DNA from: Nitrospirales bacterium
Lineage (GTDB): Bacteria > Nitrospirota > Nitrospiria > Nitrospirales > UBA8639
NCBI GenBank assembly: GCA_965223295.1
Contig: CBDCWC010000003.1
Location: 1,184,001 to 1,248,000, forward strand
DNA length: 64,000 nt
Direction of reading: 5' to 3'
A program made the position numbers and the translations under genes. This document shows positions 1-64,000 of the stretch, one piece after another. The notes beneath the pieces are model-generated. The model was not told the origin of the DNA and searched no databases. It was given only the letters and a program-made list of their open reading frames with translations. Numbering within the stretch: position 1 is the first letter of the stretch; each line of letters opens with the position of its first letter.

Positions 1-351
1 TGTGAGTGCGTGCCAGGTTTTCTCAGCACCCTCAAAACACAAGTACGCCCCTCCCAATATAAGAAGCGGAGCGATTACCCACGGTGCGAAAACATGTAGC
101 ACCACGAGCACTGGTAGAAGGATGACGAGCTTATTGAAGAGCGAGCCACCAGCGATCTTTGCAACAATTGGGATTTCACGAGCCGCTGGAAGCCCGGTCA
201 CATACTTTGGGGTAACGGCTGCATCGTCAATCACAACACCTGCCGTCTTGCTTCCGGCCTTAGCTGCCTGTGATGCCATGTCGTCGAGTTGAGCCGCCGC
301 TAGCTTTACAATCGCTGCAACGTCATCAAGTAGGGCAAGTAAGCCGCTCAT
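1..351 (-). CDS. DUF808/YedI-family inner membrane protein, 3' end beyond the window
   Basis: Manual translation from ATG 351 (not in ORF track): MSGLLALLDDVAAIVKLAAAQLDD...GVVIDDAAVTPKYV...REIPIVAKIAGGSLFNKL...GGAYLCFEGAEK, typical DUF808 N-terminus. Confidence 0.85.
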   Translation of the reverse strand, partial: MSGLLALLDDVAAIVKLAAAQLDDMASQAAKAGSKTAGVVIDDAAVTPKYVTGLPAAREIPIVAKIAGGSLFNKLVILLPVLVVLHVFAPWVIAPLLILGGAYLCFEGAEKTWHALT

Positions 352-525
352 ACTTTTTCGTTATCCCTCTGAGCTTTGATAAATTGACGGTGCTTAACCA
401 CCGATCGATCCGTAAACGGGTCTGCTCTTTTCTCCATTATAGACTGATTGTAAGCTCCCTCTGAAGGACTGGACCAAACACGGTCCGCACGGTTGGGGGA
501 ACGTTGATCATCCTCGCGACCATTG

Positions 526-646
526 GCCGGTCTGACCCTAGTCGCCGGAGACACGCCCGCTTGGTGGATAGCTACGTCTGGGGTTTGAATCCCCCTGAGG
601 TCTTTGGTACTTTGCGATTCTCTCAAAAAGGCCTTTTAAAATTTCT
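526..646. repeat. Diverged ~120-bp direct repeat, copy A (partner 1911-2030)
   Basis: Shared blocks GCCGGTC(T/A)GACCC, TTGAATCCCCC, identical GGTACTTTGCGATTCTC, TAAAATT. Confidence 0.8.
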
Positions 647-711
647 CGTCCCTCTATTCTCAATTCGATTGGCAGTCTATGCAGGGACCAACTGAGAATT
701 CTAGGCCAAAG

Positions 712-1521
712 TTAGGGCTTTTTCGGTGTTGATAGCAGCAAGGTCTTGAGCCTGGCGAACCAGCGGCCTGCCATTACAGTTTCGCCTTCGGTGTTCGGAT
801 GCACACCGTCATAGGTGTGAGCGGATGGATCGAAACCTGAGTATTGATCCACTAGATGGATTGGCGAAGCTTCCGTATACATTTCCCTCGCAAGAGTAAG
901 GAGGCCAGCGTTCATTTCTTCGATGCGTGTATTGACTCCTGGGTCTGTGGTGGGAATGATCTGTGCGATAAGAAACACACTCATGGGTTGCGATAACCTA
1001 ACTGCTTGGATAATGGCGTGCATCTCCGCTAAGGTGCTCCGCGGTGATTCGCCTTGAAACAAATCATTTGAGCCGAGATGAACGAGGAACACATCCGGCT
1101 TGTGAATCTCTGCCCATTGCTCAATACGCTGAAGAATTTCGTCCGTCCGCCAACCCCAATGTCCCTCATGGTCAGTGTCGAAATCGACGTGTGGCGGGTT
1201 GCCCCCGTGATTGGTTTGTTGGCTGCCAACAAAATCAACGTTTAAACCCACCGTTTGAAGTGCTTTCCAAAGTGGCCGACGATAGCTAGTATAAGTCGTA
1301 TCGCCGTGTGTTATTGAGTCGCCCAATGGCATTATGCGCCACGGAGACCCATGAAGACTTGTCGTCGATTTCGATGCGCCAGAAGTGTTTGCTGTTTGCT
1401 CCGTATCTTGGCAAGCCGTTGGGGTCGCAAGTAAGACGATGATAATCAAAAGCTCCGGTGCTTTGGTTTCACCAAATTGAGCCAATAGGCGAAAATAGCG
1501 CTGGATTTTCATGCTAGGCAT
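712..1521 (-). CDS. SGNH/GDSL hydrolase, possible lipoprotein (start uncertain)
   Basis: IMPLGDSIT, HLGSNDL and DGVHPN SGNH blocks; hydrophobic stretch ending LLATPTAC. Confidence 0.85.
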   Translation of the reverse strand: MPSMKIQRYFRLLAQFGETKAPELLIIIVLLATPTACQDTEQTANTSGASKSTTSLHGSPWRIMPLGDSITHGDTTYTSYRRPLWKALQTVGLNVDFVGSQQTNHGGNPPHVDFDTDHEGHWGWRTDEILQRIEQWAEIHKPDVFLVHLGSNDLFQGESPRSTLAEMHAIIQAVRLSQPMSVFLIAQIIPTTDPGVNTRIEEMNAGLLTLAREMYTEASPIHLVDQYSGFDPSAHTYDGVHPNTEGETVMAGRWFARLKTLLLSTPKKP

Positions 1522-1910
1522 AGTATCAACTCGCCATTGAACACTGAAGCGTCGCGCACATTCACGGATCATTTCTGTTCTCCCGCAAGACATTTGTGGT
1601 CCGTGAGTGTACCTATCGGTTAGCACCATATTCGTGAGACGAAAATGCTTCTTAGGACCTGAAGGACATCTCACTGGAATATTCAAGGTTCAGCAAGATG
1701 AGGCTATCGCAGTGGCCCTACCCATCTCGTCAGGACCCTGCAGGGATTCCTGCAACGCCAGACGGCCCGTGCCTTACCAAAAGCTTTAGCCCGCATCGCC
1801 GCGTTCTCACAAGCACCTAACCTCTCCACCAAATTCCGATTCAGTTCCTGGAGCTGATAGATCCGTGTGCCCAGTTCCCCAACCCACATCCCATAATGGA
1901 GGAACAAGCC

Positions 1911-2030
1911 GCCGGTCAGACCCCACTCACAAGAGATACGCTCGCCCGTCGGACAGCGAGGTATAGGGATTGAATCCCCCGAGGCCTTGGGTACTTTGCG
2001 ATTCTCGCAAAACAGCCCTCTAAAATTCCT
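1911..2030. repeat. Diverged ~120-bp direct repeat, copy B
   Basis: Aligns to 526-646; contains TTGCGA-TTC-TCGCAA inverted repeat. Confidence 0.8.
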
Positions 2031-2079
2031 ACTCCACCTACAAGTTGTAGATGAATAGACTGGTCCGATTCGCTATACT

Positions 2080-2565
2080 GTGATGATCATGAGTGAATTC
2101 GAGTCGTTTCAGTCTGTTCTTAAAAATGTGTCGAAGGGCAGTGCTCTGTCGTTGAAACTGGCTGAAGCCCGTTTACAGCAAGAATGGGAGGGACTGGTCG
2201 GTCAAACGATTGCCAAGCATTCGTACCCCGAGTCTATCCGATACAAGAAGTTGTATTTGACAGCGGATAATTCAATTTGGCTTCAGCAATTGGTGTTTTT
2301 GAAGGCAACAATTCTGGAGGCGATCCATTCGATCCTACCTGATCTTGAGCTGACCGACATTATTCTTCGAATCGGTTCAATACCGGAAAGAACTCATACT
2401 CCTCCCTCAACTCCTCAACCCGCTTCTGCTTCGCCTGTACTACCTTCACCTTTTGCTACGGCCTTAACTGAGCAATTGAACGACCCTGATTTGCAAGCGT
2501 TACTGGCTCAAACCATTACCAAATCCCTTTTGCAATCAGCTCCTCCTACGCCTGAGAAGACTTAG
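2080..2565 (+). CDS. dciA: DUF721/DciA-family protein (helicase loader)
   Basis: LQQEWEGLVGQTIAKHSYP...LYLTADNSIWLQQL pattern; next to the gyr-dnaN-dnaA cluster. Confidence 0.7.
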   Translation: MMIMSEFESFQSVLKNVSKGSALSLKLAEARLQQEWEGLVGQTIAKHSYPESIRYKKLYLTADNSIWLQQLVFLKATILEAIHSILPDLELTDIILRIGSIPERTHTPPSTPQPASASPVLPSPFATALTEQLNDPDLQALLAQTITKSLLQSAPPTPEKT

Positions 2566-2578
2566 GCCCTAGCTCGTA

Positions 2579-3130
2579 TTACCAAGATTCTTCAAAAACC
2601 CACTGCATCGTTAACGTGCGGTCTGTTGATTGGCTTCGGTTCCATGGACCGATCCACCCGGCTTGGCCTGCCTCGTCCGCACGATACCCCCCTCGCACAC
2701 TGGCTTCAAACTGCTGGCGAAAGTCTTCAATTTCTGGTGTTCGTAATTCTTTGGTTTCGCTTCCTATGTATCGCTGAAACGTATCCGGCTCCGTCCATGA
2801 AGGATCTGAAAAGATGATGATGTGAATTGTTTGATAGCGCTCTCGTGAATTCTTCGGTGTGGTAGGCCGAATTTTCATTGAGGCAAAATCGCGGGTGGTC
2901 CGTCCAACGTTGCCAAATCGCTTGATTAAGCTTTCTAGTTCGGGATCACTTGTCCAGGAAGGTACATGCAGGGCCACCAAGGTTCCTGCTTGGGCGCCAA
3001 GGCTATAGGGAGGAATGGTGCGATCTGGGCGGGAAAGATACATCCCGAACGCTATAAGACAAAAGCCTCCAAGCAAGATGCCTAAACATATTTTGACAAT
3101 AGGGTCTAACCCTTTTTTCTTCGACTTCAT
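2579..3130 (-). CDS. Hypothetical membrane-anchored protein
   Basis: 183-aa ORF with basic N-terminus and one TM helix, co-oriented downstream of gyrA. Confidence 0.7.
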   Translation of the reverse strand: MKSKKKGLDPIVKICLGILLGGFCLIAFGMYLSRPDRTIPPYSLGAQAGTLVALHVPSWTSDPELESLIKRFGNVGRTTRDFASMKIRPTTPKNSRERYQTIHIIIFSDPSWTEPDTFQRYIGSETKELRTPEIEDFRQQFEASVRGGYRADEAGQAGWIGPWNRSQSTDRTLTMQWVFEESW

Positions 3131-3252
3131 GTGGCCATTGTAACATGGAGGGATGACTCCCCTAGAGCATGGAAAAAGTTTGCCAGCGGCGTTTTCAAGC
3201 CTTTGTCGTACTCAAGGACTAAAGCACGCTCTGCGTACCACTTGCCCTACGG

Positions 3253-5757
3253 CTAGGCACTTATCTCGGGGTCGGGCTCAGAAGATTCCAAATGATCTTC
3301 CCCAGACGCTTCAGACGGATCCTCTCCGTCAGGTTCAGCCAACTTCGCCACGCCGACCAGACGATCATCATCTGGCAAATCCATGACCCGCACGCCTTGA
3401 GCATTGCGCCCAATTTCACGAATATCTGTCATCCGTGCCCGAAGAATCATGCCTTCAGCCGACATAAGCATGACTTCATCCACATCCCACACTTGATGAA
3501 AGGAAATGGCCGGTCCATTTTTATCTGTCACTTTGACACTAATGACACCCTTGCCTGCTCGAGATTGCGTCCGGTATTCCTCGACCTGCGTTCGTTTCCC
3601 GTACCCTCGTTCAGTTACGGTTAAAATGGAAGACTGCGATTCACTGGTGATCGTGACCATGCCAATCACCGCATTTTCCTCGTCTAATGCAATACCGCGC
3701 ACACCACGCGCCGTTCGACCAACAGGTCTCACATCACTCTCCCGGAACCGAATGACAATTCCCAAACGCGTGCCCAGGAGAATATCGCGTGTCCCGTCGG
3801 TGATATCGACACCAAGAAGCCGGTCGCCTTCCTCCAAAGTCAATGCGATGATACCTCCTTGCCGCGGATGACTAAACGCAGACAGGTCAGTTTTTTTGAT
3901 ATATCCCTTTTGCGTGGCCATTACTACATAGTGATCATCGCTAAATTCCCGAACCGGTAAGGTCGCCGTGACGCGTTCACCTTGATTTAAGGCTAAGACA
4001 TTGACAATGGCTTTCCCTTTACTCGCACGTCCTACATCCGGCAACTGATACACCTTGAGCCAATACACCCGGCCGGCATCGGTGAAAAATAGAAGGTAAT
4101 CATGCGTGGATGCAGTGAAAATTTGTTCAACGAAATCCTCTTCTTTGACTCCCATTCCGACTTTGCCTTTACCTCCCCGATGTTGGGCACGGTAAATGGA
4201 GACCGCATTTCGTTTGATATAGCCGGCATGAGTAATGGTCACGACAACTTCTTCTTCGGCTATCAAATCCTCCATTTGCAATTCGGCTTCAACGGGAACG
4301 ATTTCAGTTCTTCGATCATCAGTAAATTGTTCTTTAACTTCCTGAATCTCTTCTTTCACGATAGTCCGGACCATTTCCTCAGATCCCAACACCGTGCGTA
4401 AGTGTGCGATGCGAGTGACCAATTCACTATACTCCTGCGCCAGCTTGTCCTGTTCCAATTGCGTGAGTCGTTGCAGCCGCATATCCAAAATCGCGTTAGC
4501 TTGGATTTCACTTAATTCAAATTGATCCATGAGGCCATGCCGGGCCGTCTCGGGAGACGAGGCCCCACGAATGAGCGCAATCACTGCATCAAGTGATTCC
4601 AGCGCCCGCTTCAACCCTTCTAAGATATGCGCCCGTTCTTCCGCTTTTCGTAGATCGTAAGCGGTGCGACGGATCACCACTTCCTTACGATGCTCAATAA
4701 AGGCTTCAAGGATCTGCTTCAGGTTCAGCACCATCGGCCGATTCTGGACCAACGCCAACATAATCACCCCGAAGGTGGTCTGCATATTGGTTTGTTTATA
4801 CAACTGATTCAAAATAACCGTCGGGTTTTCGTTGCGTTTTAGCTCAATAACTATCCGCAATCCATCGCGATCGGATTCGTCCCGTAGGTCAGATATCCCT
4901 TCAATTCGTTTCTCATGAATCAGATCCGCAATTTTTTCAATGAGCTTGGCTTTATTGACCTGAAAGGGCAGCTGCGACACGATAATTTGTCCGCGGTCGG
5001 TCCGTTCATCAACTTCGATTTCCGCTTTGGCACGAAGCGTTAACAGACCTCGGCCGGTTTCATACGCGTCTTTGATCCCTTGTGTCCCGTAGATGTATCC
5101 GGCAGTAGGGAAATCCGGTCCAGGAATACATTCCATCAATTCTCGAATGGTCGACTCGGGACGCTCGAGTAAGGAAATTAAACCTGCCGTCACTTCTCCT
5201 AAATTATGGGTCGGAATGTTCGTGGCATACCCAACTGCAATACCCCCTGCACCATTCACCAACAGGTTAGGAATGCGGGCCGGTAGGACGACGGGTTCTT
5301 CTGACGATTCATCATAGGTGGGAGCGAAATCCACCGTCTCCCGATCAATATCTACCAGCATTTCTTCAGCCAGTTTCGTCAACCGGGCTTCTGTGTAGCG
5401 CATAGCCGCGGGCGGATCGCCATCCACTGACCCATAATTGCCCTGGCCGTCTACCAGGGGATAGCGCATGTTGAAATCTTGCGCCATACGGACAAGCGTA
5501 TCGTAAATAGCTGAATCACCATGGGGGTGATAGTTCCCCATGATTTCGCCTACAATTTTTGCAGATTTTCGATAGGGTCGGGCCGCCCCCAACCCCATCT
5601 CATTCATGCCATAGAGAATACGTCGATGGACGGGTTTAAGCCCATCCCGCACATCCGGCAAGGCGCGACCCACGATAACACTCATCGCGTAGTCCAAATA
5701 GGACAAGCGCATCTCATCTTCTATCGCGATTTGTGTGAGGCGTTCTTCAGGGGGCAT
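3253..5757 (-). CDS. gyrA: DNA gyrase subunit A
   Basis: [17 protein letters not shown], GyrA-box QHRGGKG. Confidence 0.98.
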
Positions 5758-5856
5758 AGGTTAAGTAGACGTTAGAAGTGAAAAGTGAGTCGTAAAAAAC
5801 TCAGTGTTAAGTGTTTGTGTGCTTTATCGACTTCAATAGATGTATGAAGTTTCCCT

Positions 5857-9541
<3,685 letters not shown>

Positions 9542-9564
9542 AAGTGTTTTCTATGGGGGCGTTT

Positions 9565-10929
9565 TTACGCTTTGCCAATTTCTTCTTTGAGACTTTCCAA
9601 TGTCGACCGAAGAGTCGCATCCGTTTCCTGATTTTTTTTCATTTGTTTGCAGGCATGGATAATCGTTGTATGATCTTTTCCACCAAAATCTCGCCCAATT
9701 TCTGGAAAAGACGAATCGGTTAAATCCCGACAGAGAAACATCGCGATTTGTCGGGGGTAGACTAACGTCTTCGTTCGTCGCTTAGATTTGAGGTCGGCGA
9801 TCTTAACATGAAAGCGGCTGGCGACAGCTTCTTGAATGTCTTCGATCGTGATGACCTTTCGTTTTCCTCCAAGAAGATCGCGAAGAATATTTTTGGCCAT
9901 ATCCACCGTGATCTGTTGACCTGTCAGTGAGGCATAGGCTCCTAGACGGATAAGGGCTCCCTCGATTTCGCGAATATTACTCTTGAGATTCGCGGCTAAA
10001 AGCTGAATGACATCTTCACTAATTGAAATCCCCTCTTCCTCAGATTTTTTTCGAAGAATGGCAATCCGAGTTTCGACGTCAGGTTGCTGGAGATCTGCAA
10101 TCAGCCCCCATTCAAAGCGAGAGCGAAGGCGCTCTTCCATCGATGGCATTTCTTTGGGAAACCGATCACTGGAAAGAACAATCTGTTTTCTGGCTTCGTA
10201 CAGGGAATTAAACGTATGGAAGAATTCCTCTTGCGTTCGTTCTTTTCCGGCCAAAAATTGAATGTCATCTATCAGAAGCATATCCACATTCCGATAGCGT
10301 CTTCGCAATTCCATCATCTTGTCATAACGAATAGAATTAATGACTTCATTGGTAAACTGTTCTGTCGTGACATACGCAATTCGCAAATCCGTTCTATCCG
10401 CGACATAATTTCCAATGGAATTCAAAAGATGGGTTTTTCCAAGTCCAACTCCCCCATAGATAAATAATGGGTTGTAGGCTTTAGCAGGAGACTCAGCAAC
10501 AGCCAGACAAGCGGCATGGGCAAATTGATTACTGGCTCCCACAACAAACGTTTCAAATGTATATTTAGGGTTAGGGAGAGGTTGACGCCTTGCCTTTTGA
10601 GCTTGCAGTGGCCGATGACTCTCTTTATTCCCAGAAACAACTGTTTGGGTCGTAACTTTTCCGCTTTCCTCTTTCAGGACAAAAATGACATCGATCGGAC
10701 TAATATCTCCAGCCTGTTGAAACGCTTCAATTAGTAGCTCTTTGTAATTTCTTCCTAACCACTCTCCAAAAAACTTATTTGGCACTCGAATAGAGGCATG
10801 ATCCTTCGTAATATTTTCCAGCTCCAGAGGCTGAAACCAGGTATCCATTGCTTCATCGCCAACTTTTGGACTAATAAATTCTAAAACATCAACCCATGTC
10901 TTATTGATGTTTATATTAGAATTATTCAT
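9565..10929 (-). CDS. dnaA: Chromosomal replication initiator DnaA
   Basis: YNPLFIYGGVGLGKTHL, LLIDDIQF, GGKDHTT. Start set at ATG 10929 because the GTG 10950 extension consists of DnaA boxes. Confidence 0.97.
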   Translation of the reverse strand: MNNSNININKTWVDVLEFISPKVGDEAMDTWFQPLELENITKDHASIRVPNKFFGEWLGRNYKELLIEAFQQAGDISPIDVIFVLKEESGKVTTQTVVSGNKESHRPLQAQKARRQPLPNPKYTFETFVVGASNQFAHAACLAVAESPAKAYNPLFIYGGVGLGKTHLLNSIGNYVADRTDLRIAYVTTEQFTNEVINSIRYDKMMELRRRYRNVDMLLIDDIQFLAGKERTQEEFFHTFNSLYEARKQIVLSSDRFPKEMPSMEERLRSRFEWGLIADLQQPDVETRIAILRKKSEEEGISISEDVIQLLAANLKSNIREIEGALIRLGAYASLTGQQITVDMAKNILRDLLGGKRKVITIEDIQEAVASRFHVKIADLKSKRRTKTLVYPRQIAMFLCRDLTDSSFPEIGRDFGGKDHTTIIHACKQMKKNQETDATLRSTLESLKEEIGKA

Positions 10930-11200
10930 CTTATCAACAGATTTATTCACAATTGTTAATAAATTTACAGTGACATAGAGGATGAATGTATTCTGGGAAA
11001 ATATCCCCCTATCTTATCCACAGCCAGACCAAGGCCCATACAAATTTCTATACACAACTTTTCCTCGTTTTTTATTTTTCCAGAGAAGAATACAACACTT
11101 CGCTCATCACTAGATATCTATTCATCGACAAACCCTAATCCACACAATTCCCAAGACCTACTAAGACTACTACGCCTATTTCTTTATTTCTCTACAAGAA
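10930..11200. other. oriC: DnaA-box cluster, DnaA-trios and AT-rich tract
   Basis: TTATCAACA 10931, TTATTCACA 10943, TTATCCACA 11014, CTATACACA 11048, TAATCCACA 11136, then GACC-TAC-TAA-GAC-TAC-TAC and a T-rich run. Confidence 0.85.
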
Positions 11201-11212
11201 AAGAAGTAAGGA

Positions 11213-11470
11213 CTAAATGACCACAGACAAATCATGGGAAAAAATCTCTTCTAAAAATCCTTGATAGGAAAGAGTTTCTTGAAGATTATCATTTGCTTTC
11301 TTGGTCTCATTTAAGTGCCATATTTGAGAAACTGTGACATTCTCCAAGTTCTGATTTTGATGAAGCAATAATAGAGAAATAGCTTGTGGAGCCTGGTCAC
11401 TCTTAGCTTCAGGCGTATAAATATCCCAGTTTTTAATAGGTTTCGTACAAATGTAGAAGATCTTCTTCAT
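11213..11470 (-). CDS. Small protein, possibly DsrH/TusB-like
   Basis: C-terminal LSYQGFLEEIFSHDLSVVI resembles DsrH ends; follows a DsrE/F-like gene. Confidence 0.45.
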   Translation of the reverse strand: MKKIFYICTKPIKNWDIYTPEAKSDQAPQAISLLLLHQNQNLENVTVSQIWHLNETKKANDNLQETLSYQGFLEEIFSHDLSVVI

Positions 11471-11485
11471 AGGGCAATCAGGCTT

Positions 11486-11836
11486 TTAAAAGGCCAGTAC
11501 ACGGTCAGCATGTTCAAGGCATGTGGCTATTTGTGAAGAGGATGATTCTTGAATGGTAAATTCATCATCAATGGCCAAGGAATTCCTGCTGCCGGTTGGA
11601 AGAATAATGGGAATTTCTAGATTTTTAATGACAGGCAAATGTTTTTCGAGAACTTCTCCGTCTGGTAAATCATAGGCATCTTCAGTGATTAACTGTCTAG
11701 CATTATTCAGAAGAATAATGCTGATTGGATTGGGACCAGTTGAGAGCCCTAAGGCAATTCGTAGGGCTTCGGCAGCCCGATGCGATTCTTTGGGGTCTTC
11801 ACGAATAAGAACAACCAGCTGTTTGGACATATACAA
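11486..11836 (-). CDS. DsrE/DsrF-like protein
   Basis: LVVLIREDP...RAAEALRIALGL and C-terminal ADRVLAF pattern. Confidence 0.65.
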   Translation of the reverse strand: MYMSKQLVVLIREDPKESHRAAEALRIALGLSTGPNPISIILLNNARQLITEDAYDLPDGEVLEKHLPVIKNLEIPIILPTGSRNSLAIDDEFTIQESSSSQIATCLEHADRVLAF

Positions 11837-12017
11837 TAACTAACTTAGGTCAAATACGTAAAATACCCCTATTTTTTTACTAAATTGACTGTCGAGAATA
11901 AGGGTAATTTATAAACGGAGAGATTCTCGTTTCCTATTGAAAAATAAGAAAAAACCCTAGCATTGGATGAAAAAAATGTCAAGAAAAAATCAGGTAAAAT
12001 TCCAATCAGAAAGAGCT

Positions 12018-13265
12018 TTAAAGAATCTTCTGAATTCTTTGGAGAATTTCGTTGATTTGAATGATTTCTTGATCTTTCGTTTGCATGTTTCGGAGAATCA
12101 CTTTCTCTGAACTGGCTTCATCGTCTCCGAGAATGATGGAGAAGTCTGCCCCCAGCTTATCAGCTGAGCGCAGCAGGGCTTTAAGAGTTTTTCCTTTATG
12201 ATCGGTATCAGCCCGAACGCCACCTTGTCGAAGGTCATGGAGGAGTGTAAAGGCTGCTGGTTTTCCAATTTCTCCAAATCCAGCGACAAAATAAAGAGGC
12301 GTTGACTTGCCGACTGTGTTTTCTGAGAGGAGCAATGAGACGCGTTCTAATCCAACAGCAAATCCGATAGCTGGTGTTGGTGGGCCGTGTAAGGTTTGGA
12401 AGAGACCATCGTAACGTCCTCCAGCTCCGATGGTACTTTGTGCTCCCAAATGCGGAGAAGAAATTTCGAATGTGGTTCGAGAATAATAATCAAGTCCTCT
12501 GACAAGGCGATGGTTGATAGTAAATTGAATTTTAAGAGCGGTGAGCCCATCGAGCACCGCTTGAAAGTGCCTGCTTGAGATATCTGAGAGATAATTGATT
12601 AAGCGAGGCGCTGCTTCGATAGTCTGTTGGCATATTGGAACTTTGCAATCTAAAATTCGAAGCGGGTTGGTTGCATAGCGCCGCTGGCAGTTTCCACAAA
12701 GATTGGTCAACTGAGGTAACAGAAATTCTTTTAATGTTTCAATGTAAGCTGTTCGATCGGGAATTGTTCCGATGGAATTAATGTGAAGGGTTAAATCCTC
12801 TAAACCCAAGGATGAGAAAAAATGCCATAGCAATGAAATCACTTCTGCGTCTAAGAGAGGATCGTCTATTCCGAGGGCTTCGACTCCAAATTGGTGAAAC
12901 TGCCGATAGCGTCCTGCCTGTGGTCGTTCATGACGAAACATGGGGCCGACATAAAATAACTTTCGGGTCGTGGGAGAATCCAAGAGTTTATGTTCAAGAA
13001 CGGCTCTGACCACGCCTGCCGTACCTTCTGGGCGCAAAGTTAGCGAGCTACCGTCGCGGTCAGGGAACGTATACATTTCCTTTTCGACGATATCAGTGGT
13101 TCCTCCAATACTTCTGGCATACAGTTCGGTAAACTCGAAAATTGGAATTCGAATTTCAGAGAACCCATATTGGGAGGCTAATGTCCGTGCGACTGTCTCA
13201 ATATACTGCCATTGAGGCACCTGTTGAGGGAGTATATCCTTAAGCCCTTTGACGGATCGTAACAC
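12018..13265 (-). CDS. hisS: Histidine--tRNA ligase
   Basis: LRPEGTA, FRHERPQAGRYRQFHQ, RGLDYY, GGRYDGL. Confidence 0.98.
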   Translation of the reverse strand: MLRSVKGLKDILPQQVPQWQYIETVARTLASQYGFSEIRIPIFEFTELYARSIGGTTDIVEKEMYTFPDRDGSSLTLRPEGTAGVVRAVLEHKLLDSPTTRKLFYVGPMFRHERPQAGRYRQFHQFGVEALGIDDPLLDAEVISLLWHFFSSLGLEDLTLHINSIGTIPDRTAYIETLKEFLLPQLTNLCGNCQRRYATNPLRILDCKVPICQQTIEAAPRLINYLSDISSRHFQAVLDGLTALKIQFTINHRLVRGLDYYSRTTFEISSPHLGAQSTIGAGGRYDGLFQTLHGPPTPAIGFAVGLERVSLLLSENTVGKSTPLYFVAGFGEIGKPAAFTLLHDLRQGGVRADTDHKGKTLKALLRSADKLGADFSIILGDDEASSEKVILRNMQTKDQEIIQINEILQRIQKIL

Positions 13266-13388
13266 GACTATTCCTATTCTTTTTTAAGGGAAAATAGCCA
13301 GAAAACCAAATTCGACTATATCGTTACACCCCTAACCAGTCAACGAAAGTATTCAAAGGAATTTGAATGACGGGGTCAGAAAATACGT

Positions 13389-13417
13389 TTGACTCTCATC
13401 CCATTCACCCATAGAAT
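13389..13417 (+). promoter_or_regulatory. Sigma70 promoter of the rpmH operon
   Basis: TTGACT-17 bp-TAGAAT upstream of the AAGGAG RBS. Confidence 0.7.
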
Positions 13418-13457
13418 GTTGGGGTCATAAGAACATGCTCCAAAGGAGAACCGTATC

Positions 13458-13604
13458 ATGTCATTTACGTCGCGAAAACCGTCAAATTTAAAGAGAAAAC
13501 GAGACCATGGCTTTCGGAAACGGATGAGTACGAAGAATGGGCGAAAGGTTTTGGCTCGACGTCGGAAAAAAGGAAGAGCTAAGTTGACTGTTTCTGATGA
13601 GTAG
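13458..13604 (+). CDS. rpmH: 50S ribosomal protein L34
   Basis: Manual translation [48 protein letters not shown] (48 aa, below ORF cutoff). Confidence 0.97.
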
Positions 13605-13962
13605 TGTGTGGGAGGGGCCTCAGTTTTTCTTAAAAAAGAAACATGAGTATAATGGGGTAAAGGCGACGGGTTCCGTCGCTCGGAATCCCTTTTTTACGAT
13701 TATTCATAGTCAAGTTCCCAAAGAGGAAAGTCCTCGTGTTGGAGTCGTGGTTGGACGTCGGGTAGGCAACGCTGTCACGAGGAATAAACTGAAACGAATC
13801 ACGCGAGAACTGGTTAGAGCTTCTCATTCTCATATGGCCTTCGGCCATCACTGTATCGCTTATCCCAAGACCACAATCCTTCGTTCCAAGTTTCAGGACG
13901 TGGAGATCGCTTGGACTCAGATGTTGAAAAAGATTGGCATGATCCAATCGATAAGGCTGTAA
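13597..13962 (+). CDS. rnpA: RNase P protein component
   Basis: [21 protein letters not shown] motif; synteny. Confidence 0.93.
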
Positions 13963-14171
13963 TGACTTGGATTTTGATAAAATTCATTAAGGTCTACCAA
14001 TATGGGATTTCCCCATTTGTTGGCACCTGTTGCCGCTTTGAACCAACTTGCTCGCAGTATACATTGCAAGCAATTGAGAAACATGGGTCCTTCAAGGGAC
14101 TGTGGTTAGGAATGAATCGTCTGCTCAAATGTCATCCCTTCCATTCAGGGGGATTGGATCCAGTTCCCTGA
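13962..14171 (+). CDS. yidD: Membrane protein insertion efficiency factor
   Basis: CRFEPTCSQY, KCHPFHSGGLDPVP; TAATG overlap with rnpA. Confidence 0.93.
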   Translation: MTWILIKFIKVYQYGISPFVGTCCRFEPTCSQYTLQAIEKHGSFKGLWLGMNRLLKCHPFHSGGLDPVP

Positions 14172-14245
14172 TTTCAACGCCTTAACCCCCAATTCAACAA
14201 GACCTGACTTGCCACCAGTGCGTATGAGACTCCAGAACTAACGAG

Positions 14246-16036
14246 ATGGAAAAACGCGTCGTTCTTTTCCTGGTACTGTCACTTGGGATTATCTTTGGGT
14301 ATGACCTTCTTCTAAAGGAGCTTGGGTACTCTCCGTTTTCAAACTCGCCAATTATCGACGAGGAGATCCAGCAAGACGATTTGCTCGACGATGTGGGAAA
14401 AGATCGTACGTCCTCTCTACCTGCCGATCCACATCCGGAGCATTCTTCGGACTCTTCGAATGATTCCGAGGCCGCAGCCGCGCAAAACTCTGCCATCAAT
14501 GAAGAAACCATTGTTGTAGACACGCCTCTGGTCCGAGTAGAACTTTCCAATCAAGGTGCGGTCATCACTTCTTGGGAACTAAAGAAATTCCTCACGCAAA
14601 CAGAAGACAATATTCCGGTTGAATTGGTCTATCCAAATGGACAATATCCAGGGCCGTTGACTCTGAGGTCTGAGGGTCATGAGGAGCTGTCATCCACGCT
14701 TCTGCACAATCCTTATCGTGTGGAGAAAGACTTTACTGAATTAGATGAGAATCACCCGACTGGAAAAGTCATATTTACCTATAGGTCGGATGATTCCGAT
14801 GTGTGGGTGGAAAAAGTGCTGGTGTTCCATTACGACTCATATGTGGTGGATATCGACATCCGAACGCGTGGAATTTCTGAAAAGTTGGATTTAGTCTTAG
14901 GGACGAACTTCGGGTTGGTGGAATGGGGCCAAGGATTTATTGGGCTCTTAGGTTCGGCATGGATGATTGGGGAAGAACTAATTAAAGAATCCCCTAATGC
15001 AGAAAATCCCACCCTTCGCCGGGAGGGTCCGGTGAAATGGTTGGCCCTCCAAGATAAATATTTCACTAGTGTCTTCATTCCAGAAGATGCGACGGGTCTT
15101 GTCGCCAAACTTGAAAATGAAGGCGTTGTATCTGCTGCCCTCAATTTACCAGTAGGATCGGATGGAGTGGTTCATAAAGCCCGCTTATATGCAGGACCCA
15201 AACAGTTCGATGTACTGAAAGCGTTTGAAATCGGACTGGAAGATACGATTGATTTCGGGTGGTTTATTTATGACAGCTTTGCGCCGGTCAAGTTTGTCGC
15301 GAAGCCACTGTTTTCGATTCTGTTGTCTATCAATGAGTATACCCACAACTTTGGGTGGGCCATTATTATCGTGACCTTTGGCATCAAGTTATTGTTCGTG
15401 CCCTTGCAATATAAAAGCTACAAATCTATGCAGGGGATGAAAGATATTCAACCCAAAGTCGTCAAACTCCAAGAAAAATTTAAAGATGACAAGCAAAAGC
15501 TCAATACGGAGTTAATGAAACTATACAAGGAGCATAAGGTCAATCCTGTCGGCGGATGTCTACCTATGTTTCTTCAGATGCCGGTCTTCATTGCCTTATT
15601 TAACATTCTGTATATGACGATTGATTTGCGACAGGCCCCATTTATGCTTTGGATTCGTGACCTGTCCGTTCAAGATCCGTTTTATGTTTTGCCCGTGCTC
15701 ATGGGTGCATCCATGTTTGTGCAACAAAAGATTATGCCGACGACGGCTGATCCCAATATGGCTAAAATGATGCTAATTCTGCCGATTGGCCTGACGTTTT
15801 TGTTTGTGACGTTCCCTGCCGGTCTCGTATTATATTGGGTGACGAATAATGTTTTGACGATAGCCCAGCAATTTGTGACAGATCGTTATGTCCTCCCAAC
15901 CAAAAAACCAGGGCCGACAGAAATTGCGAAGACTGATCCCCCATCATCTGGTCCGGAAAAATCTACCAAGCCGGGAAAAAAGAAGCCTTCTTCTCCTCAA
16001 GCCGGTAAGCAAACTGGCAAATCCAAAAAATCCTAG
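14246..16036 (+). CDS. yidC: Membrane protein insertase YidC
   Basis: LYAGPK, NPVGGCLPMFLQMP, GLVLYW. Confidence 0.97.
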   Translation: MEKRVVLFLVLSLGIIFGYDLLLKELGYSPFSNSPIIDEEIQQDDLLDDVGKDRTSSLPADPHPEHSSDSSNDSEAAAAQNSAINEETIVVDTPLVRVELSNQGAVITSWELKKFLTQTEDNIPVELVYPNGQYPGPLTLRSEGHEELSSTLLHNPYRVEKDFTELDENHPTGKVIFTYRSDDSDVWVEKVLVFHYDSYVVDIDIRTRGISEKLDLVLGTNFGLVEWGQGFIGLLGSAWMIGEELIKESPNAENPTLRREGPVKWLALQDKYFTSVFIPEDATGLVAKLENEGVVSAALNLPVGSDGVVHKARLYAGPKQFDVLKAFEIGLEDTIDFGWFIYDSFAPVKFVAKPLFSILLSINEYTHNFGWAIIIVTFGIKLLFVPLQYKSYKSMQGMKDIQPKVVKLQEKFKDDKQKLNTELMKLYKEHKVNPVGGCLPMFLQMPVFIALFNILYMTIDLRQAPFMLWIRDLSVQDPFYVLPVLMGASMFVQQKIMPTTADPNMAKMMLILPIGLTFLFVTFPAGLVLYWVTNNVLTIAQQFVTDRYVLPTKKPGPTEIAKTDPPSSGPEKSTKPGKKKPSSPQAGKQTGKSKKS

Positions 16037-16054
16037 CGACAGGGACCATGGAAC

Positions 16055-17497
16055 ATGGGTGCCTTAGACGACACGATATGCGCTGTCGCCACTCCTGCCG
16101 GTGAAGGCGGCGTGGGTATTGTACGGGTCAGCGGCTCGCAGGCGCTCTCTATGGCCTCCCAGGTTGTTAAGCTCCAATCCCCAAAATCTCTTGTGGACGT
16201 ACCATCCCATAAAATGGTTGTGGGGAAATTTCTTTGGGGTCATTTTCACTCAGGTGACCAGGATAGTCAGGCTTCAGCTCCAGTTTTGGATGAAGTGCTG
16301 GTCGTCGCGATGCGCGCGCCACGGTCTTATACAGGAGAGGATGTTGTGGAAATCCATGGCCATGGCGGACCCCTCATCGTCCAAACCATTTGTGAAGCGC
16401 TCACAGATGCCGGTGCCCGTGTGGCTGAGCCTGGTGAATTTACCAAGCGTGCGTTTCTAAACGGGCGCCTGGACCTGACGCAAGCCGAAGCCGTGTTAGA
16501 TACGATTCAAGCCAACTCTATTCACAGTTTGAAGTTAGCGCAAGAACATCTTCAGGGTGGATTGTCAGGAGTCATCGAGGGTCATCGAGATGCATTGGTC
16601 AAACTTCTGGCCCATGTGGAGGCTGAGATGGATTTTGGTGAAGAAGATATTCAATTCATTAATCAGGATGAGCTCAAAGAGAAACTTCAGACGATGGCCG
16701 GAGCCATTAAACAATTAGTCGAGTCAGCTCAGGAAGGCCGGATTATTCGTGAAGGCATTAGAACCGTCATTCTCGGACGACCCAATGTGGGCAAGTCCAG
16801 TCTCTTGAACGCCATTCTGGGTGTTGATCGAGCCATTGTATCCCAAATTCCAGGCACCACCCGGGATGTGTTGGAAGAATCGGTGATGGTTGATGGGGTG
16901 GTGATTCGCCTATTCGACACTGCGGGCTTACGAGAAACGACCGACGAATTAGAACAGGAAGGTATGAGCCGAGCAGAAGGAGCGATACAGCAGGCAGATG
17001 TGCTGATAATGGTATTTGATCAAAGCCAGGCACTCACTGAACGAGACTTAGACTTCATGCATCTCTACAAGGAAAAACCACGTGTGCTGGTCTTAAATAA
17101 ACAGGACCTTGCCACAAGGATTTCTCTGGAAGATGTTCAGGCCATCGTTCGACCAGATGAAACACCGAATGGGCCGGCAACGGAATATCTTCAAGTTTCT
17201 GCAGTGACTGGAGAGGGTCTAGACCAGCTCAAACGAAGTCTCAAAGCGTTGGCGATAGGGAGGCAGCAGGAAGCAGGCGATTCGTTATTAGTCTCTCGGC
17301 TGAGGCATAAAGTTTTACTGGCACAGGCTGTCGAGGGTTTGCAAAATGCCCTTGCGGCGATTGATGAAACTCAATCAGCCGAATGCGTGGCGTTGGAATT
17401 ACGAGTGGCCCTGCAAGCCCTGGGGGAAATCGTCGGTGCTGTGACGAACGAAGATATCTTGGATAAAATCTTCAAAGAATTTTGTATAGGCAAGTAA
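16055..17497 (+). CDS. mnmE: tRNA modification GTPase MnmE
   Basis: GRPNVGKSS, GTTRD, DTAG, C-terminal FCIGK. Confidence 0.97.
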   Translation: MGALDDTICAVATPAGEGGVGIVRVSGSQALSMASQVVKLQSPKSLVDVPSHKMVVGKFLWGHFHSGDQDSQASAPVLDEVLVVAMRAPRSYTGEDVVEIHGHGGPLIVQTICEALTDAGARVAEPGEFTKRAFLNGRLDLTQAEAVLDTIQANSIHSLKLAQEHLQGGLSGVIEGHRDALVKLLAHVEAEMDFGEEDIQFINQDELKEKLQTMAGAIKQLVESAQEGRIIREGIRTVILGRPNVGKSSLLNAILGVDRAIVSQIPGTTRDVLEESVMVDGVVIRLFDTAGLRETTDELEQEGMSRAEGAIQQADVLIMVFDQSQALTERDLDFMHLYKEKPRVLVLNKQDLATRISLEDVQAIVRPDETPNGPATEYLQVSAVTGEGLDQLKRSLKALAIGRQQEAGDSLLVSRLRHKVLLAQAVEGLQNALAAIDETQSAECVALELRVALQALGEIVGAVTNEDILDKIFKEFCIGK

Positions 17498-18137
17498 GAG
17501 CAATAAGAATATGAGCGGCCTTTTCAGAGAAATGTCGCTCTATTCGACAGAAACTGCCCCGAGTTCATTTCGACAACCCTATTGGCCGCAGATAAGTGGA
17601 TCTTTCCTGGTAGGGTTAAACTGCTACGGGAAGCGGCGGCGGTTGTATAACTCTACAGGGCGGACTCATACCTGTCGTGCTGCAAGAACCAAAGCAAGTA
17701 CAGTTCTTTATCTTTGACGGACTGTCAAAGGTATTCGACGAAAATATTCTCGCGCGAGGCGCCGTCCCCTTTGTGCGGAGTCGAATGCCTTAGGCCTTGA
17801 GCAGGCAAAGGAAGGCAAAAATCATGTCTACCCTGATTCGTATTGTAAATTTCCGTCAAACCCTAATTACAAGAAATCGTATCTCATAGGTCCATTATTA
17901 AGGTCTAAGGCGATAGGCCTTTCGTTTTTCTGGAGGAGATACCGATAAAGAAAAACATCAATACATCTTCGGATGATGCGCGCCATCACCTAACCAATCA
18001 TGGCAATACACAAAATAAACAGTGGCAGCTTTCAGCAAAGAAAATGTAGGTGAAGGCCCATTCTTAATTCTTTGAAGAAAACAACCGAGGTGTTAAGGAT
18101 ACGTTTGCCAATATTAATGAAAAACGGAACACCCTTC

Positions 18138-20948
18138 ATGAAAAACTATCCAGAATCTTTACAAACCAGTTTGTTCGTTTTCACTCTCGTAATCTTCGTT
18201 TTCTTGGGCTCCCAATTGGTATTCGGTCAAACGTATGTGACCAGCTCCAGAAGTGAAGATGTTTCAGGTATGTATCGCCAAGCAAAAGAGTCGACGGAGA
18301 CACTTTTAGCTCGATCGAATAGCGACCGCAATGTCGGCGTAGCGAGAGCGCGAAAAGAGATGGTGAAAAAACTCATGGTCCTAGATCGGGCGAAGTTTCA
18401 AAAATTGCTGATCACCCCTCCGGAGAGAAGGGCGCTTTCGTCGGATGTTCGGGCTTACGTTGAGCGGCAAGTTCGATGTCGTGGAAAACTGATGGTTGCA
18501 AGGGGCGAACGAAGTCGGGATTCTTCGGGAGTGCTCACCGAGGCAGCAATCGAATATCAATTGCTTTCAGAAGGCGAGGCAGCGGTTTCAAGCTGTGGAA
18601 AGAAAAACCGACTTCTATTTGACCACGATCCTCATCTCTCAGCAGGAGCATCGGTGGAGGTTGTAGGTTGGAAAATCGACGACACGATCGCAGCTGCAGC
18701 ACCTGGAAATGGCGAGATTGCAACAGATCAGACCATCCGTTCAGCGAGCAGGAATTTGAATGCGATGGCCAGTGTTGTGACAGCAACTCCGCTTAGCGCA
18801 TTTTATAATACAAAGGGTGAAAGAACGGTCGCAGTATTTTTGGTGAATTTTTCAGAGGAAGTGGAGCCGTGGACCACACAAGAAGTGCACGACCGTGTCT
18901 TTACTGACGTGAATCAGTTTTTCTTGGAAAACTCATACCAACAGATGTGGCTAACTGGAGATGTCTTCGGTTGGTATACCGTCAGCGGTAATCCCAGTAG
19001 CTCGCTCACGGCGTGTAAAAGTCAGAGTATTTCGGATCAAGTGGACCAGGCTGCAGCGCAAGCGCATCAAGTCGATGTCAGTGACTATGATCATGTGATC
19101 TATGTCTTCCCTCCTGAAATTTCAGCCTGCAAGGGGAAACCTTGGGCTGATATTTCTGGATACAAGGTCTGGCTTAGTCGAGGAATTAGCGTCTTCGACA
19201 TTGCTCACGAGATGACACACAATATTGGGTCTCGACATTCGTATTCCCTTACGTGTGAGGACGATTCTACGATGCACGGTACAGGGAGCATTCTCAATAG
19301 TCACCAATGCGGTCGGAAAGAATATGGCGATATGCTTGATACGATGGGAGGAGTAGATGGGACGACCGGGCTTCCTCATTTGCAAGTGAAGTTTGGTGAA
19401 CCGCACTTCAATGCTATTCAGAAAGATCGTCTAGGCTGGTTGGGGCGAGGAGCAAGCCCTGAGATACTCCATGTCTCTACTTCGGGTGAATACACGATTG
19501 AAGCCTATGAAACACCAGGAAAAGCACCTAAAGCACTCAAGTTTCAGAGACCAGGTGAAAATTCCTATTTTTATGTAGAGCATCGAACTCAAACAGGTTT
19601 TGATACTCCAATCAATGATGATGAACACAATGGAGTGCTGCTCCATTACGCAGAAGCACGCTACGATGGCAACCATCTGATCGACTTAACCCCAAGTACA
19701 CCAACGGTGCGAGATGCCTCTCTCCTCCCGGGGTCTACGTTTTCGGATCCTCTAACGGGAACGGATATTCACCTTGTCGAATCTACGAGTGCTCAGGCGA
19801 GGATACGAGTCACGTTTAAGCCAATTATTCTCTCTCCAGCTCCCGAATCGGCCATTCCGACTTCGACGGCAACGTTTCAGTGGTCAGAAAACACGGTTTC
19901 GGGTATTCAGAAGTACTGGTTGCGAGTTGGGACGTTAGGTCCAAATAGTAAGAATCTTTATAGTGCCATGACCACAGATTTGTCTGCGACGGTCACCAAC
20001 CTTCCCATTGATGGATCAACAATCTATGTTTCACTGCTCTGGAAGGTCAACGGTTCATGGGATTACGTCAACAGGATTCAGCGCTACGTGTTCACGGCAA
20101 GTGAACCTAAGATTATTTCACCGAAGGAGGGAGACAAGCTGTTAAGCACGACGCAAACCTTTGAGTGGTTAGCTTCAAATGCCGTAGACCAGTGGAAGCT
20201 TGAAGTGGGGACATCCCAAGGCTCGCAAGATGTTTTTGATAGCGGTTCGCTCAATCCTACAAAGTTATCCCAAACGGTTTCGGGTATTCCTCTAGGTGGT
20301 CAATCTGTGTGGGTGCGGTTGAGTTGGTTGGTGGATGGGACTTGGGAGTATCGCGATAGAGAGTACCTCTCCCTGGCCAATCCAGGCATGACCGTTCCTG
20401 CTCCTGAAACAACACTTCCCGAAATGACAACCTTTAAGTGGGCAGGCAATGGTACCAATGTCCAAGAATGGTGGCTTTATGTGGGAACAAGCAAGGGGGC
20501 GAAGGATCTGTTCAACAGTGGGGCCTTGGCCAGTAATGTCTTACAGAAAACCGTCTCACAGCTGCCGACCAATGGCGCGGCTATCTGGGTCCGGCTGTGG
20601 TGGAAAGTTGGGAGTGGCTGGCAGAGTTCCGACCTTCGATATGAAGCCTCCGTCGCATTCACCCAAGCGCCTCCAGCCCTGACTCATCCGGAAGAGGGTA
20701 CACCACTTTCCGGGGCTACCGAGACCTTTAAGTGGGTAGGCAATGGTACCAACGTCCAAGAATGGTGGCTTTATGTGGGAACAAGCAAGGGGGCGAAGGA
20801 TCTGTTCAACAGTGGGGCCTTGGCCAGTAATGTCTTACAGAAAACCGTCTCACAGCTGCCGACCAATGGCGCGGCCATCTGGGTCCGGCTGTGGTGGAAG
20901 GTTGGCAGTACGTGGAACAACAAAGACTTTTCTTATGTTGCCTCCTAA
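18138..20948 (+). CDS. Secreted metzincin metalloprotease (M11/M6-like) with four C-terminal Trp-rich beta modules
   Basis: Signal peptide; HEMTHNIGSRH (HExxHxxGxxH); EYGD..DTMG Met-turn; YFYVEHR; four repeats in ~19820-20945. Confidence 0.8.
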   Translation: MKNYPESLQTSLFVFTLVIFVFLGSQLVFGQTYVTSSRSEDVSGMYRQAKESTETLLARSNSDRNVGVARARKEMVKKLMVLDRAKFQKLLITPPERRALSSDVRAYVERQVRCRGKLMVARGERSRDSSGVLTEAAIEYQLLSEGEAAVSSCGKKNRLLFDHDPHLSAGASVEVVGWKIDDTIAAAAPGNGEIATDQTIRSASRNLNAMASVVTATPLSAFYNTKGERTVAVFLVNFSEEVEPWTTQEVHDRVFTDVNQFFLENSYQQMWLTGDVFGWYTVSGNPSSSLTACKSQSISDQVDQAAAQAHQVDVSDYDHVIYVFPPEISACKGKPWADISGYKVWLSRGISVFDIAHEMTHNIGSRHSYSLTCEDDSTMHGTGSILNSHQCGRKEYGDMLDTMGGVDGTTGLPHLQVKFGEPHFNAIQKDRLGWLGRGASPEILHVSTSGEYTIEAYETPGKAPKALKFQRPGENSYFYVEHRTQTGFDTPINDDEHNGVLLHYAEARYDGNHLIDLTPSTPTVRDASLLPGSTFSDPLTGTDIHLVESTSAQARIRVTFKPIILSPAPESAIPTSTATFQWSENTVSGIQKYWLRVGTLGPNSKNLYSAMTTDLSATVTNLPIDGSTIYVSLLWKVNGSWDYVNRIQRYVFTASEPKIISPKEGDKLLSTTQTFEWLASNAVDQWKLEVGTSQGSQDVFDSGSLNPTKLSQTVSGIPLGGQSVWVRLSWLVDGTWEYRDREYLSLANPGMTVPAPETTLPEMTTFKWAGNGTNVQEWWLYVGTSKGAKDLFNSGALASNVLQKTVSQLPTNGAAIWVRLWWKVGSGWQSSDLRYEASVAFTQAPPALTHPEEGTPLSGATETFKWVGNGTNVQEWWLYVGTSKGAKDLFNSGALASNVLQKTVSQLPTNGAAIWVRLWWKVGSTWNNKDFSYVAS
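20430..20905 (+). repeat. Near-identical intragenic direct repeat, 20430-20611 vs 20724-20905 (period 294)
   Basis: 4 mismatches over ~182 nt by manual alignment. Confidence 0.92.
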
Positions 20949-21121
20949 GGGGCTTCTGCAGTCTTTTCTCCAGATTGTATGGCATCTGGGAATAGGAGAT
21001 TCAAAAGGCTTTTTGCCCGGGTGGGAAAGTATTAAAAACCCAAGACGGGTTGATTTACAGACTCTCCCGGCTGTACTCAAGGTAGACGGACATAGGTATG
21101 TGGTTCACTGTACAGCATCCA

Positions 21122-22085
21122 TTATCGTTGAGAGTTCTCCTTTATGTGTATGGGAAGTCTCCCCCTAACTAGGTGCACCAAATATGGCGTGGTTGCCTGA
21201 AAGATGTGTTTAGAACTTTCAGGGGTCCTTCCTTCTAGAATATCAAACCAAGTTCCATGATTATGGTTTACATTTGCTCCATGTTGGATCAGGATTTTTG
21301 CCACCTCGAGCGTGTTTCTTTTTGAACGAAAAGAGACGAATAATGGCGTTCCCCACGTTTTGCCCTTTCGGTTGCTCCAATATTCAAAATTGACGTCAGC
21401 TCCGTTTTCAAGCAAACCACTGACGACATTTGGCAATCCTTCATGTACTGCATGGTACAACAACATATTCCGTTCATTTGTGGTCGAGAATGGAACATGA
21501 CGGAATTCTTTGTGGGGCTCCGAAATGAAAGGGAATAGGATGATTGCAAGGATGATGGTTAGGGGGAAGGTTAGAGTATACAAGATGTATCCGGGAACCG
21601 TTTGAAAATTGGAGGCAAACGATTTATGCATGAAAAATGAGACGAAGGCGTAGACAGGGGTCCAGAAGAAGAGAAGGGCAAGTAGAAATGATAAAAGATA
21701 GGCGCTAGATAAAAACACTTTGAAGGAAAAAAGCGCTATCCATAGAGAGTAGTTACTGAGCGAGTCGATGAGAGAAATTAAAGTTGCTTCTCGTGCTACT
21801 TGGGCAAAACTATTAAGGAGCGGATGTGAGGTAAAAAAACGCGAAGGTAAAAATCATAACTTCGCCAGCTAGGATACAAAAGAAGAGATTTCTGTCGAAC
21901 TGGATCTCTTTTGGTTTCTTCCAATAAGTGATAAGGAATTTGGGGATTCCGGCGATAAGTGCCATGAAAAGAGACGGTAAAATAAATAAGACAAGCAGAA
22001 ATGCGTCGTTGCTCATGAGTGTTGACTGAGGGCACCTAGTTTTTCTTGCTGAGAATATGGTGAACGGGAAAAGGTTCTTGATCAT
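21122..22085 (-). pseudogene. Membrane protein with ankyrin-like repeats, split by a frameshift
   Basis: ORFs 21813-22085 and 21122-21718 join if the A7 run at 21833-21839 loses one base; LLENGADVN and LIQHGANVN ankyrin-type motifs. Confidence 0.6.
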
Positions 22086-22351
22086 CGTGGGTATAGAATA
22101 TTCAGGTGGATATTCTCTCGTGTTTTCGGATTTTTGATTTGGGATCTTGAAACCAAAGCCAGTACGGTCAACTTCTTACCAGATAATCTGCCCAGCCTCA
22201 TGACCTCTTCTTTAGTCTTTTATTGCTCCCTTTATTCAAACTCCATATGCGAGGACAGCTATTCAGTGACTATGTTAGGCCGTTTAAAATGTGGTACTTT
22301 AACTGTTTGAAGAGATAGGTTTTCGGTGCAGGAGAAAGTAGGAAGTTTTGC

Positions 22352-24214
22352 ATGAGCAGTGAATTTCACATCGTGGTTGTCGGTGGTGGACATGCGGGTT
22401 GCGAAGCGGCTTTGGCTGCGGCGCGGATGGGTTGTCAGGTGGTCCTGTTAACTATCGACCCTCAAAAAATAGCGTCGATGCCCTGCAATCCCGCAGTAGG
22501 GGGAATTGGTAAAGGGCATTTGGTGAAAGAAATCGATGCTCTAGGCGGGGAAATGGGCGTGAACACAGATAAGGCTGGCATTCAATTCCGGATAATCAAT
22601 ACTCGAAAAGGACCAGCTGTTCGAGCGACGAGAGTGCAATGTGACAAGGATCTCTATGCGGTCAAAATGCAGGAGTCATTGACCAGACAAGAAAATTTGA
22701 CCATTGTGCCGGGCACAGTGGATCGGATTCTGACGCACAATGGGGTGGTCACTGGCGTGCGGACAAGTACTGGGGAAACCATGGCCACTCGAGCCGTCGT
22801 GCTGACATCTGGAACGTTTCTGAAAGGTCTTATGCACATCGGCCTGACGCACCTTCCCGGAGGCCGTGCGGGTGAACCCTCGGCAGAACAATTGTCAGAT
22901 TGCATGTTGGACTTTGGTTTTGAAGTTGGACGATTAAAAACGGGAACACCTCCTCGACTTGATCGTGACTCTATCAATTTTAATGTGATGGGGCGACAGC
23001 CTGGGGATTCTGCGCCTCGTCCATTTTCCTTTAAAACGGAACATATTTCCAATCCTCAAATTGATTGCCATATGACCGCGACGACTGAGCAGGCGCATGA
23101 GATTATTAGGAACAATCTGGACCGCTCACCCATGTATTGTGGAATGATCGAATCCACTGGACCACGGTACTGTCCGTCCATTGAAGACAAAGTGGTGCGA
23201 TTTGCCGATAAGGCCAGCCATCAAATTTTTATGGAACCGGAGGTGTTAGGTGGAAGGTCGTATTACCCCAATGGCATTTCCACCAGCTTGCCGATTGATG
23301 TGCAACAAGCGTTTGTTAAAGCCATACCTGGGCTGGAACATGCGGTTTTTCTGAGGCCGGGGTATGCCGTGGAATATGATTATTTCCCTCCCCACCAGCT
23401 TCATGAAACTTTAGAAACCAAACTCGTCAACGGATTGTTTCACGCTGGTCAGATCAACGGCACTTCGGGGTATGAGGAAGCCGCAGCCCAGGGGATGATG
23501 GCTGGAATCAATGCCGCCCTTCGCGCAAAAGGCGAGGCACCACTCATTTTGGATCGGTCCCAGGCCTACATGGGTGTCCTAATTGATGATCTCATTACCA
23601 AAGACGCGCGTGAGCCCTACCGCATGTTCACGTCGAGAGCGGAATATCGGTTGCTCCTTCGTGAAGATAACGCTGACTACCGGCTCAAAGATATCGGCCA
23701 TCGCTTGGGACTCATTTCTCAGGAAGAATACGACGCGTTCCAACGTAAGTGGGACACCATAGAGAAAGAGCTTCAGCGGCTAGGGAGCATCCATACCAAA
23801 ATTCCTGAGTTGGAACGCCAGACAACTATTACCTTCGATGGCCCAGCGATTAGCACATCGCTTCTGCAACTGCTTCGCAGGCCGGAACTCTCCTACGAAG
23901 ACCTGCATCCCTTTTTGGATGGGAAACAGGAAACGGATGTCGAGATTACCGAAGCCGTAGAGATTGCCGTGAAATATGAGGGCTATATCAAACGACAAGA
24001 GCAAGTGATTGAACAGTTTAAAAAATTAGAACATCGGCGAGTGCCGGAGAATTTTGATTTTCAGAGCATCCGAGGATTCTCCAACGAAGTGGCCGAAAAA
24101 CTCACGAAAGTCCGTCCTTCCTCGGTCGGGCAAGCCTCCCGAATTTCTGGCGTGACGCCAGCCGCCATTTCCCTCCTACTCGTTGCACTTGAACGCCACA
24201 AAAAAGCGAGCTAA
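22352..24214 (+). CDS. mnmG: tRNA modification enzyme MnmG (GidA)
   Basis: [37 protein letters not shown]. Confidence 0.98.
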
Positions 24215-24408
24215 GTATTTTCGTTTGTCGTATCGGTTTTACCTGAAAAGATGCTGTAAGCAACGCCCCACTTTCAGTTGTTGAAGACTTTCCTACTTCT
24301 CATTGTCCCTCAAGCAAATTTTCAGGAGACCAATCGTTTTCGACCATTGGTCTTATAGTTTATAACAAAATTTTCACAAGCTGTTGTCCTTACCTGAGAT
24401 TGCGGATA

Positions 24409-24945
24409 TTAGCCTTTTTGATAGACGCCTATTTGGTGACAATCGACGGGTGGAAAGTCTCTAGGAGCTGCTTTGATCCGTTGCGCGTGAGCGTCCGTCT
24501 CGGCGGTGACGCACACACGATAGAGTCCTGGGTTTTTCAGCCCTGGGCACTTTGTTTCTAATACTCCTGGGCGAATTTGCTTGGTTGACTGGTTCAAGAA
24601 ATTAAATGGACAGAAGGCGTCAGCTACACGATCTTTAGGTAATCCATTTCCATTGATCTCCTGAAAGTAGGCATGGATATGACCTTGCAGGTCTATCTGC
24701 CCAATGGTGGCATATTCTTTTTGGGGATCAGTTGCACAATCTGGACAATAGCGAAATTCTCTTGAAAAGCGAACGCGAACGGTAATTTCCTTTCCTGTTG
24801 GGATTGAGTGTTGTGGGGACAGCAATCTGACCTGAGGTGTTATAGAATCGATTTCACCACCTGAGAAAGACTCTGCAGCTGAGACAGATAAGGCAATGGC
24901 AGTAGTAAGCAATGACGACGTGAACGCGATAAATGTTTTATTCAT
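24409..24945 (-). CDS. Secreted hypothetical protein with CxxC and HxH motifs
   Basis: Signal peptide (VSA-AE), CPDC, GHIH, YRVC; RBS AGAGGA. Confidence 0.7.
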   Translation of the reverse strand: MNKTFIAFTSSLLTTAIALSVSAAESFSGGEIDSITPQVRLLSPQHSIPTGKEITVRVRFSREFRYCPDCATDPQKEYATIGQIDLQGHIHAYFQEINGNGLPKDRVADAFCPFNFLNQSTKQIRPGVLETKCPGLKNPGLYRVCVTAETDAHAQRIKAAPRDFPPVDCHQIGVYQKG

Positions 24946-25837
24946 GCAGGTCCTCTCTAAAAAGAAAAAATTTTAAAAAAATGATAATGACCTCAAGATG
25001 CACAGGTACCTTCTAATAAATAGTACATTTAACAGAGCACATATTTAGGTGTGTGAGGAAAAAATTGATTGTAGTCGTTTAGCCGGAATTATCTAGCTAG
25101 TGAACCAAAATCCCTTTACCCTAATCAGTTCATGCAATCTTGGGACCGAAAAAATCGGCTGAATACTGGATTCTGGAAGAGACAAGGAAAAGGAAAAAGA
25201 AAATAAATATTAACCATATAAATAGTAGTAGGGCGAACTATTTAAACTCAGGATTCATATAGGATTCTGAGCGTTGGCAAATGAGTGAAAATGTTTTGGT
25301 GAAGAGTGCTGGTCATTCTATGGATGAATTGAGAGTCAGCTATAATACTTAAACACTGTATCCGAATGAATACGCCCACCTATAATATTTGCGATATGAG
25401 TATGAGAATTCACAAGTGTTTAGCACAGTTAGATTGACTCAGAACATTGTTGAAAGTGACGATTGAAGTATGGTTTAACCCTTCGAAGGCGTAGAGAAAC
25501 TTGAAAAAGTGCGTCCCTCCTCCTTGTCGCCCTTGAACGCCACAAAAAGGCCAGTTAAAAATTCCTCTCCTTTTTGTAAGGCACTGTCGAGGCTGAGAAG
25601 ATACTGCCAGCAAACGTGAGGTGGAGTCTTTGCGCTGCAAGAAATCTTGAGCGGGTATGTAGTGAAGACTGTAGGGACGTCATTTTTCTTACTGTTCTGG
25701 TCGTTATTGCATTCTGAGGTGATATCTGGTCGTTCAAGGAAAGGTACATATGAATTAAATGCAACATGCTGCTCCTTTCTTATACGGCCAACCTTTTCTC
25801 TACAAAATCCTAGGCCCTCTTTATAGATGTGGCCTTT

Positions 25838-27535
25838 CTAATTCACGATAGGGGGATCGCCTAAAAGAGGAAAAATCTGCTGAAGGGCAAATTCCGAAAT
25901 TTGATGCTTGCTATGGGTTGAGTCGAGCAACACAGAAAATGTTCCATTTCCTAGAGAGGAAAGATGGTTTATTAATGTGCTTTCGTATGTTTGGTACCCA
26001 ACACCTGACAAACAACAAGCGTCAAATTGGTTAAGTACTTGAAGCTGGAGGCGATTATCTTCGTGCGAACCTAAAATATAGAGATCTAAGTAGGAGGTAA
26101 GCTGGTATAAGTCAGCATAATGCTGCTCCCAGTCTCCAACACCTGTTTGTGCACAGGGGGGCTGCCTTAAGTACAACGGAAGTGTCCCAGCCACCGGAAA
26201 GCTAAATGTTATCTCAGGGTCAATAGCACTATACAAAGTGGTTGTCCACCCACCTCCTGAAACGCCAATCATAGAAACATCAATAAATTGATTCGATTGC
26301 TTGAGGTGATTCAGAGCGATGATAATGGGCTCTAGGAAAAATTTTATTGGATTCAACGTACTGCTGAGTAATTCAGCCATGGTATTGTGGGAATCAGATG
26401 GGCCAGTATTTGATCCATATAATGGCATGTTAAAGAAGACGACGTGGAATCCTCTTTCTAGAAAGGCTCGAATCGTTCTCTCAACTCCGTTTTGATGCAG
26501 ATTACTCGAGTGGCCGTGATGAATGAGTACCAGTCGGCCATTATCAACCTCCGGAATAAAATGAGAGACAATCGATCGAAATCCTAGGTCCATTTCGATT
26601 TCTAGCCTTTCTACCCGGTTTAAATTGCGTAAATTTGAAACAGGAGAAACGACCCCCACTTCTACATTTGTAGGCAAAGTGGTGTTCGGAGGAAAGCTTC
26701 TATTTTTCCAAATAAAGTCGACAAGTTTTTGCCGAACATTGGAAACATCACTTGGCGTGTTTATATGTATGAGGGAGCGAATATTGGTCTCTAGGTAACT
26801 AGGATCAATCTCGGTACGACAGTCGGTCACTCGGCCACCTGTGTAGTTGTAGTCTTCCCAGTTCCAATTCTTTCCGACTTTATACCACAGGCGAAGCCAC
26901 ACGTCGGACCCGTCCGTTGGGAGGTTTGAAATCGTCCGTGAGGTTGTGTCTGCTGGAATCGACCCCGAAGAGAGATAGTTCTTCGTTCCTTTAGTTGAAC
27001 CCACATAGAGCCAGTACTCTTGCACGGCAGTGCCATTACTTGCCCAGGAGACGGTTACACTTGAACTAGAGAGGGTTGACCCGGGAGCCGGGCTCTTGAT
27101 GGCTGGGTTACGGGATCCGGTAGCTTTTTGAGCGGCGTATTGGTAATCACTCGAGTCCCAAGTACCCCCGACTTTATACCACAAGCGAAGCCACACATTG
27201 GACCCGTCCGTTGGGAGGTTTGAAATCGTCCGTGAGGTTGTGTCTGCTGGAATTGACCCCGAAGAGAGATAGTTCTTCGTCCCTTTAGTTGAACCCACAT
27301 AGAGCCAGTACTCTTGCACGGCAGTGCCATTACTTGCCCAGGAGACGGTTACACTTGAACCGGAGAGAGGTGACCCGGGAAGAGGACTTTCAAGAGTGGC
27401 ACCATCACTCAGAGTTGCCCCGAATGAGTTATCCGTGTTTACGACAGTGATTGTGCAAAAAGGGATGAATAGAAAAAGAAAGTATCTCACGGTTAGTCCT
27501 CTTATAAAATTTGGCGTGATGGCATTGATAGACAT
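25838..27535 (-). CDS. Secreted alpha/beta-hydrolase with two N-terminal Trp-rich beta modules
   Basis: GVSGGG nucleophile elbow, HHGH, late Asp/His; repeats match those of the 18138 protease. Confidence 0.78.
   Translation of the reverse strand: MSINAITPNFIRGLTVRYFLFLFIPFCTITVVNTDNSFGATLSDGATLESPLPGSPLSGSSVTVSWASNGTAVQEYWLYVGSTKGTKNYLSSGSIPADTTSRTISNLPTDGSNVWLRLWYKVGGTWDSSDYQYAAQKATGSRNPAIKSPAPGSTLSSSSVTVSWASNGTAVQEYWLYVGSTKGTKNYLSSGSIPADTTSRTISNLPTDGSDVWLRLWYKVGKNWNWEDYNYTGGRVTDCRTEIDPSYLETNIRSLIHINTPSDVSNVRQKLVDFIWKNRSFPPNTTLPTNVEVGVVSPVSNLRNLNRVERLEIEMDLGFRSIVSHFIPEVDNGRLVLIHHGHSSNLHQNGVERTIRAFLERGFHVVFFNMPLYGSNTGPSDSHNTMAELLSSTLNPIKFFLEPIIIALNHLKQSNQFIDVSMIGVSGGGWTTTLYSAIDPEITFSFPVAGTLPLYLRQPPCAQTGVGDWEQHYADLYQLTSYLDLYILGSHEDNRLQLQVLNQFDACCLSGVGYQTYESTLINHLSSLGNGTFSVLLDSTHSKHQISEFALQQIFPLLGDPPIVN
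26874..27360 (-). repeat. Near-identical intragenic direct repeat, 26874-27066 vs 27168-27360 (period 294)
   Basis: 5 mismatches over 193 nt by manual alignment. Confidence 0.92.
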
Positions 27536-27849
27536 TTTTCAAATTGTGAATACTATTGGTAAGCACGGGGTCATCGGTTGTCAGATCACCTGTCGACGAT
27601 CAGTGAGCTGTAGAAATGCCTCAAGCTGTTTCCAACGATCATGATTTACTTCGGTTCACTCGAAACAAAAATTAAGGACAAAAAGGAATTCAAATTTTCT
27701 CTCCATAAAGACTAATAAAGGTGTCAGGAACCTTTTAATAAAGATATGTTACTTTGTTCGGATTTGATATTGATGACTTATATGGGCAGCATTTTTGTTA
27801 ATATGTTTTTATGATTTACGTATATCGCCAATTGCTTTATTCTAGACCC

Positions 27850-28128
27850 ACGATTAAAAGTTTTGCTGACAAGGGTACAGACAAATTCTCTTATGCAGAA
27901 CAAGGGAAGTAATTTTTACGTTCTAAAGAGGCTGTAAGACGTGAGTTAGTAATAGTTTGATGGTGGAGAAAGGTTAGCTGATCTATTGGGTCAACCAGCA
28001 AATCATTTGGAGCAACTAGGTGGAGATCGTAAAGGGCAGTGCAGTATCATGATTGGTGATCAATAGGAATTTATTTTTATTGTCGAAATGATTGTTTGCG
28101 TGATGTGGACATAACCGATATTTATTAG
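27850..28128 (+). pseudogene. higB: HigB-like toxin relic
   Basis: (ACG)IKSFADKGTDK...LADL..PANHLEQLGGDRKGQCSIMIGDQ*...DVDITDIY with stops and frameshifts. Confidence 0.75.
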
Positions 28129-28138
28129 GAGGCTTGTA

Positions 28139-28478
28139 ATGATTCAGAATAAGATGAAGATGAGGCCTACGTACACAGGTGAAATTCTTGAGGACGAATT
28201 TTTGAGTTACCTCTAAAGCTTACCGGTTTAACAGTATCATCTTTGGCCAACGTGATTGGTGTACCACCAACCGAATTACTGCAATTATTAAGGGTCAGCG
28301 AGTAATTTCAGGATATTCAGGATATACTGCAGTGAGGTTGAATGAGTTATTGTTGGACAGCGCAAAATTTTGGATGAATCTTCAGGCTTCTTTATGATCT
28401 TCGAATAGCTGAAGATGCTTTTGGTAGCTAGGCTTTAAAGCAAATACATAAGCAGCGTGTAGTCTTGGCATCACATTA
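28139..28478 (+). pseudogene. higA: HigA-like antitoxin relic
   Basis: MRPTYTGEILEDEFL, LANVIGVP, RITAIIKGQRVIS and FWMNLQA fragments in shifting frames. Confidence 0.75.
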
Positions 28479-28605
28479 AGAAGGTTTGAGATGTATAAAA
28501 AATATAAGAGAATTAGTTAATATCTTAGTCGGCCTTTAGTTATCCAGACGGGGATAGTACACCAACTTTTCTAATTTTAGCATCTTAATTTATAGAAGTG
28601 GGATC

Positions 28606-28621
28606 TGTTCCACGTGGAACA
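28606..28621. promoter_or_regulatory. parS site
   Basis: Perfect palindrome TGTTCCACGTGGAACA. Confidence 0.93.
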
Positions 28622-29273
28622 TCAAGAGCATACAGATAATTTTCTTGATTTTTTTGTAGGAGGCACAAAACAAATTGGTTTTTCTATTAAAGATGACCTT
28701 CTAGAAAAGTTTCACCTGTATTATCAAGAACTGAGATTATGGAATAAGTCGGTAAACATGACTGGTTTGCAAACAGACAAAGAGCAGGCAGTCTTACTCT
28801 TTGCCGATTCGCTGGCTGGATCTTTGGTATTTCCAAAAAATACTTCCCTTTCTATTATAGACATTGGAACGGGTGGAGGTTTCCCAGGGATTCCTCTCAA
28901 ATTAGTCTTTCCGTCTTTGCGCGTTACATTAATGGAGCCGAGAGGAAATAAAACGGCTTTTCTTCACAATGTGATTGGGAAGCTGGCTCTCACAGGTATT
29001 ACCGTTCTTCAAAAAAGACTAGATTTTTGTCAGACTCTTAATAATGAAGAGGGGAAATGGGATATTGCCATCAGTAAAGCCGTGAGTCTTGAGACTATTC
29101 TGCCTAATGTTGAAAATATACTAAAAAAAAATGGGAAATTGATTGTGTTTCGTTCCAAGCATATTAGTAAACAAGAGAATATTAATGGCATGACCATTGA
29201 TCAGGAAATTTCCTATGAATTACCTTATGGGTATGGAACGAGAGTCATTTCTATGTTAAAACTCGTTCCCTAA
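28614..29273 (+). CDS. rsmG: 16S rRNA m7G methyltransferase
   Basis: WNKSVNMTG, DIGTGGGFPGIPL; upstream of parA. Confidence 0.92.
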   Translation: MEHQEHTDNFLDFFVGGTKQIGFSIKDDLLEKFHLYYQELRLWNKSVNMTGLQTDKEQAVLLFADSLAGSLVFPKNTSLSIIDIGTGGGFPGIPLKLVFPSLRVTLMEPRGNKTAFLHNVIGKLALTGITVLQKRLDFCQTLNNEEGKWDIAISKAVSLETILPNVENILKKNGKLIVFRSKHISKQENINGMTIDQEISYELPYGYGTRVISMLKLVP

Positions 29274-29289
29274 TTAATGCAGACTTTTT

Positions 29290-29305
29290 TGTTCCACGTG
29301 GAACA
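29290..29305. promoter_or_regulatory. parS site
   Basis: Perfect palindrome TGTTCCACGTGGAACA. Confidence 0.93.
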
Positions 29306-29431
29306 TGAAGCGAAGATTTATCAACTGACATATAGAAAATTTAAAAAGTTCGTAATTTGTGAATTTTTACCTTCTTTTTTATCATATGTTTACAAATACA
29401 ATGAATATAACTCATGTTTAAGCAATTCTGA

Positions 29432-30199
29432 ATGCCACGAACTATTGCTATTGCGAATCAGAAAGGCGGGGTTGGGAAAACCACTTCGGCTATTAATATT
29501 AGTGCAGCTTTGGCAACTAGTGGGCAGTCTGTCCTGCTAATTGATCTTGATCCGCAGGCCAATGCCACGAGCGGGGTATCTGTTGAGCCACAAGACTCCA
29601 CGATTTATGAATGTCTTGTGGAGCGAAAGCTCATAAAATCATCAATTTTACCTACGTGTATACACGGAATGTCTATTATTGCTTCCAAGGGCGACCTAGT
29701 AGGTGCAGAAATTGAAATTTCAAACCTGACCGATCGAGAATCGATTTTAAAGACCGTTCTTGAGGAAATTCAGGAGTATGATTTTGTGATTGTTGATTGC
29801 CCGCCAGCTTTTGGATTACTCACGATCAACGCGCTGGTGGCGGCTTCAGCCCTGATTGTTCCCGTGCAATGCGAGTATTATGCGATGGAGGGGCTTGGAC
29901 GGTTAATGGGGAATGTTGAGCGTATTCGGGATTCTTTTAATCCCGATCTAGATCTGCAAGGTATTGTGTTGACGATGTATGATTCCCGCATCAATCTTTC
30001 CAGGCAGGTTGAAAACGAGATTCGCGAGTTTTTCAAAGAAAAAGTCTTTCATGCCGTGATTCCCAGGAACGTGGCCTTAGCGGAGGCCCCCAGCCATGGG
30101 AAGCCGGTCTTGTCGTATAATGCGGCATCCAGTGGTGCCAAAGCCTACCTCGATCTAGCCAAGGAGATTCTCGCAAATGGAAAAGAAAGCATTGGGTAA
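29432..30199 (+). CDS. parA: ParA/Soj ATPase
   Basis: NQKGGVGKTT, DLDPQANAT, EAPSHG. Confidence 0.96.
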   Translation: MPRTIAIANQKGGVGKTTSAINISAALATSGQSVLLIDLDPQANATSGVSVEPQDSTIYECLVERKLIKSSILPTCIHGMSIIASKGDLVGAEIEISNLTDRESILKTVLEEIQEYDFVIVDCPPAFGLLTINALVAASALIVPVQCEYYAMEGLGRLMGNVERIRDSFNPDLDLQGIVLTMYDSRINLSRQVENEIREFFKEKVFHAVIPRNVALAEAPSHGKPVLSYNAASSGAKAYLDLAKEILANGKESIG

Positions 30200-31034
30200 G
30201 GGCCTTCAGGCTCTGCTTCCAGAAAAAAAGACGCTCGTGTGGAAAGTTGAACAGGATGGGCAAACAATCTCCATGCTCCCCCTGGAGCAAGTTATCCCTA
30301 ACCGTTATCAACCACGAACGATCTTTGTTGAAGGCCATTTGACGGAATTGACTCAGTCGATAAAGGAACATGGCGTTTTGCAACCAATAGTCGTCAGGCG
30401 GAAGGGAGATGGGGTGTATGAACTCATCGCAGGAGAACGGCGTCTGCGGGCCGCAACACTTGCCGGGTTGTCGACGATTCCTGCCCTGGTTCGGAATTCA
30501 AACGATGAGAAATCCTTGGCCCTTGCCTTGGTGGAAAATATTCAACGTCAAGACCTCAACCCCATGGAAGAAGCCAAAGCCTATTCTCGCTTGATGGGAG
30601 AATTTGGTATGACTCAGGAACAGGTAGCAAGTTCAGTCGGGAAAGAGCGCTCCTCGATTGCGAATATCCTGCGTCTTCTGATGCTTCCCAAAGAGGTTCA
30701 GGAATTTGTAGAATCTGGTGCTCTGAGTCTGGGGCATGCCAAAGTCTTGGCCGGCGTTTCTTCGGCAAACACCCAGCTCCTTATAGCAAAAAAAATTGTG
30801 AATGGGCATCTGTCCGTGAGACAAACAGAGCAGCTTGTCTCAGGGAAAAAAAGTGTAGGTTCTTCCAAACACGTAATAAATAAACCAAATACATTTCATC
30901 AATTGGAAGATCAGTTACGAAAACATTTTGGTACTAAGGTGCAGGTAAAGGCGGCAGCAAAGGGAGGGCAGCTCGTCATTCACTATTATTCACATGAAGA
31001 GCTGGATCGGGTAACGGCACTCATTTTGGAATAG
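30177..31034 (+). CDS. parB: ParB/Spo0J
   Basis: ALGKGL, QPR, GERRLRA, ENIQR. Confidence 0.96.
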   Translation: MEKKALGKGLQALLPEKKTLVWKVEQDGQTISMLPLEQVIPNRYQPRTIFVEGHLTELTQSIKEHGVLQPIVVRRKGDGVYELIAGERRLRAATLAGLSTIPALVRNSNDEKSLALALVENIQRQDLNPMEEAKAYSRLMGEFGMTQEQVASSVGKERSSIANILRLLMLPKEVQEFVESGALSLGHAKVLAGVSSANTQLLIAKKIVNGHLSVRQTEQLVSGKKSVGSSKHVINKPNTFHQLEDQLRKHFGTKVQVKAAAKGGQLVIHYYSHEELDRVTALILE

Positions 31035-31176
31035 AAATTGAAAGAAGGTCCTTTAGGTGAGGTCCTCCTAAGTAATGATCTCGTAGAATTTAAGTATTTA
31101 TATTTACTAATGGTGTTTGAGACTGAACACAATCGTTCTAGTTGAGCATCAAGGCAATCATTGAGGGAGGGTCTCC

Positions 31177-31656
31177 ATGTTTGGAAAAAATACGGTCGAA
31201 TCCACTGAAGATGTTGTGAAAACTCCAGAAATTACAACGCCCACCGTTACACAGACAAATCAAGACGAATCCGGTGATATCATTGCTTTTGTTGGAGAAG
31301 AGGTGACATTTAAAGGAACGATACGGTATCAAGGTACTGTCCGAGTTGATGGAACGTTGGAAGGGGAAATTTATACCGATGGGAATTTGATCATCGGTCA
31401 AAAAGCGGTGATCACGGCGAAAATTGAAGCCGGCACCGTCACGTGTCAAGGGCGAATTACTGGAGAAGTGTTGGCCAAGAATCGCGTGAAACTCTTAAAC
31501 CCGGCAGTAGTTGACGGCGAGATTACCACTCCCCTGTTATCAATGGATGAAGGTGTCATGTTTAATGGATCTTGCAATATGCCTAAAAAAGGCGAGCGAA
31601 AAGGCAAAGAGTCAAAACTCGTCGTGTCGGTTGAAGAAGCCGTTAAAGTGAAATAA
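31177..31656 (+). CDS. Bactofilin
   Basis: FKGTIRYQGTVRVDGTLEGEI beta-helix pattern. Confidence 0.9.
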   Translation: MFGKNTVESTEDVVKTPEITTPTVTQTNQDESGDIIAFVGEEVTFKGTIRYQGTVRVDGTLEGEIYTDGNLIIGQKAVITAKIEAGTVTCQGRITGEVLAKNRVKLLNPAVVDGEITTPLLSMDEGVMFNGSCNMPKKGERKGKESKLVVSVEEAVKVK

Positions 31657-31758
31657 GGTCATTTTATGATTCTGAGTAATGTGGGCAATGAATCCCAGTG
31701 GACACGGAGTTCCTGGCTCGCTACCCGAGGGTCTAACGCTGGATGAGAGGAGGGCTGT

Positions 31759-32217
31759 ATGTGGGGTGAAAAGGAAAAGACGAAAAGAGAGCCTGGGTTC
31801 GGGGAAGAATTTTATACCTTTCTTGGAAAAGGGGTAGATTTTAAAGGCAAGGCCCAATTTGAAGGCACCGTTCGAGTTGACGGCAACTTTGAAGGGGAAA
31901 TTTCGATTGATGATACGTTGATTATCGGTGAAACGGCCTTTATTAAAGGGACGATCACGGGTGGTACGATCGTATGTAGTGGGCGGATTGAGGGCGTCAT
32001 TACCGCGAATAAAAAAATTCAACTGCTCAAGCCAGCGGTGCTGATTGGCGATGTGCATACACCCACATTTGCGATGGAAGAAGGAGTGTATTTCCAGGGG
32101 GAATGTGATATGGGTGCAGCGCCTAACCTCGATATGGAGTTGGATGATCGAGTCATAGGCAGTGGGGAAACAACATCGTCGTCTCCCAAGATAGAAACGG
32201 AATCTTTGAGTTTCTAA
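31759..32217 (+). CDS. Bactofilin
   Basis: FKGKAQFEGTVRVDGNFEGEI; paralog of the preceding gene. Confidence 0.9.
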   Translation: MWGEKEKTKREPGFGEEFYTFLGKGVDFKGKAQFEGTVRVDGNFEGEISIDDTLIIGETAFIKGTITGGTIVCSGRIEGVITANKKIQLLKPAVLIGDVHTPTFAMEEGVYFQGECDMGAAPNLDMELDDRVIGSGETTSSSPKIETESLSF

Positions 32218-33377
32218 TGACCAATTCGAAAGCTCCGAAAGTTGTTGTGGGCATGAGTGGTGGTGTAGACAGTTCTGTTGCAGCCAAACGACTGTCGGAA
32301 CAGGGTTATGAGGTTCTTGGCGTCACCCTCAAAGTGTGGGAAGAAGAGGATGAGACGACTGCTTCCAAGCGCTGGCAGGAACGCGGCTGTTGTAAAGTTG
32401 GTATCGCCAAGCATGTGGCGGAACTCTTGGGCATCTCACATCAGGTCATTGACACTCGTGAATCATTTCAGCAGGGCGTTATCAATGATTTTATTGGCGG
32501 ATATCTTCAGGGCACCACGCCCAATCCCTGTGTTCGATGTAATGAACGGGTGAAATTCGGGGGGTTGTTCCAGGTGGCCCAGGAACTCGGGGCCGAATAT
32601 ATTGCCACTGGTCATTATGCAAGCATTCAACGTGATGAATCGGGTCAGTATTTTCTCGGCTGCGGCCGAGATTCGAAAAAAGATCAATCTTATTTTTTGT
32701 ATCGTATTCCTGCCAAATGGCTTCCGAAGATGTTGTTGCCCTTAGGGACTATGGAAAAGCCGCAAGTCTGGGCTGAGGCCGAAGCAATGGGACTTCCGGT
32801 AGATGAATTGAAGGAAAGCCAAGAAATATGTTTTGTTACTCAAGGCGACTACCGGGAATTCCTTAAAGAACATGCTCCGCAGGCTTCTCAGCCAGGTAGT
32901 TTTATTGATGTTGAGGGTCGTGAACTTGGGCAGCATGAAGGTGTGGCCTTTTATACTCCAGGCCAACGTAAAGGTTTAGGAATAGCAACTGGAAACCGAA
33001 TGTATGTGCAGCGTGTGGTGCCTGATCTTAATTTAGTGGTCTTGGGTCCTCCTGAAAATCTGGATAGCAGAATTTGCCAAGTCGCGGATCTGAATATCTT
33101 TTCCTATGACAGCTTACGTGAAGGTCAACGACTCGCGGTAAAATTTCGATATGGATCTCCGCCCGTGCCTGCAACTGTATCCTGGGAGAACGAACATTCC
33201 GTAAAGGTCACATTTGACACGTCGGTCAGGGCGCTCAGCCCAGGCCAGTCAGCAGTCTTTTATGATGGAGAACGTGTTGTAGGTGGAGGCATTATTCAAG
33301 CCTCCAAAACAGTTGCGAACACTTCCTCCCCCGGTGTTCAATCTGTCGGCCTTTCGCCCCTTCCTTCGTCAATCTGA
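32217..33377 (+). CDS. mnmA: tRNA 2-thiouridylase MnmA
   Basis: GMSGGVDSS, TPNPCVRCN, ATGHY, KDQSYFL, PGQSAVFY. Confidence 0.96.
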   Translation: MTNSKAPKVVVGMSGGVDSSVAAKRLSEQGYEVLGVTLKVWEEEDETTASKRWQERGCCKVGIAKHVAELLGISHQVIDTRESFQQGVINDFIGGYLQGTTPNPCVRCNERVKFGGLFQVAQELGAEYIATGHYASIQRDESGQYFLGCGRDSKKDQSYFLYRIPAKWLPKMLLPLGTMEKPQVWAEAEAMGLPVDELKESQEICFVTQGDYREFLKEHAPQASQPGSFIDVEGRELGQHEGVAFYTPGQRKGLGIATGNRMYVQRVVPDLNLVVLGPPENLDSRICQVADLNIFSYDSLREGQRLAVKFRYGSPPVPATVSWENEHSVKVTFDTSVRALSPGQSAVFYDGERVVGGGIIQASKTVANTSSPGVQSVGLSPLPSSI

Positions 33378-33611
33378 ACGATCCAGAAAAATCCCAACAG
33401 TTGAATAATGGGCACCTCTAAAGACAGATGATTTTTTCTGAGGGCAAGGAAGCGGCGCGCGGAAAACCGCAGTGTATCTGGAAATACATGAGGATTTGAG
33501 CACGCCACTGACGCCGCTATCGGGAAAAAGGACAGTTTTTAGAGATGTCCTAATGATGATATCAACGGCCACATTTCGTCTCTGTGACGTCACATGTATG
33601 TCAGAGGCCTC

Positions 33612-33762
33612 GGGGCTGTTCAAAAAAGTCCGTCCAGCAAGGCCGCAGCCATTTTTGCGCGCAGAGCGTCCTGGCAGTACGTGAGCATGGAAAAATGGAG
33701 ACCTGCCTGCGCGAAGCCGCGACGGCAGGCAACGCCGCTGGCGGCTTTTTTCAACAGACCCC
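33612..33762. repeat. REP/MITE-like structured repeat, copy 1, with nested 29-bp insert
   Basis: GGGGCTGTTCAAAAAAG...CAGCAAGGCCGCAGCC...AACGCCGCTGGCGGCTTTTTTCAACAGACCCC; imperfect terminal inverted repeat. Confidence 0.88.
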
Positions 33763-33778
33763 CTTTAGGTCTTTTCTG

Positions 33779-33807
33779 TTGACAGGGTATAGCACCCATG
33801 CTAGGTT
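33779..33807 (+). promoter_or_regulatory. Candidate sigma70 promoter for atpH
   Basis: TTGACA-17 bp-TAGGTT with TGn extension. Confidence 0.5.
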
Positions 33808-33868
33808 TATACGCTTGACACACGCCATTTTCCACTCAATATATGGCTGCCTGGATTCTCTGTAAACC

Positions 33869-34408
33869 GTGAATCAAAGTACAATCGGGCGCCGGTATGC
33901 ATCGGCGCTTTTCCAATTGCTCGAGAAATCGAGCGTCGAACCCGCACGAAATGCCTTAGCGGCCTTAGCCCAAGGCTTACTGGATACCCCTGCCTTAAAA
34001 CATGTCCTGGCCTCACCAGTTTTTAAATACGAAGAAAAGCAAGTGGTCTTGGAGGAGTTATGTCAGCGCATCCAGGCTCCTCCCGTGATGCAAGATTTTC
34101 TCAACCAGCTATTAAAAAATAACCGCGCTGTTTTACTCCCGGAAATTTCTCAAGCGTTTGCGGATTTAGCTGATGAGCAAAAGGGTGTCCAACAAGTTCA
34201 GGTCAGCTCTGCCAAGCCTTTGGATCAATCAGAACAAGGCAATGTTACACGCCAGCTAACCGATACGCTTGGACGAGCAGTCGATGTGGTCTTTGAAGTC
34301 CAATCGGATCTCATTGCTGGGTTAAAAATTCACATAGGCAGTCAAGTCTTTGATAATACTGTGCTGGGACGATTAAACAGCATGCAGGATCAGTTGACGA
34401 AGGGGTAA
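33869..34408 (+). CDS. atpH: ATP synthase delta subunit
   Basis: RRYASALF, DLIAGLKIHIG; precedes atpA. Confidence 0.92.
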   Translation: MNQSTIGRRYASALFQLLEKSSVEPARNALAALAQGLLDTPALKHVLASPVFKYEEKQVVLEELCQRIQAPPVMQDFLNQLLKNNRAVLLPEISQAFADLADEQKGVQQVQVSSAKPLDQSEQGNVTRQLTDTLGRAVDVVFEVQSDLIAGLKIHIGSQVFDNTVLGRLNSMQDQLTKG

Positions 34409-34411
34409 TCC

Positions 34412-35923
34412 ATGCAGATCAAAGCCGAAGAAATTAGCTCGATCATTAAGGAAAAAATTAAGGGGTTTGACCAACGAGTCGATGTCAAGGAGATGGGTTA
34501 TGTCATCCAAGTGGGTGATAATATTGCCAAAGTTTACGGCCTAGAAGGTGCAATGGCTGGAGAGTTGCTGGAATTCCCCGGCGGGGTTTTTGGAGTCGCG
34601 CTCAACCTGGAAGAAGATAGTGTTGGGGCCGTCTTGCTCGGAGAAGATGTCGGCATTTGCGAAGGTGATTCTGTTAAACGAACGGGTCGTATTGCTGAAG
34701 TCCCAGTGGGTGAACCCATGGTCGGTCGGGTTGTCGATGCGATTGGGATGCCCCTTGATGGGAAAGGCCCGATTAATTCAACCGAGACTCGACTCATTGA
34801 AATCAGGGCGCCTGGCGTTGTGGAGCGACAATCAGTCGGCGAGCCTTTGCAAACGGGGCTGAAAGCCATCGACGCCATGATTCCGGTAGGCCGCGGTCAA
34901 CGGGAGTTGATTATTGGAGACCGCCAAACAGGGAAAACCGCTATTGCGGTTGATACGATCATTAATCAAAAAGGCCTGGATGTCTATTGTTTTTATGTCG
35001 CTGTGGGGCAAAAACGCTCGACGGTCGCCCGCGTGGTCAAAACGTTAGAAGATCATGGGGCCATGGAATATACCACGGTCATTTCAGCCACGGCCAGTGA
35101 TTCCGCATCCCTGCAGTTCTTTGCACCCTATGCCGGTGTCACCATGGCCGAATATTTTCGTGATAGTGGCAAACATGCCTTGATTGTCTATGATGACTTG
35201 TCCAAACATGCGACAGCCTATCGGCAGCTTTCTCTCCTTCTTCGCCGTCCGCCTGGACGTGAAGCGTATCCCGGTGATGTGTTCTTTTTGCATTCTCGGC
35301 TCTTAGAGCGGGCGGCAAAAATGAGTGATGAAAAAGGTGCTGGGAGCTTAACCGCCTTACCAATTATTGAGACGCAAGCGGGAGACGTCTCAGCGTATAT
35401 TCCTACTAACGTTATTTCGATTACTGATGGGCAGATCTTTTTGGCTGCTGACCTGTTCTATTCCGGTATTCGACCGGCTATTAATGTGGGCTTATCGGTC
35501 TCACGTGTCGGAGGGTCAGCGCAAATTAAAACCATGAAACAAGTTGCCGGTACCTTGAGGCTCGATTTGGCCCAATATCGAGAAATGGCAGCATTTGCCC
35601 AATTTGGGAGTGATTTAGATAAGGCTACGCAAGCACAATTGGCGCGAGGTGAACGGATGGTGGAATTGCTTAAACAAGAGCAATACAAGCCACTGCCAGT
35701 CGCTGACCAAGTCATCTCCATTTTTGCTGGAGTCAATGGATTCCTTGACAATGTGCCGGTTAATAAAATTAAAGAGTTTGAGCAAGAGCTCTTGGGGTAC
35801 GTGAAAACAAAATATTCGCAAATCCGTGATGACGTCAAATCCAAAAAGAAGATCGATGACGAATTCGGTGGTCAACTAAAACAGATCATCACTGAGTTTA
35901 AGAAATCTAAAGGCTACGACTAA
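34412..35923 (+). CDS. atpA: ATP synthase alpha subunit
   Basis: [20 protein letters not shown]. Confidence 0.99.
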
Positions 35924-35943
35924 CATCCTCAAGAAGTTTCTTT

Positions 35944-38341
<2,398 letters not shown>

Positions 38342-38342
<1 letters not shown>

Positions 38343-38797
38343 TGGCTAATTCTGGAACCGTTGTGTCAGCCGGAAAAATTCTCCTGGAGGTGGTCACACC
38401 TGATCATCCTCTGTTGAGCCAAGAAGTTGATTATGTTTCAGCTCCTGGCAGTGAAGGTGATTTTGGTGTCCTCCCAGGTCATTGTCATTTTCTGACTACC
38501 CTTCGTATTGGCGAATTGGAATACCGGATTGGTGAAAAGTCAGAGTTTATGTCTGTGCTCTGGGGATTTGCCGAAGTGACGCCGACGAAAGTCACGATTC
38601 TGGCTGAAATCGCGGAAAAAGCCGAAGATATTAACGTGGAACGTGCGGAAGAAGCTGTTCGGAAAGCTGAAGAACGTGTAGAACGAGGAGGCTTACCTTC
38701 GGAAGTTGAAGAAGCCCGCGTGAGTTTAGAAAAAGCCCGCCTCCGGAAAAAAATTGCGGATCGTCACCGCCAAAAAGGTGGAGCCAGACTTTCTTAG
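38342..38797 (+). CDS. atpC: ATP synthase epsilon subunit
   Basis: LEVVTPD, GDFGVLPGH. Confidence 0.95.
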
Positions 38798-38836
38798 TTT
38801 CGCAACGCCAACCTTTTCCTTTCTCTCTAATACTCC

Positions 38837-39805
38837 ATGCCGCATGTTGAGACGCGGACGGAATTTACGGTTACCGCTGGTGAATCCCCCAAACGGTTGG
38901 ATCACTTTTTAGCCAATCGAGATCCCTATTATTCCCGCACGGTTCTTCAGCGACTAATCGAAGATGGGCACATTACCGTTGATGGGCAGACAGTCAAGCC
39001 CAGTCATAAGGTAAAACCCGGCGAGCGAATTGTATTAGTCGTTCCCCGACCAGAGCCTCTTGATATTCAACCTGAACCCATTCCACTAGATGTTCTGCAT
39101 GAGGATGAAGCGCTGCTTGTCATCAACAAACAGACTGGCCTGGTTGTGCATCCAGCACCAGGTCATTGGACCGGAACAATGGTGAATGCCTTGTTACACC
39201 ACATGCAACGAGGGGAGGGGCATCTCTCGTCTATAGGTGGGAGAGAACGACCGGGGCTGGTGCATCGTTTGGATAAGGAAACTACGGGAGTCTTAGTAGT
39301 AGCCAAGACAGATCAGGCCCATCAACATTTGTCAGCACAATTTAAACAACATACGATCAGTCGTCTGTATGAAGCGCTGGTCTGGGGATCTCCAAAAACT
39401 CGGGAAGGCCGCATTGAAATCGCTATAGGGCGAGATACGAAAGACCGCAAGACCTTTTCTTCACGGACAACCAGACCCAAAGAATCTTTAACGTCTTATA
39501 AGATTATTGCTCGTTTTGGAAAACTTGCCGCCCATGTTGCACTCACTCCCGGAACAGGTCGAACACACCAACTCCGTGTGCATCTCAAAGCGATTGACTG
39601 TCCAATTCTAGGTGATCAAACATACGGGGGGAAAAAAGTCATGAAAATTGGTGGCATCGAAATACCCCGTGTTATGTTACATGCCAAAGTTCTTGGTATT
39701 GTCCATCCTCACACACAACAGTCTATGAAGTTTTCGGCACCGCTTCCAGAAGACATGGAACGTGTGCGTGAAGAGCTAACCAATCAGAGGGTTGGAAAGT
39801 CTTGA
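38837..39805 (+). CDS. RluA-family pseudouridine synthase with S4 domain (RluD-like)
   Basis: RPGLVHRLDKETTG, GRTHQLRVH. Confidence 0.92.
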   Translation: MPHVETRTEFTVTAGESPKRLDHFLANRDPYYSRTVLQRLIEDGHITVDGQTVKPSHKVKPGERIVLVVPRPEPLDIQPEPIPLDVLHEDEALLVINKQTGLVVHPAPGHWTGTMVNALLHHMQRGEGHLSSIGGRERPGLVHRLDKETTGVLVVAKTDQAHQHLSAQFKQHTISRLYEALVWGSPKTREGRIEIAIGRDTKDRKTFSSRTTRPKESLTSYKIIARFGKLAAHVALTPGTGRTHQLRVHLKAIDCPILGDQTYGGKKVMKIGGIEIPRVMLHAKVLGIVHPHTQQSMKFSAPLPEDMERVREELTNQRVGKS

Positions 39806-39839
39806 CAGGCAACCCCATGTTTGAACTAGATTCAAAGCC

Positions 39840-40280
39840 ATGAGTAAGAAGGAAACCCTTCAACCTGGACAGGTCGTCGATACCTTAGGAGAATTGATTT
39901 CCAGTCTGAGCGCCTTTGCCAAAAAAATACCCGCGGCATCGCGAATGGCTTTGCCTGGAGGAGTTAAGCCTACAGAAGAAGCTGTTGAAGCATATGAAGA
40001 TGTGGTCTACCGTTTTCGTGACCGCGCGGGGGCAACCTATAAACCGCTCCCCCCCCTTTTTGTGGAATCGCTTGAAGCCTTTGAAGCGGGGAAGGTGTTT
40101 GATGCGGTCCCGCCGTTGTTGCAGTCTGTCGAACAGCTAGTGGATCTTCATAATCAAGACATCATCAAATTTAGCCCAGAGCAGCAACAGCGTATGCGGG
40201 ATTATCATCGTCGCTTAGAAAAGATTGTCCCAGAAGCCACCCAATCCGAAGTGGATCTGCCCACCCCAGATTCCTACTAG
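39840..40280 (+). CDS. Hypothetical protein
   Basis: 146-aa ORF with protein-like composition; no motif recognised. Confidence 0.7.
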   Translation: MSKKETLQPGQVVDTLGELISSLSAFAKKIPAASRMALPGGVKPTEEAVEAYEDVVYRFRDRAGATYKPLPPLFVESLEAFEAGKVFDAVPPLLQSVEQLVDLHNQDIIKFSPEQQQRMRDYHRRLEKIVPEATQSEVDLPTPDSY

Positions 40281-40337
40281 GATATTAAAGAGTCAGCCTA
40301 GAGGGGGGTAGGCAGGGGTTGCTTAGGAGAAGGTGGC

Positions 40338-40646
40338 TTAGTTCCAAGTTTCTTTGGGAAATTCTTCAAGGTTTTCGCTAGAAATCCTTCGGCGTTCTAC
40401 GAAAGGATTGTTTAGTACTCTCCAGGTTCCACCTTTATTTTGCAAACCTTGTTCAATCAGAGCAAGCCGTCGGATGCTCTCATTGTCTATGAGCGAAACC
40501 AGACTCAGGTCTAGAAGAAACGTCTTAAATCCAAGACGATGCGAGTGAAGCACCGACAAGGCCAATTCTTTTGCTGCCCCTTCGTGAAAATGCCCTCGTA
40601 CATGGAGAACGATAGTGTCTGGAGCTAACTGTTCTGTCTGGATCAT
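40338..40646 (-). CDS. STAS-domain (anti-sigma antagonist-like) protein
   Basis: VLHVRG, LLDLSLVSLID; GGAGG RBS before ATG 40646. Confidence 0.7.
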   Translation of the reverse strand: MIQTEQLAPDTIVLHVRGHFHEGAAKELALSVLHSHRLGFKTFLLDLSLVSLIDNESIRRLALIEQGLQNKGGTWRVLNNPFVERRRISSENLEEFPKETWN

Positions 40647-41007
40647 GGTCAACCTCCTTTCTACAAAGGCTTGGCTATTGCGGCCTTAAAGAGAGTAAAC
40701 CCTAATAAAGCGTTTCATACCATTACCCGGATGAGGGGACTGTTCCCCATTATTTGGCAACAATCTCTAATAACGGAAGAGTGGCGCCATCAAGAGAAAT
40801 TCGAGGGAAACGAAATCTGATGGAGGTATCAGAAGGGGCACGGGGTACCAAACAAGGTATGTCCTTAGAGTCAAACTGCCGACGATCCTTCGATCGAGAC
40901 CCCTTCTCTTTGATTGTTTCAAATTTGACGGGTCTTAGGATAGAACGGTATAACGGGTTCAACTTTTCTAAAGCGTTTTCCTAAAAAGGGTCAGTAATTG
41001 ATGATGT

Positions 41008-41084
41008 GCGCCCGTAGCTCAACTGGATAGAGTATTGGACTTCGGATCCAAGGGTTACAGGTTCGAATCCTGTCGGGCGCACCA
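41008..41084 (+). tRNA. tRNA-Arg, anticodon UCG
   Basis: GCGCCCG/CGGGCGC acceptor stem, TTGGA-CTTCGGA-TCCAA anticodon arm, GGTTCGAATCC, encoded CCA. Confidence 0.95.
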
Positions 41085-41399
41085 TTTTTCTGGTTGACTG
41101 ATACTAAGACATTAGTCAATCTTGTTGTCGCTAAACTAAAACATATCCTCTACACCTGAAATCACCTAGTAGCCTGATGGGGAACTGCCTCAGCACCCCT
41201 TTTTTCGATTTCAAATAGCTTCTTTGTTTCCAGTCAAACAGGTTCTTTTAATAGACGAAATGTGGGGGCACTATTCTAGTAAGGATAGGAATGCGAGCTA
41301 GGAATCAAGGAAAATTCGCGAGTAGTGCCGATTGAATTCAGTAGGCTTGAATCTTTTCTCTACTTACGAATAGGGAGGAATTGGTGCTAAGGTTAGTCG

Positions 41400-42002
41400 A
41401 TGGATGAATGTTGCAAGGTCACCACCGTTTCGGAACGGCAGCGTGATGTTGTTCGAGCCGTGCTCTGGATTAACGTCAGCATGTTTCTTCTGGAAGCGAT
41501 AGCCGGTCTTCTCAGCCATTCGACCGCCCTTCTAGCCGATTCAGTTGACATGTTGGGCGATGCCCTTGTCTATGGGTTTAGTCTGTATGTGATTGGACGG
41601 GGTTCGGTGTGGCTAGGGCGCGCTGCTGTGCTCAAAGGTGTCATGATGGGCGTATTTGGTATGGGTGTGCTGGCGCACGTGGTTTTCAAGACTGTGTATG
41701 GCTTCGTACCAATGGCCGGGATGATGGGCGTGGTAGGCGCAATGGCACTCGCTGCCAACCTCATTTGTCTCATGCTCCTTTGGCAGCACCGAGGCGATGA
41801 TATCAACATGCGGTCCGCATGGATGTGTTCTCGCAATGATGTCATTGGCAATGCGGGCGTGCTTGTTGCGGCTCTTATGGTCTACCTCTCCGACTCCCCC
41901 TGGCCAGATATTGTGATTGGGCTCTTGATCGCCACTCTTTTCGTTCGGTCTGCGATTGCCATCATCCGTGAAGCCTCAAGAGAGTGTTCATCTGCAATCT
42001 GA
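41400..42002 (+). CDS. Short cation diffusion facilitator (CzcD-like)
   Basis: ALLADSVDMLGDA, NMRSAWMCSRNDVIGN, WPD. Confidence 0.88.
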   Translation: MDECCKVTTVSERQRDVVRAVLWINVSMFLLEAIAGLLSHSTALLADSVDMLGDALVYGFSLYVIGRGSVWLGRAAVLKGVMMGVFGMGVLAHVVFKTVYGFVPMAGMMGVVGAMALAANLICLMLLWQHRGDDINMRSAWMCSRNDVIGNAGVLVAALMVYLSDSPWPDIVIGLLIATLFVRSAIAIIREASRECSSAI

Positions 42003-42046
42003 ACTTTTTATCTTCATTATTCAACACACTCTCTTAGGAAGGATAA

Positions 42047-42829
42047 ATGCTCGTGAGCTCTATTTTTCGGCATAGTGCCCTTTATGTGATTCTGATCAGT
42101 ATGGGCTGTAGTATTGCAAGTTGTCTGACAGTTCCCAGGGTCAAAACGCCTCTCTTTGAAGGATCACAAGGGGCCATTGCTTTACAAGTCTTTGCCGAGC
42201 CAGAGAAAAGGGCTCAACACCCCGTTGCCCTGGAACCTCACATCATACGTGGGGTGCTCGAGGGCCTGTATGTTCAAGATACCCAAAGTCTACTTGAATC
42301 AGCACTGACCAACAACAATTCTCCGATACAGGCTTTCACGGAAACAGAAATTCAGTTCTTAGTCCCACACGTGATTGATGGATTGGCAAAAGCGACCTCA
42401 GAAGAAGAGGTTGTCTTTCGAATACATACACGTCATCCCCAGAATACACTATATACAACCGGCGCTCTGTATTATGCAGATGAGACTCTCCATGTCATCG
42501 TTCATGGATATCATGAGGCCTCTAAAAGACCTCCATTACTTTCTAGACCGTCTAACTCATTTAGCCGTCCCAAAATGTGGAATATGTCATTTCAACCAAT
42601 TGGGGCCTTGACCAGCGATTACCTGGATGCCACTTCCCAGACATCCTTCCCCTTTCACTTTGCGATCCATCTTCCTACGTTGGCAAAGTCGATGGAGCGT
42701 AATGCCCAAACCGTTTCTCCTGCATCCTCGTCCATTCATGAAGAATTAGAAGGGTTGCGTGAATCCCTCCAACAACAACACCAACAACTGGAACACCTCG
42801 AAGACCAACTGCAAACAGGCAGTCCCTAA
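42047..42829 (+). CDS. Hypothetical lipoprotein
   Basis: IASC lipobox-like motif; C-terminal coiled coil. Confidence 0.6.
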   Translation: MLVSSIFRHSALYVILISMGCSIASCLTVPRVKTPLFEGSQGAIALQVFAEPEKRAQHPVALEPHIIRGVLEGLYVQDTQSLLESALTNNNSPIQAFTETEIQFLVPHVIDGLAKATSEEEVVFRIHTRHPQNTLYTTGALYYADETLHVIVHGYHEASKRPPLLSRPSNSFSRPKMWNMSFQPIGALTSDYLDATSQTSFPFHFAIHLPTLAKSMERNAQTVSPASSSIHEELEGLRESLQQQHQQLEHLEDQLQTGSP

Positions 42830-42911
42830 AGCTCCAAGAATGAACATGCAGAGCTACACTACGTCCCTCTAATCCGCCTCATCTAGGTTGTATTTGCTGC
42901 TACCAAAAAGT

Positions 42912-43790
42912 TTATTTCGAGATAGGGTGAAACACTAGCCGACGTAGCCATTGTCCCAGAGCTATGAGGCCTAGAAAGACACAAGCCAACAACGAATCAG
43001 TGGCACCAGTAGGCCAATCCATGAAAAACGATACAAGAAATCCAATGAGCGCAATTCCAGCTCCCAAGAATCCTCCCAGAAGCGGGACAAGAAAGAACCT
43101 TTTGGCGAGTCGGATGGCTATCATCGTGGGGAGGAGCAGGAAGGCAAACGTAAGTAAAGGTCCGACCATTAGTACTCCTAACGAAATGGCGAATCCTACC
43201 AGGCCATACAAAAGGATATCCCATACCCAGAGCCGTTTGCCCAGGGACAAGGCCAGATCCCGATCGACGGAGACTAATAACAACTCCCTGCGAAAAAGAG
43301 TAATCAGCAGGACAATGGCCGTATAGGCTGACAGAAGGATGGCCATGTCCATATCGGAAATAGCGATGATTTGTCCTCGCAAAAGTGTGACGATGCCTAC
43401 CTCTGGAACCCGCTCTGATGCCAGTAACAGAATGGTTACCGCTCCAGCAAAAACGTATACTGTTCCTATCCGGCCTTCTACCATCTCATGGCCCCGTCGT
43501 TCCAGCGTCGCAAGAAGCAACAAGGTTCCCGTGGTCACAATCGTTGAACCAAAGAGGGCGAGGAGAAAATCACTATGAGTCGGTTGTTGTTGATGATAGG
43601 TCAAATGCCAAAACACTGCTGCGGCAATTCCACCGGTCGACAATTGGGGAAGGGTTACCCCCAAGAACACCATCCTTCTACAATACATGAAGACCCCAAT
43701 GAGCGGCAGAACGATCCCCGTGACAATTCCTCCGTACAAGGCATTCCGTAAAACATAGGATGGATGAAGAATGGTGAAGAGTTCTTCCAT
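42912..43790 (-). CDS. Zn/Mn ABC transporter permease (ZnuB-like)
   Basis: RRMVFLGVTLPQ, multiple TM helices, operon context. Confidence 0.88.
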   Translation of the reverse strand: MEELFTILHPSYVLRNALYGGIVTGIVLPLIGVFMYCRRMVFLGVTLPQLSTGGIAAAVFWHLTYHQQQPTHSDFLLALFGSTIVTTGTLLLLATLERRGHEMVEGRIGTVYVFAGAVTILLLASERVPEVGIVTLLRGQIIAISDMDMAILLSAYTAIVLLITLFRRELLLVSVDRDLALSLGKRLWVWDILLYGLVGFAISLGVLMVGPLLTFAFLLLPTMIAIRLAKRFFLVPLLGGFLGAGIALIGFLVSFFMDWPTGATDSLLACVFLGLIALGQWLRRLVFHPISK

Positions 43791-43829
43791 ACACTTTAGA
43801 TATCTGGCAACAACCTTCTCTTAATCACT

Positions 43830-44507
43830 TCAGGCATAATGTTCTACTGGCTGTGTTTGCACGGTCCGATACCCAATCTCGATGACATCCTGCACAACTT
43901 GAAGAAGTTCTGGAATAAAATGATCCGCCCATAACAAGGTAATCCCTGTATCAGATTTCAACTTGACTAGTAACCGCAACATGGTTTGGACCGTCTTTTT
44001 GTCGAGGCTTGCCAAGGGTTCATCCAACACCAGAACCGCAGGGTCACTGGCCAAGGCTCTGGCGATTAACGTGCGCTGTTGTTGACCCCCTGATAATTCT
44101 GAGTACCGCTTCCGTTCTAAGTCCCCAATTTCTACTTCTTGTACCGCCCAATCGATTTTGTCCCGCTCGACCCTTCCCAACCGTTGCCAAGGTTTGATGT
44201 TTCCATATGTCCCCATCTGAATTACCTCTCCAACGGTCAAGGGTAGCAGTCCATTTAACGCCGCTCGTTGCGGGACGTATCCGACACGCAGAGAATTATT
44301 TTCCTCAGAAGTTTGACGATACAGCCTGCCTTCTATTGGGGAGAGGATCCCCGCAATCGTTTTAAGAAAAGCCGTTTTCCCAGAACCATTTGGGCCTAAA
44401 ACGGCATACGAGTCTCCTGGAAAAATCTCAAGAGAAACCTTCTCCAAGATCGGAAGGCCCTGATACCCAATCGTCACATTTTCGAGTGAGATAAGGGGAG
44501 TTGGCAT
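43830..44507 (-). CDS. Zn/Mn ABC transporter ATPase (ZnuC-like)
   Basis: GPNGSGKT, GYVPQ, LSGGQQQR, LDEP. Confidence 0.92.
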   Translation of the reverse strand: MPTPLISLENVTIGYQGLPILEKVSLEIFPGDSYAVLGPNGSGKTAFLKTIAGILSPIEGRLYRQTSEENNSLRVGYVPQRAALNGLLPLTVGEVIQMGTYGNIKPWQRLGRVERDKIDWAVQEVEIGDLERKRYSELSGGQQQRTLIARALASDPAVLVLDEPLASLDKKTVQTMLRLLVKLKSDTGITLLWADHFIPELLQVVQDVIEIGYRTVQTQPVEHYA

Positions 44508-44525
44508 TGGGAAATTACGAGGAGA

Positions 44526-45461
44526 TTAAGGAATGCTGAGTGCATTCAGCATAGAATGAAGATTAAATTCAATCAGTTTTTCATAGGTGTCAATTCCTGG
44601 ATTTCCCCCGACCATAATAAGAAATTTTGCGACCGTGGATCCAGTTTGGTCGGCCACCCAATTTGGAAGTCGTTCGGGATAATGCGGTTCGCGCAACACC
44701 AGGCCAACCTTCTGTTCCTTCATTCGATCCACTAACCAGACCAAATGCCCTTGAGTCGGTTCAATTCCCGGTTTAATTTCAATTTGAGCGACTTCCTGTA
44801 ATCCAAATCGTTCCGCAAAATAAATCGTATCTTGATGGTAAGAGACAAACTTTACTCCACGGAGTGGTTTGGCAAGTTGTTGCCACTCAATGAGCTTCTT
44901 GTCCAGATGCGCATGAAATTTTTGTACATTGGCTTGAAAATGAGGTTCCCCCACAGGAAAAGCCTTTGACAGTCCATCAGCAATCGTCTGTGCCATGACC
45001 TTGGCGTAGACTGGATCAAGGTTAAAATGTGGATTTCCGAGTGGATGAACATCACCCTCACGCCGAAGTAATGATTTGGGAACCTGCTTGGGGTTGATGT
45101 TCCAGGCGCAATTAATCAATCCTTCATTTCCGGGAAGAATTTTAGGGTTTCTGGCTACATCAACTAACGCCGGTAACCAGGAATGTTCGGCGTCCAGTCC
45201 CAATATCACCAGAACATCGGCTCGATTCAGTTTTGGGACAAAACTCGGTTTGATCGGCACCCCATGTGGATCTTCCACGCCTTTGGCCAAGCTCTCCACC
45301 GACACAAACTTTCCTCCGATCCTGGCGGTAAAGTCCGCCAGATCGGGGATAGAAGTCACAACCTGAATTTTCCCTCCTTCATCAAGATTCGGGCGTTCAG
45401 CCATCCCGAGTGAGCAGCCCAGGAGGAACAACAAAAGAAGGTTCTTGAATCTCTCTCTCAT
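44526..45461 (-). CDS. Zn/Mn ABC transporter substrate-binding protein (ZnuA-like)
   Basis: EDPH, GDVHPLGNPHF, SYH. Confidence 0.9.
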   Translation of the reverse strand: MRERFKNLLLLFLLGCSLGMAERPNLDEGGKIQVVTSIPDLADFTARIGGKFVSVESLAKGVEDPHGVPIKPSFVPKLNRADVLVILGLDAEHSWLPALVDVARNPKILPGNEGLINCAWNINPKQVPKSLLRREGDVHPLGNPHFNLDPVYAKVMAQTIADGLSKAFPVGEPHFQANVQKFHAHLDKKLIEWQQLAKPLRGVKFVSYHQDTIYFAERFGLQEVAQIEIKPGIEPTQGHLVWLVDRMKEQKVGLVLREPHYPERLPNWVADQTGSTVAKFLIMVGGNPGIDTYEKLIEFNLHSMLNALSIP

Positions 45462-45518
45462 GATGTGTACTTATGGGAATGTTGAAATTTTCATGATTCA
45501 ACACGACTCCTATCGAAA

Positions 45519-47240
45519 TTACTCTCTTTCCGTAAACCCGTGTTGATGACTGCCGATGACCACCTGCCATTGCAGCAACACTTGATTTTGTGGATCAAAG
45601 GTATTGCCGTAGCGGCTATGATTATATTGCAACACCAAACGGTGAAACTCGCTTGGATAGTACGTGATATAGGGGGAGTATGTCACAGCAGACGTTCGAC
45701 TTCCTGAGGTGTTGACTGTACTGCCCGGGTTCCCCGTTTTAGGATTGGTGACCAGGGCAGGTTCGCTCGGCATTTGGTGATAATCAAACCGGAAACCCGG
45801 ACGCCATTGTTTGTTCAACCGATATTCGACGTACGCATAGCCCCCCCAAGCCCCGCGAGATTTCGTGTTTCCAAAAATACTCCGGCGACCTTGTCCATAG
45901 TCATAAAGGATTTCCCCGTGAAACGAAAGACTTTGCCGTAACCCCCTTCCCAAAGGATACCAGCGATAGTGAAAATCCACATTAAAGGTGCGCCGATCAA
46001 TCGGATCGTCTTCATCCACGGCCAGGAATGCCAGTTCACTCGCCTCTGGCACTCGGGATTGCGGGGTGTAGAGAAATGAGAATCCTAATTCTACATTGTG
46101 ATCATCCGTGAGATCTTTATACGTACGCAGCGAACCAAAGAGAGTACTTCCCTGAATCACTTGGGTTCGAATATTACTCAATGGGCCTTCCCCCACGAAC
46201 CCAAAATTAAACCCATATCCAGCGGTCAGCGCTAAATACGTATCCGTCGGTGCCAGCCATGATAGCTCTATCCCGTCCGTTCGATTTCCATTGCCCATAT
46301 ACAAGGCTAAGGTTGGAGGAATATCAATTTGGGGTAAATCATGAGCATGCCGTCGCCCTAAATACCCCCAATCCGCAAAAAACCGACCTCCGCGTATGGA
46401 CAGGTTATAAGGCAAAGAAGTCGTCTGTATGGCCGCCTCTTCGATCTCGAAAACCGCTTTTCCGAATTCTTCTGATCCGCGAGAATTCACCCCTTCGGCA
46501 TGCCCGGAGGCAATTAAATAGGCTCTGGCAAATGGATCGACATCTGCAGCCGCAAACAATTCGATCGTTCGAAGTGCAGAAGAAAAACCAGCAGGGAGTT
46601 TGGTTCCGATTTCTCCACCTGCATCGTCTCCATCGCCATCGACAAATCGCATGCGGCGTTGGGTATAGCCCCCTATCGTTTCAAACACAACCCCAAATGC
46701 TGGATTAAAACGATTTAGAATTTGTTGACGGCGGAGAATGCCCTTTTCTCTTGGTGTTTCTCCAATGTCCAGAACTGGAGGTACGTCCATCGGCATACCC
46801 CCTGCTCGATTGTATATATCCTTGGGCTTGGCAGAAGACTTCGCTCCAGGAAATCGATTCTCTAACGAAGGTCCGTGTGTTGAAGTTTCAGTTTCGGCAG
46901 GAGGATCCTGGAGAGGCCGTACATCCATCGGCATACCCCCTGTGCGATCAAGTAAATCTTTGGGCTTTGAAGATGATTTTGCCCCTGGGTATCGATTCTC
47001 TAACGAAGTCCCCTGTGAGGAACTTTCAGATTCATCTTGGGATGCGGCAGCTGCCAAGCGTACATCCTGAGATACATGCATTCGATGAATGTCTTCCCTA
47101 TAGCTATGTAATCCTTTGGAATTCTCGTATATGCTCGCAGCCCATGTTTCTGTTGAAATAAAAAATAGGATAGAAACGAGCAATAGGCCGAGCATTCTAA
47201 CCCCTAGAAATAGGGAAAATGTCTTTCTTATACGAAACAT
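45519..47240 (-). CDS. Putative metal-uptake outer-membrane beta-barrel protein
   Basis: Signal peptide; AADVDPF, EIEEA, RRHAHD, C-terminal IGSHQHGF; first large gene of the Zn operon. Confidence 0.7.
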   Translation of the reverse strand: MFRIRKTFSLFLGVRMLGLLLVSILFFISTETWAASIYENSKGLHSYREDIHRMHVSQDVRLAAAASQDESESSSQGTSLENRYPGAKSSSKPKDLLDRTGGMPMDVRPLQDPPAETETSTHGPSLENRFPGAKSSAKPKDIYNRAGGMPMDVPPVLDIGETPREKGILRRQQILNRFNPAFGVVFETIGGYTQRRMRFVDGDGDDAGGEIGTKLPAGFSSALRTIELFAAADVDPFARAYLIASGHAEGVNSRGSEEFGKAVFEIEEAAIQTTSLPYNLSIRGGRFFADWGYLGRRHAHDLPQIDIPPTLALYMGNGNRTDGIELSWLAPTDTYLALTAGYGFNFGFVGEGPLSNIRTQVIQGSTLFGSLRTYKDLTDDHNVELGFSFLYTPQSRVPEASELAFLAVDEDDPIDRRTFNVDFHYRWYPLGRGLRQSLSFHGEILYDYGQGRRSIFGNTKSRGAWGGYAYVEYRLNKQWRPGFRFDYHQMPSEPALVTNPKTGNPGSTVNTSGSRTSAVTYSPYITYYPSEFHRLVLQYNHSRYGNTFDPQNQVLLQWQVVIGSHQHGFTERE

Positions 47241-47362
47241 AGTCTACCCTCCAAATTTTCTTAAATTTTTCCCTTTTGGGGATTTGGGGGAACAGGGCCA
47301 AAAGGTCACCATTCTCCAACAGGCCAAAAAAGAAATTGGTAAATAGAAATGTTTAAGAAGAA

Positions 47363-47686
47363 TTAAGCGAGGGGAGGCGCTCGTGATCCATCTACACGAA
47401 GGCTTAAGGAAGATACCCATGACCGATGAGGATGGTAAGAAAAATCTTTTAGTTCACAAGTGAGACCGGACTTGTAAGAATCCTGAACATAGGATCCCCC
47501 AATGTGGTGCTCTACCCAGGTACAGAGGTCATGTTCGGCATGTTCATGTCCATCATGGTCAATTTCAGAAAACAGATGATGAACTTCAAGGGCCAACCCG
47601 AAGGGGACAGAGAAAAGGAGCACTCCACTAAGCAGGAGCAGAACTAAGAAGGTGAGTCGAAGTCGGGAAGAGCTTGTATCAGTCAT
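47363..47686 (-). CDS. His-rich secreted leader protein with C-terminal RAPP (DUF2946-like, candidate arrest peptide)
   Basis: Signal/TM segment, HH...DHDGHEHAEHDLC...HH, ends SRAPPLA-stop. Confidence 0.8.
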   Translation of the reverse strand: MTDTSSSRLRLTFLVLLLLSGVLLFSVPFGLALEVHHLFSEIDHDGHEHAEHDLCTWVEHHIGGSYVQDSYKSGLTCELKDFSYHPHRSWVSSLSLRVDGSRAPPLA

Positions 47687-47753
47687 GGCTTGATTGGCCT
47701 TTTCAGAACCCGGAAGCGCAATTTAACAGGGAGAAAAGATGTAGTCAATGGAA

Positions 47754-47772
47754 ATTGCAAATAATTTGCAAT
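47754..47772. promoter_or_regulatory. Fur-family (probably Zur) operator
   Basis: Perfect 9-1-9 palindrome ATTGCAAAT-A-ATTTGCAAT about 70 bp upstream of the leader ORF. Confidence 0.7.
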
Positions 47773-47923
47773 ATGAGATTGTCTTCTTCCTTAACGTTGT
47801 TCCTCGTTCACTCTAGGGCGACAATTTTGATTGTATCCCTGTCCTTCCTCGTTCAAATACATCCGGATTTTGGAACGCGCCATATCGGCTGAATACATAG
47901 AACGTCAATTCATCGCTTTATTA

Positions 47924-47946
47924 TGGCGGCTTTTTTCAACAGAGCC
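47924..47946. repeat. Isolated right-end fragment of the REP/MITE-like repeat
   Basis: TGGCGGCTTTTTTCAACAGAGCC. Confidence 0.6.
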
Positions 47947-48077
47947 AGTAATTTTCGACATCAGATGCTGCTTCAAAATCTGATGCCTATTTAGTTTTTG
48001 GCGATTTTCGGTTAACCTGTCCTATCTCTTAGGCCCGTCTCATGGTTCAAGGTTGTAAAAACGCAGGGAGGGTACTG

Positions 48078-48863
48078 ATGACAACTCGCTCTATGTTCTT
48101 TCTATTGCTGGTGTTCATAGCATTTCCTTACAGCCTCGAAGCCAAGATTCAGAGTAAAGTTGTTTCCTACTCCCTTGGGGACAACGCATATGAGGGATTT
48201 CTGGCATGGGATGACTCCGTGAGGGACAAAAGACCCGGCATTTTGGTTGTCCATGAATGGTGGGGCTTGAATGACTATGCCCGATCCCGTGCCGAGCAAC
48301 TAGCTGAAATGGGATATGTGGCATTTGCAGTGGATATGTACGGAAAAGGGAAAGTCACCGCACATTCTGAGAAAGCGAGCGAGTGGGCCAAATTGACGAC
48401 CAGCAAAGTAGACGAATGGTTTGGAAGAGCGCAAAAAGGTTTAAAGATACTTCAGGCTGATGAGAGGGTGGATCCCACCCGTTTAGCGGCTATTGGCTAT
48501 TGCTTTGGCGGGGCGACAGTCATGCAGCTGGTCTATGGCGGTGCTCCTGTTAAAGGGGTTGTGAGTTTCCATGGCTCGTTGCCCCTTCCGCCCAATTCTC
48601 CGAAGGTTACTGATGTCGTCAAGGTATTGATTGCCCATGGCAACTCCGATCCTTTTATTTCTTCAGAGCATATTGGCAAATTTCAAACGGCTCTCAATAC
48701 AGCAGGGATTGATTGGCAGATGATTGTCTATGGTGGAGCCCAACATAGTTTTACGAATCCCTCAGCTGATCAATACGGGTTGAAAGGGGCGAGGTATCAC
48801 AGGCAAGCTGATCTAAGATCCTGGATGCATATGAAACAATTTTTTGATGAACTGTTTCACTGA
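48078..48863 (+). CDS. Dienelactone hydrolase family protein, secreted
   Basis: VVHEWWGLN, GYCFGG, AQHSFT. Confidence 0.92.
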   Translation: MTTRSMFFLLLVFIAFPYSLEAKIQSKVVSYSLGDNAYEGFLAWDDSVRDKRPGILVVHEWWGLNDYARSRAEQLAEMGYVAFAVDMYGKGKVTAHSEKASEWAKLTTSKVDEWFGRAQKGLKILQADERVDPTRLAAIGYCFGGATVMQLVYGGAPVKGVVSFHGSLPLPPNSPKVTDVVKVLIAHGNSDPFISSEHIGKFQTALNTAGIDWQMIVYGGAQHSFTNPSADQYGLKGARYHRQADLRSWMHMKQFFDELFH

Positions 48864-49056
48864 TTTCATTCCCATTCCATAACTGCCTAGAATAAATACT
48901 CGCCTCCATAGCTTTCCCCACTGTTCGTAGTCTCGTAATTCATTTGTTTCGATCTGATCTTTGAAGAGTTTAGGGGATCGTCCCTATGGGACTGTTGAAT
49001 AATGATGATATTAACGGCCAAGTTTCGGCTCTGTGACGTCACATGTCAGTGGCTTC

Positions 49057-49178
49057 AGGTCTGTTCAAAAATGTCGTCCAGCAAGGCCGCAGCCATTTTT
49101 GTGCGCGGAGCGTATCGGTAATACGTGAGCACGGAAAACAGGCGAGAACGCCGCTGGCGGCTTTTTTCAACAAACCCT
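49057..49178. repeat. REP/MITE-like structured repeat, copy 2
   Basis: Aligns to copy 1; also shares ~60 bp of upstream sequence with it. Confidence 0.88.
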
Positions 49179-49249
49179 CTATAGAAAAAACTTGTTCCTT
49201 TCCTATTCACCCCTCAAGTCGTCTGCCTGCCTGTCCGATGAATGTCTGT

Positions 49250-49714
49250 ATGAGACCAAAAGGTAGTGCAAAAAAATTAGAAGCAAGACGACGGCTAGCT
49301 GCGAGTATGCTGGCCAAAGGTCGAGGCATTCGTGAAGTGGCAAGAAAAATCGGCGCCGCACCATCTTCTGTGAAACGATGGAAGGATGCATTAGAAGAGG
49401 GTGGAAAAAATGCGTTGAAATCGAAACCCCACACGGGTCGTCCATCACGTCTTTCGGCTGCGCAACGCCAATCGCTTCTCAAAATTCTTCAACAAGGGCC
49501 ACGGGCTGCCAATGTTCGGGCTGATCAATGGACATGCCGGCGTGTGGGTACCGTAATTCGACGGTGTTTCGGCGTAAAATATCACCCGGACCATGTCAGC
49601 CGAATTTTGCGGGCCTTAGGTTGGAAGTATAAAGGGAAAAACAGCGTGCCTGCCAAGAGAAAGCCAATGCCAGGTCATGCTCAGTGGTCTAGCCTTTCAC
49701 GGCGTCACCGCTAG
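49250..49714 (+). mobile_element. IS630-like transposase N-terminal HTH only, no DDE domain seen
   Basis: LEARRRLA, SVKRWK, GRPSRLS, QWTCRRV, FGVKYHPDHVSRILRALGW. Confidence 0.8.
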
Positions 49715-49918
49715 CATTTCTTTCGCGTCGTTTGTCTGCTGTTCTCTCGAAGTGAACCTTGTGGTTCCGGCTTGAAGCTTGGACGAGGCCAGCTCTTCGT
49801 TGGCGATAAGTTTTTTCCCAAAACCGCCCTCTCCTCTCAAAAATCCAACATGGGACTGTTCAATAATTCAATTTCAAGTTACGAAAACATGTTCAGTGCA
49901 GTGGAGACTTCGATGCCA

Positions 49919-50042
49919 GGGGAATGGTCAAAAAAGTCCGTTCAGCAAGGCCGCAGCCCTTTTTGCGCGCGGAGCGTACTGGTATTACATGAGCAACGGA
50001 AAAAGGGCAAGAACGCCGCTGGCGGCTTTTTTCAACATTCCC
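49919..50042. repeat. REP/MITE-like structured repeat, copy 3
   Basis: Same core; termini GGGAATG/CATTCCC. Confidence 0.88.
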
Positions 50043-50075
50043 AACATGTGTCAATCAAGAATGGGTTGATGTCTC

Positions 50076-50543
50076 TTAGTTGAGGGAAATAGTTGAATGT
50101 GGGTTGAAACGAATGGTTGGAACCGTGACGACGTTCAAAAACGAGCCTAAGCTTGTGATGGCCTTGGCAAATGTTTCAGAATCGACGGGTTTAGTCAAAT
50201 AGAAATTACATCCAATGGCATGGCACGTTTCCACTTCTTGTGGATTATCGGTCGTGGAGAGCATTAGTACAGGCACCCTTTTTAGTACCTCATGCCCTTT
50301 CAACACCCGCAACACTTCGATGCCGTTGACCCGGGGAAGATTAATATCAAGAAGCAAAAGGAATCGGTTCCCCATTTTACTTTGCTGTAACTGACTCGTT
50401 CCTAGTAAATAGTCTAGAGTTTCTTGCCCATCTCTTAAACGATGACAAGCTTTCTCTAAGCCGGCCCGGCGAAGATTTTTTTCAATGAGTGCTGCGTGCC
50501 CGTCATCATCCTCCGCGATAAGAACTGTCGTTTCAGGATTCAT
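50076..50543 (-). CDS. Single-domain response regulator
   Basis: IAEDD, LLDINLP, KPV. Confidence 0.9.
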   Translation of the reverse strand: MNPETTVLIAEDDDGHAALIEKNLRRAGLEKACHRLRDGQETLDYLLGTSQLQQSKMGNRFLLLLDINLPRVNGIEVLRVLKGHEVLKRVPVLMLSTTDNPQEVETCHAIGCNFYLTKPVDSETFAKAITSLGSFLNVVTVPTIRFNPHSTISLN

Positions 50544-51363
50544 GTTGTCCTCCCTCCTCAACTTCAACCGCTCGTGGAAAGTAGACATGGAAGGTCGTGC
50601 CCTTCCCTGGTAAAGATTCAACTTCAATCTTGCCCTGATGTCGATCAATAATCCGCTGCACGATCGCTAATCCCAACCCTTCTCCTTTTTCTTGTTGGGG
50701 CCCGAGCCGGTGAAACACCTGAAAAATTCGTGCATGGTGTTCAGGTGGAATTCCGATGCCATTGTCGGTAATCGCAAACTCGGACCAGCCATCCACGGTC
50801 TTTCCTTGAATCGAAATTTCTCCAGGTCGTTCCGGATCTAAATATTTTTGAGCATTATCTATGAGATTCGAAAACACTTGGGTCACAAGAACCTCATCAC
50901 CTATGCAGTCTGGGAGGTCTCCAATATGTACCGCGACCCCCTTGTGTTTCAATTGATACTCTAAAGAGGACACGATGCTCATCATCAAATGATTCATGGC
51001 TAACCGTTCCCATTGAATATCCATTTGCCCTAGCCGAATAAATCGGAGAATTCCCGAAGTCACGGTATTGACACTGTCCGCTCCCGCTCGAATAAATCGT
51101 ACGGCCTCTGGAATATCCTGCTTGACCAACGGATCAATACTTTCACGGACAGCCTCCGAGAGGGCCTCTTCCTCAAACAATGTTTTTAGGCGATCACAGG
51201 CCATGGTGAGTTCTTGACAAAAACCTTGAATGGTCACAATGGGCGCGCGAAGGTCATGAGAAATCACATGCATGAGCGTTTCCATATCCTGAGATAGGAC
51301 CTCTTGGGTTTCATCTGCTTGTTGAGAGAGGAGCGGTTTATCAGTCGGCCTCGGTGTCTCCAT
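50533..51363 (-). CDS. Histidine kinase without a recognisable sensor domain
   Basis: SHDLRAP, NLIDNA, DNGIGI, GLGL. Confidence 0.9.
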   Translation of the reverse strand: METPRPTDKPLLSQQADETQEVLSQDMETLMHVISHDLRAPIVTIQGFCQELTMACDRLKTLFEEEALSEAVRESIDPLVKQDIPEAVRFIRAGADSVNTVTSGILRFIRLGQMDIQWERLAMNHLMMSIVSSLEYQLKHKGVAVHIGDLPDCIGDEVLVTQVFSNLIDNAQKYLDPERPGEISIQGKTVDGWSEFAITDNGIGIPPEHHARIFQVFHRLGPQQEKGEGLGLAIVQRIIDRHQGKIEVESLPGKGTTFHVYFPRAVEVEEGGQHES

Positions 51364-51810
51364 ACAATCCGCATTCCTTTCAATCAGCTACTAATACGAT
51401 CCTTCTGTTGTTCAAGTCGGACCGAGCACTACCGAAACTAGAGGAAGCTTTTCTCCCCTGCTAAGCACCATCTACTCTCAATCACGACAACAACGGGTTT
51501 AGATCAAAAGAGTGAAAAATGGCCACTCTCTTAATGTAATCCTTCAGAGCTTGAGATGCTGGAACGTCACGCGTATCTGTAATCAATAAAAAAACGGCCT
51601 GATGGATGCCCACCTTCAAGTAATGGAGGACATTGCGGCGTTAAGAAGATGAAAACGGAAAGAAGATATGAAAAAACATGATAGAAAAAGAGGATGCGAG
51701 AAAAAGTAAAAGTATGAATTGGGTCATTCATCGACTTATTGGTTGAATCTGATGAATCCTGAATGATTTGTTGTGATTATACAACATTTGAAAGCCATTT
51801 TCATAAAAGA

Positions 51811-53952
51811 CTATTTGACCAATAAGCCACCATATTGGACAAAAAATGGAACAAAGACTAATGATAAGATTGCCGAGAGTTTGATCAAAATATTGAGCGA
51901 AGGGCCGGAAGTGTCCTTGAGTGGATCACCCACGGTATCCCCAACCACGGCGGCTTTATGCGTTTCGGTCCCTTTCCCACCAAGATTTCCCTTCTCAATA
52001 TATTTCTTGGCATTGTCCCATGCCCCACCACTGTTAGAGGAAGAAATGGCAATGACCCCGCCTGCGACAAGGGATCCAGCCAGTACCCCCGCTACGGCTT
52101 GAATACCAAAGAGGAATCCTGCAACCAACGGGGTTCCCATGATCAAGACTCCTGGAGCAATCATTTCCTTGAGCGCCGCTTTTGTGGAAATAGCCACACA
52201 TTGCTCATAATCAGCTTCGGCTTTACCTTCCATCAGTCCGGGAATCGTCCGGAACTGACGCCGGACTTCCTCGATCATCTCATAGGCCGCAGATCCAACA
52301 GATTTCATCGTCATGGCCGAAAAGTATGACGGCAAAACCGCTCCGATAAAGAGACTTGTAAAGACTAAGGGATCAAGCAAATTAATGGTCCCTAGCAGAT
52401 CAAATTCTGGGCCATTTTGTTCTTTGAGCAACAAGTCAGCTCGGGTGAGAAAGGCGGCAAAAAGCGCCAGAGAGGTGAGAATCGCTGCACCGATTGCGAA
52501 CCCTTTCCCGATTGCTGCGGTCGTATTGCCTGCGGCATCCAACACGTCAGTCCGCTGACGGACATGTTCTGGCATCCCGGCCATTTCGGCAATGCCTCCC
52601 GCATTATCGGAAACCGGTCCATAGGCATCGATCGTCAACGCGATCACAAGCGTTCCCAACATGCCCAATGACGCGATCGCCACGCCATACATCCCTGCCA
52701 GCATCCAGGGAATATAGATGGCAAGACCAATAGCCAGATAAGGCCCGACAGCACTTTGATAGCCAAGTGCTAGTCCAAAAATGATATTGGTGGCGGAGCC
52801 TGTCTCACAGGATTTCGCCACTTCTCGGACGGGTCCATAATCGTGAGAGGTATAGTACTCCGTCATCAATCCCACGACGAGTCCAGCGATCAAACCAGTC
52901 AGAAAGCAGAAATATACTCCAAGATCGGTGTAAGCCTCACCCCCAATTTCAAACGTATCCGGAAGCATCCATTTCGTCACAAACAACATCACCACTGCCA
53001 TCAAGACACTGGAAATAATCAACATCTTTTTCAACGCCGGACCCACCTGATCCTCAGAGTCGACCTTAATCATCATCAAGGTCAGTAGACTCACAGGAAT
53101 CCCAATTGCAGAAATGAGTATGGGATACAACAACGCATCGACCATGCCAGAAAAGGCCACTGCGCTAATCACCATAGCAGCACAGGTACTTTCAGCACAG
53201 GACCCGAATAAATCAGCTCCCATTCCGGCCACGTCACCCACATTGTCACCCACATTATCCGCAATGACGGCAGGGTTTCGTGGGTCATCTTCTGGAATCC
53301 CCGCTTCCACTTTGCCCACTAAATCAGCTCCGACGTCTGCAGCCTTTGTGAAAATCCCTCCACCCACACGTGCGAACAAGGCGATAGATGACCCGCCCAG
53401 ACCAAATCCCGCAATGACTTCCATCAAAACATGTGTGGGAAGTTGTTCCGGCATGATGCTCGACAACACCAAATAAATCAGAAGCAATCCCAAAGCTGCC
53501 AAACCCACCAAGGCAAAGCCCATCACGGATCCCGAATGTAAGGCAACATTAAACGCTGTTGAAAGTGATTGATTCGCGGAGACTGTCGTTCGCACATTGC
53601 CCTGGGTCGCGATCTTCATGCCGATAAAACCGGAGGCAATCGAAATAATGGCTCCAAAAATAAAGGCAATGGCAGTGTAGAACCCTTCATTCACATAATC
53701 TGTGTGGTGGTCGTCAATGAGCAACGCAATAATTGCCGCAAAGACTGCCATGAAGATGGCCATAATCTTATATTCCTGTTTCAGGAATGCCATCGCCCCA
53801 CTTGCAATCGCCGCATGAATTTTCGCTAAACGTTGCTTGGTGTCTGTATCTTCGACACCCATGTCAATGGGAATCTTGTTGACTGATGAAGAATAATAAA
53901 ATGCCACGACCAATCCCAGAAGCGAGAGGGCCAGAGTAATTGTTACTGCCAT
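51811..53952 (-). CDS. hppA: Membrane-bound pyrophosphatase, K+-dependent type
   Basis: [35 protein letters not shown]. Confidence 0.96.
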
Positions 53953-54499
53953 ATTGAATACATCTCCATTGAGCTTAAGTGGGGGAAGAAATAAAAGATT
54001 GGACTGATTATTGTTATCAACAATGGAACAAGAAGTTGCGACATGACATATCTGCGCGTCTCATTTCTTCAGAAATAAAGAAACATACCGTACTTGTCTA
54101 TTCACAAGGTTCAATCAGACGAGCCTGGGGATAATACTGAGATGGATTGTCCGAAACTGGCTAGATAAAATAAGAACTCCGCATAATGAATGTTACATGT
54201 AGTGTTGTACGTACACAGACTACCCTAAATGTTGAAAATGAAGAGGGTTGTATTCTAACTTTCTGCAGTAGAACATGCAAGGTAAAAACCCTAATATCAA
54301 AAGTTTAATTTTTTTGTTACCGGCACCAATTTTTAAACGACCTAATCAATTACCTCGCGGACTCAGTGATTCGATAGACTGCGTCTGGATCAGGAGGTGA
54401 GACAAAGGAGCAGGTGATAGTAGGCCTATCGGGAGTGTTGAATAACACAACACATAAGAGGCAAACTTGCTTATGATCATATAGGATGTCAACAGCTTC

Positions 54500-54617
54500 G
54501 GGGCGGTTCAAAAAAGTCCGCTCGCCTGTGCGAAGCCGCTTCGGCGAAGCCAAGTCCAGAAAGGCCGCAGCCATCTAAATAGCGAGAACGCCGCTGCTGG
54601 CTTTCTTCAAAAGCCCC
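54500..54617. repeat. REP/MITE-like repeat, copy 4 (internally deleted, nested insert)
   Basis: GGGGCGGTTCAAAAAAGTCCG...AAGGCCGCAGCC...GAGAACGCCGCTG...AAAAGCCCC. Confidence 0.8.
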
Positions 54618-54743
54618 ATACTGCTTTTAGATGTGCAGAGAACCTGCTTAAGGGCAAGTGTATAAAGAGTTGAAGGAGGCAGCAGAATCAAATGATTACC
54701 AACTAAATTATTGAACTAGGGGTGGGAGAGGAGACTCGGAAAC

Positions 54744-54911
54744 TTATGGTGTGCCCTTTAACCGATTTTTGACCATGACGGTTCCGAGGTTGGGTAAACG
54801 GGAGGTTCGCCGATGTTCAAACCAGCCAAAGACAAAGACTCCTAGTACTAAAACGGTCCCAAGCGCTAGCGTTGTGGAGTCATTCGCGAGAAAAACTTCT
54901 ATAGGGGTCAT
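54744..54911 (-). CDS. Small single-TM protein (55 aa)
   Basis: MTPIEVFLANDSTTLALGTVLVLGVFVFGWFEHRR..., AAGGA upstream; below ORF cutoff. Confidence 0.5.
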   Translation of the reverse strand: MTPIEVFLANDSTTLALGTVLVLGVFVFGWFEHRRTSRLPNLGTVMVKNRLKGTP

Positions 54912-55105
54912 GTTTTCAGTTCCTTCTATCCCTCTATTTTCGGGCAGTTGCTCAATATCTTTACTTTTTCTTCTCGAATAAGGAAGTATTCCTCAGCACT
55001 AAATTTTTATACTTAATTAAATATATGTAATTCTAGTAAAAGAAAGCCGTCTTTTTAACGACAAACCGACTTTCTTGTCAATGGAGGCTGTCAGTATAAT
55101 GAGCC

Positions 55106-55591
55106 ATGAAAGTAACTACACTTTACTGCCCTAAATTGCTGCATTTGATGGGTATCCTGTTGGTGAGCAGTTTACTATGCCTCGGGTCCGCCTCTCCACT
55201 ATGGAGTGCTACAACAACCAGTCTTACGCCAACTCCAAACTTGGAGGCTCTAGAGGTTGTGATTGATATCCGTTCTCGAGAATTTCGGCCACAGACCACG
55301 GAGATTCGAGTTGGGGGAAAAACCCGTTTGGTGTTAAAAAACTTAGACACTGAACTTCATGCCTTTGTTCCCGTGGGATTATTCAGCGAGTCTCATGTGA
55401 CTGTCACCGGCAATGGGGCACCACAGTTTGCGAAAGAAGGTTTTGTGCGGGTTCTGCTTCCGACGCGAGGACAGACCGAAATCGAATTTACGCCCATACG
55501 TCCTGGAACCTACCCGTATTTCTGCGATTTACCAGGCCATGTGATGCGAGGTACTATCGTGGTGCGTGAGAAATTGCCTATGGTAGAGTGA
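55106..55591 (+). CDS. Cupredoxin-domain protein
   Basis: Signal peptide; ELHAF and YFCDLPGHVMRG type-1 copper ligands. Confidence 0.85.
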   Translation: MKVTTLYCPKLLHLMGILLVSSLLCLGSASPLWSATTTSLTPTPNLEALEVVIDIRSREFRPQTTEIRVGGKTRLVLKNLDTELHAFVPVGLFSESHVTVTGNGAPQFAKEGFVRVLLPTRGQTEIEFTPIRPGTYPYFCDLPGHVMRGTIVVREKLPMVE

Positions 55592-55692
55592 GAGCTTTGG
55601 TTCTGGGGTTCATAACCCCTTAAGTTTTAAGTTACATACACATTTACTAAATATGTTTTATTTACCCTGTTTGTGAGGAGGAGTTGGGTTCC

Positions 55693-57441
55693 ATGAGTAC
55701 AGTTTTTCGTCAACACATCGCGATAGATACCCCCAAAAGCAGAGGCAGAAAAGGCCCTGTTTCTAAAAGACCAATGTCTAGAACTACCGCTATATGCATG
55801 GTCATTGTTTTGGGCTGCTTTTACATATCACCCATTTGTTCATGGCCTAGTAGAGCCTATGCCAGTCCCTCTGAAGCCTCACTGACTACGATACGTGAAT
55901 TTGCGCAGGCCGTCAGTCAAGGTGACCGGGTGGCCGCAGGCCAACGTGATTTTGTGTGTCTGTTGAAAATGGCGCAGCAGCAATTGTTTGTCGACGGAAA
56001 TTTTCCTGATGCTCTGAGCCCCATTTATGAATGGTGTGCACAGCGTCGGATAACTGCGCATGAACAGGTTGTGGATCAACACGATCGAAGTTTAGATAAT
56101 ATTTGGCCTGGCCCTGGGAAATTAATCGACTTCGGAGACTTTCAACGATTTTATATTGCGGAAACCAGAAATGAACAACTAGCCCCATCCTTTTTTGTGA
56201 TGGATGAGATCGCCAGGCAGGAGCCTGATCAGCCTTTTACTATTGAAGCAGGGGAATCCGGCACATTACCTCATGCCTCCTTCCCTTCCGCTGATGAGAG
56301 CACAGTCCAAGCCGCGCCAACGACCTATATCATTACCACTATCTCCTATCCCAACCCGCTCACCGCTCCAATTTCTAATGGCCCTGGCGTAAAAGATTGG
56401 GCGACTCCGTATAAAAAAGTCCAGCGTGTGATCCAATCTGTCGAAGTGAAATGGGTTATCCTTTCGGATCTGAAATCACTAGGGTTTCCGATTGATCAAG
56501 CCATCCTTGATCTTCCATTAGAAGGCCCACATGGGACAACGATACCTTTTGTGGTGGATGCCGGAGGCTATGTTCCCCATTCCACGAAATGGTTTGGTCC
56601 GAATGATCAAACTGAAACGGCAGTGGCTGGTATCAAACAGGCACAGGCTGCTTCAAATTCCTTCGATGCCCTCATGCAACTCAACCGGCTTTTGATGATT
56701 GCACCTGGCAATAAAGAGGTCTTGAGAGTCTTTGCCAATCAACTGTACCAGGGACTGTTAAGCTATGGGAGTCGCCTGAATAGCATTCCTATCGGAGATG
56801 ATCGCCTCTCTCAACGATTCAATGAATTGTATTGGACTGTCCAATCGCAAACCGATCGTTTTGATTTGTCGTTGGGTATGGAAATTGGCGGAAAATCTGA
56901 GCCGATGCCGGCCGATTACTTGTATCGAATGATTCCCGTCATGGAAGCGTTGGCCTCCCTTGAACCGGGAGACTTTGAAAATCGCATGCATCTCATTTCA
57001 ACCTACCGATGGAATAATGACCAACGAGCCGCGCTGTCGGCTCCACAAGAATTGTTGGCAGAAGTCCCAGCAGAACAAAAAGAAATGCGTGCAGAAGTCT
57101 TATTAGAGTTAGCGTGGGCTCGAATCGGCAAAGTGGCGTGGAACCGACATTACGATGATCCTGATATTCGCAAAGGCTATGATGCCGCCAAGCGTGCGTT
57201 TGATCTCACGGAAGACCCTCTGAATAAATTTACGGCTGCTTATGCAATGGCCTATAGCCTAGCCTTTCATGTCCCACGCGACAATCAAGCCATGCTGGAT
57301 CTGCTGCAACAAGCCAAAGAATGGTACCAGAAAATTCCAGGAGCCAACTCTCAAAGCTGGGCATATATGTTGGAAAATGACACGCTTAAGGGTATAGTCC
57401 AAACCGATCCAACCTTCAAAGCATTATTGGCTGCACGATAA
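55693..57441 (+). CDS. Hypothetical exported protein with helical C-terminus
   Basis: Long ORF, GAGGAG RBS, N-terminal hydrophobic segment. Confidence 0.7.
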   Translation: MSTVFRQHIAIDTPKSRGRKGPVSKRPMSRTTAICMVIVLGCFYISPICSWPSRAYASPSEASLTTIREFAQAVSQGDRVAAGQRDFVCLLKMAQQQLFVDGNFPDALSPIYEWCAQRRITAHEQVVDQHDRSLDNIWPGPGKLIDFGDFQRFYIAETRNEQLAPSFFVMDEIARQEPDQPFTIEAGESGTLPHASFPSADESTVQAAPTTYIITTISYPNPLTAPISNGPGVKDWATPYKKVQRVIQSVEVKWVILSDLKSLGFPIDQAILDLPLEGPHGTTIPFVVDAGGYVPHSTKWFGPNDQTETAVAGIKQAQAASNSFDALMQLNRLLMIAPGNKEVLRVFANQLYQGLLSYGSRLNSIPIGDDRLSQRFNELYWTVQSQTDRFDLSLGMEIGGKSEPMPADYLYRMIPVMEALASLEPGDFENRMHLISTYRWNNDQRAALSAPQELLAEVPAEQKEMRAEVLLELAWARIGKVAWNRHYDDPDIRKGYDAAKRAFDLTEDPLNKFTAAYAMAYSLAFHVPRDNQAMLDLLQQAKEWYQKIPGANSQSWAYMLENDTLKGIVQTDPTFKALLAAR

Positions 57442-57598
57442 AGGGATGACAGAATTACAGAAAATTCTTAAAAGGTGAAACGTAAGGTGTTGCGAGGAAC
57501 GATCTACATGTATTGATTCGTGTCCTCGCGCCTTGCTGTTCATGGTTCGACCGTCAGTCTTTCCCGCCCGTTTGTATCTTGACCCTGTCCACTAAATC

Positions 57599-58984
57599 AT
57601 GGAATTAGATTTTCGTAAAAATCCTCACATTCTCAGTAACATGTTGGATGTCATGGCTGACGGCGTCTTTACCGTGGATGCCAAAGGTCTCATTGTTGCG
57701 TGGAGTACGGGGGCTGCGCGGATTACTGGTTTTTCCAGCGATGATGTGATTGGAAAATCCTGTCATATTTTAGAAGGGAAAAATTGTAAGGGGTTTCAAG
57801 TATTAGCAGACTTTTTGGACAATCCGACTCCCTATCCTTGGGGTATTTGCAATCAAGAATGTAAAGTCTTGGGCAAAGACGGGAGAGAACTCTACCTCTA
57901 TGGCAATGTTTCCATTCTCAGAGATGGACAAGGCAATGTGGCAGGTGCCGTGGGGACCTTTACCGATCTCACGGCATTCATTCTGAATAATCAAAAGATT
58001 GCTGTTCTCGAAGAACAAACGAAATCGCGTGAAGCTTTTCAGCAGCTCATTGGCAAAAGTCCTGCGATGCAGGAAGTCTTTCGTCGATTACGTCTGTCCG
58101 CACAAAGTGATGTGACGGTCCTCCTCACAGGAGAATCCGGCACCGGTAAAGAATTAGCCGCCCGCGCTATCCATGCACTCAGTGGACGTAAGGATAAGCC
58201 GTTTTTTGCGATTAATTGCTCTGCGATTCCTGAAACCTTATTGGAAAGTGAGTTGTTTGGCCATGTGAAAGGCGCATTTACGGGCGCGATTCGAGACAAG
58301 ATTGGTGTCTTTCAAGCCACGGAAGGCGGTACCTTATTTCTAGATGAGATTGGGGACACTAGTCCCCTACTCCAACTTAAGTTACTGCGCGTTCTTCAGG
58401 AGAATGAAATTCGGAGGGTGGGGGATGACCGAGCCATCAAGGTGGATGTCCGTTTGATCACAGCCACTAATCGCAATTTACAAATCCTGATGACTGAAGG
58501 AACCTTGCGAGAAGACTTCTACTACCGTATTCATGTCTTTGAAATTACTCTACCGCCTCTACGGGAGCGTCGCGCGGATATTCCACTCCTCGTCAATCAT
58601 TTCATGAAGAATAATGCTACAATCTTTCAACGTGACATTACCGAAGTCGCACAAGATGCTTTAAAACGGCTTCAAGAATATCACTGGCCCGGAAATGTTC
58701 GAGAACTCAAGAATGCCATTGAACATGCCTTTGTGACTGTGGCTGATAATTGCATCACTCTTTGGGATTTGCCTCCGGAAGTTCAACGTCCTTCATTAAA
58801 GACCTCTTCCCCATCCAAACCTTTTGGGTCGCCTCTGGACCCGGCTGAGGAAAATCGGATTCGAGAAGCCCTTCAGCAAACACAAGGCAACAAGACCGAA
58901 GCAGCCAAGCTTCTGGGGATGAGCCGGGTCACTCTGTGGAAGAAACTCAAACACCTTTCCCTCGAATCCCCTGCCTCAGCGTAG
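57599..58984 (+). CDS. Sigma54-dependent activator (PAS-AAA+-Fis HTH)
   Basis: [23 protein letters not shown]-terminal HTH. Confidence 0.95.
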
Positions 58985-59008
58985 CGGCAAACTGTCCGCA
59001 TATCATAT

Positions 59009-59047
59009 TGTTAATATGTTAAGTTAACGGTTAACAATTTCTGTTAA
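59009..59047. promoter_or_regulatory. Candidate enhancer (UAS) with GTTAA/TTAAC repeats
   Basis: TGTTAATATGTTAAGTTAACGGTTAACAATTTCTGTTAA about 110-140 bp upstream of a -24/-12 promoter. Confidence 0.6.
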
Positions 59048-59152
59048 ATTATTTCCCTTTGTGCTGAAACATTCTCTTGCAAAAACCATCATAAAAATTC
59101 ATAAATATTTGATTTATTTAATATTTATAGATTTTGTTATAGTATATGGTAA

Positions 59153-59168
59153 TGGCATAGACGTTGCT
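59153..59168 (+). promoter_or_regulatory. Sigma54 -24/-12 promoter
   Basis: TGGCATAGACGTTGCT (GG-N10-GC). Confidence 0.88.
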
Positions 59169-59203
59169 TTATATAGTCGGTGAGGAAAATGGAGGAGAAT
59201 GTT

Positions 59204-59788
59204 ATGAGCACCACATTACTTGATCATGAGCAACAATCTGAGCAGCCAACTGTTCAGGGTGAGTACCTGAAAAGTGATCCGTTGTATATCGATGTCCGAA
59301 CACCTCAAGAATTTGAAGGTGTGCATATACCGGGCGCACGAAATATTCCTTTACCTGATTTACATTTATATGTAGATGAGTTGCGAGCCCTTGCACAACA
59401 ACGCCCTATTATCTTGGTATGCCGCACACAGAATCGAGTGAAGATTGCTCGAGACTATTTGACCAACAATGGTCTAAAAAATTGTGAAATTTTGGAGGGC
59501 GGAATCACCGCTTGGGTTGATCAAGGTAAGCCTGTCATCACAGGGCAACAGGGTATCTCATTGGAAGGGCAAGTTCGGGCTATAGCAGGCGGATTGATCT
59601 TACTCGGTGTTGCGTTAGGTTTCACGGTGCATAACGGATTCTTTCTTCTCCCTGCCATGGTAGGGGCAGGACTGCTTCACGCCGGATTAACGGATTCATG
59701 TTTAATGGGCATGCTCCTTTCCAAGCTACCCAGAAACCGAATCCGGAATTCCCCCTCCACCAATGGAAAGAAAGGAGCTTCACCATGA
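59204..59788 (+). CDS. Rhodanese + DUF2892 membrane protein (YgaP-like)
   Basis: IDVRTPQEF..HIPGA, active-site CRTQNR, LEGGITAW, two TM helices, CLMG. Confidence 0.88.
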   Translation: MSTTLLDHEQQSEQPTVQGEYLKSDPLYIDVRTPQEFEGVHIPGARNIPLPDLHLYVDELRALAQQRPIILVCRTQNRVKIARDYLTNNGLKNCEILEGGITAWVDQGKPVITGQQGISLEGQVRAIAGGLILLGVALGFTVHNGFFLLPAMVGAGLLHAGLTDSCLMGMLLSKLPRNRIRNSPSTNGKKGASP

Positions 59789-60006
59789 ATTGTCCACGAT
59801 GCGAAGGCTTATTGTTGAGCGACCAAACCTACAATGCAGATGAGGCGCTCTATGTTTTGTCAATTTGGCGCTGTCTCAACTGTGGAGAAACATTTGACTC
59901 CATGATTTTACAAAATCGAATCGATCAAAAAGAGAAGGGGATGCCGGAACGTTCTAAGTCTACTAATTGGGTAGACCACAGAAACCCACTGGCTATCACT
60001 CGCTAG
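59785..60006 (+). CDS. Small Zn-ribbon protein
   Basis: MNCPRC...WRCLNCGE; ATGA overlap with the rhodanese gene, AAGGAG RBS. Confidence 0.75.
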   Translation: MNCPRCEGLLLSDQTYNADEALYVLSIWRCLNCGETFDSMILQNRIDQKEKGMPERSKSTNWVDHRNPLAITR

Positions 60007-60082
60007 AAGACCTATAATTTTTCTCTGTCCGTCATCAAGAATTCGGACATGTCCATCACACATTCATAACAAGGAGGTCGCA

Positions 60083-60595
60083 ATGCATCGTTCAGTCCGT
60101 TCCCTATTATTCGTCGGAGCTTTAAGCTTTCTCGCAATGGGGTGTATGACCACTCCAGCCATGAGTGAAGGAGGAGGCCCAGCTCATGGATATGACATTC
60201 ATGTGCAAGCCCCCCACATGATGCCCGACGGGACACCCGGAGGTCCATTCCACCATTATTGCAAGGGGATTAATGACAAGATTCTCCAATGTCTCTTGTT
60301 TGAATCCACGGATGCCAATGCTCCGCTGGTTGCCATCGAATACTTCGTGGCTAAAGATCTTTCACGAAAACTTCCAGTTATTCAATGGCATCGGTTCTTC
60401 CATGATCATGAAGTAGAAATTGCCACGGGACGCGTACAGATTTTGGACATCGATGATCCCGAAAAAGTGAAGGCTATTGCTGAAGCTGCCGGTAAAACCG
60501 ATGGGGTGATTTATCATCTTTGGCAAAAAGGGAAAGAATTCCCAGATGGGACCGTGACCTACCCTCAATCACTTGGACATTCGTTTCCCCAATAA
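60083..60595 (+). CDS. DUF1264/OBAP-like lipoprotein
   Basis: Lipobox AMGC, HHYC, QCLLF, IEY, FHDHEVE. Confidence 0.75.
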   Translation: MHRSVRSLLFVGALSFLAMGCMTTPAMSEGGGPAHGYDIHVQAPHMMPDGTPGGPFHHYCKGINDKILQCLLFESTDANAPLVAIEYFVAKDLSRKLPVIQWHRFFHDHEVEIATGRVQILDIDDPEKVKAIAEAAGKTDGVIYHLWQKGKEFPDGTVTYPQSLGHSFPQ

Positions 60596-60664
60596 TCTGA
60601 ATAACAGCTCATCTAGGAGCGGGGGATCAACCAGATTCCCCGTTCATCTCAAAGGATAGACAGC

Positions 60665-61120
60665 ATGGAGAGCAGGCCAACACATACAACGATAGTACTG
60701 TTCGGATTCATCCTGTGGGCTGGGAGTACGTTATCCGTTTCTTTTGCCGCAGACCCCGCCGTCCTTAAACCTCGAGTACCGAACACGGAAATAGAGGAAG
60801 CGCGAACCTGGGTAAACCCCTTTCCTGCCACGCCTGAAAATATTGAGCAGGGCAAGCTCATTTTTCACGGAAAAGCCTTTTGCGTAACTTGCCACGGAAG
60901 AGATGGGAAGGGGCTGGGAAATATCCCTGGCCTGCGAGGAAAGCTGCCTCGGAATTTTACAGACAAAGCCTGGCAAGAAGCCAGAACGGATGGTGAGTTA
61001 CTTTGGATTTTAAAAAACGGTAGTCCGGGCACTGATATGGCTTCATTCATTCCACTAGTATTGACCGAAGAAGAAGCCTGGCATGTCTTGCTGTATGTCC
61101 GATCATTTGGAAAGTACTAG
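60665..61120 (+). CDS. Monoheme cytochrome c
   Basis: CVTCH, PRNFT, GSPGTDM. Confidence 0.92.
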   Translation: MESRPTHTTIVLFGFILWAGSTLSVSFAADPAVLKPRVPNTEIEEARTWVNPFPATPENIEQGKLIFHGKAFCVTCHGRDGKGLGNIPGLRGKLPRNFTDKAWQEARTDGELLWILKNGSPGTDMASFIPLVLTEEEAWHVLLYVRSFGKY

Positions 61121-61157
61121 AGCAACAACGAAGAGTGGAGTATTGGAAGACGGAACT

Positions 61158-61567
61158 ATGGAGCGATATCCAACAACCAACTTCCTGCGGACCTTATCAA
61201 GGATTGGGTTTGTCATTCTAGTCTAGTTTATGTCTTGTTTGCTGTCCTCTCTCCGGCCATCGCTTCATTACCGGGACTTCGAATTACTATACAGACCTTT
61301 TCCCCCCACTTTTCTCCTACATTAGCCAAGATAGTAACTGGCACCACAGTTTCCTGGGAAAACCCTACCAGCACCCTTCATTCCATTACCCATGATGGAT
61401 GTCAGAAGATGGAAAAATGTGCGTTTGATTCAGGACCCCTTGGCCCCAATCGCACCTTTTCTATAGATGCACTACCACCCGGCCAGTATCCTTACCATTG
61501 CTCGTTTCATCCCATTATGCGCGGGGCTCTTGTTGTCCTTGAGTCTGATAGTAGTCATGAAACCTAA
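61158..61567 (+). pseudogene. Plastocyanin/cupredoxin, frameshifted in its signal peptide
   Basis: HSIT and YHCSFHPIMRG ligands; CTAGT-CTAGT duplication at 61218-61227 breaks the frame from ATG 61158. Confidence 0.7.
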
Positions 61568-61734
61568 CTGAACGAGCTTCGACCCGTTAAATGGAATGGA
61601 TGAATTCTGAAGTTCCCGTACGGGCATTCCACCACTAGCCACCTGTGTTCCTGAAATTCGAGTCTCCGTTTGTGATGGGTCAGCCAAATACTTTCCTATT
61701 CTTTATGCATGAACATTCATGCGGATGACCCAAT

Positions 61735-61763
61735 GCGTTAACAGTTAACGCGTGAACTTAACA
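61735..61763. promoter_or_regulatory. Second GTTAAC-repeat candidate enhancer
   Basis: GCGTTAACAGTTAACGCGTGAACTTAACA upstream of a -24/-12 promoter. Confidence 0.55.
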
Positions 61764-61843
61764 GGCTTATCAAACCCACTCTCTGCGTTCAAAAATATTT
61801 TGATAAACAATTGAAATATAATAATTTTCATATTATTTATTGT

Positions 61844-61859
61844 TGGTATTTGTCTTGCT
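61844..61859 (+). promoter_or_regulatory. Sigma54 -24/-12 promoter
   Basis: TGGTATTTGTCTTGCT (GG-N10-GC), preceded by an AT-rich spacer. Confidence 0.75.
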
Positions 61860-61926
61860 AAATACTAAGAGAAATAGAGGAATACACGTTCAATACTTCA
61901 CTTCTAAAAATTTAAGGAGAAGAGTT

Positions 61927-62328
61927 ATGGAAGAAACAAATGGACGAGTCATGGTGGTGGATGATGAAGCTGATGTTCGAAAGGTTGCCACAATGTGTTT
62001 GGAAAAAGCTGGCTACCAAGTCATTGAAGCCGAAGACGGAGAACAAGCCATACAGGAAATTAAGCAAGGGGACAATCCTGTGATGTTGGATGTCATTATC
62101 ACAGACATTAATATGCCTAAAGTGAACGGCTTAGAAGCCATTGAATTCTTTCAACAAGAATGGCCTCATGTGCCGTTGATTGTGATGACAGGATATCCAA
62201 ACCTGGAGACCGCAAAAGAGTTAATGAAACGAGGGTTAGTGGACTATTTGGTCAAACCCGTGGATAGAGAAAAGTTGATAGCGGCTGTGGAAAAAGGCAT
62301 GGGTCAAAGAGAACTGAGTAGTTTTTAG
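61927..62328 (+). CDS. Single-domain response regulator
   Basis: VVDDE, ITDINMP, KPV; AAGGAG RBS. Confidence 0.9.
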   Translation: MEETNGRVMVVDDEADVRKVATMCLEKAGYQVIEAEDGEQAIQEIKQGDNPVMLDVIITDINMPKVNGLEAIEFFQQEWPHVPLIVMTGYPNLETAKELMKRGLVDYLVKPVDREKLIAAVEKGMGQRELSSF

Positions 62329-62350
62329 TTAGGCCAATTCAATGATAAGC

Positions 62351-62395
62351 GGTCCCTCGTCCATCTAAATTTCATTGGACGGGGGACCTGTTTTT
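62351..62395 (+). terminator. Probable intrinsic terminator
   Basis: GGTCCCTCGTCCA...TGGACGGGGGACC stem followed by TGTTTTT. Confidence 0.6.
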
Positions 62396-62455
62396 GAATA
62401 TCCTCAAACAATCGGTGGGAAAGGTCAGATGGGAGTGATTGGTGGAGATGTGCCC

Positions 62456-64000
62456 ATGGCAATGAAGATTTCTAGAGTGACTCAGCCTCAGACTATTAAC
62501 GACTTAATTTTAGATGCGGCAGACGAAGGAATTTTTGGCCTTGATTTAGAAGGCAAACATACTTTTGTGAATCCGGCTGCCGCACGCATTCTTGGGTTTG
62601 ACGCAAACGAGTTACTGGGTCAACCCAGCCATGCCCTCTGGCATCATACTAAAGACAATGGGGATCCCTATCCGGCTGAAGAATGTCCTATTTACGGCGC
62701 GTATAAAGATGGAAAGATTCATCATGGAGATAATGAAGTGTTTTGGCGAAAAGACGGGACATCATTTCCCGCTCAATACTCAAGTCGCCCAATCTTTGAC
62801 GAGGGGAATAGACTCATTGGAGCGGTCGTCACGTTCAGAGATATTTCGGTACGTCGTGAGGCGGAATGGACGATTGCAGAACTTCGACGCCAAAATGACT
62901 ATGTGCTGAATTCGGCGGGAGAAGGCATTTTTGGGTTAGACCTGGAAGGCCGTCATACATTTGTGAATCCCTCTGCGGCAAAATTGTTAGGGTATGAAAT
63001 TTCTGAACTGCTTGGTCAACCCAGCCATTCTCTGTGGCACCATACCAAAGGCAATGGGAAGCCCTACCCCAAGGAAGAATGTCCAATCTATGGAGCATAT
63101 AAGGATGGGCTGGTTCATGTTGGAGAGGATGAACTGTTCTGGCGTAAAGATGGCTCAAGTTTTATTGCGCAATATTGCAGTACGCCTATGCGAAACAGTG
63201 ATGGAGAGCTGATTGGTGCCGTGGTGACCTTTCAGGATATGACGGAACGAAAACGCCTTGCTGCTCAATTGCTGGAAGCGGCCAAAATAGCGGAAGTGAC
63301 GAGAGTGCTGGGCAATGTGGGTCACGACATTAAAAATATGTTGATGCCCGTGTTGACGGGAACGAGTCTGCTGGAAGATGAGTTAAAAGATCTTTTCACA
63401 TGTCTTACTAAATCAGGCATGACCGACGGCAAGAAAATTGAAGAGACCTGTGCGGAGCTGACCCAAATGATCAAGCAGAATGGACAACGTATTCAAGATC
63501 GGGTCAGGGAAATTGCCGATGCCGTAAAAGGTGTCATCAGTGAACCGCATTTCGTGACATGTCAGGTTTCACCAATTGTTGAAGGGGTCATGAAATCACT
63601 GCAAGTTTCAGCCAAAGAAAAAGGCGTGACATTGCTCTCCAAAGACTTGGAATATCTTCCATCTCTTGAAGCCGATGGGAAACGCCTCTTTACCGCTCTC
63701 TTTAATCTCATTGGCAATGCCATTCCAGAAGTCCCCAAAGGAGGCTCGGTGACGGTGACGGGTTCTGCCAATGGAACAAAGGACATGCTTGAACTGATTG
63801 TCGCGGATACTGGAAACGGTATGCCTCCGGAAGTACGAGAGCGGCTCTTCACCAAAAATGCCATTAGCACCAAAGCGGGAGGAACTGGACTCGGAACGAA
63901 AATTGTGAAAGATGCCATTGATGCACACAACGGAACTATTCGGGTAGAGAGCACTCAAGGAGTCGGGACATCGTTTTATCTCCGCCTTCCTATTCATCAG
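62456..64000 (+). CDS. PAS-PAS histidine kinase, stop codon beyond the window
   Basis: Manual translation (not in ORF track): two EGIFGLDLEG.HTFVNP PAS domains, GHDIKNML H-box, NLIGNA, DTGNGM, GGTGLG. Confidence 0.88.
   Translation, partial: MAMKISRVTQPQTINDLILDAADEGIFGLDLEGKHTFVNPAAARILGFDANELLGQPSHALWHHTKDNGDPYPAEECPIYGAYKDGKIHHGDNEVFWRKDGTSFPAQYSSRPIFDEGNRLIGAVVTFRDISVRREAEWTIAELRRQNDYVLNSAGEGIFGLDLEGRHTFVNPSAAKLLGYEISELLGQPSHSLWHHTKGNGKPYPKEECPIYGAYKDGLVHVGEDELFWRKDGSSFIAQYCSTPMRNSDGELIGAVVTFQDMTERKRLAAQLLEAAKIAEVTRVLGNVGHDIKNMLMPVLTGTSLLEDELKDLFTCLTKSGMTDGKKIEETCAELTQMIKQNGQRIQDRVREIADAVKGVISEPHFVTCQVSPIVEGVMKSLQVSAKEKGVTLLSKDLEYLPSLEADGKRLFTALFNLIGNAIPEVPKGGSVTVTGSANGTKDMLELIVADTGNGMPPEVRERLFTKNAISTKAGGTGLGTKIVKDAIDAHNGTIRVESTQGVGTSFYLRLPIHQ

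Follow-up and report, generated by a model that had tools for sequence, protein, structure and literature searches.

The stretch of DNA analysed (the window) comprises 64,000 nt from a Nitrospirales bacterium (GCA_965223295.1, contig CBDCWC010000003.1, positions 1,184,001-1,248,000 of the forward strand; GTDB lineage Bacteria; Nitrospirota; Nitrospiria; Nitrospirales; UBA8639). Reading along the minus strand, a palindrome and a promoter are followed by a 107-codon leader gene, a 122-nt spacer, a gene for a porin-like outer-membrane protein, and the genes of a ZnuA/C/B importer. The features are:

47754-47772, no strand: operator, a perfect 9-1-9 palindrome, ATTGCAAAT-N-ATTTGCAAT (100% complementary), with a Fur-family-like 7-1-7 core, TGCAAATnATTTGCA
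47720-47748, minus: predicted sigma-70-type promoter, TTGACT-17 nt-TAAATT, TG before the -10 (9/12 matches)
47363-47686, minus: leader gene, 107 codons and a stop, reading ...LEVHHLFSEIDHDGHEHAEHDLCTWVEHH...GSRAPPLA-stop
47591-47686, minus: predicted export signal, residues 1-32, with basic n-region, hydrophobic core, and G-L-A before Leu33 (by inspection)
47498-47590, minus: candidate metal sensor, residues 33-63, LEVHH-x5-DHDGHEH-x3-DLC-x-W, with invariant ligand-type residues
47393-47497, minus: variable linker of fixed length (ruler), residues 64-98, without an invariant column
47372-47383, minus: predicted arrest site RAPP, Arg102-Pro105, then Leu-Ala-stop; R102, P104, and P105 invariant
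47241-47362, minus: 122-nt spacer between leader and outer-membrane protein gene; first 37 nt (47326-47362) G-free; GGAGG Shine-Dalgarno at 47248-47252
45519-47240, minus: outer-membrane protein gene, 573 aa, porin-like, with N-terminal internal repeat and a sub-threshold BBP2 porin match
44526-45461, minus: periplasmic binding protein, ZnuA-type, with the three His of the zinc type (PF01297, E 3.5e-44)
43830-44507, minus: ABC ATPase, ZnuC/AztA-like (Pfam, NCBIfam)
42912-43790, minus: ABC-3 permease, ZnuB/AztB-like (Pfam, NCBIfam)

An earlier note on this DNA had described an operator palindrome, a 107-aa open reading frame with signal segment, His cluster, and terminal RAPP, and then an outer-membrane protein and a ZnuA/C/B-like ABC system, all of which were located as claimed. 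The His cluster does precede RAPP, but the distance given, 35-60 residues, was measured as 41-66 residues before Arg102 (H36 to R102, 66; C55 to R102, 47).

The only Pfam match of the 573-aa protein, to the BBP2 porin family, scored 24.5 bits (cut-off 26.2), and a structure search found no solved relatives and gave no indication of substrate. The best solved relative of the binding protein is Synechocystis ZnuA (2ov1/1pq4; E 2.1e-24), whose DPH, DPH, and FH align to DPH, NPH, and YH here; the aligned His positions we take to be metal ligands. With a three-His ZnuA fold, an ABC-3 permease, and an ATPase, the importer is of the ZnuABC type (cluster A-I). The best NCBIfam matches of the binding protein, AztC and ZnuA, were both below cut-off, and none of the importer genes reached the cut-offs of the NCBIfam zinc equivalogs (AztABC, ZnuABC), so zinc specificity is a property that we infer.

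Modular anatomy and conservation of the leader

Synonymous divergence was even along the leader (pS 0.45-0.50) while pN varied by module, which indicates conservation as a protein and not as an RNA; the codons of RAPP, RGPP, and RPPP likewise varied synonymously between loci. The predicted export signal (dN/dS 0.34) carries A or T at position -1 and G, A, S, or V at position -3 of the aligned signal end, and the AF2 model places a helix over residues 5-45. Constraint is strongest in the sensor block (dN/dS 0.08), followed by the arrest module (0.21), with H37, H49, D53, C55, R102, P104, and P105 invariant among 55 sequences down to 19% identity. The linker (dN/dS 0.55) was modeled as coil (pLDDT 54-60), and no invariant column was found between residues 58 and 101 in the alignments, including that of 55 sequences. 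CxxC is absent: Cys55, in D-L-C-x-W, is the single invariant Cys, and position 52 varies (H, F, S, T, D). Recurrent sub-threshold matches to PF16786 (RecA_dep_nuc) over the His-rich block were taken as noise.

The leader has 21 close homologues and belongs to a family of 87 cluster representatives (E≤1e-3). Among 301 Nitrospirota genomes it was found in 64, all of one order; by taxonomic family the counts were 12/24 (f1), 50/50 (the sister family f2), 1/1 (f3), and 0/225 for all others. That order, judged by record labels, is taken to include the nitrite-oxidising Nitrospira. Genome contigs yielded 24 loci besides that of the window; 23 of these bear the label Nitrospirales, Nitrospirota, Nitrospirae, or Nitrospiraceae. 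The survey of homologous operons proposed in the earlier note recovered the same His-rich, single-Cys leader, and the RAPP-type ending that it made a condition is conserved: R[AGP]PP occurs at 23 of the 25 loci, and each of the 60 complete representatives carries RAPP (38), RGPP (19), or RPPP (3), with a tail of two residues after PP in 36. The two decayed leaders, L020 and L024, coincide with a missing or frameshifted receptor gene. Spacing from Cys to Arg is nearly fixed: of the 23 loci that have the motif, 19 show 46 residues and 4 show 47; of the 60 complete representatives, 46 show 46 and 14 show 47; and in 30/30 further loci from the sister family it is 46. The anatomy of the leader, its modular conservation, and this fixed spacing are established here, as are the gene contexts and shared operator described below.

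Because the PF11162 (DUF2946) model did not match at threshold and CxxC is lacking, the leader is called a DUF2946-like variant and not a member. The window leader gave no match at E≤0.1 and the whole genome none at E≤1; none of 49 family members reached the gathering score (23.7 bits), and 17 of the 49 scored 10.9-18.9 bits. All 17 of these sub-threshold matches end at profile position 117, the position of RAPP. Alignment of the leader family by hhalign with four DUF2946-model sequences (three at or above cut-off, one at 23.2 bits) gave a probability of 63.8% and E 6.6e-5; the comparison rests on a thin four-sequence alignment because the model matches so few proteins (3 in 301 Nitrospirota genomes and 1 in 81 genomes of the class of G301). 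In line with the earlier description, the family resembles a DUF2946 relative without CxxC, as judged by the matches ending at RAPP and the hhalign result.

Operator and Fur-family regulator

The operator is conserved upstream of homologous leaders, with its 15-mer core found at up to two mismatches in 25/25 loci (window and 24); in the sister family it is not kept (5/30 loci at up to three mismatches). The only perfect copy in the 3.78-Mb genome precedes the leader. Outside long ORFs there is a single one-mismatch copy; it is located some 50 nt upstream of a Fur-family gene and overlaps the predicted -35 and spacer of that gene. By arithmetic, chance alone would give about 14 perfect 9-1-9 palindromes, whatever their sequence, per 3.8 Mb, and when the window was shuffled 100 times, 53 of the shuffles matched the 17-mer core at up to three mismatches. 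Neither the operator nor RAPP could thus be told from chance by itself; both are taken as real because they are conserved across loci. A wider regulon was sought among 23 genomic matches at up to two mismatches, of which only the leader and Fur-gene sites were convincing.

An inverted repeat of Fur-family type thus lies at the promoter of both the leader operon and a Fur-family gene, as expected of a Zur-regulon site. By NCBIfam, the protein of that gene had only sub-threshold Fur and PerR matches; it is 51.5% identical to the regulator of a cluster in genome G295 (see below), as compared to 29.9% and 28.8% for the genome's two other Fur paralogues. By eye, TTGAC(A/T) about 3-8 bases past the operator followed by a TGnTAnnTT-like -10 recurs upstream of homologous leaders. 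Relative to the predicted promoter the centre of the operator is near -50, upstream of the -35, a position unusual for a repressor; repression of operon transcription through this Fur-family-type operator is therefore likely, not certain.

Gene contexts and the metal sensed

The leader always comes first in its operon, which is of metal-homeostasis type, and a long spacer separates it from the gene behind. An orthologue of the 573-aa outer-membrane protein follows in 15/24 loci, and the leader precedes the outer-membrane protein-ZnuA pair in the same number; one genome has a second leader between these two genes. A TonB-dependent receptor follows in 8 of the 9 remaining loci and in 30/30 further loci. 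The best solved match of this receptor is PhuR, at a marginal E of 4.6e-4 from which a substrate is not assignable. In G295, leader family members and paralogues cluster with a Fur-family gene, S18/S14 paralogues, a CobW/COG0523 GTPase, and two receptors, a content that points to zinc. The G295 paralogues carry L-C-x-W-x-C-Q, the second Cys of which appears by eye to be replaced by Val in the window leader.

A predicted export signal, an invariant His/Asp/Cys block, and a constant place beside outer-membrane uptake proteins would also suit a protein that binds zinc in the periplasm, for example as a chaperone or buffer serving the channel or receptor, and in which RxPP is non-regulatory or an export-aiding pause; the leader could be expressed as such a protein. 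This we consider quite unlikely. It leaves unexplained the invariant R-x-P-P held 46-47 residues from Cys over an unconstrained, predicted-coil linker, the paralogues that immediately precede a COG0523 gene and genes for paralogues of cytoplasmic ribosomal proteins, and the second copy between two genes of one operon. The product of Bp2923/CruR, moreover, is itself reported as undetected by proteomics (PMC9426467).

Given an arrest-peptide leader, its signal might still be copper, nickel, cobalt, redox state read through Cys, or, as for SecM, Sec activity. The characterised metal-sensing relatives, CruR and CutF, are described as copper sensors, and most family members precede the receptor with PhuR as best solved match. 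ZnuA-type systems are not all zinc-specific, MntC models too matching below cut-off here; His2-Cys sites bind copper well, and the His2-Asp-Cys set could also bind Cu, Ni, or Co. Against these points stand the three-His type of the ZnuA and the operator shared with a regulator orthologous to that of the zinc-starvation cluster (S18, S14, COG0523). That the second Cys of C-x-W-x-C was lost and invariant His and Asp were gained is consistent with a move away from Cu(I), and a pure Sec monitor needs no invariant metal-ligand block. A signal other than zinc therefore appears unlikely, and gene context favours zinc as the metal sensed.

The spacer between leader and outer-membrane protein gene

Spacer length was 111-134 nt in 16/20 loci. 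The first 40 nt of the window spacer contain 2 G versus a mean of 8.65, and only 0.9% of 851 regions downstream of long ORFs contain 2 or fewer; in more distant loci, with 4-11 G per 40 nt, the depletion past the stop codon fades. Rho is encoded in the genome. In the consensus fold, CCUCC of the Pro codons pairs with GGAGG, without covariation; such pairing is expected from Pro-Pro codons anyway. Compared with shuffled sequences, the fold of the window spacer does not stand out (z -1.12), since 31 of the 200 shuffles do as well. In a duplex test, the arrest window outperformed the mean control window in 19/20 loci, was in the best 5% in 6/20, and ranked 53 of 366 in the window analysed here, a weakly positive result overall. 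Conserved stable RNA structure in the spacer is consequently a hypothesis, not evidence. A candidate intrinsic terminator across the RAPP and stop codons (47365-47382) was rejected, its stem being 5 bp and not kept in relatives.

Discussion

The 107-codon gene is, in our judgment, reasonably likely to be a regulatory leader of the CruR/CutF type and not a structural protein, with a RAPP stall released by metal, likely Zn(II). On sequence and context, it is a probable zinc-sensing ribosome-stalling peptide and looks like a zinc-type cousin of the copper-sensing CruR and CutF. The interpretation in the earlier note is upheld in part, its predictions at the level of sequence having held.

The mechanism that we infer, including stalling itself, which metal is sensed and where, and in which direction the response runs, is as follows. 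A Fur-family repressor, probably Zur, would set transcription via the palindrome. A ribosome translating the leader would stall at Pro104 (P site) and Pro105 (A site), an assignment carried over from the CruR toeprint (PMC12992588). The His37/His49/Asp53/Cys55 block, 46 residues upstream across a sequence-free linker, would then be just clear of the exit tunnel and at or in the Sec channel. Without metal, the ribosome would stay, cover the end of the leader, and keep the operon on. It might do so by blocking Rho from the G-poor tract past the stop codon, as in CruR, or, in the manner of SecM and CutF, by keeping the CCUCC Pro codons off the GGAGG ribosome-binding site that serves the outer-membrane protein gene. 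Binding of metal, most likely Zn(II), would fold the nascent block, and the resulting pull would free the arrest; the ribosome would terminate, and expression of the outer-membrane protein and ZnuABC would fall. Co-translocational sensing in the periplasm, as proposed in the earlier note, is the weakest step, since replacement of the CruR export signal is reported to leave both expression and copper regulation unchanged (PMC9426467).

In the opposite arrangement, metal would induce or prolong the stall and thereby lower expression, for example through spacer cleavage or transcription-translation uncoupling. The CutF stall is reported as copper-induced (preprint 10.1101/2025.02.05.636593), so both directions exist in the wider family. 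We regard this arrangement here as improbable: the stalled ribosome activates the downstream gene in each case as described (CruR, CutF, SecM), an uptake operon switched on when metal is bound would be maladaptive, and if the stall codons pair with the ribosome-binding site as predicted, a stall would activate expression.

Metal control by a stalling nascent peptide has so far been demonstrated for copper only (CruR, CutF), and we found no zinc-sensing arrest peptide in the published literature. A zinc version would mean that a change of ligands can adapt the RAPP "ruler" design to a different metal, and would give zinc homeostasis, which Zur is thought to run, a post-transcriptional layer as well. 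With its strict spacing of 46 residues across a linker of free sequence, the leader is a natural system in which to locate ligand sensing relative to the tunnel and Sec channel, and a regulatory role would give a function to a conserved hypothetical gene found across the order. It is conceivable, if a little short of an even chance, that this order-wide family (50/50 f2 genomes) represents the first nascent-chain sensor to respond to zinc. On this reading, the CruR-type site would have lost its second Cys, and a His2-Asp-Cys set would read zinc at the tunnel exit or Sec channel and free the RAPP stall. The outcome would be a fast translational layer atop Zur for outer-membrane zinc uptake, with paralogues acting on cytoplasmic zinc-sparing genes (S18/S14 paralogues, COG0523).

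Comparison with known systems

CruR (Bp2923) of Bordetella pertussis is the prototype of DUF2946/PF11162 (PMC9426467). CruR, a small exported protein, and the Nitrospirales leader, also small and with a predicted export signal, are each encoded by the first gene of an outer-membrane uptake operon, and Nitrospirales family members too precede TonB-dependent receptors. In each, a metal-ligand motif lies at a fixed distance from a C-terminal RAPP (45 residues in CruR, 46 here), RAPP ends 2-3 residues before the stop (102-105 of 107 here), and a long spacer precedes the next gene (162 versus 122 nt); uptake genes are expected to drop at plentiful metal in both. The CruR spacing is described as conserved within 1-2 residues, and addition of five residues as impairing regulation (PMC9426467). 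RAPP-dependent arrest has been demonstrated for CruR and ApdP (PMC12992588, PMC10951233); the strong arrest motifs are reported to be RAPP and RGPP, and toeprinting of CruR to show one Pro codon of the pair in the P site and the other in the A site (PMC12992588, EMBO J 2025). The two differ in that CruR has CxxC, is of copper-responsive type, and occurs in Proteobacteria, whereas the Nitrospirales leader has a single Cys in DLC-x-W with invariant His37, His49, and Asp53, escapes the DUF2946 model, has a context that suggests zinc, and is confined to one order of Nitrospirota. The Nitrospirales operon also adds a transcriptional operator of Fur-family type, and behind the leader it may encode a porin-like protein together with ZnuABC.

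CutF of Rhodobacter capsulatus, also DUF2946 (PMC8456105, PMC9973294, preprint 10.1101/2025.02.05.636593), is described as an exported nascent-chain metal sensor with a C-terminal proline-rich stall, as predicted for the Nitrospirales leader. Its stall is proposed to melt a stem over the next ribosome-binding site; the consensus stem here is formed by the Pro codons themselves, without covariation. CutF governs a detoxifying oxidase, whereas the Nitrospirales operon serves uptake, and release by metal is therefore expected here, unlike in CutF.

Similar in setting are the small RAPP/RGPP proteins surveyed upstream of TonB-dependent receptor and metal genes in PMC12992588, which share the C-terminal motif, the signal sequence (predicted for the leader here), the place before receptors, and conserved Cys/His residues proposed as metal sensors; the classes given there are copper-related and TonB-related, and the word "zinc" is absent from the main text. 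SecM, ApdA, and ApdP have features that are predicted for the leader too: arrest of the RAPP/RAGP type at the peptidyl-transferase centre, an export signal, release when the nascent chain is pulled, and control of the next gene (PMC10951233, PMC7897499, PMC10951299). These peptides are described as monitors of the export machinery, whereas the invariant metal-ligand block of the Nitrospirales leader suggests that a small ligand supplies the force.

Anatomy of the leader locus

In the window, the operator, promoter, leader, spacer, outer-membrane protein (OMP) gene and Znu genes of the locus all lie on the minus strand. The layout claimed by the earlier note (a palindrome, then a 107-aa ORF with a His cluster and terminal RAPP, then an OMP and a ZnuA/C/B-like ABC system) was borne out on the window, as follows:

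47754-47772: operator, a perfect palindrome ATTGCAAAT-N-ATTTGCAAT (9-1-9)
47748-47720 (-): predicted promoter TTGACT-17-TAAATT, with the palindrome 5 nt upstream
47363-47686 (-): leader ORF, 107 codons
47372-47383 (-): RAPP codons of the leader
122-nt spacer between the leader and the porin-like OMP gene
First gene after the spacer: 573-aa protein, with a sub-threshold BBP2 porin match (24.5 bits versus a cut-off of 26.2)
Then, in order: ZnuA-family binding protein, ABC ATPase and ABC-3 permease

The leader comprises an export-signal-like N terminus, LEVHH-LFSEI-DHDGHEHAEHDLC-TWVE-HH, ∼40 unremarkable residues, and GSRAPPLA followed by the stop codon. The His cluster, previously placed 35 to 60 residues before RAPP, is found 41 to 66 residues before Arg102. 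Taken singly, the palindrome or the terminal RAPP is within reach of chance: a 17-mer operator core was matched with up to three mismatches in 53 of 100 shuffles, and by our own arithmetic 3.8 Mb should contain ∼14 perfect 9-1-9 palindromes, whatever their sequence. Conservation among homologues is what sets both features apart from chance.

Leader modules and fixed spacing

Among 25 homologous leader sequences (to 30% identity), the sensor region exhibited invariant columns at L33, E34, H36, H37, F39, D43, H44, D45, H47, H49, D53, L54, C55, and W57, followed by 44 residues without an invariant column and then by R102, P104, and P105. Seven invariants were left at 55 sequences (to 19% identity), namely H37, H49, D53, C55, R102, P104, and P105. 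Spacing from the Cys to the Arg of the predicted arrest motif was 46 residues in 19 and 47 residues in 4 of the 23 motif-bearing loci; R[AGP]PP was absent from two of the 25, one leader stopping right after Ser-Arg (L020) and the other being frameshifted (L024). Spacing was likewise 46 (n = 46) or 47 (n = 14) in the 60 representatives with both motifs, the other 27 of 87 being fragments, frameshifted, chimeric, or of a D-T/N-C form that the search pattern missed, and was 46 in all 30 further loci from a phylum-wide search. The RAPP-type ending, set as a conservation check, was thus kept in 23 of 25 loci, the 60 complete representatives, and the 30 further loci. Codons for the Arg, Ala/Gly, and Pro of R[AGP]PP differ synonymously between loci. 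In nine close relatives, pS was uniform over the leader gene (0.45–0.50), and dN/dS was 0.34 for the signal, 0.08 for the sensor, 0.55 for the linker, and 0.21 for the arrest end. AlphaFold2, run with the 55-sequence alignment, predicted helices at residues 5 to 45 and 52 to 63, with residues 64 to 107 as coil (pLDDT 54–60). On these alignments and models, the leader may be pictured as a sensor and a predicted stall site kept apart by a ruler, a linker apparently constrained in length and free in sequence.

Distribution and gene context

A word-indexed search yielded 21 homologues of the leader among 38 candidates; 19 of the 21 terminate in SRAPP and two further residues, one has TRGPP, and one is truncated. 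Scanning species-representative genomes gave 24 leader loci, 23 labeled Nitrospirales, Nitrospirota, Nitrospirae, or Nitrospiraceae. The remaining locus (L012) occupies a 2.7-kb contig labeled Gammaproteobacteria, on which leader, operator, and receptor start are arranged collinearly with those of Nitrospirales loci L011 and L018; the label probably reflects a binning error. Searching 1.84 billion representatives with a profile recovered 87 proteins at E ≤ 1e-3, of which 69 reached E ≤ 1e-10. The family was present in 64 of 301 sampled Nitrospirota genomes, at one to six copies per genome: 12 of 24 in the window's family (f1) plus the window's own genome, 50 of 50 in the sister family f2, which is probably Nitrospiraceae, and 1 of 1 in the further family f3. 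None of the 225 sampled genomes from all other Nitrospirota families carried it, and the leader is therefore confined to one order within that sample.

A survey of homologous operons, proposed previously for His-rich RAPP leaders, found the same leader heading either OMP-ZnuA/C/B or receptor loci. A porin-like protein and ZnuA/C/B lie downstream of the leader in 15 of 24 loci (L004 ends at the contig edge). Eight of the other nine exhibit the leader, then an 810- to 830-aa TonB-dependent receptor, then a TonB_C protein; the ninth is L020, with its premature stop, which is without the receptor. The receptor is split across two frames in L024, the locus with the frameshifted leader. Since all 30 best loci of the phylum-wide search have a receptor orthologue (51–68% identical) directly 3' of the leader, the leader is more often paired with the receptor, and pairing with the Znu operon belongs to the window's own lineage.

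Several other features of these loci were observed. The closest relative, L001, has a leader 88% identical to that of the window and an IS1595-type transposase gene (7469-8425) between leader and OMP gene, so that the predicted stall site and the gene it presumably controls are no longer adjacent. One Nitrospirales genome contains a second leader of RPPP type, located between the OMP gene and znuA, plus a third at another site (L010:9699-10028; G303 contig 17, 65875-66162). The OMP has an internal duplication near its N terminus (window 46782-47006, minus strand), with SLENRYPGAKSSSKPKDLLDRTGGMPMDV (residues 79-107) recurring as SLENRFPGAKSSAKPKDIYNRAGGMPMDV (residues 125-153); this region is variable, as tblastn alignments to distant orthologues begin only at query residues 78 to 126 onward. 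A tRNA-Arg(TCG) (41008-41084), a cation-efflux (CDF) gene (41400-42002), and the gene for a family-less 260-aa protein (42047-42829) neighbor the operon in window 41008-42829; the latter two are convergent with znuB, and the trio is syntenic in most relatives. Two adjacent ORFs at window 49043-50083 have a common repeated stretch (...QQGRSHFCARSVSVIREHGKQARTPLAAFFN... and ...QQGRSPFCARSVLVLHEQRKKGKNAAGGFF...), which suggests a repeated or mobile element.

Operator

A 15-mer operator core was matched with up to two mismatches in all 25 loci, about 3 to 8 bases upstream of TTGAC(A/T) and a TGnTAnnTT-type −10. In the window's genome, the only perfect copy is at the leader, and the only one-mismatch copy outside a long ORF lies ∼50 nt before a Fur-family gene (contig 2, 481643-482065), overlapping the predicted −35 and spacer. 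Since the operator is centered near −50 of the predicted start, a footprint would reach the −35; judged from this placement, the operator likely represses, though it may instead activate. In the sister family, only 5 of 30 loci matched with up to three mismatches, so the motif is not kept there. Downstream of the operator-bearing Fur-family gene lies another gene (contig 2, 482019-482558), whose 179-aa product contains many Cys residues and hydrophobic stretches and gave no NCBIfam match and no Pfam-independent name.

Candidate metal ligand

The best solved relative of the ZnuA-like protein is Synechocystis ZnuA (E 2.1e-24), whose DPH, DPH, and FH stretches aligned with DPH, NPH, and YH of the window protein, histidines which we take to be the three zinc ligands. 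Best NCBIfam matches of the ABC genes were the zinc systems AztC, AztA, and AztB, all sub-cut-off, and Mn models score too. In the sister-family genome G295, a 10-kb region contains a full member of the leader family and two leader paralogues, one of which (HEHSDQDVCAWLDH...IRGPPLLS) overlaps a Fur-family gene. The region also encodes a TonB-dependent receptor and a second receptor, a CobW/COG0523 GTPase, and paralogues of ribosomal proteins S18 and S14, the latter with only one Cys in its S14 domain. Ribosomal-protein paralogues together with COG0523 are a textbook signature of zinc-starvation regulons. The product of the operator-bearing Fur-family gene in the window's genome shares 51.5% identity with the G295 regulator, against 29.9% and 28.8% for that genome's remaining Fur paralogues, two in number. 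Because of the ZnuA alignment, the G295 cluster, and the operator shared with a Fur-family gene, zinc is, on gene context, the best-supported candidate ligand of the leader.

G295 (L071, L072) also contains at least five more RxPP-tailed small ORFs, His-rich and with C-x-W-x-C or C-x2-C motifs, which precede genes for a BNR-repeat protein and for two TonB-dependent receptors; a YHS/HMBD P-type ATPase is encoded ∼5 kb downstream. No Pfam DUF2946 match was obtained for any of these ORFs at E ≤ 0.01. Nitrospirales seem to hold a large unannotated repertoire of RxPP leaders.

Proposed arrest and RNA output

Two copper-sensing leaders provide precedents. According to PMC9426467, CruR stalls at RAPP, and without copper the stalled ribosome blocks Rho-dependent termination before the receptor gene; copper at a CxxC 45 residues upstream of RAPP relieves the stall, lengthening the spacing by five residues impaired regulation, and replacing the signal sequence left it unchanged. 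A later toeprint of arrested CruR places its two Pro codons at the P and A positions of the ribosome (PMC12992588). In CutF, reported to sense periplasmic copper as a transmembrane protein, copper causes a stall that is proposed to melt a stem hiding the next ribosome-binding site (preprint 10.1101/2025.02.05.636593). The CruR direction is preferred here because the operon is an uptake operon: without zinc, ribosomes would stall at RAPP and the operon would be expressed; with zinc, the stall would be released and the operon shut off.

With Pro104 in the P site, Cys55 and His37 would be 49 and 67 residues from the peptidyl-transferase center. The ribosome exit tunnel holds 30 to 40 residues. 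The sensor block would lie just beyond it and thus at or inside the Sec channel, not free in the periplasm.

Two output routes are possible. In the first, a stalled ribosome would prevent Rho-dependent termination downstream of the leader. Rho is present in the window's genome, and the first 37 nt after the leader stop are G-free; the 40 nt after the stop hold 2 G versus a mean of 8.65, a count this low or lower occurring in just 0.9% of the 851 controls. The depletion fades in distant loci. In the second, the stalled ribosome would open a pairing between the stall codons and the ribosome-binding site of the next gene. In a consensus fold of seven close loci, CCUCC of the Pro codons base-pairs with the next gene's GGAGG, and the start region of that gene pairs with the Arg-Ala codons; these loci exhibited no covariation, and the fold of the window's own spacer was unexceptional (z −1.12). 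The stall-window/RBS duplex was better than the average control in 19 of the 20 loci examined, but only 6 of these 20 placed it among the best 5%. Spacer length is conspicuously constant, 16 of 20 loci having 111–134 nt. For either route, the RNA evidence is weak.

Relation to DUF2946 and known leaders

The leader family is not a DUF2946 member by Pfam threshold or by the CxxC criterion. The window leader had no Pfam match at E ≤ 0.1, its genome had no DUF2946 match at E ≤ 1, PF11162 was found in only 3 of 301 Nitrospirota genomes at E ≤ 0.001, and none of 49 scanned family members reached the PF11162 cut-off of 23.7 bits. Seventeen of the 49 scored 10.9 to 18.9 bits, the last profile position (117) always falling on the RxPP ending. 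Comparison by hhalign with four DUF2946-model matches (three at or above cut-off, one at 23.2 bits) gave a probability of 63.8%, in an alignment that matches the two RAPP motifs and sets GHEHS..DLC against the CxxC region. G295 paralogues have L-C-x-W-x-C-Q where the leader family has L-C-x-W-V-Q. By these alignments, the family is read as an outlying DUF2946-superfamily branch from which the second Cys has disappeared.

RAPP/RGPP leaders have already been described upstream of genes for TonB-dependent receptors and of copper genes (PMC9426467; PMC12992588), and zinc is absent from the main text of PMC12992588. Literature searches on DUF2946, RAPP/ApdP, CruR, ZnuA, and Zur with arrest peptides yielded no zinc-sensing arrest peptide. 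The leader observation of the earlier note was confirmed and its sequence-level predictions passed; its interpretation, a His-rich, CxxC-less zinc-sensing leader, is partly supported, having gained a conserved RxPP, a conserved spacing, and a zinc-type context, with stalling and zinc sensing both still predictions. The spacing resembles that of CruR, whose CxxC lies 45 residues before RAPP; the leader family has a single Cys, the second apparently lost, placed 46 or 47 residues before the Arg.
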